DNA of 64,000 nucleotides from Squalus acanthias (taxonomy: Eukaryota), in NCBI GenBank assembly GCA_030390025.1, contig CM059430.1, forward strand, positions 62,000,001 through 62,064,000. The letters run 5' to 3'. The notes below the pieces were generated by a model, which searched no databases, was not told where the DNA came from, and saw nothing but the letters and a program-made list of their open reading frames with translations. The position numbers and the translations under genes were made by a program. Every line of letters begins with the position of its first letter. Position 1 is the first letter of the stretch. Shown one piece after another: positions 1 through 64,000 of this stretch.

Positions 1-289
1 ACTTGAACTGCTGCTGTGTAGAGGTGAATTGCTGAGCCACATTCTTCATTTAGCTGGAGAAAGTGATGCGCTCGTCTCACTATTTCCGAACATGTTTAAG
101 TACGGCAAAAACCACACGGCCAAAAGCTACGCTATTTCCTTACATTTTATCAGACTACGTGATAAGTCGAACATGCAGGCATTTCACGCTGCTATATCTG
201 AAATGCTTATTATTCCAGTATCGGGTTATTAAATTAATCCTTACCCCAATTATATATTCTCCAATTTGGAAACAGTTGGTCGGTAACCA

Positions 290-590
290 AAGGACACAGA
301 CTTAAAATAATTGGAAAAGGACTGGAAGGTAATTTAGGAGAATTGTTTTCATACAGAGGTTTGTAAGATCTGGAATACACTACCGCGAAGACTGTTGGAA
401 GCAGATTCCATATTAACTTTCAAAAGGCAATTGGAGATGTAGTTGAAGAAGACTAATTTGCAGGGTTATGAGGAAAAAGCTGGGGTGCGGGAGTAAATTG
501 GACAGCTCTTTCAAAGAGCCGGTACAGGCCGAATGGCCTCCTTCTGATCTTAAGATTCTATGATTCTACGATTCTATGATTATTATTAGA
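290..590 (+). mobile_element. CR1 LINE 3' fragment with (TTCTATGA)n-type tail
   Basis: Similar to the 3' ends of other CR1 copies in the window (tggaa..cact..cc, ggccgaatggcctccttctg) and ends in a ttctatga microsatellite; boundaries approximate. Confidence 0.75.
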
Positions 591-894
591 TGTGGAAATT
601 GAATGTAAAATATAACACAATTACAAGTAAAGAGCTCCTGAAAACTTACTGCATTTTTTTCGGACTGTGTCACAGCATAACATTTGGTATTGCAAGTATG
701 AGCATTCTTGAAAATGGCTGCAGTCATCCAACCCAGAGAGTGAGCTAAACTATTCTGTTCACCTTATCACGTTTACATTCAGGGTAAAATTGCGCATTCA
801 AACGCCACAAGGGGAATACGAGGCAATCAGTTCAGAGTTCGCTTTCAGTCTAGCGGACGCATTTATACGTCCGAAATCATAGCTGAATTATATA

Positions 895-3800
895 TTTTTT
901 TATTCGTTTATGGGATGTGGGCGTTGCTGGCAAAGCCAGCATTTATTGCCCATCCCTAATTGCCCTTGAGAAGGTGTTGGTGAGCCGCCTTTTTGAACCG
1001 CTACAGTCCGTATGGTGAAGGTACTCCCACAGTGCTGTTAGGTAGGGAGTTCCAGGACTTTGACCCAGCGACGATGAAGGATTAGCGATATACTTCTAAG
1101 TCACGATGGTGTGTGACTTGGAGGGGAACTTGGAGGTGGTGGTGTTCCCATGAGTCTGCTGCCCTTGTCCCCCTAGGTGGAAGAGCTCGAGGATTTGGGA
1201 GGTGCTGCCAAAGATACCTTGGCGAGTTTCTGCAGTGCATCTTGTAGATGGAACACATTGGAGCCACAGTACGCCAGTGGTGGAGGGAGTGAAGGTTTAA
1301 GGTGGTAGATAGGGTGCTAATCAAGCGGGCTGATTTGTCCTGGATGGTGACGAGCTTCTTGAGTGTTGTTTAAGCTGCACTGATCCAGGCAAGTGGAGAG
1401 TATTCCATTACACTCCTTAATTGTGCCTTGTAGATGATGGAAAGGCTTTGGGGAGGCAGGAGGTGAGACACTCGCCGCTGAATACCGAGCCTCTGACCTG
1501 CTGTTGTTGCCACAGTATTTATGTGGCTGGTGCAGTTAAGTTTCTGGTCAATGGTGACGCCCAGGATATTGATGATAGGGGATTCGGAGATGGCAATGCC
1601 ATTGAATGTTAAAGGGCGGTGGTTAGAATCTCGCTTGTCGGAGATAGTCATTGCCTGGCACTTCTGTTTTGCGAATGTTAGCTCCCACTTAACATCCCAA
1701 GCCTGAACGTCTTCCAGGTCTTTTTGCATGCGGGCATGGATGCTTCATTATGTGAGGATTTGTGAATTGCACTCAACACTGTGCAGTCATCAGCGAACAT
1801 CCCCATTTCTGACGTTATGTTGGAAGGAAGTTCATTCATGAAGCAGCTGAAGATGATTGGGCCGAGGACACTTCCGTGAGGAACTCGTGCAGCGATGTCC
1901 TGGGGCTGTGAATCTCCACCACCATCTTCCTTTGTGCTAGGCATGACTCCAGCTAGTAGAGAGTCCGCCCCCCCCCCTCCACCCGCCCCGCCACCACCAA
2001 TTCCCATTGACTTCAGTTTTACTAGGGCTCCTTGATACCACACTCGGTTAAAGGCTGCCTTGATGTCAAGGGCAGTCATTCTCACTTCTCCTCTGGAATT
2101 CAACTCCTTTGTTCATGTTTGGACCAAGGCTTTAATGAGGTCGGGAGCTGAGTGATCTTGGCGGAACCCAAACTGGACATCAGTGAGCAGTTTATTTGTG
2201 AGTAACTGCCAATTGATACCACTGTCGATGCCACCTTCCATCACTTTGCTGATGATTGACAGTAGACTGATGGGGTGGCAATTGGACGGATTGGATTTGT
2301 CCTGCTTTATGTGAACCGAACCTACCTGGGCAGTTTTCCACATTGTCGGATAGATGCCAGTGTTGTAGCTGTACTGGAACAGCTTGGCTAGAGGCGCGGC
2401 TAGTTCTGGAGCACAAGTCTTCAGCACGATAGCCGGGATGTTTTCAGAGCACATAAACTTTGCTCTATCCAGTGCGCTCAGCTGTTTCTTGATATCACAT
2501 GGAGTGAATCGAATTGGCTGAAGACTGGCTTCTGTGATGGTGGGGACCTCAGGAGGAGTCCGATATGGATCATCCACTCAGCACTTCTGGCAAACGCTTC
2601 AGCCTTGTCTTTTGCACTCACGTGCTGGGCTCCACCATCATTCAGGATGGGATATTCATGCAGCATCCTCCTCCCATTAGTTGTTTAATGTTTCACCACC
2701 ATTCACGACTGGACGTGGCAGAACTGCAGAGCTTTGATCTGATCCGTTGATTGTGGGATCACTTAGCCCTGTCTATAGCATACTGCTTCTGCTTTTTTGC
2801 ATGCATGTAGTCCTGTGTTGCAGCTTCCCCAGGTTGGCACCTCATTTTTAGGTACATCTGATGCTACTGCTGGCATGCTCTTCTACACTCCTTATTGAAC
2901 CAGGGTTGTTCCCCTGGCTTGATGGTAATGGTAGTTTGAGGGATATACCGGACCACGAGGTTGCAGATTGTGGTGGAATACAATTCTGCTGCTGATGATG
3001 GCCCACAACACCTGAGAGATGCCCAGTTTTGAACTGCTAGATCTGTTCTGAATCTATTCCAGTTAGCATGGTGGTAGTGCCACACAACACGATGGAGGGT
3101 GTCCTCAGTGTGAAGACGGGACTTCATCTCCACAATAACTGTGCGGTGGTCACTGCTACCAATACTGACATGGACAGATGAATCTGCGACACGTAGATTG
3201 GTGACGATGAGGTCAAGTTGGTTTTCCCTCCTGTTGGTTCTCTTACCACCTGTCACAGGCCCAGACTGGCAGTTATGTGCATCCGAACTCGGCCAGCTCG
3301 GTCAGTAGTAATGTTACCGAGCCACTCTTGGTAATGGACATTGAAGTCCCCCACTCAGAGTACATTTTGTGCCCTTGCTACTCTCCGTGCTTCTTCCAAG
3401 TGGTGTTCAACAGGGCGGTTTACTGATTCATCAGCTGAGGGACGGCGGTATGTGGGACAGGACCTACCCAGGGATGGTGATGGAGGAGTTTGGGACATTG
3501 GCTGAAAGGTATGATTCTGTTTGTTTGACTATGTCAGGCTGCTGCTTGCTAGTCTGTGGGACAGTTCTCCTAATTTTGTCACAAGTCCTCAGATGTTGGT
3601 GAGGAGGACTTTTCAGCGTTGACTGGGCTGGTGTGCCGTTGCCATGTCGATGCCGGGTGGTCCGTCTGGTTTCGTTTCTATTATTTTATTTCGTAGAGGT
3701 TTGTTACAACTGAGTGGCTTGCTAGGCCATTTCAGAGGGCAGTTAAGAGTCAACATCATTACTGTGGGTCTGGAGTCAATTATGGGCCGGACCAGGTAAA

Positions 3801-4020
3801 GATGGCAGATTTTCTTCCCTAAAGGACATTAGTGAACCAGATGGGTTTTTACAACAATCCGATAGTTTCATGGTTACCATTACTTTACAAGCTTTTTATT
3901 CCAGATTTATTAAATTAACTGAATTTAAATTCCCCAGCTGCCGTGGTGGGATTTGAACTCACGTCTCTGGATCATTAGACCAGGCCTCTGGATTACTGGA
4001 TTGAGGTCATGGTACCACCA
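895..4020 (-). mobile_element. Degenerate, near full-length non-LTR retrotransposon (APE endonuclease + RT, no ORF1) with tRNA-derived 5' head
   Basis: Broken ORFs 2864-3256 (LDLIVTN..SSDH, APE C-terminus), 2113-2577, 1678-2103 (LDIKAAF, PHGSVLGP, FADD) and 1370-1729; A-rich 3' end near 895-903; B-box (ggatttgaactc on +, 3949-3960); collinear with the copy starting at 36717. Confidence 0.85.
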
Positions 4021-4143
4021 AATGTACACACAGAATAGCTTCGGGAAATTTGAAGTTGTTAAAATGGTTTTAACCTTATCCCCAGGAAGAACAGCCAATT
4101 GGGGCACAATTTTAGATCTAATTTTATTTTTCCTCCCTAATCC

Positions 4144-4527
4144 TTGCTAAATTTGCCCTTTGGGACGAGAACCACAGAGAACTGGATTGACTCTGTGGGC
4201 TGCGATCTCCTGTCAGCAACTGAGGGAGCGAGATTCAACCTTAGTGTGGGCGCAGAATGGGCGGTGGTAGATCGCCCACCTATTATGCACCCTGTACGAT
4301 TTTCCTTATTGGAGAAACTCAAAATCTACCTCAGTGACGTATTGGGGTATAAAATCATCTTGTGCCGCTGCGCAAAATGGGCGATAGTGAATCGACATTC
4401 CGTTTTGCAGTCCAACCGATTATCATTCCATTGAAGTAAATGCAAAGGGAAATCGGGCAGAGTGCAAAACGGGCATCCGTCGTGCTGTCGCCAGTTTATC
4501 CGCTACTGCACAAGATGAATTTATACC
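4144..4527. mobile_element. Possible MITE-like non-autonomous DNA element
   Basis: CpG-rich non-coding segment with imperfect internal inverted repeats (gggcg..cgccc motifs) and aaattt/gaattt ends; TIR and TSD not clearly resolved. Confidence 0.3.
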
Positions 4528-4620
4528 ATTGGCCAAGAATTTACTGGCCAAGAATTTGCTGTGTCGATGACGGCGAACTGGCAGCATTTGCCGTCATTCC
4601 GCTTTGAAACTGACCGGAAC

Positions 4621-7225
4621 GTTAGTGGGGGTTTGTGTACAGACCTCCAAACAGTAGTAGTGAGGTGGGGGAGGGTATGAAACAGCAAATCAGAGGTGCA
4701 TGCAAAAAAGGCGCAGCAGTTATCATGGGTGACTTTAATATGCATATAGATTGAGCTACTCAAACTGGAAGCAATACGATGGAGGAGGATTTGCTGGAGT
4801 GTTTAAGGGATGGTTTCCTAAATCAATATGTTGATGAATCAACTAGAGGGGAGGCCATCCTGGACTGGGTGTTGTGTAATGAGGAAGGACTAATCAGCAA
4901 TCTTGTGGTGCGAGGCCCCTTGGGGAAGAGTGACTACAGTATGGTGGAGTTCTACATTAGGATGGAGAAGGAAACAGTTAATTCAGAGACCATGGTCCAG
5001 AACTTAAATAAGGGCAACTTTGAGGGTATGAGGCGTGAATTGGCGAGGTTAGATTGGCAAGCGATATTTAAGGGGTTATCATTGGAAGGGCAATGGCAGA
5101 CATTAAGAGATCGCATGGATGAACTACAGCAATTGTACATCCCTGTCTGGCGTAAAAATAAAAAAGGGAAGGTGGCTCAACCATGGCTAACAAGGGAAAT
5201 CAGGGATAGTATTAAAAGCAAGGAAGTGGCATACAAATTGGCCAGAAGTAGCAGCAACCCCGGGGACTGGGAGAACTTTAAAACTCAGCAGAGGAGGACG
5301 AAGGGTTTGATTAGGGCAGGGAAAATAAAATATGAAAGGAACCTTGCAGAGAACATTAAAACGGACTGCAAAAGCTTCTATAAATATATAAAAAGAAAGA
5401 GGTTAGTAAAAACAAACGTAGGTCCACTGCAGTCAGAAACAGGGGAAGTCATAATGAGGAACAAAGAAATGCCAGATCAATTGAACAAGTACTTTGGTTC
5501 GGTGTTTACTGTGGAGGACACAAACAACCTTCCGGAAATAAAAGAGATCAAAGGATCTGGTAAGAGGGAGGAGCTGAGAGAAATCCTTATCAGTCGGGAA
5601 AAGGTGTTGGGGAAATTGATGGGTCTGAAGGCTGATAAATCCCCAGGGCCTGATGGTCTGCATCCCAGAGTACTTAAGGAGGTGGCCTTGGAAATAGTGG
5701 ATGCATTGACGATCATTTTCCAACATTCCTTAGACTCTGGATCAGTTCCGAAGGAGTGGAGGGTGGCTAATGTAACCCCTCTTTTTAAAAAAGGAGGGAG
5801 GGAGAAAGCAGGGAATTATACACCGCTCAGCCTGACATCGGTGGTGGGTAAAATGATGGAATCAATTATTAAAGATGTCATAACAGACCTTTTGGAAAGT
5901 GGCGACATGATAGGTCCAAGTCAGCATGGATTTGTGAAAGGGAAATCATGCTTGACAAATCTTCTGGAATTTTTTGAGGATGTTTCCAATAGGGTGGACG
6001 GGGGGGAACCAGTAGATGTGGTGTATTTGGACTTTCAGAAGACCTTCGACAAGGTCCCACACAAGAGATTGTTGTGCAAAGTTAAAGCATATGGGATTGG
6101 GGGTAATGTGTTGACATGGATTGAGAACTGGTTGGCACACAGGAAACAAAGAGTAGGAGTAAATGGGTACTTTTCAGAATGGCAGGCAGTGACCAGCGGG
6201 GTACCGCAGGGTTCGGTGCTGGGGCCCCAGCTGTTTACATTATATATTAATGATTTGGACGAAGGGATTAATTGTAATATCTCCAAATTTGCGGATGACA
6301 CTAAATTGGGAGGCAGTGTGAACAATGAGGAGGATGCTAGGAGGCTACAGAGTGACTTGGACAGGTTGGGTGAATGGGCAAATGATTGGCAGATGAAGTA
6401 CAATGTGGATAAATGTGAGGTTATCGACTTTGGTGGTAAAAATAGGGAGGCAGACTATTACCTGAATGGTGGCAGATTAGGGAAAGGGGAGGTGCAACGA
6501 GACCTGTGCGTCATGGTACATCAGTCACTGAAGGTGGGAAGGCAAGTGCAGCAGGCAGTCAAGAAAGCAAATGGCATGATGGCCTTCATAGCAAGGGGAT
6601 TTTAGTACAGGAGTAGGGAGGTGATGCTACAGTTGTACAGGGCCTTGGAGAGGCCACTCCTGGAGTATTGTGTGCAGTTTTGGTCTCCTAACTTGAGGAA
6701 GGACATTCTTGCTATTGAGGGAGTGCAACGAAGGTTCACGAGATTGATTCCTGGGATGGCCAGACTGACATATCAAGAAAGACTGGATCAACTGAACTTG
6801 TATACTCTGGAGTTCAGAAGAATGAGGGGGGATCTTATAGAGACATTTAAAATCCTGACTGGTTTAGACAAATTAGATGCGGCAGAATGTTTCCAATGTT
6901 AGGGAAAACTAAAACCAGGGGTCACAGTCTAAGGATAAAGGGGAAGCCATTTAAGACTGAGATGAGGAGGAACTTCTTCACCCAGAGAGTGGTGAATCTG
7001 TGGAATTCTCTACCACAGAAGGTTGTTGAGGCCAGTTCGCTAAATATATTCAAAAGGGAGTTAGATATAATACTCACAACTAGGGGGATCAAGGGGTATG
7101 GCGAAAAAGCAGGAATGGGATACTGAGGTAGCATGTTCAGCCATGAACGCATTAAATGGCGGTGCAGGCTCGAAGGACCGAATGGTCTACTCCTGCATCT
7201 ATTTTCTATGTTTCTATGTTTCTAT
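4621..7225 (+). mobile_element. Young 5'-truncated CR1 LINE
   Basis: ORF2 pieces 4779-6605, 6621-6902 and 6887-7126 (YLDFQK, GVPQGSVLGP, FADD); (TTTCTATG)3 tail; flanked by ggaac at 4616-4620 and 7226-7230. Confidence 0.93.
4779..7126 (+). pseudogene. CR1 ORF2 (endonuclease C-terminus + reverse transcriptase) with one nonsense codon (TAG 6603-6605) and one frameshift (~6885)
   Basis: 608-aa open frame with RT motifs; the same frame resumes after the TAG; the C-terminal TRGHS..F..RVVNLWNSLP segment is in a shifted frame. Confidence 0.88.
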
Positions 7226-7622
7226 GGAACTTCGGATTTGGCGAAGTTGCGGTCAATCATTCACAGCTGCGAAACTCGCCGACTGTGCTCCCTGCCCCCG
7301 CTCCCCACCCCCTCGCCATTGAGCCGGCAACCCGTGTAATCAGACAAATCAGGGAAACTGACGAAAACTTTGGCTGTTCCGCAGTAAGTATGCTGTTAAT
7401 TTCCCCAATAAAAGTTAGACGCAAAAGGATTAAGTATAACTGGGGGTTTGACAGCATTATTAATGCTAAACAAATGTCCTGGAAAACGAATTTTAATTTT
7501 GTGCAGTTTGAAATTTGTCCAGTTTAATTGAAATTAAAATTTTAAAGACATTTTTCAAAAAATATTTTATTAAATGTTTTTTAAAGTTTTTGCGTCTTTA
7601 TTTCAGGGTTGCCTTTTCCACA

Positions 7623-7726
7623 GTACTGACGAAGGGTCTTCGACCTGAAACATTAACTCTGTTTCTCTCTCCACGGATGTTGCCTGGCCTGCTGAGTTTT
7701 TCCAGCGCTTTCTGTTGTTATTTTTA
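7623..7726 (+). mobile_element. ~104-bp non-coding element beginning with a degenerate type I hammerhead ribozyme motif (Penelope-dependent mini-element)
   Basis: CTGACGA-A-GGGTC-TTC-GACCT-GAAA-CATT-AAC at 7626-7657; 11-bp TSD ccttttccaca at 7612-7622 and 7727-7737; same family as 35389-35595. Confidence 0.7.
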
Positions 7727-9369
7727 CCTTTTCCACATGTGAGAGCCCCCATCTTTGTTTTGCTGTCGCGACCATTTTTAAAATGTTAACATTTTAAGAG
7801 CTTACTCATTTCCTTGTTCGCTGTCTGTGAGAATACTGCGTTTTGATTGGCTGCTTAGACAGCCTCTTGACTTCACAGCAGTTAGTACAAGGCGATCGCC
7901 ATTAACTTCGGTTAATTTAAATTGAAGCTCGGAAGACCCGAAGTTCTCGACACAGGGATCGCGAGATCTTTTTGCTAAGTATACTTTGGGGCCAGCAGCG
8001 AACGCCTTCACTTTGCTGCTGACGGCAAATTAAGGGCCATTGAGTCCTGACTCTGATTTCTGGCTGCAGTTGCATTTTAACTGCAGCGTCCAAGTCCCTA
8101 CAAGTGTAATAAAAATGCACAGTAAGAAGTGAATTTGAATGGTCTGGGCAACAAATTTGGGATGGGAATGTAAAATTATTCCACAGTTCTGGTAAGTGCA
8201 GTGCCTGCCCCTTTATTTAGAAGTTGTCTTATATGAATTTGATTCTATCAACTGGCACTTCTGAAAGCATCACTTGGAGTATTTACCAGAAGATGTTAAC
8301 AACATAGGAAAACAAAAGACAAAATGTTCCATTATTAATCATAAAAATTATTGTCTCGAGTGCAATGTGGTTTGTTTATTTCAGAGAAATGGCACCACAT
8401 CTATTTAATTAAACACTAACAGACTCTCCGTGGCGTTGCTCACTGAATCGGATGTTCTCTAAGAACAGGTGTCGAATAGAAGTTTTGTAGTTTTAGAATG
8501 GAAACTGATTAAACGGAATTCAGGCAGCCCTGGAATCTGGGAGAATGGGGAATATCAGGGTTTTAAAATTATTTGCATGGGGTCTAGTTGTGTTTTGAGG
8601 ATCTCAGAGTCTGACAGCATTGAGAGAGAGCTCAAGTATTCCGGAAACACTAGACAGCATCTGGCAATATTGGCGCAGGACCTGTCATACCGTGAACACT
8701 GTGAGATGGCTGTTGGGTTTCACTCAGGGTCTGGCAGCAATCGTGGCAGTTCAAGGATCAGGGAGGGTTTGAAATGTGTTTGAAGGTTTTGGAAGCAGTG
8801 AGAAGGGGTCTCAATATCTTGCAGTGTGGTCAGAAGCCCCGACACGGGGAATCATAGGGTCCAGCAGGAACGAGGCAGAGGTTTGGGAGCATTGAAGGAA
8901 CAGACCTGTGCATTATTGGGAACTGTTGAGAGCTGGCAGCAATAGGGATCAAGTTCTAGCCGCCATGTAGGAAATGGGGGCCCAGAAGAATAGGACCTGA
9001 ACTGCCCTTGTTCCCTTTCAAACCATCAGAGCACAACTTACCACTATCTTTCTGGCTTTTAGCCTGTTCTATCAACAAAACTACATGTCTTTTCGTACAC
9101 TTAGGTACGCACTACCATTTTCCCCATCGTCAGCCAATATCTGCCTTTAAGCATCTAAATATAACTGTGCTGTTTCTTACAAGGCACCATGGGGCAGAGG
9201 TGCAGAATTTCACAATATTCTCTCTCAGCCTATGCCCGAAGCACAAGCGTGAAAAGTGTGTCCTTTACTGTATACACCATCTTACAAGCAATGAAATTTC
9301 ACTTCGATTGTCCCAGTCTTTCAGCCATTTACACCATTTCTCTAAGCTTTTTGCCAGGCTATTGCAGAA

Positions 9370-12300
9370 GCAAGCTCGGAGGCGGATGAAAGGAGGACTC
9401 GAGAGCGAGAGAGCTGAGCTAAGCACAGGCAGAAACTCGAAAGTGGCGTCACAGGTATGTAATTGGTTGGTGAGCCTTACTTTTGTCTTTTTTCTCTCTA
9501 AGTTAGGGGAGTGGTTTAAAATAAGAAGTTTAGTTATTGGTCTAATAAATAGAGGCATAACAGGGCACATCAGTTCCATCAAATGCACATCCTTTGCCAT
9601 GTGGGAAGTCCAGGATCCGTCTCGTGTCCTGGACAGTCACTTGTGCAGGACATGTCATCAGCTGCAGGAGCCCGAGCTCAGCGTTTCGGAGATTGACCAT
9701 TGGCTGGCGTCTCCTGTGACCACCTCCTGAAATGTGCTATCCACGAGGCTGACATCTACAATAATAGCACGTTTGAGGAGGTGATCAAACTGCAGCTTAA
9801 GAGTGTGCAGGCAGAGAGGGAACGGGTGACCACCAGAAAGACAAGGAGAACCAGACAGGTAGTGCAGCGGTCCCCTGAGTGCTTCTCGCTCTCTTACCGG
9901 TATTCAGTGAATACTGGTGAGGGCGAATGTTCCTTTGGGGAGTTCAGCCAGATCCAAGTCCATGTGGGTGGCTCAGCTGTACAGGGAGTGGTGTGGGTGC
10001 GGTGGTGGCAGAGAACAGAAGAACATAAGAAATAGGATCAAAAGTAGTCCATTTGGCCCTTCAAGCCTGCTCCACCATTCAATAAGATCATGGCTGCTCT
10101 TCTACCTCATCTCCACTTTCCTGCACTATCCCCATATCCGTTGAATGCCTTAATATTCAAAAATCTATCGATCACTGTCTTGAATTTACTCAACGACTGA
10201 GCCTCCACAACCCTCTTGGGGTAGAGAATTCCAAAGATTCACCACCCACTGAGTGAAGTAATTTCTCCTCATCAGAATCCTGAATGGCCGACCACTTATT
10301 CTGAGACTGTGACTCCTGGTTCTAGACTCCCCAGCCAGGGGAAGCATTCTCCCTGCTTCTACCCTGTTAAGCGCTGAAAGAATTTTCTATGTTTCAATGA
10401 GATCACCTCTCATTCTTCGGAACTCTAGAGAACATCGGCTTACACAAAGCAATCTCTCTTCATAGGCAATCCCCCCATCCCAGGAATCAGTCTGGAGAAC
10501 CCTCGTTGCACTCCCTCTATGGCAAGTATATCCTTCCTTTGGTAAGGAGACCAAAACTGTACAATATACTCAAAGGTGTGGTCTCACCAGGGCCCTATAT
10601 AATTGCAGTAAGACATCTTTTCTCTTATACTCAAATCCTCTTGTAATAAAGGCCAACATACCATTTGCTTTCCTAATTGCTTGCTATATCTGCATGTTAA
10701 CTTTCAGTGATTCGTGTGCAAGAACACCGAGGTCCCTCTGAACAACAACATTTCACGATCTCTCACCATTTAAAAATACTTTGCTTTTCTATTTTTCCTA
10801 CCAAAGTTGATCATTTCACATGTCTCCACGTTATATCCAATTTGCCATGCTCCTCTCCACTCACTTAGCCTGTCTATATCCACTTGAAGGCGTTTTGCAT
10901 CCTCCTCACAAGTTACATTCCCACCCAGGTTTGTGTCATCAGCAAACTTGGATATAGTACATCTGGTCCCCTCAATGTAATCATTGATGTAGATTGTGAA
11001 TAGCCGAGGCCCAAGCACTGATCCTTGTGGTACCCCACGAGTCACCGCCTGACAACTCGAAAATGACCCGTTTATTCCTACTCTCTGTTTTATGTCCATT
11101 AACCAATCCTCAATCCCATGAGCCCAAATTTTGTTTAATAACCTCTTGTGTGGCACCTTATCGAATGCCTTCTGAAACGGAAACCGTGTTTTACAAATCT
11201 GGTAGAGTTTCTTGAGGGTGTAACTAGCAGTATAGATAAGGGGGAACCAATGGATGTGGTGTTTTTCGAATAGAAATGCACCACATTCATTGGTTATCAC
11301 ATATCTCTTCTGCTAGTTACACCCTCAAGAAACTCTAACAGATTTGTCAAACACGATTTCCCTTTCATAAATCTGTGTTGACTCTGCTCAATCCTATTAT
11401 TATTTTCTTAGTGCCCTGTTACCACGTCCTTAATAATAGATTGTAGCATTTTCCCTATTACTAATGTCAGGAAGGTCAGGAAACCAATTGTGATAGGGGA
11501 TTGCATAGTTAGGGGATCAGACAGGCTTTTTTGCAGCCGCAGATGTGATTCAAGGAAAATATGTTGCCTCCCTGGTGCCAGGGTCAAGGATGCCACTGAG
11601 CGGCTGCAGGACATTCTCAGGGAGAAGTGTGACCAGCCAGAGGTCGTGGTCCATATCAGCACCAATGATATAGATAGAAAGAGGGATGAGGTCCCGCAAG
11701 CAGATTTGAGGGACCTAGGAGAGAGATTAATAAGCAGGACCTCAAAGGTTGTAATCTCCGTATCACTCCTGCTGCCACACAGTAGTGAGTACAGAAATAG
11801 TAGGTTAGAGCAGATGAATGCGTGGCAGGCGAGATTTTGTGGGTTGGAGGGTTTTAGATTCTTGAGGCATTGGGGACAGTTCTGGCGTGGGTGGGACCTG
11901 TACAAGCTAGATGGATTGCACCTCATCAGGGTTGGGACCAATATACTTGCGGGGTTCATTGGTTGGGGGTGGGGGTGTTGCTCGTGGTGTTAGGGTGGTT
12001 TAAACTTGCTTTGCAAAGGGATGGGAACCGGAGCGGAGATTCAGAAGTAGAGAAGCAAAGTTGGAAATGGCTGGCTGAAAAATAGTAAGTGAGTTTGGAA
12101 TGCAGAGGAATCAAAACGTAAAAAATAGATAACAAGAGAGTTCGGCCTAATGGTATATACTGCAATGCAAGGAGTGTAGCGAATACGGCAGATGAGCTGA
12201 GGGCACATTTCGAAGTGGAAGTGGAATTATGATATCATTGCTATTCTGAAACACGTCATAAAGGAAGTCAGGAATTGCAGCTCAACATTCCTGGTTACAG

Positions 12301-14272
12301 CGTGTTCAGATGAGATAGAGAGGGTGATAAAAAAGGAGGGGAGTTTTCACAATATTGTTTAAACAAACAATTAGAGCTGTGAGGAGGGCTGATATGTTAG
12401 AAGTATCATTAAATGGGTAGAACTGAAGAACAAAGCAGGTTCAATCACACTGCTGGGAGTGTACTATAGTCCCCCAAACTGTCAGAGGGAGATAGAAGAG
12501 CAAATGTGTAGGCAAATTTCTGAGAAGTGCAAGAACAATAGGGCAGTAATAGTAGGGTATTTTAAACACCCTAATATTTACTAGGATAGAATCAATGCAA
12601 AAGGACGTAGGATTCTTAAGATGCATTCATACAAAGTTTTCTTAGCCAGTACGTAGCAAAGCCAACAAGAGAGGAGGCAGTTCTGGACGTAGTTTGAGGG
12701 AATGAAGCTGGGCAGGTGGAAGGGGTATCAGTGGGATAACATTTTGTTGGTAATGATCATAATTTAGTTAGATTTAGCGTAGTTATGGAAAAGGACAAAG
12801 ATAGACTAGGAGTAAGAGCTTTCAATTGGGGAAAACCCAATTTTACTGAGTTGAGATGTGATTTAGCAAAAGTGGACTGGAAACAACTACTTAAAGGTAA
12901 ATCAGTGTCAGAGCAGTGGGAGACATTCAAGGAAGAGATAGTGAGGGTTCAGAGCAAATATGTTCCCACGAAGATAAAGGGTGGGATTCGCGAATCTCGA
13001 GACCCTTGGATGTCAAGGGGTATACATGGTAGGAGAAGGAAACAAATTGGAAGCTTTTGTCAGCTCAGAGAGCTCAATACTGCAGAAAGCAGGAGTATAG
13101 ATAGTGCAGGGGTGAAATTAAAAGCCAAATTAGGAAAGCAAAGAGGGCATGAAAAAATATTGGCAAGTAAAATCAAGGAAAATCCAAAGATGTTTTATAA
13201 ATACATGAGGAGCAAGTTCATAACTAAGAAAAGAGTAGGGCTTATTAGAGACCAAAGAGGTAACCTGTGTGTGGAGCCAGAAGACATGAGTATGGTTCTT
13301 AATGAATACTTTGTGTCTATTTTCACAAAAGAGAGGGACAATGCAGACATTATAGTTAAGGAGGAAGAGTGTTTAATATTAGATGTGATAAACATAGTGA
13401 GAGAGGAAATATTAAGGGGTTTAGCCTCTTTGAAAGTAGATAAATTGCCAGGCCCGAATGAAATATATCCCAGGTTGTAAGAAAAGCAAGAGAGGAAACA
13501 ATTCTGAGTGACAGCATTAATCATCATTTAGAAAGGCACGGATTGATCAAGGACAGCCATCATGGATTTGTTAAATGGAAGATAGTGTCTGACTGGCTTG
13601 ATTGAATTTTTTGAGGAGGTAACAAGGAGTGTCGATGAGGTTAGCACGTTTGTTGTAGTCTACATGGAATATAAGAGCAGGGAGGTTATGCTAGATCTAT
13701 ATAAAACAATAGTTAGGCCACAACTTGAGAACTGTGTATATTTCTGGTCACCAGATTACAGGAAAGATGTGATTGCACTAGAGAGGGTAAAGACATTTAC
13801 GAGGATGTCGCCAGGACTAAATACGTTTAGCTATGAGGAAAGATTGGACAGGCTGGGGTTGTTGTTTTTTGGAACAGAGAAGGCTGAGGGGAGATTTAAT
13901 TGAGATATATAAAATTATGAGGGGCCTAGACAGAATGGATATGAAGGACCTATTTCCCTCAGCAGAGAGGTCAATAACCAAGGAGCACAGATTTAAAAAA
14001 AATGTTAGAATGATTAGAGGGGTGTTGAGGAGAAGTTTTGACACCCAGAAGTGGGTGAGGGTCTGGAACTCATTACATGAAAGGGTGGAAGAGGCAAAAG
14101 CCCTCATCGTATTTAAAAAGTACTTGAGCATATACTTGAAGTGCCGTAATCTACAAGACTGCGGACCAAGAGTTGGAAAGTGGAATTAGGCTGGATAGCT
14201 CCTATTCGGCCGGTTCAGACACGCCGAATGGCGTCTTTATGCGCCGTAAATTTCTATGATTCCTTGATTCTA
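9370..14272 (+). mobile_element. Old CR1 LINE (5'UTR, ORF1 zinc finger + SGNH esterase, deleted ORF2), interrupted by an antisense CR1
   Basis: C-x2-C..C-x2-C at ~9585-9660; IGDCIVRG esterase ORF 11490-11993; ORF2 fragments 12785-13480 and 13598-14189; ttctatga tail ~14252-14272; boundaries approximate. Confidence 0.8.
10017..11465 (-). mobile_element. CR1 LINE 3' half (RT), antisense, nested in the previous CR1
   Basis: ORF 10770-11300 with GVPQGSVLGP and FADD; reverse-complement tail (agaacataagaaatagg) at ~10017-10040. Confidence 0.85.
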
Positions 14273-15151
14273 AATTATAACTGATCAGGAGAAAGGCTGA
14301 TGAATTTAATGGGATACTTTAATAATCGTAACATTTTGGTTGTGGAAACCACAGTCACAATGTTACTACTCACGTGGCCTGTTCCTCACTTGTGTTGTCT
14401 AAGCAGTTCACAATCGAGAACATCTCTTAATAAATGTCATCACTTTCATGAAATAAATATTTGAGAATTCAATCTCAAATTTATTTCAGTCTTTTGGAAA
14501 AATCAACGCAATTCTCAAACCCTCACGACTCAAGGGACATATCCTCTACCCTTCAGTTACTATTGTTGCACAGGCAGTATGTTGGGACATTCTGCAAATT
14601 GGGCATCCTCCACATACACAAACTGCATGCAGTAGCATTCTGTAAATTACAGAATCTGGGAATGCACAGATGCGATTAAACACCCCCTCGAACTGCTTTG
14701 TGACAAGCACACATCCAGTTGAAATCTAAGCTTTTGAGAAAGATTGAGACCTTAAAACAACAGTGGTAGGAAAAATAATGGAATCACTATTAAAGGAGAA
14801 AAAAGAAGAACATCTAGAAACCAAAAATATAATAAGGAATAGTCAACATGGATTTCAAAAGGGAAAGTCTTGCTTGACCTACCTTATTGAATTATTTGAA
14901 GAGGTAACAGAGAGAGTAGACAATGGCAATGCAGTAGATGTAATGTATCGAGAGTTTGAAAAGGCCTTCCATAAGGTACCCCATAATAGTTTGATGAACA
15001 TGGTCAGAGAAGGCAGAGTCAGGGGACAAGTCATAGAATGGATAGCTAGCTGGCTTCAAGACAGAATGCGGAGATGCCGGTGTTGGACTGGGGTGGACAA
15101 AATTGAGAGGTCGCACAACACCAGGTTATAGTCCAACAGTTTTACTTGAAA

Positions 15152-15193
15152 TCACAAGCTTTCGGAGCTATCGATTGCTCCTTCCTCAGGTGA
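15152..15193 (-). ncRNA. Type I minimal hammerhead ribozyme motif (Penelope A 3' pLTR)
   Basis: Reverse complement reads TCAC-CTGAGGA-A-GGAGC-AATCGATA-GCTCC-GAAA-GCTT-GTGA: core CUGANGA/GAAA, 5-bp stem II, palindromic AGCU stem III, TCAC/GTGA stem I. Confidence 0.8.
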
Positions 15194-15523
15194 AGTAAAT
15201 TAGATACAGAATCGCCAAAGCATATATAGATAGAAAACAAAGCATGTGTACCTTACAATTGCAGACCACTAAATTAAATCATCCTGACTATCTGCCGAGG
15301 TGTGATAAAGTTAATTAAGTCAGCCAGGAAGGTACCACATCAAAGACATAGCAAGATACAACTGAGACAATGAGGTGTAGTCGCAGGGGTTCTAACGTGT
15401 CAAAAGCTGCCGTCTGTATGTAAAACGAAAAGCTTTAAAATTTTTACTTTTTTACTGGCAAAATTTTTACTTTTTTACTGGGAATCACATCTGTGAACAA
15501 GCTAACGACGACTCGAGTCCGGA

Positions 15524-18202
15524 TCACGTCATGTATCGTGACATAAACCCAAGATCCCGATTGAGACCGTCTTCATGAGTGCGGAACTTGGCTATCAGTT
15601 TCTGCTCGATGATTTTGCGTTGTCGTGTGTTTCTAAGGTTGCCTTGGAGAACGCTTACCCACAGATCCGAGGCTGAATGTCCTTGACTGCTGAAGTGTTC
15701 CCCGACTGGGAGGTAACAATCCTGCCTGGCGATTGTTGCGCGATGCTCGTTCATACGTTGTCTCAGTGTCTGCATGGTCTCGCCGATGTACCATGCCGCG
15801 GTGCATTCTTTCCTGCAACGTATGAGGTAGACAACGTTGGCCGAGTCACATGAGTATGGACCATGTACCTGGTGGGTAGTGTCCTCACGTGTGATGGTGG
15901 TATCTGTGTTGATGATCTGGCATGTCTTGCAGAGTTTGCCATGGCAGGGTTGTGTGGTGTCGTGGTCGCTGTTATCCTGAAAGCTGGGTAATTTGCTGCG
16001 AACGATGGTACTTCTGAGGTTAGGCGGCTGTTTGAAGGCAAGTAGTGGAGGCGTGGGGATGGCCTTAGCGAGGTGTTTGTCGTCATCGATGACATGTTGA
16101 AGGCTGCGAAGAACATGGCATAGTTTCTCCGCTCCGGGGAAGTACTGGACGACGTAGGGTACCCTGTTGGTTGTGTCCCGTGTTTGCCTTCTGAGGAGGT
16201 CTATGCGATTTTTCGCTGTGGCCCGTCGGAACTGTCGATCGATGAGTCGAGCGTCATATCCCGTTCTTACGAGGGCGTTTTTCAGCGTCCGTAGGTGTCG
16301 ATCGCGTTCCTCCTCGTCTGAGCAGATCCTGTGTATTCGCAGGGCTTGTCCATAGGGGATGGCTTCTTTAACATGGTTAGGGTGGAAGCTGGAGAAGTGG
16401 AGCATCGTGAGGTTGTCCGTGGGCTTGCGGTAGAGTGAAGTGCTGAGGTGTCCGTCTTTGATGGAGATTCGTGTGTCCAGGAATGAGACCGATTCTGAGG
16501 AGTAGTCCATGGTGAGTTTGATGGTGGGATGGAACTTGTTTATGTTATCGTGTAGTCTTTTCAGTGATCCTTCACCATGGGTCCAAAGGAAGAAAATGTC
16601 GTCGATGTATCTGGTGTACAGCGTTGGCTGGAGGTCCTGTGCAGCGAAGAAGTCTTGCTCGAACTTGTGCATGAAGATGTTGGCGTATTGGGGTGCGAAT
16701 TTGGTCCCCATGGCTGTTCCGTGTGTTTGGGTAAAAAAATGGTTGTCGAAGGTGAAGACATTGTGGTCAAGGATGAAGCGGATGAGTTGTAGGATGGCGT
16801 CTGGAGATTGGCTGTTGTTGATGTTGAGTACTGAGGCTGTTGCAGCGATGCCGTCATCGTGGGGGATACTGGTGTAGAGTGCCGATACGTCCATCGTGGC
16901 AATGAGTGTTCCTGGTTCAACTGGTCCGTGGGTGCTGAGTTTCTGTAAGAAGTCTGTAGTGTCGCGACAGAAGCTGGGGGTTCCCTGTACGATGGGTTTC
17001 AGAATGCCCTCGACGTATCCAGAGAGGTTCTCACACAGGGTTCCATTGCCTGATACGATAGGACGTCCGGGTGTGTTGGCTTTGTGTATCCTTGGGAGGC
17101 AGTAGAAGTCTCCCACGCGGGGAGTACGTGGGATGAGAGCGCGTAGGATGTTTTGAAGTTCTGGATCGAAGGTCTTGATCAGTCTATTGAGTTGGCGGGT
17201 GTGTTCTTTGGTCGGATCTGCGGGTAGCTGTCTGTAGTGTTCCTGGTTGTCCAGTTGTCGGTATGCTTCTTTACAATAGTCCGTTCTGTTCTGTATGACG
17301 ATGGCTCCTCCTTTGTCCGCTGGTTTGATGACAATGTTGCGCTTGGTCTTGAGAGCGTGGATGGCGTTGCGTTGTGCTCGGGTGACATTCTGGACTGTCT
17401 TGTGAGTGCGGCTGATGAATCTGGCGTTGATGCATCTCCTGACAGCTTGAGCATACATGTCAAGCTTGGGGCAGCGACCCTCCGGAGGGGTCCAGTTTGA
17501 CTCTTTTTTCTTCGGTTGCTGCACTGCGAGTCCCTCTGTCTGCTGTTCTGGATCATTGATTGTCTCATTGGGTTTGTTGCTGACATCTTGGGATTTGTGG
17601 AAGTATTCCCAGAGCCTCATTCTCCTGATGAATTCCTCCGTGTCTGCCGCGAGACCGATGGGGTCCATTTTGGTGGTTTGGCAGAACTTGAGCCCTAGGG
17701 CGAGAACTTCGATTTCGTCTGGTTGAAGGGTATGGTCGGACAAGTTGACGATGGACTTCCCTGTGGTTGCAGCCGTGGTACCGGGGGAGGCTTGGTTGCT
17801 GCTGGTGGTGTTGCCGAGTTTCTCAAGCTTCCTGTTCTTGATGCGCATGTAGGCAGCGTAGTTCCGTTGCCTCGTCTGTTTGGTGGTGTCTCGTAACTGG
17901 TCTGCTGTGTCCTGAGCACAGGCTGAGAGCATGGACTCTATCTTGGTTTCGAGGTTGTGGCGTTTGCTGTAGAGCTGGTGTACGAGATGGTTGAGGAGTG
18001 TGCGAGAGGTACGACGGCAGAGTCTCTCAGCGTAGTCTGTGTTGTATGTCGACTTGAGTGGGTTCGTGATCTGTAGTCCTTTCGGGATCTTGTCTGCTTT
18101 CTTGCATCTCTGTAGATACTTGATGTCGGTGTCGCTATGCGCGATCTTCTTGGCGATTCTCTCCACTTTGAGCCGACAGTTTGTGGTGTCGATAGTGGTC
18201 AT
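15524..18202 (-). CDS. Penelope-like RT/GIY-YIG endonuclease polyprotein, intact, 892 aa from ATG 18202 (ORF track extends to a non-ATG start at 18274)
   Basis: KPADKGG, GRPIVS, DVSALYTSI, GTAMG..FAP.YANIFM, RYIDD, FLD; Cys-rich PCHGKLCKTC; GIY-YIG NVVYLIRC..WYIGET..LRQRMNEH; C-terminal GLNRD. Confidence 0.95.
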   Translation of the reverse strand: MTTIDTTNCRLKVERIAKKIAHSDTDIKYLQRCKKADKIPKGLQITNPLKSTYNTDYAERLCRRTSRTLLNHLVHQLYSKRHNLETKIESMLSACAQDTADQLRDTTKQTRQRNYAAYMRIKNRKLEKLGNTTSSNQASPGTTAATTGKSIVNLSDHTLQPDEIEVLALGLKFCQTTKMDPIGLAADTEEFIRRMRLWEYFHKSQDVSNKPNETINDPEQQTEGLAVQQPKKKESNWTPPEGRCPKLDMYAQAVRRCINARFISRTHKTVQNVTRAQRNAIHALKTKRNIVIKPADKGGAIVIQNRTDYCKEAYRQLDNQEHYRQLPADPTKEHTRQLNRLIKTFDPELQNILRALIPRTPRVGDFYCLPRIHKANTPGRPIVSGNGTLCENLSGYVEGILKPIVQGTPSFCRDTTDFLQKLSTHGPVEPGTLIATMDVSALYTSIPHDDGIAATASVLNINNSQSPDAILQLIRFILDHNVFTFDNHFFTQTHGTAMGTKFAPQYANIFMHKFEQDFFAAQDLQPTLYTRYIDDIFFLWTHGEGSLKRLHDNINKFHPTIKLTMDYSSESVSFLDTRISIKDGHLSTSLYRKPTDNLTMLHFSSFHPNHVKEAIPYGQALRIHRICSDEEERDRHLRTLKNALVRTGYDARLIDRQFRRATAKNRIDLLRRQTRDTTNRVPYVVQYFPGAEKLCHVLRSLQHVIDDDKHLAKAIPTPPLLAFKQPPNLRSTIVRSKLPSFQDNSDHDTTQPCHGKLCKTCQIINTDTTITREDTTHQVHGPYSCDSANVVYLIRCRKECTAAWYIGETMQTLRQRMNEHRATIARQDCYLPVGEHFSSQGHSASDLWVSVLQGNLRNTRQRKIIEQKLIAKFRTHEDGLNRDLGFMSRYMT

Positions 18203-18289
18203 GATGCGGAGATGCCGGTGTTGGACTGGGGTGGACAAAATTGAGAGGTCGCACAACACCAGGTTATAGTCCAACAGTTTTATTTGAAA

Positions 18290-18331
18290 TCACAAGCTTT
18301 CGGAGCTATCGATTGCTCCTTCCTCAGGTGA
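18290..18331 (-). ncRNA. Type I minimal hammerhead ribozyme motif (Penelope A 5' pLTR)
   Basis: Same motif as 15152-15193. Confidence 0.8.
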
Positions 18332-18742
18332 AGTAAATTAGATACAGAATCGCCAAAGCATATATAGATAGAAAACAAAGCATGTGTACCTTACAATTGC
18401 AGACCACTAAATTAAATCATCCTGACTATCTGCCGAGGTGTGATAAACTTAATTACGTCAGCCAGGAAGGTACCACATCAAAGATACATACCATAGCAAG
18501 ATACAACTGAGACAATGAGGTGTAGTCGCAGGGGTTCTAACGTGTCAAAAGCTGCCGTCTGTATGTAAAACGAAAAGCTTTAAAAATTTTACTTTTTTAC
18601 TGGGAACATTTTTACTTTTTTACTGGGAATCACATCTGTGAACAAGCTAACGACGACTCGAGTCCGGATCACGTCATGTATCGTGACATAAACCCAAGAA
18701 CCCAAGATCACGGCTGCAACCACAGGGAAGTCCATCGTCAAC

Positions 18743-20962
18743 TTGTCCGACCATACCCTTCAACCAGACGAAATCGAAGTTCTCGCCCTAGGGCTCAAGT
18801 TCTGCCAAACCACCAAAATGGACCCCATCGGTCTCGCGGCAGACACGGAGGAATTCATCAGGAGAATGAGGCTCCGGGAATACTTCCACAAATCCCAAGA
18901 TGTCAGCAACAAACCCAATGAGACAATCAATGATCCAGAACAGCAGACAGAGGGACTCGCAGTGCAGCAACCGAAGAAAAAAGAGTCAAACTGGACCCCT
19001 CCGGAGGGTCGCTGCCCCAAGCTTGACATGTATGCTCAAGCTGTCAGGAGATGCATCAACGCCAGATTCATCAGCCGCACTCACAAGACAGTCCAGAATG
19101 TCACCCGAGCACAACGCAACGCCATCCACGCTCTCAAGATCAACCGCAACATTGTCATCAAACCAGCGGACAAAGGAGGAGCCATCGTCATACAGAACAG
19201 AACGGACTATTGTAAAGAAGCATACCGACAACTGGACAACCAGGAACACTACAGACAGCAACCCGCAGATCCGACCAAAGAACACACCCGCCAACTCAAT
19301 AGACTGATCAAGACCTTCGATCCAGACCTCCAAAACATCCTACGCGCTCTCATCCCACGTACTCCCCGCGTGGGAGACTTCTACTGCCTCCCAAAGATAC
19401 ACAAAGCCAACACACCCGGACGTCCTATCGTATCAGGCAATGGAACCCTGTGTGAGAACCTCTCTGGATACGTCGAGGGCATTCTGAACCCCATCGTACA
19501 GGGAACCCCCAGCTTCTGTCGCGACACTACAGACTTCTTACAGAAACTCAGCACCCACGGACCAGTTGAACCAGGAACACTCATTGCCACGATGGACGTA
19601 TCGGCACTCTACACCAGTATCCCCCACGATGACGGCATCGCTGCAACAGCCTCAGTACTCAACATCAACAACAGCCAATCTCCAGACGCCATCCTACAAC
19701 TCATCTGCTTCATCCTTGACCACAATGTCTTCACCTTCGACAACCATTTTTTTACCCAAACACACGGAACAGCCATGGGGACCAAATTCGCACCCCAATA
19801 CGCCAACATCTTCATGCACAAGTTCGAGCAAGACTTCTTCGCTGCACAGGACCTCCAGCCAACGCTGTACACCAGATACATCGACGACATTTTCTTCCTT
19901 TGGACCCATGGTGAAGGATCACTGAAAAGACTACACGATAACATAAACAAGTTCCATCCCACCATCAAACTCACCATGGACTACTCCTCAGAATCGGTCT
20001 CATTCCTGGACACACGAATCTCCATCAAAGACGGACACCTCAGCACTTCACTCTACCGCAAGCCCACGGACAACCTCACGATGCTCCACTTCTCCAGCTT
20101 CCACCCTAACCATGTTAAAGAAGCCATCCCCTATGGACAAGCCCTGCGAATACACAGGATCTGCTCAGACGAGGAGGAACGCGATGGACACCTACGGACG
20201 CTGAAAAACGCCCTCGTAAGAACGGGATATGACGCTCGACTCATCGATCGACAGTTCCAACGGGCCACAGCGAAAAATCGCATAGACCTCCTCAGAAGGC
20301 AAACACGGGACACAACCAACAGGGTACCCTACGTCGTCCAGTACTTCCCCGGAGCGGAGAAACTACGCCATGTTCTTCGCAGCCTTCAACATGTCATCGA
20401 TGACGACAAACACCTCGCTAAGGCCATCCCCACGCCTCCACTACTTGCCTTCAAACAGCCGCCTAACCTCAGAAGCACCATCGTTCGCAGCAAATTACCC
20501 AGCTTTCAGGATAACAGCGACCACGACACCACACAACCCTGCCATGGCAAACTCTGCAAGACATGCCAGATCATCAACACAGATACCACCATCACACGTG
20601 AGGACACTACCCACCAGGTACATGGTACATACTCATGTGACTCGGCCAACGTTGTCTACCTCATACGTTGCAGGAAAGAATGCACCGCGGAATGGTACAT
20701 CGGCGAGACCATGCAGACACTGAGACAACGTATGAACGAGCACCGCACAACAATCGCCAGGCAGGATTGTTACCTCCCAGTCGGGGAACACTTCAGCAGT
20801 CAAGGACATTCAGCCTTGGATCTGCTGGTAAGCGTTCTCCAAGGCAACCTTAGAAACACACGACAACGCAAAATCATCGAGCAGAAACTGATAGCCAAGT
20901 TCCGCACTCATGAAGACGGTCTCAATCGGGATCTTGGGTTTATGTCACGATACATGACGTGA
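18743..20962 (+). CDS. Inverted 5'-truncated copy of the Penelope A ORF (739 codons, still open)
   Basis: About 16 amino-acid differences from the minus-strand copy by manual comparison; lacks the native N-terminus and ATG; RT and GIY-YIG motifs intact. Confidence 0.88.
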   Translation: MSDHTLQPDEIEVLALGLKFCQTTKMDPIGLAADTEEFIRRMRLREYFHKSQDVSNKPNETINDPEQQTEGLAVQQPKKKESNWTPPEGRCPKLDMYAQAVRRCINARFISRTHKTVQNVTRAQRNAIHALKINRNIVIKPADKGGAIVIQNRTDYCKEAYRQLDNQEHYRQQPADPTKEHTRQLNRLIKTFDPDLQNILRALIPRTPRVGDFYCLPKIHKANTPGRPIVSGNGTLCENLSGYVEGILNPIVQGTPSFCRDTTDFLQKLSTHGPVEPGTLIATMDVSALYTSIPHDDGIAATASVLNINNSQSPDAILQLICFILDHNVFTFDNHFFTQTHGTAMGTKFAPQYANIFMHKFEQDFFAAQDLQPTLYTRYIDDIFFLWTHGEGSLKRLHDNINKFHPTIKLTMDYSSESVSFLDTRISIKDGHLSTSLYRKPTDNLTMLHFSSFHPNHVKEAIPYGQALRIHRICSDEEERDGHLRTLKNALVRTGYDARLIDRQFQRATAKNRIDLLRRQTRDTTNRVPYVVQYFPGAEKLRHVLRSLQHVIDDDKHLAKAIPTPPLLAFKQPPNLRSTIVRSKLPSFQDNSDHDTTQPCHGKLCKTCQIINTDTTITREDTTHQVHGTYSCDSANVVYLIRCRKECTAEWYIGETMQTLRQRMNEHRTTIARQDCYLPVGEHFSSQGHSALDLLVSVLQGNLRNTRQRKIIEQKLIAKFRTHEDGLNRDLGFMSRYMT

Positions 20963-21299
20963 TCCGGACTCGAGTCATCGTTAGCTTGTTCACAGATGTG
21001 ATTCCCAGTAAAAAAGTAAAAATTTTCCCAGTAAAAAAGTAAAAATTTTAAAGCTTTTCGGTTTACATACAGACGGCAGCTTTTGACACGTTAGAACCCC
21101 TGCGACTACACCTCATTGTCTCAGTTGTATCTTGCTATGGTATGTATCTTTGATGTGGTACCTTCCTGGCTGACGTAATTAAGTTTATCACACCTCGGCA
21201 GATAGTCAGGATGATTTAATTTAGTGGTCTGCAATTGTAAGGTACACATGCTTTGTTTTCTATCTATATATGCTTTGGCGATTCTGTATCTAATTTACT

Positions 21300-21341
21300 T
21301 CACCTGAGGAAGGAGCAATCGATAGCTCCGAAAGCTTGTGA
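21300..21341 (+). ncRNA. Type I minimal hammerhead ribozyme motif (inverted Penelope A pLTR)
   Basis: tcacctgaggaaggagcaatcgatagctccgaaagcttgtga, followed by AATAAA at 21347-21352. Confidence 0.8.
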
Positions 21342-22534
21342 TTTCAAATAAAACTGTTGGACTATAACCTGGTGTTGTGCGACCTCTCAATTTTTTTCAA
21401 GACAGAAAGCAGAGAGTAGGGATAAAGGTTAGTCATTCACAGTGGCAGAAGATGGGTAGTGGTGTTCCACAAGGCTCAGTGCTGGGACCACTGTTGTTCA
21501 CAATTTACATTAACAATTTAGACTTTGGAATCAAAAACACAATTTCTAAATTTGCGGATAACACCAAATTTAGGGGGTGGGATAGTCAATACTGATGAAG
21601 ACTGCAACAAATTACAAGAGGACATAAATAAACTTGCAGAATGGGCATATAATTGGCAAATGAGGTTCAACACAGTAACATGTGCGGTATTACATTTTAG
21701 TCTGAAGAATAGGGCGGTTACTTTTTACTTGGAGGGTGCGAGTCTAGGAGGGGCAGAGGAATAAATGGATCTCGGAGAACAAATACACAAATCACTAAAA
21801 GTTGTTACAAAGTTTCGCAAGGCCATATAAAAACAAACCAAGCACTTGGGTTTATTTCTCGAGGGATACAATTGAAAAGTAGAGATGTTATGCTAAACCT
21901 GTAACTTACCTTGCTTACAACATATTCGTGTACAGTTCTGGTCGCCATATTATAAAAAGGATATAGAGGCACTGGAGAGTGTGCAGCGAAGATTTACAAG
22001 GATGATACCAGAAATACGAGGGAATACATATCAGGAAAGGATGAACAGGTTGGTTCTCTTTTCTCTTGAAAAAACGAAGGCAGAGGGGTGTCCTAATAGA
22101 GGTCTTTAAAATTATGAAAGGTGTTGATAGATTGAATACAGAGAGAATGTTTCCACATGTGGGGAAGATAATAACTAGAGGCCATCAATATAAAATAGTC
22201 TCGAAGAAATCCAATAGTGAATTCAAAAGAAACTTCTTTACCATGGGGTGTGGTTGAAGCGAATAGTTTGGATGCATTTAAGGGGACGCTAGACAAACAT
22301 ATGAGGGAGAAGTTAATAGAGGGTTATGCTGATAGATTTAGATGAGGAAAGACGAGAGGAGGTTCTGTGGAGCATAAACGCTGACATGGACTGGTTGGGC
22401 CGAATGGCCTGGTTTAGTGCCGTATATCATATGTAATCCTATGTAACGACTTTAAGGATTTTTTTAAAATACACAAAAGCGAATTGAGTGTTTAAATTTA
22501 AACAATAGCAACTTTATGTGATTATCATTTCCTT

Positions 22535-22705
22535 GAGCGGAGGCAGCAGACCTGAGAGGGATCTAGAGCGGAGCCTGAGGATATAAAGAGTGCAGCAGAG
22601 TAAGGCCCGAGAGCGGAGGCAGCGGACCTGAGAGGGATCTAGAGCGGTGCCTGAGGATAGAAAGAGCGTGGCAGAGCGAGGCCCGAGAGCGGAGGCAGTG
22701 GATCT
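22535..22705 (+). repeat. 76-bp tandem monomers (2.2 copies) at the CR1 5' end
   Basis: gagcggaggcag.. units start at 22535, 22611 and 22687. Confidence 0.85.
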
Positions 22706-24704
22706 GACAACGAAAACAACGTGTGACGTCACAGGAAAGCAAGGCAGTGATTGGTTGGTCAGTATTTCTCTCTTTATCTTGGTCATTGGCTTAAATTAAG
22801 AGCCGGGATTAAAAACTAAACGTTCAAAAAGAGGGAGCTGATTGGTGAGTATCTGGTAAGTGTTTTTACTTGGCTTTCTTAAAGATTTTAAGTTTATTCC
22901 AGCTAGGTTGTAAATAGTCTGTTAATTAGAGTTATGGCAGGGTAGCTCACATCCGTGGGATGCAAATCCTGTGCCGTGCGGGAAGTCCTGGACAACTCCC
23001 GTGGTCTGGACAACCACATGTGTGGGAAGTGTCGCCAGCTACAACAGCTCAAGCACCGGGTTAGGGAGCTTGAGTCGCGGCTGCAGTCACTGCTGAGCAT
23101 CCGCGAGGCTGAAAGCTACATGGATCGCACGTTTCGGGAGGTGGTCACCCCGCAGCTTAAGAGTGCGCAGGCAGAGAGGGAGTGGATGACCATCAGACAG
23201 AAGAGGAGGACCAGTCAGGTCGTGCAGGAGTCCGCTGAGCCCATCTTGCTCACCAACCAGTATTTGGTGATGAGTACTGGTGAGGGCAATGGTTCCTCTG
23301 GGGAGTGCAACCAGAGCCAAGTCCACAGCACCGTGGAATGCTCAGCTGCACAGACGGGAGTTGGGGGGGGGGGGGGAGGCGGGTGCGGAAGAAGAGGGGG
23401 AGAGCAATAGTGATAGGGCATTCAATAGTTAGGGGAGCAGACAGGCGTTTCTGCGGCCGCAGATGTGACTCCTGGATGGCATGTTGCCTCCCTGGTTCCA
23501 GGGTCAAGGATGTCACTGAACAGATGCAGGGCATTCTGAGGGGGGAGGGTGAACAGCCAGAGGTCACGGTCAATATCGGTACCAACGACATAGGTAGGAA
23601 GAGGGATGAGGTCCTGCAGGCAGAGTTTAGGGAGCTAGGAAAGAGGTTAAAAAGCAGGACCTCAAAGGTAGTAATCTTCGGATTACTACTAGTTCCACGT
23701 GCTAGTGAGTACAGAAATAGGAAGATGGAACAGATGATTGCGTGGCTAGAGAGATGGTATAAGAGGGAGGGCTTTAGATTCCTGAGGAATTGGAACCGTT
23801 TCTGGGGGAGGTGGGACCTCTACAAGCCAGACGGGTTGCACCTCAACGGGAACGGGACCAATATCCTTACGGGAGGGTTTGCAAGTGCTTTTGGGGAGGG
23901 TTTAAACCAGCTTGGCAGGGGGATGGGAACCTAAGTATAGAGTCAACAGGGAGGGAAGAAAAACTGGAATTGGAAAACAAAAACGTAGATAGTAAATTGG
24001 CAGGACAGAGGAATGAAGGGCTAGATAGTAGTCAACAAGGAGGTTTGCCTGTACTAAATGGTATATACTTCAATGCAAGGAGTATAGCGAACAAGGCAGA
24101 TGAGCTGAGGGGACAGGTAGATACTTGGACTATGATATAATAGCTATAACAGAGACGTGGTTGAAAGAGGGGCAGGTATGGCAGCTCAACATTCCTGGTC
24201 ACAGGATTTTCAGACGGGATAGAGAGGGAAGTAAAAAGGGAGGGGGGCGGTGGTCGCGGTATTGATTAAAGAAACTATTACAGCTGTGAGGAGGAATGAT
24301 ATGTTGGAGGGATCATCAAACGAGGCCATATGGGTCGAATTGAAAAACAAAAAAGGGACGATCAAACTGCTGGGAGTGTACTACAGACCCCCAAACAGTG
24401 AGAGGGAGAGAGAAGAACAAATATGTAAACACATTTCTGAGAAGTACAAAAATTATAGGCCAGTAATAGTAACGGATGTTAACTACCCCAATATTAACAG
24501 GGATAAATTTAATGTGAAGGGTATTGAGGGAGTGGAATTTCAAAAATGCATCCAGGAGAAATTTTTTAGCCAGTATGAAGCAAGCACAACAAGGGAGGGG
24601 CGGTTCTGGACTTAGTTTTAGGCAAGGAAGCTGGGCAGGTAGAAGGCATATCAGTGGGGAAGCATTTTGGTGCTAGTGACCATAATTCTGTTAGATTTAA
24701 GGTA

Positions 24705-25646
24705 TGATGTGGAAATGCCAGCGTTGGACTGGGGTGGACAAAAATGAGAAGTCGCACAACACCAGGTTATAGTCCAACAGATTTATTTAAAATTACAAGC
24801 TTTCGGAGCTGTCGCCCCTTCCTCAGGTAGAGTAGCTGTGAGAGAATCTCCCAGAATTCACAATATAAACACAGAAAAAATGTATTCAAATCTTTCCCTA
24901 CATCAAAGACACACGAAGAGCACAGCCAAGACAATGAGATGTGTCCCAGGGGGTCCAACGTGTCAAAACACCTGCTGGCTGCATATCCTCTGCAGTTGAG
25001 TTTGGTTCTTGTGTTAGTTTTTTTTTTAAAAAGCTGGAAAGACCGGCCATGATGTCAAGTCACGTTCTGTATCGTGACATGAACCCGATATCGCGATTGA
25101 GGCCATCCTCATGAGTGCGGAACTTGGCTATCAGTTTCTGCTCTATGATTTTGCGCTGTCGTGTATCCCGAAGGCCGCCTTGGAGAACGCTTACCCGCAG
25201 ATCCGAGGCTGAATGCCCCTGACTGCTGAAGTGTTCCCCGACTGGGAGGCAACCCTCCTGCCTGGCGATTGTTGCGCGGTGTCCGTTCATACTTTGTCTC
25301 AGTGTTTGCATGGTCTCGCCGATGTACCATGCTCTGGGGCATCCTTTACTGCAACGTATCAGGTAGACAACCTTGGCCGAGTCACATGAGTATGTACCAT
25401 ATACCTGGTGGGTAGTGTCCTCACGTGTGATGATGGTATCTGTGTCCATGATCTGGCATGTCTTGCAGAGGTTGCCGTGGCAGGGTTGTGTGGTGTCGTG
25501 GTTGCTGTTCTCCTGAAAGATGGGTAATCTGCTGCGAACGATGGTACTTTTGAGGTTAGGCGGCTGCTTGAAGGCGAGTAGTGGAGGCCTGGGGATGGCC
25601 TTAGCAAGGTGTTCACGTACTATAACCTGGTGTTGTGCGACTTCTC
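24705..25646 (-). mobile_element. Penelope-like element B1: 5'-truncated (GIY-YIG region + pLTR) with a ~29-bp inverted pLTR end
   Basis: ORF 25060-25449 (VVYLIRC..WYIGET..GLNRD); inverted piece ~25618-25646; TSD agatttaaggta (24693-24704) / agatgtaaggta (25647-25658). Confidence 0.9.
24794..24829 (-). ncRNA. Type I minimal hammerhead ribozyme motif (Penelope B pLTR)
   Basis: Reverse complement TAC-CTGAGGA-A-GGGGC-GACA-GCTCC-GAAA-GCTT-GTA. Confidence 0.75.
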
Positions 25647-27793
25647 AGATGTAAGGTAGTTATGGAAAAGGACAAGGATGGAACAGGAATAAAAATTCTA
25701 AATTGGGGAAAAGCAAATTTTGCTAAGCTCAGAGGGGATTTAGCCATAGTGGACTGGAAAAAGCTACTTGAAAGTAAATCAGTGTCAGAGCAGCGGGAGG
25801 CATTCAAGGAGGAGATCCGGAGGGTTCAGACCAAATATGTGCCCTTAAAGAAAAAAGGTGGGACTAACAAATCTAGAACCCTCTGGATATCTAGGGACAT
25901 ACAGGGTAGGATAAAGAAAAAAAGGGAGGCGAATGACATATACCGAGGGCTAAATACTCCAGAATCTTTAGAGAAGTACAGAAAGTGCAGGGGTGCAATT
26001 AAAAAGGATATTAGGAAAGCAAAGAGAGAGTGTGAAAAATTCTTGGCAAGTGAAATGAAGGAAAATCCAAACTGTTTTATAAATATATTAAGAGTAAGAG
26101 GATAACTAAAGAAAGGTTAGGGCCATTTAGACATCACGGGGGTAATCTGTGTGTGGAGGCGGGATACGTCAGTAGGGTTCTTAATGAATACTTTGTGTCT
26201 GTTTTCACAAAGGAGAGGGGCGAAGCAGACATTGCTATCAGGGGGGAGGAGTGTGAAATATCAGATGAAATAAACATAGTGAGAGAGAAAGTATTAAGAG
26301 GTTTATCAGCTTCAAAAAGTTGATAAATCCTCAGGCCCGGATGAAATGTATCCCAGGCTGTTAAGCGAAGCAAAAAATGAAATAGCAGTGGCCCTGACCA
26401 TCATTTTTCAATCCTCTCTGGCTTCAGGTGTGGTGCCGGATGACTGGAGGACTGCTAATGTGGTACCCTTGTTTAAAAAGGGAGAAAAGGATAGACTGAG
26501 TAATTACAGGCCACTTAGCCTAACCTCGGTGGTGGGAAAATTATTGGAAAGAATTCTGAAGAAGAGGATAAATCTTCATTTAGAAAGACACGGATTAATC
26601 AAGGAAAGTCAGCACGGATTTGTTAAGGGAAGGTCGTGTCTGACAAAATTGATTGAATTTTTTGAGGAGGTAACAAGGAGGGTAGGTGAGGGTAGTGCAT
26701 TTGATGTAGTGTATATAGATTTTAGCAAGGCTTTTGATAAGGTTCCACATGGCAGACTGGTGAAGAAGTTAAATGCCCATGGGATCCAAGGCAAAGTGTC
26801 AAGTTGGATTCGAAACTGTCTCGGAGACAGGAAGCAGAGGGTAATGGCTGATGGGTGTTTTTGTGACTGGAAGACTGTTTCCAGTGGGGTTCTGCAGGGC
26901 TCAGTACTGGGTCCCTTGCTTTTTGTGGTATAAATCAATGATCTAGACTTCAATATAAGGGGTATGATTAAGAAGTTTGCAGATGATACTAAAATCGGCT
27001 GTGTGGTTGAAACTGTAGAAGGAAGCTGTAGACTGCAGGAAGATATCAATAAATTGGTCAGGTGGGCAGAACAGTGGCAAATGGAATTAAATCCGGAGAA
27101 GTGTGAGTTAATGCATTTGGGGAGGGAAAACAAGAAAAGGGAATACGCATTAAATGGTAGGACACTGCCTAGTGTAAAGGAACAATGGGACCTTGGATTG
27201 CATGGCCAGAGATCCCTGAAGTTAGCAGGCCAGGTAGATAAGGTGGTTACGAAGACAGACGGAATGCTTGCCTTTATTAGCCATGGCATACAACACAAGA
27301 GCAGAGGGGTTATGCTTCAACAGTATAAAACACTATTTACGCCTCAGCTGGATTACTGCATGCAGTTCTGGTCACCACATTGCAGGAAAGATGGGATTGC
27401 ACTGGAGAGGGTACAGAGGAGATTTACAAGGATGCTGCTGGGAGTAGAGATTCTTAGCTATGAGTAAAGACTGTATAGGCTGGGTCTGTTTTCGTTGGAA
27501 CAGAGAAGGCTGAGGGCATACCACATTTAGGTGTATACAATTATTAGGGGAACAGATAATGTGTATAGAAAGGACCTATTTCCCTTAGCAGAGGGGTCAA
27601 AAACCATGGGGCACTATTTCAAGTAATTGGTGGAAGGTTTAGAGGGAATTTGAGGGGAAATTCTTCACCCAGACGGTTGTGGGTGTCTGGAACTCACTGC
27701 CTGAAAGGGTGGTAGAGGCAGGAACCCTAACCACATTTAAAAAATGAGAAGTCGCACAACACCAGGTTATAGTACAACAGATTTATTTAAAAT

Positions 27794-27829
27794 TACAAGC
27801 TTTCGGAGCTGTCGCCCCTTCCTCAGGTA
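27794..27829 (-). ncRNA. Type I minimal hammerhead ribozyme motif (Penelope B pLTR)
   Basis: Same motif as 24794-24829. Confidence 0.75.
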
Positions 27830-29692
27830 GTGTTACTGTGAGACAATCTACCAGAATTCACAGAATATAAACACAGAGAAAATGGGATTCAATCTTTCCC
27901 TACATCAAAGACACACGAAGAGCACAACCAAGACAAAGAGATGTGTCCCAGGGGGTCCAACGTGTCAAAACACCTGCTGACTGCATATCCTCTCCATTTG
28001 GGTTTGTTTCTTGTGTTTGTTTGTTTTTAAAGCTGGAAAGAACGGTAACGATGTCAAGTCACGTTCTGTAGCGTGACATGAACCCGATATCCCGATTGAG
28101 GCCGTCCTCATGAGTGCGGAATTTGGCTATTAGTTTCTGCTCGATGATTTTGCGTTGTCGTGGATCCCGAAGGCCGCCTTGGAGAACACTAACCTGCAGA
28201 TCCGAGGCTGAATGCCCTTGACTGCTGAAGTGTTCCCCGACTGGGCGGCAACCCTCCTGCCTGGCGATTGTTGTGTGGTGTCCGTTCATACATTGTCTCA
28301 GTGTCTGCATGGTCTCGCCGATGTACCATGCTCTGGGGTATCCTTTACTGCAACGTATCAGGTAGACAACCTTGGCCGAGTCACATGAGTATGTACCATG
28401 TACCTGGTGGGTAGTGTCCTCACGTGTGATGACGGTATCTGTGTCCATGATCTGGCATGTCTTGCAGAGGTTGCCGTGGCAGGGTTGTGTGGTGTCGTGG
28501 TCGCTGTTCTCCTGAAAGCTGAGTAATTTTCTGCGAATGTTGGTACTTTTGAAGTTAGGCGGCTGCTTGAAGGCGAGTAGTGGAGGCGTGGACATGGCCT
28601 TAGCAAGGTGTTCGTCGTCATCAATGAGATGTTGAAGGCTGCGAAGAACATGGCGTAGTTTCTCCGCTACGGGGAAGTACTGGACGACGTACGGTACTCT
28701 GTTGGTTGTGTCCCGTGTTCATCTTCTGAGGAGGTCTATGCGGTTTTTCACTGTGGCCCGTCGGAACCGCATAGACCTCCTCAGAAGACAAACACGGGAC
28801 ACAACCAACAGAGTACCCTACGTCGTCCAGTACTTCCCCGGAGCGAAGAAACTACGCCATGTTCATCGCAGCCATCAACATTTCATCGATGACGACGAAC
28901 ACCTTGCTAAGGCCATCCCCACGCCTCCACTACTCGCCTTCAAGCAGCCGCCTAACCTCAAAAGTAGCATCGTTCACAGCAAATTACCCAGCTTTCAGGA
29001 GAACAGCGACCACGACACCACACAACTCTGCCACAGCAACCTCTGCAAGACATGCCAGATCATGGACACAAATACCGTCATCACACGTGAGGACACTACC
29101 CACCAGGTACATGGTACATACTCATGTGACTCGGCCAACGTTGTCTACCTGATACTTTGCAGTAAAGGATGCCCCAGAGCATGGTACATCGGCGAGACCA
29201 TGCAGACACTGAGACAACGTATGAACGGACACCACGCAACAATCGCCAGGCAGGAGGGTTGCCTCCCAGTCGGGGAACACTTCAGCAGTCAAGGGCATTC
29301 AGCCATGGATCTTCGGGTTAGAGTTCTCCAAGGCGGCCTTCGGGATACACGACAACGCAAAATCATCGAGCAGAAACTGATAGCCAAGTTCAGCACTCAT
29401 GAGGACGGCCTCAATCGGGATATCGGGTTCATGTCACGCTACAGAACGTGACTTGACATTGTTGCCGGTCTTTCCAGCTTTTTAAAAAAACAAACACAAG
29501 AAACAAACACAAGAAACAAACCCAAATGGAGAGGATATGCAGCCAGCAGGTGTTTTGACACGTTGGACCCCCTGGGACACATCTCATTGTCTTGGCTGTG
29601 CTCTTAGTGTGTCTTTGATGTAGGGAAAGATTGAATCGCATTTTCTCTCTGTTTTATTCTGTGAATTCTGGTAGATTGTCTCACAGTAACTC

Positions 29693-29728
29693 TACTTGAG
29701 GAAGGGGCGACAGCTCCGAAAGGTTGTA
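29693..29728 (+). ncRNA. Mutated hammerhead motif (Penelope B pLTR), probably inactive
   Basis: tac-TTGAGGA-a-ggggc-gaca-gctcc-gaaa-GGTT-gta: core C3>U and stem III palindrome broken. Confidence 0.55.
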
Positions 29729-30299
29729 ATTTTAAATAAATCTGTTGGACTATAACCTGGTGTTGTGCGACTTCTCATTTTTGTCCACCCCAGTCCAACG
29801 CCGGCATGACCACATTTAAAAAGTACTTGAATGTGCACTTGAGATGCTCTAAACTGCAGTACTACGGACCAAGAGCTGTGAAGTGGGATTAGGCTGGGTA
29901 GCTCTTTGTTGGACGGCATGTACATGATGGGCCGAAATGGCCTCCTTCCGTCATGTAACTTTCTACGATTCTATGATTCTATGATTTGTCCTGATAATGG
30001 TTGCAGAGAAATAAAAATGTCATGTGTTATTATATAAATTGACTTGCTTGAGAATTCATAAAGGATTAAAATAGTAATAACTGCCAATGCATTCTACAAT
30101 ACAATGCTAAAGTGGGCGAGGCCTCAGATGGGTGGTAATATTATAATTACATAACATGCAGATATGATAGTGCAGTACCATCAATATAAATCGGGATAAA
30201 ATGGCTTTCATAGCTAAAATTTTACCCACTATTTGATTCTGGCGTCTCTGTAAACGGCTTCTGTTACTCGTCTTTGGATGTTTGTCTGTAGCTCTGAAT

Positions 30300-33200
30300 G
30301 TTGATAGCACGTTTAACGCGGTGGTCACACCGCAGGTAAAGAGTTCCCTGGCAGAAAGTGAATGGGTGACCGCCAGACAGAGTAAAATACATCGGAAGGT
30401 AGTCCAGGAGTCTCCTGGGTCCGTCTCCCTCTCCAACAGATTTTCCGTTTTGGATACTGCTGGTGGAGATGGTTTCTCAGGGGACTGCAGCAAGAGCCAA
30501 GTCCGTGACAATACGAGTGGCTCAGCTGCACAGGAGGGGAGGAAAAAGAGTGGGAGAGCAATAGTGATAGGGGATTCTATCTTAAGGGGAACAGATAGAC
30601 GTTTCTGTGGCCACAGACGTGACTCCAGGATGGTACGTTGCCTCTCTGGTGCCAGGGTTAAGGATATCACTGAGTGGCTGCAGGATATCCTGACGGGGGA
30701 AGGTGAACAACCAGAGGTCCTGGTCCATATCGGCACCAACGACATTGGTAGAAAGAGGGACGAGGTCCTGCAAGCAGAATACAGGGAGCTAGAAAATAAA
30801 TTAAAAAGCAGGACCTCAAAGGTAGCAATCTCAGGATTACTCCCAGTGCCACGTGCTAGCAAGAGCAGAAATAAGAGAATAGACCAGATGAATGCATGGC
30901 TGGAGAGATGTTGTAGGAGGGAGAGATTTAATTTACTGAGACATTGGGATCGACTCTGGGGAAGGTGGGACCAGTACTTGCTGGACGTGTTACACCTCGG
31001 CATAACCGGGACCAATATCCTCGCAGAGGGGTTTGCTAGTGCTGTTGTTAAGGATTTAAACTCGTTTCTCAGGGGGCTGGGATCCCAAGTGTGGGCTCAG
31101 AACAGAGAGAATCAAAGCTGAAAGTGCAAGTTAGAAAAGTAGTCAGCAAAACTGGTAGGGAGCAGAAAAAAGGCGCACAGTAAAGGGGGTCAAAGTGCAG
31201 AAAAATATTACACAGGCAAAGTTGAAGGCACTTTATCTAAATGCACGTAGCATTCGAAACAACTTGGATGAATTACTGGCACTAATATAAGTAAATAGGT
31301 ATGATGTAATTGCCATTACAGAGACATGGTTGCAGGGTAACCAAAGCTGGGAGCTGAATGTTCCAGGGTACTCAATATTTAGGAAGGACAGACAAAAAGG
31401 AAAAGGAGGTGGCATAGCGCTGTTAATAAGGGATGAGATCGGTACGGTAGAGATAAAAGATCTTGGCTTGGCAGATCGTGATGTAGAACTGGAATCAGTT
31501 TGGGTGGAGCTAAGAAACAGCAAAGGGCGGAAAACATTGGTGAGAGTTGTGTATAGGCCACCAAACAGTAGTGGTAATGTAGGGCACAGTATCAATCAAG
31601 AGATTAGAAGTGCATATAACAAGGGCAATACGGTAATCATGGGGGACTTTCATCTACATATTGACTGGGCAATTCAAATTACCAATAATGGTGTGGAGGA
31701 CGATATTCTTGGAATGCATGTGAGATGGTTTCCTGGATCAGTATGTGGAGGAACCAAACAGGGAACAGGCTATTCTGGATCTGGTACTGTGTAACGAGAA
31801 AGGACTGATCAATAATCTTGTGGTAAAGGGGACTTCAGGGAAAAGTGACCACAATATGATTGAATTTTATATTAAGTTTGAGAGTGATGTAGTCCAATCT
31901 TAAACTAAGGTCTTCAATCTAAACAGAGGAAACTACAAGGGTATGAGCGACAAGTTGGCCATGGTAGATTGGGAGACTACACTAAAAGTTATGAAGTGGA
32001 CATATAATGGCTAACATTCAAGGAAATAATGCATAATTTGCAACAAATACATATTCTTCCAGGGCATAAAAACCCAAAAGGAAAAGTGATCTAACCATGG
32101 CTAACAAAAGAAATTAAAGCTAGTATTAACTCAAAGGAGCAAGCTTATAAAGTTGCCAGAAAAAGCGGCCAGCCTGAGGATTGGGATCTGTTTAGGAATC
32201 AGCAAAGGGGGATCAAGAAATTGATAAAGAAAGGGAACATGGAATATGAGCACAAATGAGCGAAAAATATAAAAACGGATAGTAAAAGCTTCTATAGGTA
32301 TGTGAAAAGGCAAAGACAGGCGAAGGTAAATGTATGTCCTTTACAGTCAGAGACGAGAGAATTTATAATGGGGAATGAGGAAATGGCTGAGAAATTAAAT
32401 ACTTTGTTTCTGTCTTCACGGAGGAAGACACAAAAAACACTCAGAAATACGAGAAAACCAAGGGTGTGGCGAGAATGAGGAACTTAAAGAAATTAGTATT
32501 AGTAAAAAAACAGTGTACGCAAAATTAATGGGACTAAAATTCGATAATTCTCATGGACCGGATGACCTACATCCTAGGGTTTTGAAAGAGGTGGCCATTG
32601 GCTTAGTGGACGCATTGTTTGTCATCTTCCAAAATTCTATAGATTCTGGAACGGTTCCTGCAGATTGGAGGATAGCAAATGTAACGCCGCTATTTAAGAA
32701 AGGAGGGAGAGAGAAAACGGGGAATCGCAGACCTGTTAGCCTCACATCAGTAGTTGGGAAAATGCTGGATCTATTATAAAGGATGCAATAACTGGGCACT
32801 TAGAAACTTATAGTAAGATTGGGCAGAGTCAACATGGATTTATGAAAGGGAAGACTTGTGTGACAAACCTGTTGGAGGTCTTTGAGGATGTAACTAGTGC
32901 AGTAGACAAAGGGGAACCAGTAGATATGGTTTATTTGGATTTTCAGAAGGCCTTCAATAAGGTCCCACACAAGAGTTTGGTGAGCAAAATTAGGGCTCAT
33001 GGAATTGGGGGTAATATACTAGCATGGATTGAGAATTGGTTAACAGACACAAAACAAAGTGCAGGGATAAACGGGTCTTTTTCAGGATGGCAGGCTGTGA
33101 CTAGTGGGGTAGCGCAAGGATCGGTGCTTGGGCACCAGCTATTCACAATCTATATCAATGATTTGGATGAGAGGACTAAATGTAACATTTCCAAATTTGC

Positions 33201-34130
33201 TGATGACACAAAGCTAGGTGTCAGTGTCAGTTGCGAAGAGGACGTGAAGAGGCTTCAATGGGATCTCGACAGTCTCAGTGAGTGGGCGAGAACATGGCAG
33301 ATGGATTATAATGAGGATAAATGTGAAGTTCTCCGCTTTGGTGGAAAAACCAGAAAGGCAGAGTATTTCCTAAATGGTGAAAGATTGGGGAATGCAGATG
33401 CTCAAAGGGTCCTGGGTGTCCTTGTACATGAGTCACTGAATGTGAATGTGCAGGTGCAGCAAGCCATTAGGAAGGTAAATGATATGCTGGCGTTCATTAC
33501 AAGAGGATTTGCGTACAGGAGTAAAGAAGTCTTACTTCAATTATATAGGGCCTTGGTGTTGCCACACCTGGAGTACTGTGTACAATTTTGGTCTCCTTAC
33601 CTAAGAAATGATATACTTGCCATAGAGGGAGTGCAACAAAGGTTCCCAAGATTGATTCCTGGGATGGCAGGACTGTCGTATGAGATGAGATTGAGTAAAC
33701 CTCTCTTGCATTCTTTTGAATTCAGAAGAATGAGAGGGGAACTCAATGAAGCATACAAAATTATTGATAGGGTGAATGCTGGGAGAATCTTTCCCTTGGC
33801 TGGGTGTCTCGAACCAGGGGCCACAGCCTCAAGATAAAGGGTAGGCCATTCAGGACTGAGATGAGAAGACAGTTCTTCACACAGAGGGTGGTGAATCTTT
33901 GGAATTCTCTACCCCCGATGGCTTTGGAGCCTCAGTCATTGGGAATATTCAAAACAGACGTCGATAGTTTTCTGACTAGTAAAGGCATCAAGGGATATGG
34001 CGATAAGGCCAGTGAATGGAATTGAGACAGAAGATCAGCCATGATCTCATTGAATGGCGGAGCAGGCTCGAAGGCCCGAATGGCCTACTCCTGCTCCTAT
34101 TTCTTATGTTCTATGTTCTTATGTTCTGTG
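30300..34130 (+). mobile_element. CR1 LINE, truncated within ORF1
   Basis: ORF 30282-31121 (AIVIGDSILRG, HIGTNDIG, SGNH esterase); ORF2 pieces 31330-31794, 32513-32779, 32842-33837 (FADD), 33804-34025; (ttcttatg)n tail ~34100-34130. Confidence 0.92.
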
Positions 34131-34222
34131 CTTCTTTCGTTATTTTTAGATATCCCAGTATTCTCGGAGACAGTCAATTCTAGATTCACGTACTTCGACT
34201 TGTGAAACAGTTTGGAAATATT

Positions 34223-34979
34223 GGCCCAGATATTCCGATCGCAGGCCTCCCGCGGGCGGAGGGCTGCGATCTGGAAAAAATCTTTGCCAAGACCGGAGGG
34301 CTCCCGGGAGGCGCACGCTTCCGCTGCTGGGCCTCTCCAAAGTGCAGGTGCGCAGGGCCCATGTATCCCAGGGGCGCAGGTAGCAGCAGCGTCCCTGGGA
34401 TCACGTGGGCCATGGGGAGCCAATCAGAGAAGGGAATCTCCCTTCATACATTTTAACAGGAAGAGCTGTCAAATATATCAATAGAGATCACCCCCAAAAC
34501 ATAGTAAAACTTTAAATATTTTTTTTAAAAAGCATCACATTTTTAAAATGACTTGAAATTACATAAATTAACTATTTTTAACAAAAAATTAAATTTTTGA
34601 AAAATAATAATTAAAGTTTTTAACGGAGCTAAAAATAAACTTACCTTTCTTTAAAGTATTTTTAAATGATAAATCAGTGGAAACATTTTTTTTACTATTT
34701 TCAACTCTTATCCTGGTAAAAGCAGGCCTTATGCCTGCTTTTACCAGGCGCAAGAATTGTAAGTGTTTTCTGCGGGCGGAGGGTCTCCAAAAAGTGGAAC
34801 TCTCCGCCCGCAGAGGCCCTTCTCCAGGGCAGCCGGAGGATCTGTTAAGAGCTTTTTGACAGCTCGGAAATGCCGTTTTCCAGCTCGTGCGCAATGCATG
34901 CACGAAACCGGCACTTTGGTTGGGTCTACGGGTGAGTACCCAGCGCGTACTCACCCGTGGAGACCCGAATTTCTGGCCC
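34223..34979. mobile_element. Harbinger-related MITE
   Basis: Termini ggcccagatattcc / cgaatttctggccc; right end (reverse complement) aligns over ~115 bp with the left end of the Harbinger at 39039; internal 16-bp (34712-34748) and 12-bp (34928-34958) hairpins; TSD not matched (att/aca). Confidence 0.75.
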
Positions 34980-35388
34980 ACAGTGTTATAACCGTGTTTA
35001 GATGAGCGAGAACTCCAGAACATATTTGCATAAAGTTATATTACACCTACAAGATTTGACGAACCATTAAATAGTTATCCTCTCGTTATTAATAGTACAT
35101 TTTTAAGAAACGTAATTTAGATTTTGTACTTTTTAGCTATCAGCAGCAACAATGCACCGGATGCCATGTATTTTTTCAAAAGTGCGATTTGAATCGCTAA
35201 AGAGGGACAGTGTTTTTTTCAAAATAGATTTAACATGTTCTGACATCATTATAATAAGACCTCTTCACTGTAAAAAAAATGTTTTCTCATTTGATTTCTC
35301 TGCCTGGTTGAATGATGGAACCATGTGAGTTACCTACAGGTCCTGTTAGACATTCCTGGAAATCAATGGAATTTAATTAAGTAAATAA

Positions 35389-35595
35389 ATGGCACAAAAG
35401 CAAAATCCTGCGAATGCTGGAAATCTGAAATAAAAACAGAACATGCTGGAAATACTCAGCAGGTCAGGCAGCATCTGTAGAGAGAGAAACAGAGTTAACG
35501 TTTCAGGTCGATGACCCTCGAAGCGTGAACTCTGTTTCTGTCTCTGTAGATGCTGCCTGACCTGTTGAGTATTTACAGCATTTTCTGCTTTTTAT
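35389..35595. mobile_element. ~207-bp fold-back non-coding element (inverted pair of hammerhead-bearing mini-elements)
   Basis: Minus copy ~35389-35520 with a partial hammerhead (rc gggtcatcgacctgaaacgttaac), plus copy ~35521-35595; 12-bp TSD ttaagtaaataa at 35377-35388 and 35596-35607. Confidence 0.78.
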
Positions 35596-36165
35596 TTAAG
35601 TAAATAATTTGGAATGGTCACTCAGTTTCAATGCCGTCGATTTCAAAGACATTTATAGTGTCTGTGTAAAACCTTGCATCATTTTCAATATCACATTTAT
35701 CCGACACCGTTTGGAATCCCAGCCCCTGTAATGATCTGTAATCACATGCAGCCATTCCGAGCTTCACACAAACTAGTTACAGATCGCAATGGACTGATAT
35801 TGAAACTGACGACGTGAAAAAGGCAGATTTCAGATATCAACTACTCCAAAATGTACATTTCTATTATAAATATGTAGATATTCTGACCAATAATTTTATT
35901 CTGTGAGGATCGCTGCACTTCAAAATCCCTAATTTATTGCTGCTGACGGCAATAGACAATCACAGAGCCACTTGTTCCCTCGGCTTTTTGGAAAAGAAAC
36001 AACACTGAAGGTAAAAACTTTGCTTGATTTTTTAAAGCGGTATCGCGTCCCAGTGATGATCATAATGACTAGAAATGCCAATCTAGAAAATGTACTCCCA
36101 GAAACCCTGATATATGAAAGTTTACCGCCACAATCCAGTATCATAGTACGACACAGCACAGCACT

Positions 36166-36716
36166 GAATGAGGTCGTTAGGCCCTTCCTTTCTGTGCTGC
36201 CTCTTTTCTAGAGCTATCGAATTAGTGCCACTCCCCTGCACTTTCCCCATAGCCGTGTAAGATTTCTCTTCAAGTATTTATCCAATTACCTTTTGAAAGT
36301 TACTATTGAATCTGCTTCATCACCCGTTCAGGCAGTGCATTCCAGATCGTAACAACTCTCTGCGTAAAAGATATTTTCCTCACCTCACCTCAGGTTCATT
36401 TGCCAACACCTTAATTCTCTGTCCTCTAGTTTCCGACCCTTCTATCACTGGAAATAATTTCTCCTTAGTTACTCTAGCAAAACCGTTCATGAATTTGAGC
36501 ACCTCTATCAAATCTCTTCTGAACCTTCCCTGCTCTGCGTAACTGAAGTCTCTCACACCTGGTACCGTTCTAGTGAATCTCTTCTGCACCCTCTCTTAGG
36601 CCTTGGCATTCTTCCTAAAGTGTGGTGCCCCAAATTGAAAACAATACTCCAGGTGAGACCTAACCAGTGTTTTATAAAGTTTTAGCATAACTTCTTCTTC
36701 TATGCCTCTATTATTA
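36166..36716 (-). mobile_element. CR1 3' fragment
   Basis: ORF 36380-36589 (QKRFTR..RRDLIEV..TRG); boundaries approximate. Confidence 0.75.
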
Positions 36717-38658
36717 GGGTATGGTCGCATAGTGGTTATTTTACTGGAATAATAATACAGTGGCCTGGACTAATAATCCAGAGATGTGAATTCAAATCCC
36801 GCCATGGCAGCTGGAGGATATAGATTCAGTTAATTAAATAAACCTAGAATTTAAAAAGATAGTATCAGTAACGGTGATCATGAAACTACCGGATTGTCGT
36901 AAAAAAACATCTGATTCATTAATGTCCTATACGGAAGAAAATCTGCCATCCCTACCTGGTCTGGCCTATATGTGACTCCACACCCACTGCAATGCGGTTG
37001 ACTCTTAACTGCCCTCTGAAATGGCCTAGCAAGTCACTCAGTTGTACCAAACCGCTACGAAAAACAATAATAAGAATAAACTGGATGGATCGCCTGGCAT
37101 CGACTTAGGCACCGGCTTTGGGCACGACAAAAGGACACGCAGCCCAGTCGGCCCTGCAAAGTCCTCCTCACCAACATCTGGGGCTGTGTGCCAAAATTGG
37201 GAGTGCTGTCCCACAGACTATTCAAGCAACAGCCTGACATATTTATACTCACAGAAGCACACCATTCATCCAATGTCCAGACTCCTTCATCATCATCCCT
37301 GGGTATGTCCTGTCCCCCAACCAGGACAGACCCACAAGAGGTTGCGGCATAGTGGTATACATTCAGTTGGGAGAGGCCCTAGGAGTCCTCAACATTGACT
37401 CCAGATCCCATGAAGTCTCATGGCATCAGGTCAAGCATGGACAAGGAAACCTCCTGCTGATTAACACCTACCGTCCTCCCTCAGCTGTTGAATCAGTACT
37501 CTTCCATGTTGAACACGACTTGGAAGTAGCAGTGAGGTTAGGAAGGGCATATAATGTCCTCTGGGTGGGGGACTTCAATATCCATCATCAAGCTTGGCTT
37601 CATAGCACCACGACTGACCGAGCTGGCCCAGTCCTGAAGGACATAGCTGTCACGCTGGGCTTGCGGCAGATGGTGAGAGAATAAACACGAACGAAAACCC
37701 TACTTGAACTCGACCTCACTAATCAATCTGTCGCAGATGCATCTGTCCATGACAGTATTGGTTGCAGTGACCACAGCACAGTCTTTGTGGAGACAAAGTC
37801 ATTTCTTCACACTGAGGACACCCTCCATCGTGTTATGCTAAATGGGATAGATTCAGAACAGATCTAGCAGCTCAAAACTGGGCATCAATGAGGCACTGTG
37901 GGCCATCAGCAGCAGCACATTTGTATTCCACCACAATCTGTAACCTCATGTCCCGGCATATCCCTCACTCTACCATGACTATCAAGCCAGGAAACGAATC
38001 CTAGTTCAATGAGGAGTGTAGAAGAACATGCTAGGAGCTGCACCAGGCATACCTAAAAATTAGGTGCCAACCTGGGGAGTTGCAACACAGGACTAAATGC
38101 ATGCAAAATAGCGGAGGCAACAGGCTATAGACAGAGCTAAATGATCCCACAACGAACGGATCGGATCAAAGCACTGCAGTCAAGCCACATCCAGTCGGGA
38201 ATGGTGCTAGACAATTAAATAACTAATGGGAGGAGGAGGCTCCTTGAACATTCCATCCTCATTGATGGCGGAGCCCAGTACCCGAGTTCCAAAATCAAGG
38301 CTGCAGCAGTTGCAACCATATTCAGCCAGAAGTGCAGAGTGGATGATACATTTCAGCCTCCTCCTGAGGTCCCCACTATCACAGAATCCAGTCTTCAGTC
38401 AAGTCGATTCACTCTACGTAGTATCAAGAAACGGCTGGAAGCACTGGAAACAGCAAAGGCTATGGGCACAGACAGCATCCCGGCTGATGTGCTGAAGACT
38501 GGTTTCCCAGAACTAGCTGTGCCTCCAGCCAATCTGTTTCTGTACAGCTACAACGCTGGCATCTACCCGACAATGTGGAAAACTGCTCAGGTATATCCTG
38601 TCCACAATAAACAGGGCAAATCCAACCGGCCATTTAACGCCCCATCAGCCTACTGCCA
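36717..38658 (+). mobile_element. 5' half of the tRNA-headed APE-RT LINE family
   Basis: A-box-like tcgcatagtgg (36725-36735), B-box-like gaattcaaatcc (~36788-36799); APE fragments (YRPPS, VGDFN in 37352-37684); collinear with 895-4020. Confidence 0.82.
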
Positions 38659-39581
38659 AAATTTTATTTGTTCCTGGGATCTGGGCGTCGCTGGCATCCC
38701 TAATTATCCTTGAGTAGGTGGTGGTGAGCCGTCTTCTTGAACCACTGCAGTCCTTTTAGTGAATGTACTCCCACTGTGCTGTTACTGAGGGTGTTCCAGG
38801 ATTTTGACCAAATGACAATGAAGGAACGGCGATATATTTCCAAGTTAGGATGGTGTGTAACTTGGAGGGGAACTGACAGGTGATGGTGTTCCCATGCGCC
38901 TGCTGCCCTTGTCCTTCTAGGTGGTAGAGGTCGCGGGTTTGGGAGGTGCTGCCGAAAAAGCCTTGGCAAGTTGCTGCAGTGCATCTTGTAGATGGAACAC
39001 ACTTCATCCACGGTGCGCCGTTGATGGAGGGAGTGAATGGCCCAAAAATTAGTGGTACCACGCGAGAGTACGCACTGTGTACTCTCGCGTATTCTGTGTC
39101 CAATTGCCGGTTTTCTGCATGCACTGCGCATGCGCTGAAAACCGGCACTTCATGTCGGGTCAGTTGCAGGTATCTCCGAGTAATCGCGTGGGCCGGCGAT
39201 TCTGCGCGTGCGTCTGGAACTTCATGATTTTTGTGAATGATAGCAGTGTGTGTAAGCTCCTCGGAGTTACACATGTTAAAAGCAGGAGTAACAGCCATTT
39301 CTGAAGATCCGGAGAGAGCAGGAGAAATAAATCCTTTTGCAGTGGGGCTACTGAAGTGAGTTTTTTAAATCTGAAAGCCACCAAAGTTTATTTAATTAAT
39401 TCTTAGATAAGTTTGCAATTTTAAAAAAAGTTTAAAAACGGGTTTTGACCATTTGGAGTAGTATAGCAACTGTGGGTGTGTACAAGGCATATTTAGGTAT
39501 CTATCATAAATGTGAAAATGAAAGTTTACAAATGAACTGTTTACGTTTCAAAAAGTTTTAAAGATGAAAATGAGTAAGTAA

Positions 39582-39614
39582 GTATGTATGTATGTATGTA
39601 TGTATGTATGTATG
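39582..39614 (+). repeat. (GTAT)n microsatellite inside the Harbinger
   Basis: About 8 tandem gtat units. Confidence 0.9.
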
Positions 39615-39819
39615 CATTAATTTATGAAAATGTTACAGTTTTGGAAAATCAGCTAGGGCCGTGTGGCGGGTAGATGTGTTCCCAAGCCGATAGCGCACGT
39701 TTCCCACCATAGCCCGACCTGATTTTATAGCCACTCACTTAACTAAAGTTACTTTAACAACTATTTCCATTTTTTCATTACAACTTACTGTTTGAAGAGG
39801 AAGCCTGTGTGAGAGAAAG

Positions 39820-40968
39820 ATGCCCTTTCACAATCAATTCCTGTTCCTCTGTGGGATTGTGTATCAGAGAATTTTTGAATACAGACAACTAATCAGACGG
39901 AGGAACCAAGCCCGTCTCCTCCAGAGAAGGAGAAACTACTACCCACCAAATAGAGTGTACAGGGAGAGGCTGTCATTTGAGATGCTGTCGGAGGAGTTGT
40001 GTGTGAGGAGGCTGCGCTTCAGTAAAGAGTCAATTGGCCGAATCTGTGAGATGTTAAAGGAGGACCTTCAAACACGCTCGAAGAGCCGCTATGCATTGTC
40101 AGTGAGCATGAAGGTAACCACAGCACTGAACTTCTTTGCAAGTGGGACTTTTCAGGCAAGCACCGGTGACATTTCCAACATATCGAAGAATGCTGCGAGG
40201 GCCTGCATTCACCAGGTCACAGAAGCCATTTTCCGTAGGGCTTCTGAGTTCATTAACTATGACTTGTCCGCTCGCCATCAAAAGGAGATGGCGCTTGCAT
40301 TTCATAACATTGCTGGATTCCCCAAAGTGATTGGGGCCGTCGATGGAACCCATGTAGCATTGAAGGCACCAGGGGTTGCACCTGTGACATTTATCAACAG
40401 GAAGGGGTTTCATTCATTGAATGTCCAGATTGTCTGTGATGCGCATCTCAGGATCTTAAATGTGAATGCAAGTAACCGTGGAAGTAATCATGACTCCTTC
40501 GTCCTCCGTAACTCTGACTTATATGGCGCCCTCAACGCATTGCCTCCAGGATCCGCATGGATATTGGGCGACAAGGGCTACCCGCTAAGACCATGGCTGA
40601 TGACTCCCTACCGCAAGACCAATAATGAGGCTCAGGAGAGATACAACCAGGCACACGTGTCCACACGGCAAGTGGTGGAGAGGACAATCGGAGTTCTGAA
40701 ATCACGCTTCCGGTGCCTGGACAGGTCAGGGGGGACCTTGCAGTATTCTCCTCTGAAAGTGGCAAAGATTATGGTGGTCTGTTGTGCTTTGCATAACTTT
40801 GCCCTGCGGGAAGGACTGACCCTTAACGCTGCAGATGAACTACCTGCAGAAATGGAGGACGTGGACAATGCCAATGTGCCTGTGGGAAGGCATGATGGGG
40901 AAGAGCCAGCTGCTGCTCAAAGTAAGGCTGTTCGGGAGCAGCTGGTAGCCAACACCTTCACGAGGTAG
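39820..40968 (+). CDS. Harbinger DDE transposase (HARBI1-family nuclease), intact single exon, 382 aa
   Basis: FPKVIGAVDGTHV (D), NRKGFHSLNVQIVCD, GSNHDS, ILGDKGYP (D), RQVVERTIGVLKSRFRCL (E), CCALHN; AATAAA at 41028-41033. Confidence 0.95.
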   Translation: MPFHNQFLFLCGIVYQRIFEYRQLIRRRNQARLLQRRRNYYPPNRVYRERLSFEMLSEELCVRRLRFSKESIGRICEMLKEDLQTRSKSRYALSVSMKVTTALNFFASGTFQASTGDISNISKNAARACIHQVTEAIFRRASEFINYDLSARHQKEMALAFHNIAGFPKVIGAVDGTHVALKAPGVAPVTFINRKGFHSLNVQIVCDAHLRILNVNASNRGSNHDSFVLRNSDLYGALNALPPGSAWILGDKGYPLRPWLMTPYRKTNNEAQERYNQAHVSTRQVVERTIGVLKSRFRCLDRSGGTLQYSPLKVAKIMVVCCALHNFALREGLTLNAADELPAEMEDVDNANVPVGRHDGEEPAAAQSKAVREQLVANTFTR

Positions 40969-41519
40969 TGTCGCCTTGTACCTCCCCCTCCCCCTCCCCC
41001 TCCCTCTCCCTCTCCACCAGCAAGGCAAATAAAGGTACAGACACAATTTAAAGTGAAACAGTGCTCTTTTATTGCAGCATTATAGAGTTCTGAGGTTCAT
41101 TGTTGGTTTACATAGTTTATAACTTTTCAATGTTAACTAGCTACTTTTCAACTTTGTAAACAATCGTAAACAGAAATAGGTTTTAAAAAAATTTGTAAAC
41201 AGTTCCAACTTACTTTTTTGCTTCGTTAATGCAGTAAAGACATTCAAGATGGAAAATAACTCTTTCCTAAATGTAAAAAAGTTGTAATGTTCAATTTTTT
41301 TGTGCAAATAAACAATTTGAATTTTCAAAAAGTGACTAGAGGCTGTACTTTTTCAATGAAAAGCAAACTTTCAGTTTCAGTGTCAAATATATATATAAAT
41401 AAAAAAAAAGAAAACATGTAAGTTTTAAATAAAACGAAAACTTAAACAATTGAAAAATTTAACCACAAATAAACTATTCCTGAGGGTCAATGGATGTGCA
41501 TTGTGGAACATGCAACACC

Positions 41520-43085
41520 CTACTGTCTCTTGCGCTTTCCCGCTCCCCGTGACCGTTGCCCGGTGCTGCGACTTGATACGGCCCTGCTTGCCGTCTCTTG
41601 CCCTTCAGCAATTGCCTCCTGACAGGGTTGTTGCTGCTGCTGCTGCTGCAAGGCAATGTTTGCTAGCATCATCGTAGGCGGAGCAGGTGGCTCTTGGACC
41701 TGCACTGATTCTGCGCTGGGAGCAGGTAAGGTTGGTTCTGAGGGAGTCACAGTAATGGCAGCAGAAATTATTTGCATGAGTCCAACAAGAGACTAATTTA
41801 TTTGCCTAAGATCCACTCCCAAATCGGGTTTCTGCAACAGTGCGACAAGAGACTCATTTATTTTCTTAAGCTCCATTCCCTGATTCTGAGCTATGATATG
41901 ATCTTTCATTTCATTAAATGACATGCACAGACATTCCACTCCCTGCTTGACAGAGGCAAGACAATCAACTTATTTCTCTGTAAGAGAAGACATCGATTGA
42001 CTCAAGCCTTCAAGATGGTGGATGTGACCCTGCATCTCCTGTTCTGCTGCATGTATATCTGTGTCTCCCACATGCACTGTAGTATCAAGCTGCTGTCTGT
42101 TTGGCACAGAGCCAGAGTGGCCAGGAGTTGGAGAGGAAGATGGAGAGGACCTCTCCTGCAACCCAGATTCCAGAACCTCCATGTTCAATTCAGCAACAAT
42201 TTCCTCTTGCTGCTCCTCCACCACCACCTCACTCGCATCTCTCACTGGCTCGACATGCCCTTCACCAATGACCTCTTCGGCTGCAGACTCAACGCACTGC
42301 TCATCCCGTGACTGAGAAGTCTGCTGTACACCTATGTAAAGGAAACAGTAAAGATTAGCAAAGGTAAAGCATGATGTGCCACGTCACAGAAGCTGATATT
42401 CAGCACACATCACCTGTGTCTGTTCGTTCAGTTTCAAAGGGACATCCGCGAAGATATCCAAACATATGCTCGAGCCTTTCCTCATGTTCGGTTAAAGCCC
42501 TTAACGTGACAACACCACCGCCTGTCAGTGAACGTTCTCTGGCGTTGTGAGCAGTTTTACTCTAAAATTGAAAATGAAAATCTGAAATGTAAGGGTTTTT
42601 ACACCAAAACTGCATTGGCACTCACACAGTTAACTCAGTAAGCAACTCACAGCATTGCAATCAAGATGACATTAGCATTTTATGAGACTTGCCTGGCTAC
42701 AAAAGCCATAAAAATTTATGGGAGCATCTTGAGACTTCAGTTAACTCAGCTTAGCAAACAAACACTGTTTCAAAGTTTTTCATTTTAAATGTAAAGACAT
42801 TTTAACATTGACTTTTGTTATAACTATACAAACCTTGAGCGTTCGAAATAAATCGCTGAATTTTTTGCGACATTGCTCAGCTGTACGAGGAATGGTCGAG
42901 GTTGCGGTCACACTTTGAGCAACCTCTTTCCACGCTGCCATTTGGCCTTTTCGAGGCGGTTTGGACTTCTCAGTTCCAATTATCCGCAATCGCTTCGCTT
43001 CTACCTCGTCAAGAAGTGTGCAGAGATCATCATCACTGAAATTCTGTGTTCTTTTGATAAATTGGATATTGCTGATAGCAGCCAT
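41520..43085 (-). pseudogene. Harbinger Myb/SANT-like DNA-binding protein gene, 3 exons (43085-42834, 42561-42414, 42331-41520), with two in-frame nonsense codons in exon 3
   Basis: Exon 1 NFSDDD..LLDEV..AWKEVA..RTAEQCRKKFSDL; exon 2 RSLTGGG..LTEHEE; GT-AG introns with compatible phases (0, 1); stops at 41970-41972 and 41793-41795; AATAAA on minus strand at 41068-41073. Confidence 0.85.
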
Positions 43086-44554
43086 TTCCGTTTGCTGATT
43101 ATAAACAGTAAAATCAATGAAAAAAATGATTTCTTGGCGTTTAAAACTATTTAAATTACTTTAAATCTCTTTGCAAATGTTTAAAATTACTCAAATTAAA
43201 CTAAAAATCTTTAAAAGTTTTCAAAACATGCATTTAAATCCAACTTACTGTAACTGCCACGTCGAACACTGATAGAATTGTGTCTTCAGCTGCTGTGAAA
43301 CTCCATTCAATTGAGAAAAAAATTGGGGGCGTGGCCTATGGAAAAGAGACCTTAATGGGCGTGTCTTCACTCCACATCGCACGCGATGCAACGCGCACGC
43401 TGCGCTGCAGGGCAGTGTGACGTCATACGCTGCCCTGCACTCAAGCACAAAAAAGACCAAGTTCCTCCGAGGAGAAATGGAAACGGCAGACGCGGTATGT
43501 ATTACCGCGCCGGCTCCTTACCCCCGCGGGAACAGAGAGAGATCAATTTTTGGGCCAATGTTTATAGTGGTGGATGGGCTGCCAATGGAGCGGGCTGCAT
43601 TGTCCTGGATGGTGTCAAGCTTCTTGAGTGCTGTTGGAACTGCACTCATCCAGGCAAGAGAAGAGTATTCCATCACACTCCTGACTTGTGCCTTGTAGAT
43701 GGTGGAAAGGCTGCGGGGATCAGGAGGTGAGACACTCGTCGCAGAACACAAAGCCTCTGACCTGCTCTTGTAGCCACAGAATTTATGTGGCTGGTCCAGT
43801 TAAGTTTCTTTTCAATGGTGACCCCCAGGATGTTGATGGTGTTTCGGTGATAGTAATGTCGTTGAATGTCAAAGGGCTGGCTAGACTGTCGCTTGTTGTC
43901 ATTTCCTGGCACTTGTGTGGCATGAATGTTACGTACCACTTATCAGCTCAAGCCTGAATGTCATCCAGGCCGTGCTGCATTCGGGCATGTACTGCTTCAT
44001 TATCTAAGAAGTTGTGAATGGAACTGAACACTGTGCAACATCAGTGAACATCCCCACTTCTGACCTTATGATGGCGGGACGGTCATTGAAGAAATAGCTG
44101 AAGATGTTTGGGTTTAGGAGACTGCCCTGAGGAATTGCTGCAGCGATGTAATGGGGCTGAGATGATTGACCTCCAACAACCACAACTATCTACCTTTGTG
44201 CTAGGTATGACTCCAGCCAGTGGGGAGTTTTTCCCCTCACTCCCATTAACTTTAATTTTACTAGTTCTCCTTGATGCCACATTCGGTCAAATGCTGCCTT
44301 GATATCAAGGGCTGTCACTCTCACCTCACCTCTGTAATTCAGCTCTTTTGTCCATGTTTGGACGAAGGCTGTAATGAGGTCTGGAGCCAAGTGGTCCTGG
44401 CGGAACCCAAACTGAGCATCGGTGAGCAGGTTATTGGTGAGTAAGTGCTGCTTGATCGCACAGTCGACGACACCTTCCATCACTTTGCTGATGATTGAAA
44501 GTGGACTGATGGGGCGGTAATTGGCTGCATTGAATTTGACCTGCTTTTTGTGGA

Positions 44555-45720
44555 GCCTTGTCTTTTCCACTTGAATGAGAAACATTTTTCTAACCCCTCT
44601 TTGCCATTTACACCGAAATTTTCCCAGTCTCTGCTGGATAAATGATGCTCCACATTACCACTACTCTAATTTTTCTGCACCTTTCTGCAATTTGCCTGCA
44701 GATTTGCTGCTCTATCTCCTTCCCACGACTTGGTGGCCAATAGCGTACACCCAGTAGCGTAATGGCTCCTCTATTGTTCCTTAATTCTACGCAAATAGAT
44801 TATGTCTTTTAATTCTCAAGTACATAATCCCTTTCTAGTTCAGCAACAGTATCAATACTCTCACCGCACCCCTCTTTATGCCTTCCCTGTCTGTCCTGGG
44901 GGGATTGTCCTATGAGCAGAGATTGAGTAGACTAGGCCTATATTCTCTAGAAATTAGAAGAATGCGAGGTGATCCCATTGAAATATGGAAAATCCTTACA
45001 GGGCTTGACAGGATAGATGCAGGGAGGATGTTTTGCCTGGCTGGGGAGTCTAGAACCAGGGGTCACAGTCTCAGAATAAGGCGCCGGCCATTTAGGACTG
45101 AGATGAGGAGAAATTGCTTCACTCAGATGGTGGTGAATCTTTGGAATTCTCTAACCCAGAGGGCTGTGGCGGCTCAGTCGTTGAGTATATTCAAGGCAGA
45201 GCTCGATAGATTTTTGGATATTAAGGGAATTACGGGATATGGGGATAGTGGAGGAAAGTGGAGTTGAGATAGAAGATCAGCCATGATATTATTGAATGGC
45301 GGAGCATGCTCCAGGGGCCAAATGGCCTACTCCTGCTCCTATTTCTTATGTTCTTATGAATACCTTGTATCCAGGAATATTAAGTGCCCATCGCTCCCCT
45401 TATTTGAGCCAGGTTTCGTTATTGTCATTATTTCATAATCCGATGTGGCTACTTGTGTCTGTATTTCACCGACCTTATTTACCATGCTCCATGCATTTAC
45501 GCGCATGTTCGCCAAACATATCTTAGTCTGCATCGCATTTCCACCCTCTCATTCCCTCCTATTTCTGCATTGCACTTTATTCTAATGCAGGTTGTCTCTC
45601 CCAGTCCTCTGTGCACCTTGCATCTCCTCTCCAATGCTTCATCCTGGTGCCACTCCCCCACAGCACTAGTTAACTTCCCTGCGAGGACATTGGTCCCAGC
45701 CCTGTTGAGGTCAGCCCTTA
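44555..45720 (-). mobile_element. Old antisense CR1 fragment (ORF1/endonuclease region) with a nested sense CR1 3' end at ~44895-45358
   Basis: ORF 44878-45267 (RGDPIE..TRGHSL..VVNLWNSL) and ttcttatg tail; flanks resemble reverse-complemented CR1; boundaries approximate. Confidence 0.7.
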
Positions 45721-45754
45721 CATGGAAGGAAGGACGAAAGCTAGAAATAAAGAA

Positions 45755-45949
45755 NNNNNNNNNNNNNNNNNNNNNNNNNNNNNNNNNNNNNNNNNNNNNN
45801 NNNNNNNNNNNNNNNNNNNNNNNNNNNNNNNNNNNNNNNNNNNNNNNNNNNNNNNNNNNNNNNNNNNNNNNNNNNNNNNNNNNNNNNNNNNNNNNNNNNN
45901 NNNNNNNNNNNNNNNNNNNNNNNNNNNNNNNNNNNNNNNNNNNNNNNNN
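45755..45949. other. Assembly gap (195 N)
   Basis: Run of N. Confidence 1.
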
Positions 45950-46110
45950 ATATAACATCTCACCTGAATGACGGCATCTCCGACAGTGCAGCAATCCCAC
46001 AGCACAGCACTGAATTGGCAGTCTAGATTATGTGCAGAAGTCTCTGGAGTAGGGCTTGAACCCACAATCGTCTGACACAATTGCAAGAGTGCTACCAATG
46101 ATGAAGGCCT
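45950..46110 (-). mobile_element. tRNA-derived SINE 5' fragment
   Basis: B-box on minus strand (rc gtgggttcaagccc at ~46052-46066) followed by a SINE-like body (gtgctg..ggga.tgctgcactgtcggag); cut by the gap. Confidence 0.55.
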
Positions 46111-46389
46111 AACAGCACTGTTGTTGTATATTACTTCGAGTATAAGCATGGGAGATTCATAAATTAGCAAATTTGGAAGGGCGAATAATAGATTCTACAG
46201 CTTTGTACCAAGGTGAGTTTCTGGGTGTGTTTGTGGGAACAGTGCACACCTCCAATGAAACAATTTGAAAATATATTTATAAGAAACATAAATTAAAAAT
46301 AAGCGATTATTCCGAGCAAATCCTTCACTGTGTCCAATTCTGGTTATAACCCTGGGGTGCTCTTTATTTCACCTCTTGAAGTCCAAGAG

Positions 46390-46890
46390 GCGCACACTTG
46401 CAAACAAAGGAGCTGAATTCCAGAGGTGAGGTGAGAGTGACTGTGCTTGGCATCAAAACAGCATTTGACTGAGTGTGGCTTCAAGGAGCCCCAGTAAAAC
46501 TGAAGTCAATGATAATCGGGGGATAGCTCTCCACTGTCTGGAGTCATACCTAGAACAAAGGAAGATGGTTGTGGTGGTTTGAGCTCAATCATCACAGCCC
46601 CAGAACATCGCTGCAGGAGTTCCTCAGGGCAGTGTCCTAGGCCCAACCATCTTCAGCTGCTTCATCAATGACCTTCCCTCCAACATAAGGTCAGAAATGG
46701 GGATGTTTGCTGATGACTGCACCGTGTTCAGCGCCATTCACAACTTCTCTGAAAATGAATATTCCATGCCCGCATGCAACAAGACCTGGACGACGTTCAG
46801 GCTTGGGGTGATAAGTGGCAGGTAACATTCACGCCACAGAAGTGCTAGGCAATGACTATCTCCAACAGGCAAGAGTCTAACCACCACTGG
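46390..46890 (+). mobile_element. RT fragment of the tRNA-headed LINE family
   Basis: Matches the reverse complement of ~1630-2110 (GVPQGSVLGP, FADD coding sequence). Confidence 0.8.
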
Positions 46891-47634
46891 GCAGCGTAAT
46901 GGCCCATGGATCCCAGAGATGCTGCCTGTGCGGAAGCGCACCTGGGATCACGTGGACCTGGTCCTCCAATAAGAAAACAGAATTAGATTCAACATCATTT
47001 CAGAAGGAAATCCTGTAATCAAATTTAATGGTTTCCCATAATCAGATTTCGTTATAATTTACAGGATTGGAATTTAATTCCTAACGTGCTTCGTTCCACC
47101 AACTTCACTAAAAATGTAGTTTTGTTAATAATAATTATGGACATGATTAAGACTCTAATATTTGCAGAAACAAGCAAAACTCATTTAATATGGTTAAACT
47201 ATATGAGTTCCGAGATGAAAATAATTAAAACATGTCTGTGGTATCCCCTTACGCTGATACAAGTCCTGGACCTATTGCATCAACCGTCACATTTCCGTAT
47301 GCAAATGCATGGCATTTGTTGGGAAAATAGTCCAACTCTGCGCCAGCAATTTGTTTTCCTTGGGACGTGTGGATAGTCTGTCAACGCGCGATGGATTTCA
47401 TAGAGGTAGAATGGCAACTCTGAGAGTACGCAGCCATACCCAACGAAAATTCCGGGCATGCTTAATCATACCACCATCCAACGCTTCTCCTCTGTATCCA
47501 ACCTGGTTAGACAGCCGTTACTTATCAGGAAACATTCCGCGAGTGTTAACAAATACTACACATGAAAATCAAATATTTTCCCTTCCTCTTTTCTGTCCGT
47601 CACACATTTCGCCTATTGAATAAGCGCAGAATTT

Positions 47635-47809
47635 AGAAAATTCAACTTCACAAATGAAGTTGAATTTCTGAACCCGCAGTTACATGATGTCAAACGTCAT
47701 TGCGACGTAACTCATAGAAAAGTAACCGCAAACCATTCTTAACAGTTGCAAACTCGCAGTTACTGCAAAGAGTCATCAGTTGAATCTATTGCTCAGAATA
47801 TCGGCGAGT
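47635..47809 (+). promoter_or_regulatory. Putative proximal promoter of the Ig-superfamily receptor
   Basis: CRE-like TGATGTCA (47685-47692), ACGTCA and GACGTAA; RUNX-type AACCGCA (47724-47730); 13-bp inverted repeat 47638-47667; no clear TATA box. Confidence 0.4.
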
Positions 47810-47852
47810 ATGCTTTTCCTGTGCCTGACTCTCCGGGGGATTATTTACACAG
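47810..47852 (+). CDS. Exon 1: signal peptide (MLFLCLTLRGIIYT)
   Basis: ATG with purine at -3, hydrophobic stretch, phase-1 donor ag|gtacc. Confidence 0.7.
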
Positions 47853-50800
47853 GTACCTCTTTATTCATTGTCCGAGGTAGTTTTCACATTAATTTAGTGA
47901 ACTGTAATTCCTCTATCTAGATTATTTCTCTTTTGCATCGCCATGACGTGTTTAATACAATTAACCTGTACTTGACTATATTTTCTGACAGCAGCGGACC
48001 AGATTTCGTTCAGTGTAACTCAAGCGCCCAAACAAGCGATTGTATCCAGAGGAGGGAACATCACCTTCTACTGCATATTCCCAATCTCGCAGGACCATTC
48101 CTGGGTAAGAGTCTATTGGTGGAAACAGGGTGAGAATGAATACCTGCGCACAAGCGCCGACAACAGAAAACGGTTTGGCCTGACAAAAGCGAGCGGATTC
48201 TTTCAGTTGCTGAGCGCGACTTTCGAAGACTCTGGAGTCTATCAGTGTGCCGTGCTCCGTCAAGGAATAATTCGAGGAAATGGAAGCGGATCACATCTAA
48301 TTGTGCATGGTAAGTGTGAAACACAGGAGAGCGGGACAGTCGAAAATCTATCGAGCATATAAAACGGGGATGTTTTGTGATTGTTTTATTGCACCGTTTT
48401 GGGCATTATAAACATGTCTATTAATAAATCTCGCACTAAGTTAAGTTGTATGTACGGGTGCTCTGTTTAGAACTGCTAATTAGATATTCAATGTCACAAA
48501 CAGAGTATTGCAAAATGTATCAATATTAACCAATTGGACTATAACTCCACAATTTACACACCTGCAGTCTGATAGCGGAAGTTCGGAACAAATTCCGTGC
48601 ATATAACTGACTGAAAATCGTTTATATTCATGCGTCTCTCCCAACATATACACGGCTCTTAGCCCATTACTGATGCTCTGTCTTCCCCCATCGCTGTCTT
48701 TGCGGTTTAAAATTCCTGAAATTAATTCTCATATCATGTTAGCGTCAGGGATTCTAAAGCCAGGGTGAAACTAACTGTTGATCAACGGCTTCACTCAACA
48801 AACTGGAGCTTGGAACACACAACGTTGCCACCTGACTAACCTCCAATAAATAAAACAATACCGAGGAACTTGTTACTAAAACCTCCTGAGGTTCAAACAA
48901 CATACTTTCTGTCACCAATTGTTATGCTTCGGCTGTGAAATTTGTGCGATACTGACTTAGCACCCGTTTAATCATCAACAATGTGCAGATTACTCGTCAC
49001 TGTCTATCTGTTCCTAACACGGAGGGACTCAGCGTGCCAACTTCACCCGAGAATTACTTACTTAATTATTTGGACTACGAAAAGCAAACATTGATTCGCA
49101 AATCGTTGCGACTTGTCTGCTGAGTAACTCTAAGTCTTGGACTTGATAGCGCGGGTAAAATTGAACAGATGCGGGTGTCTATGAGAGATACGGATCAGGT
49201 GTTTGCAGATGATGTGCGTAACATTAAAAGGACTGGAGGCCGCGCTTTCTAATGGTGCTATTATATTAAAATGAACGGAAGGTAAATCAGAATCATATTT
49301 AATCTCCCAATGATGCCCAGTAAAGCGATTGTGTTCATTCTCTGTTCCACAGCGGCCCCAACCCCACTGAAGATTGTCTCCACTGAAGGGAATTCATCTG
49401 CTTCGCTGACTCTTCTGTGTAAAACCGCTGCGTTTTTTCCTGAGAATTTCACCCTCATTTGGTATAAAAATGGCGTCGAAACTGCATTAGGAATCCATAC
49501 CAGGAAAAAGCAGAACACGGAGGGACTGTATGAAGTTTCCAGCTCTTTGGTTGAGACAAAGCCTGTCCCGAGCGACGCCAATTATACCTGTTTGGTATCT
49601 CATATCTCCCTTCAGACTCCAGCTGTTGTCAGCCATGTTGTTTCTAAATACAACCAAGGTACGATGCTAAGAGTCCAAAAAGGAGAGATAGCTGCATTCA
49701 TTTTTAAAAGAGATATATCGGACATTTTATACATATTAATAATCATGAATAAAGTCCACAGAAATCTCATGGGAAATATCAACGAAAGCATTAAGTTCAT
49801 GTTGTAATGTACAGTAGAATTGAACCCGATGTGTTGTAAAACCAGTTTCTCTCGCCCGCCACACACATATTCTCAGACAAACCTCATTTGCTTTCAAATT
49901 CCTTTATTTGATATGTACAACTATAAACAGAAGTTTCTCATTTCCATCCGATTATATTTCCTGCTTATAATGAATAATGTTTCAGTTTCTTTTGTTTCAA
50001 TTTTAAGATTGTTTTATTCTTTATCATTGCTTGCTCTTCTTGCACCAAGACTGTTACCAAGAGCTGCAGTCATGTTGTTTGTAATCGGCCGGCTCCCAAT
50101 GCAGTTCCCTGTCCTGACACGCATTTCGGCTACTTCTAGCGCAGTGGTCTGAAATTGACCCCCTGACCAAGTTTTGCCGCTCTGCTGTCCATATGAGAGC
50201 GGGTTTAATTGGAATCTGCCTCATAAACCTCTAAAACTGTGCCCGCAACCTGGCAAAAGTACAACCGGTTCGATGCGTCATATTGTGAAAAACTCTTTGC
50301 CCCGTAAGACAATAATCAATGAACCATCTCCCGTTGATATCCTTTACTATTCAGTGACATTCTTACTTTAATAAACACAGTTGAGATAATTGAAAGAGGA
50401 TTTTTAACCGATTGCTGCATTCCAGAATTTTGAGCGGGCAACGAAAAAACGCTTGTGACAAAATTACCTCCAATTTCCTCAAACTATATGTTAATAATTA
50501 AGAAAGGTCAAGAACAAGAACACGTCTTTTGGTCATGGGAAATTGATTCCTCTCATTATCTAACTCTCCTAAAACTTTGCTGTGAGATCCCTAAACCGGT
50601 AGTGCGAGGCGCAGATTAAACCAGAATGTCTCATCCATCCGATGAATAAGTTACTTCAAATATTTTACCGCGGGGTTACTGAAAACATTGCCATAGTCAA
50701 CCAATAAACTATCTTGAGGCCTATTTTTAGCCAACGCCCGTCATAACTTAATGTTCCTATTAATCTTGCAGGTAGTGGCGACAATTCACTTTACTTCTGG

Positions 50801-52651
50801 GCTCCTGGATGTGCGGTGGGTGCATTGGCGTTTCTAGTGCTAATGATCTTAATTGGGAGGCGGTGCCGACTGCAGAATAATGAAAGTAAGTTCTAATGTA
50901 AGCTCTTGAATTTAGTTCAAAAGCCCACGGTTAGTGGCAGTCTCCGGGTAACACGGGGGAAGGAGAACTTGATTAGGAATTAAAGTTGAAAACCCTGTTA
51001 TCTGTTTTCAGGGAGCGCCGAATGTTCCAAATGTATTTGAAAACGCAGGAATGCTCACAGAATCGTAATAAAATTGAGATAATTATCTGGATATATGCAA
51101 TAAAAATGCCCCCTTTGCGGCACGATAAATGACACGTACCCTGACACACAATCACATTCCAACCCATTCTGTTGTGGATGCGCAGCGAGTTTGAGTGAAA
51201 GAGTGTGAGGCTCCGGCAGTGCAATGGTTGCACACATAAGAACATAAGAAACAACAGCAGGAGTAGGCCATACAGCGCTCGAGCCTGCTCCGCCTTGCAA
51301 TATGATCATGTCTGATCTTCAACCTGATCACCACGTTCCCACCCTATCCCCATATCCCTTGATTCACTTAGTGTCCGAAAAGATTCCGTTAGTTTCCGAA
51401 AACTATCGATACAATGCACCATTGCTGATCACTACAAGGGCTATGATTTCAAACACTCGGCATAATCCGGAATTAGAAATCATGTTCTGCTTTGTTCTGA
51501 CTCTGGAAATGTCTTTGCAATCTCTGACATGGAAACTGAGTAAATATTTCAATCTTTCAATATCATTAAATTTCATTCATTTCCAGGTAAAGAAGAATGT
51601 GTAACGGGACCGAACCGCGGTGAAGAGCAGGTAGGTTGATTCATTCATCCCGGCAGACGGTTAAAATGGCAAGAAAGATTGCTATAATGGAAAGATTATA
51701 TCATAGTCACGACAGAACAGTTTACCTCTATTTACTGAAAGTATTTAACCGGTCTTAGTGAGTGATTCAAATCGTGGTTAGAAATATACTTGGCACCCGG
51801 TGCGTTGCTGGTAAAAATTGCTAAATGGCAGAGAAGAAAACTGCTTGTTTCCGTTGAAAATGCACCTAGGTAATAAATGTTTATACAATTATCTAATCTT
51901 TGGATTTGAAAAAAAAATTACGTTCTAAAGCTGCCGCTCATTTAAACATTTCTGTAACACTGTGCTGTAGTGTGAACATTGACATGTTTAAATATTATTT
52001 ATAGTGATCACAGTTCCTTAATATTCGTACCTATGTAAATAAATCTTAATTAGGGTTTGTGCACTTGATCTCTAGCCCAGTTCTATCTGGTCAATGTTTG
52101 ATAAGCGACACGTAAACTGTTGAAGACAATGAATTAGCCACAAAACCAATTTTCTTTCTGACCCATGCAGGGAGCAGCGGCTGACTTCATGCATTATGCT
52201 GCATTAGATTTGAGCAGAGCCAGGAAAACTCCAAGAGGTAAACGTGAAGAGGAGAAAACCGTGTACGCTCAGGTAGGACTGAGTAACAGATCAAAGAAAC
52301 ATAGATCACCGGTGTTACATCAACATTCATGCGATAGCGGAGGGCTAATGTTTGTGTTGAATTTGACCGTGTGTTGTATCTAAGGCTATCTGCGTGACCT
52401 TCTGATGACTTCTTTGAGCCGCAGTCCACAAAATTTAGAAAACGACCAATTAACAATATTTCCAAACATTGGCTTCACAGACCGGAAAATGGACAGGCCG
52501 TGACAAGCTGACATACGCGACTATAGCATTGACTGGCTCAGGGAAAACGGGGAAATGCAAAAATAATGAAAGGACAGAGTATGCCCAGCTGCGGTCAAAA
52601 AAACAAAAAGGAGTAACAGAGGCTGTCTACACAGAAGTAAGAATCAATTAG
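47810..52651 (+). CDS. Inhibitory Ig-superfamily receptor, V(J)-C1-TM-ITIM/ITSM (SIRP/NKp30-like), 7 exons, 365 aa
   Basis: Exons 47810-47852, 47992-48309, 49353-49658, 50772-50885, 51587-51630, 52171-52272, 52481-52651; all GT-AG introns, phases 1,1,1,1,0,0; 1098 nt open to TAG; AATAAA at 52946-52951. Confidence 0.9.
47992..48309 (+). CDS. Exon 2: V-set Ig domain with germline J-like G strand
   Basis: SVTQAP..GGNITFYC..VYWWK..EDSGVYQCAV..GNGSGSHLIVH; NAGNAG acceptor; donor g|gtaagt; absent from the ORF track. Confidence 0.93.
49353..49658 (+). CDS. Exon 3: C1-set Ig domain
   Basis: LTLLCKTAAFFPENFTLIWYKNG..GLYEVSSSL..YTCLVSHISL within ORF 49310-49807; phase 1-1. Confidence 0.93.
50772..50885 (+). 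CDS. Exon 4: transmembrane segment
   Basis: LYFWAPGCAVGALAFLVLMILIG followed by RRCR stop-transfer; cag| acceptor and |gtaagt donor. Confidence 0.88.
51236..51380 (-). mobile_element. CR1-type 3' tail fragment in intron 4
   Basis: ataagaacataagaa..gcaggagtaggcc..tcgagcctgctccgcc is the reverse complement of the CR1 3' ends at ~7140-7220 and ~34030-34125. Confidence 0.75.
51587..51630 (+). CDS. Exon 5: short cytoplasmic exon (KEECVTGPNRGEEQ)
   Basis: Polypyrimidine tract + ccag|, cag|gtagg donor; converts phase 1 to phase 0 as the next exon requires. Confidence 0.78.
52171..52272 (+). CDS. Exon 6: cytoplasmic, MHYAAL and TVYAQ
   Basis: Within ORF 52165-52383; gcag| acceptor and cag|gtagg donor. 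Confidence 0.82.
52481..52651 (+). CDS. Exon 7: terminal cytoplasmic exon, LTYATI, TEYAQL, AVYTEV
   Basis: Within ORF 52469-52651; acag| acceptor, phase 0; TAG stop. Confidence 0.85.
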   Translation, partial: TGKWTGRDKLTYATIALTGSGKTGKCKNNERTEYAQLRSKKQKGVTEAVYTEVRIN

Positions 52652-52945
52652 CAATAGAATTTTAGATGAGGAATTCAACTTTTTTGGTGTGTACTAATCA
52701 CATTTCGCTGCTAAATCACGCGTATGTATACCGTGCGATATCATCTCTCCGAGAGGTAACGCATTCCATTGATATATCAGAGAATACAGTCTATAGTTAT
52801 TACTTACTGTTTTCTTAAAAGTAACTTTCCTGACATACTTTGATGTTAAATCGGTGTTAGTTAACTGATGACAAATCTGTGCTCATTCGATTAGAATGAT
52901 ACGCTAATATCCTTGCTGTACCTAATTATCATCATACATTAATTC

Positions 52946-52951
52946 AATAAA
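52946..52951 (+). terminator. Putative polyadenylation signal of the receptor gene
   Basis: AATAAA ~295 nt after the stop, with T/GT-rich sequence downstream. Confidence 0.6.
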
Positions 52952-55900
52952 AATGGATTATATACGATCCAACGATTGGTGCTCATTTTTTGCGCGTAAA
53001 ACTGCAAAACCTGTGTGTTAGTTTATGTGTGGCGTCAATGCACTCTGACTTCCACACCATTTGACGTTCCTGATGTGAAACGGGTGAAGCTCCAGTCTAT
53101 GGATACGTCCATCAAGGTACGGAAAGTAGCTACCAGTTGTTTTATATCCGCCAAACATCTGTCTACCCATGTGGCCAAGTAGAAGCACAGATGGAGACCA
53201 TGCGGCCCATTGTGTCCGTGTTGGCACTTTAAAAGATCTCACCAATTAGTCCCACTCTCGCGCTCTTTCCCTAAAGCCCTGCAGTTTTCTTCTTTTCACG
53301 TTTATATCTACTTCCCTTTTGAAATTTCCCATGTATTCTGTTTCCAAGACTCATTATCTTCTGGTGTCAATTTGTCATTTAAAATAAATCCATGCAATCG
53401 ACATGTGCTGCATTCCCTTTATCTATTCTCGCTGCTGTTTCTTCAAAGAATTCTAGAAGGTGATTCAAGCACGATTTGCCTTTTCGAAATCCGTGCTGAT
53501 TTGCCTTAATTAGCTCAGGTTTCTACAAGAACGTCGCATTTTTATCCCGAATGACAGGGGCCGAAAAATGGAAGTAAATGTGCAACTGTTTACCTGTTAT
53601 TGTTACAGTTTATTTCAAATTCGATTTTCTCATCTAATTACAATCCATCTTCAAATGGAGACAAAGTGGTGTAGATTATTTTGATAATTTATTAACCGGA
53701 ACAGTGGCCCATCTATGTACAGAAATTAAAAGGTCAATGTGTGGGCGATCTCTCAGTTCTGATAAACTATAAGCGATTGGCTGATGTGTTTGCCTTCTGT
53801 TTTTCGCTACCCTGATGTGGTGCTAAATATTTACAAGGACGAATCGCTTATGCGAGCTAAGTAAAGGAAGCGGTTAAGTGGCTCAACTCGAAGCACCAAC
53901 ACGCCTTGTTCTCAATTTAACTCTGTTAATTGCAACATTCTGAAAACGTATCTAGTGCTGAACAGCAGCAGTTATTTCACATCGCATGTCTCAGTGTAAT
54001 TATAACAACACTTAATGGTCACATTCAATGTAGATTTTACTTCACATTTGTCATTATAACTATCCTAATCTCACTATCGCTACCGTTGGGAATGTGTAAA
54101 CGCTTCGCCTTCAGGCGTTTGTCCCTCTTTTATTCATTCCATTTTCATATATTAATCTAAGCGTATTTCTAAGTGAATTTTATGCCTTTTTGTTTTATAT
54201 ATCCATACACAAATTTCAGTACAGTTAAATTGGTTAAATCTCTGAAACACACTGCAATGTCTTCATGTCCTACAATATTGTAACATTGATCACATGGGCT
54301 CACAAATTGTAGGTTCTGCATATTATCCAAATGTTAAGAGAGTTCGGCCAATGAAGCACCTTTTATTCAATTTCTCCTTCATTGCAACCATTTTGTGAAG
54401 AATGTTGCTCATTCAAGTTGTTCCTATCACACTGTTTAACATCATAGAACTGGAGTTTGGAGGTGATGAAGGAGCAGATTTGTAAAGAATTTCTAAGGTG
54501 TCGTCTATCCGATCCGTTCCAATCATATCGGGACATTGAGCAGAGGCAATAAATCCCCATTCGTGATGTCACAAGAGAGGCACTTCCATACGGAATTCCT
54601 GCTCACAGAGAGCATGCAACCGGCAGATTAGTATCATAATAAAGGTGACTGGAAGACAGTAATGAGTGGAGAGATATTTTCCGTTACAACATTGAAGGAA
54701 TATCAGGCAGTTCTGAAGCGTCGAGATGTTTGTATTCCCCTTAAATAATACACTATCTATGATTATGCACACAGGATGCTTGAAAAGACAATGCGCAGAA
54801 GCAAATATACCGACAAATATGCACGGCAAATGTATCGTAGCTTTTGATCCTTATTGACAAATTATCTAACTTCGAATGCCAATGGGAGCACATCTTGACT
54901 CTCTCCGTCCAGGTAGATTTGCTGAAAAGCATTTTTCTGGTAGCGTAATGTAATCCTTGCTGCAAGTAAATAGTTTCGGTTTATATTACAATTAATAAAT
55001 AATCAAAATAAAGATATGAATAGGAATGGATAATCAACTTAACGGACTCAAACACGATGATTTTTTTCCTTATTTGCCTGAACTCTATGTTATCCAGTAA
55101 ACCCGTTTTACTTTGTCACCACCTCTCCCCCAATCAAAAAGCAGTTTAATTCGCCGATTCTCTATCAATGAATTGCCGCACATTATCGTTAGAGGTCTGA
55201 GTCAGAAAAATTGGGATTTCAGTTATATTCAGAACATAGATTCTACATCTTAGAATCGCGACCTCTGATTCCACACAAGCAACCGGCTTTCCCAATGTGA
55301 TTGATTTGCCACATTAATCAGTCGACGTGAAAAAGTGGTTGCAGCTAACTCTATGGGATGAATCGTTTTATATTGACAACACTCGATATAAGCACTGTTC
55401 ACATTAAAACCACTATCAATAAGACTCTCTGCTGCCTTACATGATGAAGACTGTATTTGCAGTCGTGGAACATTTGTTTTCACTGCGAAATACAAGTGCT
55501 GATGTAATTCAGTACAAAATGAGGAAATAAAAAAACACCGCAATGGATTCCCTGGGAACTTTTTTTTTCACGTAATTTCCCATTCCACTTTACACTCAGA
55601 GCGATATCGAACTCATCCCTGTCAGACCTACTCAACCTGGTCAGGCCGTGACTTGGATTCATGCTGCAAGTTTAGCATGGCTGGCAAACGGAAACCACTT
55701 CACCTGGAGCGACATTTGGCGACAATGAAATCTGACCTATGATCATTACCTATGTTGCGATCATGTTGCGTTTGAAAGACCGTGGAAAACTGATAATTTT
55801 CAAAGATTCAACGATTCCCGCCGAACGCCACGTTTTTATGGCAAAAGGTACCGATGGCTTTTAGAAAAACTGTTAAGCAAAGAAATGGTTCATTATTGAA

Positions 55901-55999
55901 AGAGCTCTTTTTATAAATTAAAAACAACATATTTGCCCAAATGCTTCGCCTTGGTTGTACAGCTATCCTGTCGGTTACTCTCTCCATGCCCTAAAGAGA

Positions 56000-57745
56000 A
56001 TATACAGCACAGAAACAGGCCATTTAGCCCAACTAGTCTGTGCTGGTGTTTATACTCCACACGAGTCTCGTCCCATTCCAGCGAACTCATCTCCCCCTTT
56101 CAGCATATCTTTCTATTCTCATTGCCCTCAAGGACCTGTCACGTTTCCTTCTGAAAGCCTCTAAGCTATTTGTGTCAGCCGTTTCCTGTGGTAGCGAGTT
56201 CCACATTCTAACCATTCTCTGATTAAATAAATGTCTCCTTATTTCTCTATTGTATTTATTAGTAGCTATCTTGTATTTATGGGCCCTAGATTTGTATTCC
56301 TCCAAAAGCGGCAACATTCTTTCCACATATACCCTGTCCAACCCATTCATAATTTAAAAATCCTCTGTCAGATCACCTCTAAATGTACTTTCCGACGAAA
56401 AAGCCCTAACCTCCGACAACCACAACTATCTTCCTTTGTATGAATCGAGACAGTGAAGTGTTTTCCCCCGATCCCCATTGACTTCATTTTTACTAGGGCT
56501 CCTTGGTGCCACACTCTGTCAAATGCAGCCTTGATGTCAAGGACGGGCACTCTCACCTCACCTCTGGAATTCAGCTCTTTTGTCCATGTTTGGACAAAGG
56601 CTTTTTTGAGGTCTGGAGCTAAGTGGTCCTGGCAGAACCCAAACTGAGCATCGGTGAGTCGGTTATTTGTGAGTAAGTGCTACTTGACAGCACTGCCGAC
56701 GATACCTTACATCACTATTCTGATGATTGAGAGTAGGCTGATGAGGCAGTAACTGGGCGATTGAATCTGTCCAGCTTTTTGTGGACAGGACACACTTGGG
56801 CAATTTTCCACATTATTGGGTAGATGCCAGTATGTAGCTGTACCGGAGCAGCTTGGCCAGGGGCACATCAGATTCTGGAGCACCAGTCTTCAGCACTACA
56901 GCCGGGATGTTGCAGGGACCCAAAGACATTGCTGCATCCACTGCACTCAGCCATTTCTTGATATCACGTAGTGTGAATCGAATTGGCTGACGATTGACAC
57001 CTGTGATGGCGGGAGCCTCAGGAGGAGGCAGAGATGGATCATCAACTGGTAACTTCTGGTTGAAATTGGTTGCCAATGCTTCAGCCTTGTCTCCTGCACT
57101 CACGTGCTGGGCTCCGCCGTCGTTGAGGCTGACGATATTCATGGAGGCATCTCCTCCCCTTAGTTGTTTCATTGTCCACCACCTTTCACGACTGGGTGTG
57201 GCAGGACCTCAGAGATTTGATCTGATCTGGTGGTAAGCTCTGTCTATCGCATGCTGCTTCTGCTGTTTAGAATGCTGTAGCTTCCCCAGATTTGCACCTC
57301 ATGTTTAGGTATGCCTGGTGCTGCTCCTGACAGGCCTACAATACTCCTTGAACCAGAGGTGGTGGCCTGGCTTGATGGTAATATTAGAGTGCGGGATATG
57401 CTGCAGCATAAGGTTACAGATTGTGGTGGAATACTATTCTGGTGCTGCTTATGGATGCTATTTTTGAACTGCTAGATCTGTTCTGATATGATTATGCACA
57501 ACACATGTCCTCAGTGTGAAGACGGGATTTTGTTGGTCACTCCTACAAATGTCATGCTGATTTTTTTCAAGTTTTAATTGATCAAGTAGGATTTTCCGTC
57601 GTGTTTGTTCTCTCACCAGCTGCCACAATCCCAGTCAGCCAGCTCGGGCAGTAGTCGTTCTAGCGAGCCACCCTTGGTGATTGAAGTCCCATAGCAGTAC
57701 ATTCTGTGCCCTCAGTGATTCTTCCAAGTGGTGTTCAACATTCTA
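56000..57745 (-). mobile_element. CR1 3' fragment (~56000-56410) abutting a degenerate copy of the APE-RT LINE family (~56410-57745)
   Basis: ORFs 56087-56350 (RMVRMWNSLP), 56368-56556 (LDIKAAFDRVWH) and 56813-57172; boundaries approximate. Confidence 0.8.
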
Positions 57746-57814
57746 TATTATTTATTTATATATTCGTTGATAATTTGATTTCGCAGTTCCTCTTTGTTTT
57801 CCGAGTGTTTGTTT

Positions 57815-58216
57815 TAAATTCATTAAAGCAAATGAGGCTGAGGGATGATTTGATTGAGGTGTACAAGATTATCATGGGTTTGGGTAGTCTAGACGGCGAA
57901 AGGCTGTTCACACTAGTTGATGGTACAAGGACTAGGGACACAGATTTAAGGTTTTGGGCAAGAGATACAGGTGGGATATGAGGGAAAGCTTTTTTATGCA
58001 GCGAGTGGTGATGACTTGGAATTCGCTGGCGACGGAAGTGTGGAAGCGGAGACACTCAATGTTTTCAAAGGGAGACTGGATAGGCACTTGAGGGAAAAAT
58101 ACTTGCAGGGCTACGGGGATAGAGCGGGGGAATGGGACTGACTGGATTGCTCTAAGATAGCTGGCACGGACTCGCTGGGCTGAATTGGCTCTTTCTGTGC
58201 CGTTATGACTCTATGA
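57815..58216 (+). mobile_element. CR1 3' fragment
   Basis: LRDDLIEVYKI..TR motifs, ctatga tail; same subfamily as ~62700-63123. Confidence 0.8.
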
Positions 58217-58239
58217 AATCTACGCTCCAAAATTCTGCA

Positions 58240-60900
58240 TATACCCAATTTTGCTCCTCTCCTTTACTATCTAATTACTTATATGTTGTTTTTTTCGATA
58301 CAATGTTCCCTTTAGTCCTTTATTCATTCATGGTGCCCCATAATTAGGTTGCTTGTTTTGGCTTTTAGTGGAATGCATTTCTCTTGAACTCTATTGATTA
58401 CCTGTAAGAGGTATCTTAATGGGGTCAGCCTTCGCTTTCTGACACAGTGAGCGGTTCGAATCGCTCCCACACCCCTCTGGTTCCTAGACTTTGGGCTTAT
58501 TTAGGGGTTGTGAACAAAATTGCAGTGAACGACAGGTTCTGATGAAAGAATTTTACTTTATTAAAAGAAAAAGGTAACAAACTTGAAACACACATTACTT
58601 AAACACAGATTGGGGAGTACACGGTACAAGCGAGGGAAATGACAATATATCAAAGAAAACCTTATCCCTCCGTAACATCCCACTATCTGGTTAGGTTTTT
58701 TTTCCAGGAGATCAGTGATAATGCTCACCAACGAATCATTGACAGGATTTTAGAGTCTTTTTTTTAAAAGACTCCCAAGGCCCTTGCTACTGCGAGGTGT
58801 CCGATGGTCACTGAGGCAGTCGCTCTGGTTTCTTCTTGCGTGCTGGTCTGTTTTCTGGCCTTCTTCCTCGTGGCTTGTGGTAGGTTTTGCTGGAGCAGGG
58901 AGAGAGCTGTGTCCGTGTGGTCAGCCAGTCCGAAAGAGAGAGAAATTATGGCACAGGCTTTCAAATTATACTGTGTCTTTTTCGCGCCCAAAAAACCCTT
59001 TCTAAAACGGATTCCTTTAGGTTGCAAATTAACCTTGCTAAGTCCAATTGTCTAGTTTTGGCGGGCTTGCCAGTTCCGATGGCTTTTGCTCAGTGTTAAA
59101 CATGACTTGATCGTTTTCCGATTGAAACACAGCCTTATCTACGCGCCAAATTCCCACCCTGTTGTCCTAGGTCTTTTGGCGGGCTTTCTTAACTGCTCTG
59201 GTCGATACTTTGGCTGATGGGTTTTTGATGGGATAATGGCTGTGAAACTGTGTGCTGGAATTTTTATTGTCAGGAATCGTTTTTAGATTTCCAGCATCCT
59301 GTTTGCACCTGGGGATTTAATTTGTTTTGAGGTTTTGCTTTGTCTCTTGCACCTTGGTAGGATTTGCAGTGTAAACAATTCCCAGACAGCTTGATCTGTT
59401 CACTGCCTGGCCACGCCCCTCGCAGCTTGTGTCTGTGAAAGGTGTCTCTCCCAACAGTAAGATTACAAAAGTCAGTTTCCTCAGGTTTTTCTTGCGATCT
59501 TTAAAAATCACTTCACTGAGGGTTCTGTTCGAGTTTCTGGGGGATTTTACGAAGCCTACATTACCCTTTTAAAGATTTCCCATTGTTTTTCAGTCTCTTT
59601 GTTTTCAAAATTTTCTCCCAGTTTACCTTCTTTAGTTCCACCCTCATTTCTTCATAATTTGCTCTTTTCCAATCTATTACCTCAGTCTTTGACCTACGTA
59701 AGTCACTCGTGATCCTAATCTATGTGGTGATCACTAGTTAGTAAGACGCTCTCCCACTCTTGTTTCTCCTGTCTGTTCTGGTTCACTACCCATTACGAGA
59801 TCCAGTAGTGATTCTTTTCTTGTTGGATATCTTACACATTGTAAAAACTCAATTCCCTTTTCTCGTTTCGCTACTTCTTCCTGCCAGTTTATTTGGTGTA
59901 GGTGAAATATCTCATGATTAATATTCTATCTCTGCTACTCATCTCATAGATTTTCCTACATATTTCCTCCTCAAATTCCCTTTACACTATTTGGTGATCT
60001 ATAGTATACCCCTATTAAGGTGATGATTCCTTTCTTATCTTTGAACTTAATCCATATGGATTCTGTATCTAATATACTGATAGTTACAAGCTTATTTCTA
60101 CGACCATTATATTATCTTTAACCAGAACAGCTACTCCTCCTCCCCTCCTCCTTTCCCTTTCCTTCCTAAGTGTGTTATATCCTGCAATATTTAGTTAACA
60201 ATCTGGTTCTCCATCCAGCCATGTTTCAGTCATCCCTACTAAATCCGGATCCTCTCTACAAATTATTGCCTCCAGTTCGTCCATTTTGTTTTGAATACTA
60301 CACGAATTGCTGTACAAACAGTATAAATTATTTTTTTTCATTATTCCTCTCTCTTTGCTTTTAGTCGTTAATTTATTTTTATTGTCTATGAATTTATCTA
60401 ATCTATGGCTATTCGTGTTATCTTTATTCCTTCCTTAAGTGTGTCCTCTACTCTCTTTTCTTGATTCTTTTATTGTTAGTTGTCTCTAATTTCTGGTAGT
60501 CGTCCCCCCCACTCCACCCCCCCCCCCCCACCCCGCCTATCCATGTTATTATTTTACAGTCTTATTTACAGTCCTGGTTATCCTTTCCACTAAAACCTTG
60601 GTCCCAGCCCGGTTCAGGTGCAGCCCGTCCCAATGTTACAGCTCCTTCCTGCTCCAGTTCTGGTATCAGAGTCCCAGGAATTGGAAGCCATCCTTCCCAC
60701 ACCACTCGTATAGCTAAGTATTGACTTTCCCAATCTCTTTGTCTCTATACCAATTTCCACGTGGCTCAGGTAATAAACCGAACAAACGTGATAATCAGGA
60801 CCTCACACGTAATAAACCTGAGATTATTACCCGTGAAGTCCTGCTTTTCAAGTTAGCTCCTAACTCCTGACATTCTCTTAGCAGGACCCTCCCGCTAGTC
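58240..60900 (-). mobile_element. Old antisense CR1 fragment interrupted by a solo LTR
   Basis: Reverse complement resembles the CR1 esterase/endonuclease region; continuous across the TTACC duplication; boundaries approximate. Confidence 0.65.
58403..59560 (-). mobile_element. Solo LTR (1158 bp)
   Basis: TGTAAG...CCTACA termini; 5-bp TSD TTACC (58398-58402, 59561-59565); AATAAA on minus strand at 58557-58562. Confidence 0.8.
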
Positions 60901-60904
60901 TTTC

Positions 60905-61530
60905 ATTTATTAGCCAAGGCATGGAATATAAGAGCCGGGATGTTATGCTTGAACTGTATAAAACTTTAGTTAGGCCACAGCTAGAATACTGCGTACAGTT
61001 CTGGTAACCAGATTACAGGAAGGATGTGATTGCTCAAGAGAGGGTACAGAAGAGATTTACGAGGCTGTTGCCAGAACTGGAGAATTTCATCTATGAGGAG
61101 AGATTGGATAAGATGGGGTTGTTTTCTTTGGAACAGAGGAGGCTGATGGGAGACTTGATTGAGGTGTTTAAGATTATGAGGAGCCTAGTGGATAGGTGTG
61201 GATAGGAAGGACCTATTTCTTTTAGCAAAGAGATCAATAACCAGGGGGCATAGATTTAAAATAATTGGTAGAAGGATTACAGGGGAAATGAGGAGAAACC
61301 GCTTCACTCTGAGTGTGGTGGGGGTCTGGAACTCACTGCTTGAAAGCGTGGTTGAGGCAAAAAACCTAATCACATTTGAAAATTACTTGGATATGCACTT
61401 GAAGTGCTGCAACCTACAAGGCTACGGATCAAGAGCTGGAAATGTGATTAGGCTGGACAGCTCCTTTTCGTCCGGCACAGACACAATAGACCAAATAGTC
61501 TCCTTCTGTGCCGTAAATATCTATGATTCT
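60905..61530 (+). mobile_element. CR1 3' fragment
   Basis: ORF 61198-61563 (TRGHRFKI..VWNSL); ctatgattc tail. Confidence 0.8.
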
Positions 61531-61796
61531 CTGTTGTTGGTTCCGACATGGAGCACACAATGAGATCTTCCTCTTGCCTTCCAGATTATTTACTATCCAT
61601 TTCGAGATTTCCCTTACTCTTACAGATAGGCAAAATACCCTTCGGGAATCTCGATCCCTGACTGCAAAGAATACTACCTATCTCCCTAATTATAGAATCC
61701 CCCATAACTTCAAACTTTCTTCTCTGCACCTCATCCCTTGGAGAAGCTTCTGTTCCATCGTGTCTTGGTAGCATTCTGGCTGTCCTTCCAACAGTC

Positions 61797-63123
61797 TTGG
61801 AGAGGTTTAAGCTAATTAAGGAGCGCCAACACGGATTTGTAAAAGGCAGATCGTGTTTGACTAATCGAAATGAATTTTTTGATAAAGTAACAGAAAGGAT
61901 TGTTGAAGGGAATGCAATGGATGTTGTCTACATGGATTTTCGGAAGGCGTTTGAAAAAGTACCACATAGAAGGTTGGTTAACCAAATTGAGGCTCACAGA
62001 ATAGGTGGATCAGTGGCAGCTTGGATAAGGAATTGGCTTAAGGACAGAAAACAGCGAGTTGTGGTAAATGGCTGTTTTTCGGACTGGAGGATGGTAGTCA
62101 GTGCTGTTTCCCAAGGGTCAGTGCTGGGGCCACTGCTTTTTTTGACATATATAAATGACCTGGATATTGGACTATAGAGTAGAATTTCTAAATTAGCCGA
62201 CAAAACCCAAACTTGTCTGTAGGGCAAACAGTGATGATGATACCAATCGACTGCAACAGTACATAGAAAGGCTAGCAGAATGGGAAGACAAGTGGCAGAT
62301 GCAATTTAATACAGAGAAGTGTGAAGTGATGCATTTTCGCAGAAGGAACAGGGAGAGGTAATGTACAATTAATGGCACAGTTTTAAAAGAGTTAGAAGGA
62401 ACAGAGGGACCTGGGAGTTAATGTGCATAGGTCCGTGAAGTTGGCTGGAAATATTGAGAGAATGGTTAACAAAGCACATGGGATCTTAGGCTTCATAAAT
62501 GGAGGTATTGAGTACAAAAGTAGAGAAGTTATGCTGAACCTTTATGAAGCGCTGGTTACGCAACAACTGGAGTATTTCGTCCAGTTCTGGTCACCACACT
62601 TTAGGAAGGATGTGAAGGCCCTCGAGAGGGTGCATAGGAGATTTTCAGAATGGATCCAGGGATGGGGGATCTTAGCTACAAAGACAGGTTGGAGAAGCTG
62701 GATTTGTTTTCATTAGAGCAAAGGCGGTTGAGGGGTGATTTGATAGAGGTGTACATGATTATGACGAGTTTGGATAGGCTAGATGGGGAAAGGCTGTTCC
62801 CACTAGTTGATCGTACAATGACTAGGTGAAACAGATTTAAGGTTTTGGGCAAGAGATGCAGGGGAGAAGTGAGGAAAAACTACTTTACACAGCGAGTGGT
62901 GATGACTTGGAATTCGCTGCCGACGGAAGTGGTGGAAGTAAAGACACTCAATGTTTTCAAGGGTAGACTGGATAGGCACTTGAGGGAAATAAATTTGCAG
63001 GGCTACGGGGATGGAGCGGGGGAATGGGACTGACTGGATTGCTCTGCAGAGAGCCGGCACGGACTCGATGAGCTGTATGGCCTCCTTCTGTACCGTTTTG
63101 ACTCTATGAATCTATGACTCTAT
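61797..63123 (+). mobile_element. CR1 RT/3' portion
   Basis: ORFs 61797-62177 (QHGFVKGRSC, QGSVLGP), 62423-62716 and 62845-63033; (ctatga..) tail. Confidence 0.85.
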
Positions 63124-63708
63124 GGCCCATAATTTCCGATTTCTGCAGAACCTCCGCCCACTGAAAACCTTTAAAAATCTTATGCCTGGTAAAAGCAGGC
63201 GTACGGCAGCTTTTTACCAGCATAAGGGTTTAAAAAAGTTTTTAATTTTTTTTTCACTCATTTATAATTTAAAAATACTTCAAAATAAAGTACGTTTATT
63301 TTTAGCACCGTTAAAAACTTTAACTATTTTTTCAAATGATTAAATTTTTGTTTATAATATTTTACTTAATGTAATTTTAACTCATTTTAAAAACGTGATG
63401 GTTTTTAGAAAGTCATTAATGTTTTGATGTCTTTTTTCAGTGATCTCCATACATACTTTTGACAGGTCTACCTGTCAAAAGTATGAAGAGGGATTCCCTT
63501 CTCCCATTGGCTCGCCAGGCCCACGTGATCCCAGGGATGCTTGCGAACCACCTGTGTCACTGGACTACCTGGGCCTCTGCGCGCATGTACCAGGAGAGGC
63601 CCAGGAGCAGCAGAGTCCGGACCTCGGGAGCCCTTAGGTAAGGGCATAGATTTTTTCCTGATAGGAGGCATCCGCACGCAGGAAGCCTCGTATCGGAAAT
63701 TACGTGCC
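63124..63708. mobile_element. Harbinger-related MITE inserted in a CR1 microsatellite tail
   Basis: TIRs ggcccataatttccgat / atcggaaattacgtgcc (15/17 match); TSD TAT (63121-63123, 63709-63711); shares blocks with 34223-34979 in the opposite orientation. Confidence 0.85.
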
Positions 63709-63959
63709 TATGACTCTTTCACCTTATGCTCACAGCTATCAAATATTTTGTACCTATTGGATAGTTCTGATGGACCTCCTTCACTACCTCTCCTACGTTG
63801 CTCTTACCCAGTTGACTGACAGTCACACTCTCCCGTTCCTGTACCTATTGTTTCCTCTGGTGTGTAACTGGATTCTGGCGTAAATTATGCAGAAATTCCC
63901 CCTCCTCCCTATGTGTCGGAGTATTTCTAGCTCACACTCCTGCTCAATGACTCTGAGCC

Positions 63960-64000
63960 CAATTTTTTTAATTCCATTCTGAGATGTGGGCGTCGCTGGC
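63960..64000 (-). mobile_element. 3' end of another copy of the APE-RT LINE family (or its SINE), running off the window
   Basis: T-tract + gatgtgggcgtcgctggc, matching ~895-932. Confidence 0.65.

What the first reader, a model, noticed from the sequence alone, without database searches (positions are those of the whole stretch)
47810..52651. Non-rearranging VJ-C1 inhibitory receptor with antigen-receptor-like ectodomain
Seen: manual splicing gives an intact 365-aa type I membrane protein with one V domain whose J-like strand (DSGVYQCAV..GNGSGSHLIV) is in the same exon, one C1-set domain, an uncharged TM segment and five cytoplasmic tyrosines. Established: C1 domains are largely restricted to Ig, TCR, MHC, B2M, tapasin, SIRPs and a few B7-family relatives; germline-joined VJ domains with a GxG motif occur in NKp30, SIRP and CD8/CD28-type receptors; V-C1 is the layout of a TCR or Ig light chain. 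Inference: this is a cartilaginous-fish checkpoint-type receptor combining an NKp30-like V end, a single C1 (SIRPs usually have two) and a SIRPalpha-like tail, a structure close to the proposed pre-RAG antigen-receptor ancestor and possibly an uncharacterised family.
Basis: partly seen in the sequence, partly recalled or inferred. Interest (0 to 1): 0.8.

Follow-up and report, generated by a model that had tools for sequence, protein, structure and literature searches.

The report
Shark paired V–C1 immune brake receptor
This shark gene has an intact reading frame for an antibody-like but non-rearranging surface receptor that likely acts as an immune brake; it is one of more than 100 clustered sister genes, including a near-identical twin that is likely an on-switch, and the family is not shown to be the ancestor of antibodies.

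Summary
The gene model is right: seven exons, six GT–AG introns, 365 aa (V, C1, uncharged TM, tyrosine tail), 73–76% identical over its full length to sevengill-shark RefSeq models. It is not a lone relic. It is one of about 116 V–C1 loci on contig C6 (57.5–76.9 Mb), 66 with both domains open. Homologues were found in sharks, rays and Callorhinchus, auto-named SIRP-like or tapasin-like. The cluster is a paired-receptor family: 29 of 57 uncharged-TM loci carry two or more tyrosine motifs, against 0 of 37 Arg-TM loci. A twin 123 kb away has the same V protein but an Arg TM and a frameshifted tail, with a gene-conversion signature. The V domain is compact (predicted to lack C′/C″) and has an N-glycan site where J segments have Phe/Trp. 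In V and C1 trees the family is its own clade. The contig shows no MHC, PBX or SIRP-neighbour markers, so closeness to the pre-RAG ancestor is not supported; kinship to SIRP stays open. Nine literature searches found no description. This scan had already noted the family on other DNA of this genome. Expression, ligand and signalling are untested.

The parts
47810..47852 (+). Exon 1: start codon and most of the signal peptide (split leader, phase-1 intron)
   Evidence: matches the H. perlo N-terminus
47798..47800 (+). Upstream in-frame codon ATA, which is ATG in two close paralogues (lost first start codon)
47992..48309 (+). Exon 2: single-exon V domain, Cys42–Cys100, compact (predicted without C′/C″), GxG G strand with an N-glycan site at Asn111
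49353..49658 (+). Exon 3: C1-set domain, Cys143–Cys200, no spare cysteine
50772..50885 (+). Exon 4: stalk and uncharged transmembrane helix (contains Cys236 and a GxxxG), followed by a basic stop-transfer stretch
51587..51630 (+). Exon 5: 44-nt cytoplasmic linker
52171..52272 (+). Exon 6: Y284 (imperfect ITIM) and Y307 (non-consensus after splicing)
52481..52651 (+). Exon 7: Y321 (ITIM), Y343 (ITSM-like), Y359 and the stop codon
47959..50312 (+). Tract nearly identical to the twin gene at G000:C6:61.92 Mb (V exon 2/318 differences, C1 5/306); inferred gene-conversion tract ending in the C1–TM intron

Best explanation
This is an intact-frame member of a large cartilaginous-fish cluster of non-rearranging V–C1 receptors, and it likely works as the inhibitory half of a receptor pair. 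Shown: the V–C1–uncharged TM–tyrosine-tail layout; about 116 clustered loci; Arg-TM siblings without intact tyrosine tails; a twin with the same V protein; an FcRγ gene in the genome. Inferred mechanism: on a leukocyte (probably myeloid or NK-like) the compact V domain binds a self cell-surface ligand. Src-family kinases then phosphorylate Y321 and Y343 (22 residues apart), which recruit the tandem SH2 domains of SHP-1/SHP-2 and damp activation. The twin and other Arg-TM siblings would bind the same ligand, or a pathogen mimic of it, and signal through FcRγ. Recombination ending in the C1–TM intron keeps on and off versions of one ectodomain matched. The ectodomain is probably not paired like Ig or TCR V domains, because an N-glycan site replaces the J-segment Phe/Trp. 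It works like SIRPα/SIRPβ but fails SIRP's domain-count and synteny tests; its deeper origin is unresolved.
For: Gene model and domains. 128 V matches in the genome, 123 of them on C6; 114 of 118 V places have a C1 within 15 kb downstream. Of 116 loci fetched, 66 have open V and C1; a TM exon was found in 94 (57 uncharged class, 37 Arg class). Two or more tyrosine motifs: 29/57 against 0/37, Fisher p=2e-8. In the two closest TM classes the nearest V neighbour is in the other class for 17 of 25 loci, the nearest TM exon for 0 of 25; three cross-class pairs have V exons at least 98.9% identical. Twin: 2/318 differences in V against 47/459 just upstream, p=2e-9; TM exon 70% identical; its tail frame stops before the ITIMs. 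14 of 17 class-C TMs have Arg and Asp/Glu 17 residues apart. An FcRγ-type TM exon is present. The ITIM-like plus ITSM-like motif pair recurs in homologues from Callorhinchus to rays. The nearest ESM Atlas clusters are SIRPα (0.97).
Against: No transcript, cell type, ligand or phosphatase binding is shown. Half the cluster is broken or unresolved by my models (50 of 116), and this copy has lost its first ATG. TM classes were assigned by nearest seed exons that I picked; a few 'uncharged' ones carry an Arg just before the helix, and tails beyond the 10 kb fetched were missed (28 of 57 uncharged loci show fewer than two motifs). The twin's TM has a polar Asn-containing end and its premature stop could trigger decay, so it may be a pseudogene or decoy. 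Pooled dN/dS among 8 close paralogues is 0.91 for V and 0.61 for C1, with loops no higher than framework, so ligand-driven positive selection is not shown. The TM cysteine (38 of 54 uncharged TMs) and GxxxG (24 of 54) leave membrane dimers possible.
Confidence: 0.75

Rival explanations
1. The family is the cartilaginous-fish orthologue or sister of tetrapod SIRPs. SIRP's second C1 and its DAP12 coupling came later, and the cluster has moved chromosome.
For: V plus C1, clustered paired members and a similar tail: bird SIRPα has two ITIM/switch pairs 24 residues apart. The top Atlas hits are SIRPα, and SIRPα is the 4th hit of the family profile in the PDB. AU tests do not reject family+SIRP (V p=0.25; C1 p=0.38 and 0.25). 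A bird SIRPα search found no separate SIRP gene in this genome (65 weak matches, best E 2e-6).
Against: One C1 instead of two. Neither best tree joins them. V Cys spacing is 54–59 (77 of 79) against 60–66 in the four SIRP-type V domains. Putative activating members use Arg, while SIRPβ uses DAP12 (PMC12975943, abstract listing). SEP-domain and syntaphilin genes, recalled as neighbours of human SIRP, lie on C8 and C11, not C6.
Confidence: 0.3
2. The family is a surviving offshoot of the pre-RAG VJ–C1 gene that gave rise to Ig and TCR.
For: Single-exon V with GxG, split leader and V–C1 layout. The two-domain model matches light chains by Foldseek. UrIg2 is the top PDB hit for the C1 exon by summed score. 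Family+IgL C is not rejected (p=0.13). A two-domain VJ–C1 precursor is postulated in PMC12227049, Fig. 2 legend.
Against: Family+rearranging V is rejected (p=0.004) and borderline with other VJ added (p=0.056). The Ig/UrIg C1 clade (97/95) excludes the family. None of 50 MHC class I matches and none of 11 PBX matches is on C6. C6 carries FOXC2 and AGTR2 genes, recalled as human 16q and Xq. F/W-G-x-G occurs in 1 of 79 V exons.
Confidence: 0.1
3. The family is an NKp30 (NCR3)-related V domain that gained a C1 from the B7-H6/tapasin group, giving an independent chimeric lineage.
For: NKp30 is among the tied best folds (Z 13.2 against a top of 14.2). Family+NCR3-like V is not rejected (p=0.29). 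The two-domain model's top VIA hit is B7-H6 (Z 16.1). In the C1 tree the family sits, without support (21/80), beside two B7-H6/tapasin-like domains.
Against: NCR3-like V domains form their own clade (99/93), are longer, and lie on C26. Fold scores are tied across many Ig domains.
Confidence: 0.2
4. This particular copy is a young pseudogene or is not expressed, although the family is real.
For: The first ATG is lost; 50 of 116 loci are broken or unresolved.
Against: All seven exons are open with canonical splice sites; a second in-frame ATG with A at −3 remains; both differences from the twin in the V exon are silent.
Confidence: 0.15

Closest known systems
SIRP family (SIRPα, SIRPβ, SIRPγ)
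   Same: Type I paired receptors in a cluster; N-terminal single-exon V followed by C1; inhibitory member with ITIM/switch-motif pairs 22–24 residues apart. RefSeq auto-names many homologues 'SHPS-1-like' or 'SIRPβ1-like'.
   Different: One C1 instead of two (three Ig domains in PMC3716694); shorter V; Arg-type TM in putative activating members instead of DAP12 coupling; over 100 loci; no shared synteny found; not joined in either best tree.
UrIg and UrIg2 (shark non-rearranging VJ–C1n; PMC12227049)
   Same: Cartilaginous-fish, single-exon VJ, split leader, C1 domains, no RSS.
   Different: UrIg has 3 and UrIg2 has 9 or more C1 domains; they are disulfide-linked homodimers linked to the MHC or the Ig/TCR complex. 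This family has one C1, ITIM or Arg-TM signalling ends, and its C1 falls outside their clade.
NCR3/NKp30 family
   Same: Single-exon V with a GxG G strand; tied among the best folds.
   Different: NCR3 has no C1 (recalled); NCR3-like exons here are longer, form their own clade and lie on another contig.
PRARP and tetrapod VJC1 genes (Fu 2019; Ohta 2019)
   Same: Non-rearranging VJ–C1 layout.
   Different: Seen only as citations in PMC10751288; no sequence was obtained, so the relationship is untested.
Paired receptor clusters such as CD300A/C, LILR and Xenopus XFL
   Same: Inhibitory and charged-TM members with ectodomains kept alike by gene conversion (PMC12447643); Arg near the outer end of the TM, as in FcRγ-coupled receptors (PMC2413239).
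   Different: Those use V-only or C2-type domains (domain types partly recalled); most Arg TMs here lack the full NxxR motif.
VNAR and CD79b V domains
   Same: Compact V without C′/C″; top structural matches (Z 14.1 and 13.8).
   Different: Fold likeness only, at 20–27% identity; VNAR rearranges.

Membership tests
Paired receptors (definition in PMC3716694) | Separate genes in a cluster | tested here: met
   116 loci on C6 in five groups
Paired receptors (definition in PMC3716694) | Similar ectodomains | tested here: met
   Twin V 99.4% and C1 98.4% DNA identity with a different TM class
Paired receptors (definition in PMC3716694) | Both inhibitory-type and activating-type members, judged by sequence | tested here: met
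   29/57 uncharged against 0/37 Arg-TM loci with two or more tyrosine motifs
Paired receptors (definition in PMC3716694) | Opposite signalling shown in cells | not testable with these tools
   Needs bench assays
SIRP | Three Ig domains (V–C1–C1) | tested here: not met
   One C1 here; 5 of 118 V places have more than one C1 within 15 kb
SIRP | ITIM/switch-motif tail in the inhibitory member | tested here: met
   Y321/Y343 and Y359; compare bird SIRPα
SIRP | Activating member coupled to DAP12 (TM lysine, recalled) | tested here: not met
   The four charged TM classes found carry Arg near the outer end; 22 of 116 loci had no TM found
SIRP | Synteny with NSFL1C and SNPH (human 20p13, recalled) | tested here: not met
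   SEP-domain and syntaphilin matches on C8 and C11 only
SIRP | Domains group with SIRP in trees | tested here: inconclusive
   Not joined in the best trees; not rejected by AU
SIRP | CD47 as ligand | tested here: inconclusive
   The CD47 profile found nothing, but its control did not ring either
Rearranging or germline-joined Ig/TCR | RSS-flanked segments, or a joined V with F/W-G-x-G | tested here: not met
   No RSS in the window; F/W-G-x-G in 1 of 79 V exons
Rearranging or germline-joined Ig/TCR | V groups with Ig/TCR V | tested here: not met
   AU p=0.004; 0.056 with other VJ domains included
UrIg/UrIg2 | Three or more C1 domains | tested here: not met
   One C1
UrIg/UrIg2 | Linkage to the MHC or the Ig/TCR complex | tested here: inconclusive
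   No MHC-I match and no top-scoring C1-set or V-set match on C6, but many such genes sit on unplaced contigs
NCR3/NKp30 | Single V, no C1 (recalled) | tested here: not met
   C1 exon present
NCR3/NKp30 | V groups with NCR3-like domains | tested here: inconclusive
   Separate clades; AU p=0.29
PRARP/VJC1 | Sequence clade and synteny with chicken PRARP | not tested
   No PRARP sequence or paper text was obtained

The most novel reading that the evidence does not exclude
Sharks, rays and chimaeras keep a germline repertoire of about 100 two-domain V–C1 on/off receptors with VNAR-like compact binding domains. It is the deep sister of tetrapod SIRPs, preserves the two-domain layout proposed for the pre-RAG receptor, and serves as the self-recognition (missing-self) system of cartilaginous fish. 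That would move the SIRP lineage back to the base of jawed vertebrates.
Probability: 0.25. Interest if true: 0.8.

Novelty: new variant of a known kind. Interest (0 to 1): 0.55.

Why it matters
The origin of SIRPs is called unknown (PMC9652883) and the family was recently placed with Tetrapoda (PMC13262535). A chondrichthyan-wide V–C1 paired-receptor cluster gives a direct test: add these domains and their synteny to SIRP and antigen-receptor trees. It is also a strong candidate for the large, fast-evolving on/off receptor family that other vertebrates have as KIR, LILR, NITR or XFL. The matched pair (this gene and its twin) is a ready experimental system with one ligand-binding domain and two predicted outputs. 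It does not displace UrIg2 as the RAG-invaded candidate.

Tried and rejected
RNA: no RNA holder was listed. Three same-species-label runs, held as contigs, showed no exon cover and matched mainly an intronic repeat at 51,234–51,381; this is uninformative. Homodimer prediction of the H. perlo V–C1 ectodomain returned no verdict (score 0.01). The CD47 profile search found nothing and its control was silent. FTO fell on an unplaced contig. bZIP, cadherin, kinase, GPCR, homeodomain and forkhead searches placed no gene between 54 and 89 Mb on C6 (top hits only). 60 of 176 unmasked ORFs from seven 10-kb flank samples gave no host gene in Pfam, so the immediate neighbours are unknown. The AU test of family+UrIg C1 did not finish. 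The V-profile search of the PDB was dominated by multi-domain I-set proteins. SIRPα was not among the 50 VIA rows for the V model but appears in Foldseek; absence from the list does not exclude it. My first guess that the C13 C1 cluster was the MHC was wrong: it has V exons and reads as IgL. Loop-specific positive selection was not found. Dornburg and Yoder 2022 was not held. A term search in PMC12975943 returned nothing. Look-ups of earlier findings near the window and by sequence were empty.
Full report
Observation. Splicing seven exons by coordinates (47810–47852, 47992–48309, 49353–49658, 50772–50885, 51587–51630, 52171–52272, 52481–52651) gives 1,098 nt and 365 aa plus stop. All six introns are GT–AG, in phases 1,1,1,1,0,0. 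Exon 2 passes the Pfam V-set cut-off (34.5 bits against 26) and exon 3 the C1-set cut-off (38.6 against 21). A scan of the whole window on both strands found no RSS (heptamer up to 1 mismatch, nonamer up to 2, spacers 11–13 and 22–24). The protein is 72.6% and 75.6% identical to two Heptranchias perlo RefSeq models and 45.2% to a Callorhinchus model, collinear across the junctions. Tail tyrosines are at 284, 307, 321, 343 and 359; Y307 is not a consensus motif after splicing. The upstream start codon of two close paralogues reads ATA here.

It is one gene of a very large cluster. The V exon has 128 matches in the own genome (150 of 167 candidates scored), 123 of them on contig C6. The C1 exon has 150 matches (capped; 150 of 509 candidates scored), mostly on C6. 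I carried 118 V and 129 C1 places on C6 into, dropping second fragments of split hits; 114 of the 118 V places have a C1 within 15 kb downstream. I fetched 10 kb from 116 V places, 20 kb for four of them. They fall into groups at 57.5 (1 locus), 61.2–62.8 (39), 67.4–68.2 (13), 72.5–75.8 (59) and 76.8–76.9 Mb (4). By my exon models 79 V exons, 85 C1 exons and 66 V+C1 pairs are open. These are rough counts and lower bounds.

Range. A profile of 61 family proteins found 58 proteins. 55 are from sharks, rays or Callorhinchus (one name was cut off before the species), down to E=1.6e-31; then there is a gap to 1.3e-11 (only the 7,996 best candidates were scored). Where a contig length is given, nearly all hits of a species share one. 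Sources name them SHPS-1-like, SIRPβ1-like, tapasin-related, CD276, B7-H6-like or Ig light chain-like, which shows automatic naming and no family name. An exhaustive search of 50% representatives reached SIRP-like proteins only at about E=1e-16 to 1e-23. Ten proteins were looked up: four chondrichthyan, and one each from coelacanth, lungfish, viper, turtle, skink and jay. The ESM Atlas puts SIRPα clusters first (0.97).

Paired receptors. A TM exon was found in 94 of 116 loci: 57 in uncharged classes and 37 in four classes with Arg near the outer end. Classes go by nearest seed exon. Two or more tyrosine motifs lie within the fetched DNA in 29 of 57 against 0 of 37 loci (p=2e-8). In one Arg class, 14 of 17 have Asp or Glu 17 residues after the Arg. 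Arg near the outer end of the TM marks FcRγ-coupled receptors (PMC2413239, passages), and the genome has an FcRγ-type TM exon. Among the 25 loci of the two closest classes, the nearest V neighbour is in the other class for 17 (about 12 expected if neighbours were random, none if whole genes only duplicated), and the nearest TM exon for none.

The twin. At C6:61.92 Mb, on the other strand, lies a gene with the same V protein. It differs at 2 of 318 bases in V and 5 of 306 in C1, but at 47 of 459 just upstream (p=2e-9). Past window position 50,312 identity drops to 66–77%. The other seven close paralogues differ by 7–12% in V. The twin has an Arg-class TM, and its tail frame stops before the ITIMs. 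The simplest reading is recent gene conversion over V–C1 ending in the C1–TM intron, the pattern reported for CD300A/C (PMC12447643, passages). Whether the twin is expressed is unknown.

The V domain is derived. Cys-to-Cys spacing is 54–59 in 77 of 79 intact exons, against 60–66 in four SIRP-type V domains. AlphaFold2 (pLDDT 90.9) shows no C′ or C″ strand (the same in the H. perlo model). The best folds, tied within 1 Z unit, include NCAM2 Ig1 (Z 14.2, rmsd 1.8, 93 aligned), skate VNAR (14.1, 2.0, 97), CD79b (13.8, 1.9, 92) and NKp30 (13.2, 2.5, 100); Foldseek agrees. GxG is present in 75 of 79 exons, F/W-G-x-G in 1, and N-G-T/S-G in 52. A glycan at that position would disfavour Ig-style V–V pairing (inference). 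Pooled dN/dS among 8 paralogues is 0.91 for V and 0.61 for C1, with no excess in the loops.

Ancestry. In IQ-TREE trees the 24 family rows form one starred clade for V (96/96; 59 rows) and for C1 (97/94; 56 rows). SIRP V groups loosely with antigen-receptor V (93/82). Ig and UrIg-like C1 form a clade without the family (97/95). The nearest C1 is a coelacanth V–C1 protein, on a long branch and unstarred (94/78). AU tests: V with SIRP p=0.25, with NCR3-like 0.29, with rearranging V 0.004, with rearranging plus other single-exon VJ 0.056; C1 with SIRP 0.38 and 0.25, with IgL 0.13. Caveats: about 100 columns; own-genome outgroup labels are my motif-based calls from recall; TCR C, MHC C1, β2m and PRARP are missing; the groups were tested after I had seen the trees. 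Synteny: none of 50 MHC class I matches, 11 PBX matches, 4 SEP-domain matches or 4 syntaphilin matches is on C6. C6 carries a three-gene Fox cluster with FOXC2 at 11 Mb and AGTR2 at 89.6 Mb, recalled as human 16q and Xq. Unplaced contigs limit this test, and the immediate neighbours were not found.

Mechanism. Shown: layout, cluster, two signalling types, matched ectodomains and an adaptor gene. From established ITIM biology (recalled): phosphorylated ITIM/ITSM pairs recruit SHP-1/SHP-2. Inferred: Y321/Y343 do so here after the V domain binds a self ligand on another cell, and Arg-TM siblings give an activating counter-signal through FcRγ, for example against pathogen mimics. Confidence 0.75. 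The ligand and cell type are not known.

Literature. Nine searches found no description of this family; the library lacks most subscription immunology journals, where one could exist. Read: PMC12227049 parts 1–4 of 8; passages of PMC10751288, PMC13262535, PMC9652883, PMC11599192, PMC12447643, PMC2413239 and PMC3716694; PMC12975943 as an abstract listing only. Fu 2019 (PRARP) and Ohta 2019 were seen only as citations. No supplements were read; gene tables in those of PMC10751288 or PMC12227049 might list these genes. Earlier agents of this scan noted the same family at other places in this genome; that is not independent support.

Verdict. A real gene, most likely an inhibitory receptor, and one member of a large, apparently undescribed paired-receptor family of cartilaginous fish. 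It works like SIRPα but is not filed as a SIRP, and it is not shown to be close to the antigen-receptor ancestor. New variant of a known kind; interest 0.55.

Noticed in passing
window 30232–30330 (−): Orphan 3′ end of another family member's last tail exon (74% to H. perlo residues 352–374), abutting a retroelement ORF.
   Followed up: partly
window 39796–40965 (+) and 41973–43160 (−): A 390-codon ORF that looks like a Harbinger/PIF transposase, facing short ORFs that look like its Myb/SANT partner (identification from recall).
   Followed up: no
window 15527–18289 (−) and 18692–20959 (+): Two long, near-identical reverse-transcriptase ORFs in opposite orientation, resembling a Penelope-like element pair (from recall).
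   Followed up: no
window 51234–51381: High-copy short repeat in intron 4, with three other copies in the window; almost the only part covered by the laid runs.
   Followed up: partly
P0169 (Latimeria XP_064425669.1): Coelacanth V–C1–TM protein with a similar G strand and a TM lysine; nearest C1 in the tree (94/78, long branch). A candidate bony-vertebrate relative.
   Followed up: partly
P0170, P0174 (viper KAM3829136.1, turtle XP_053904980.1): Reptile receptors with several short V domains (Cys spacing 52–63), similar G strands and tyrosine tails; unresolved in the V tree.
   Followed up: partly
L176, G000:C6:33817791–33818093: A B7-H6/tapasin-like C1 exon on the same contig, about 24 Mb from the cluster (label from recall).
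   Followed up: no
L023 (G000:C6:61.25 Mb); P0081, P0085: A more conserved family branch shared by sharks and rays, with a long basic tail and no ITIM.
   Followed up: no
L215, L217 (G000:C6:67.31 and 72.35 Mb): Flank samples between the gene groups have long ORFs in many frames, which suggests tandem repeats or satellite DNA.
   Followed up: no
L170/L171 (G000:C3:132.1 Mb) and L172 (G000:C3243): Two sets of C1 exons that pair domain by domain in the tree, as expected for UrIg- and UrIg2-like genes; the C3 locus appears twice in opposite orientation (labels from recall).
   Followed up: no
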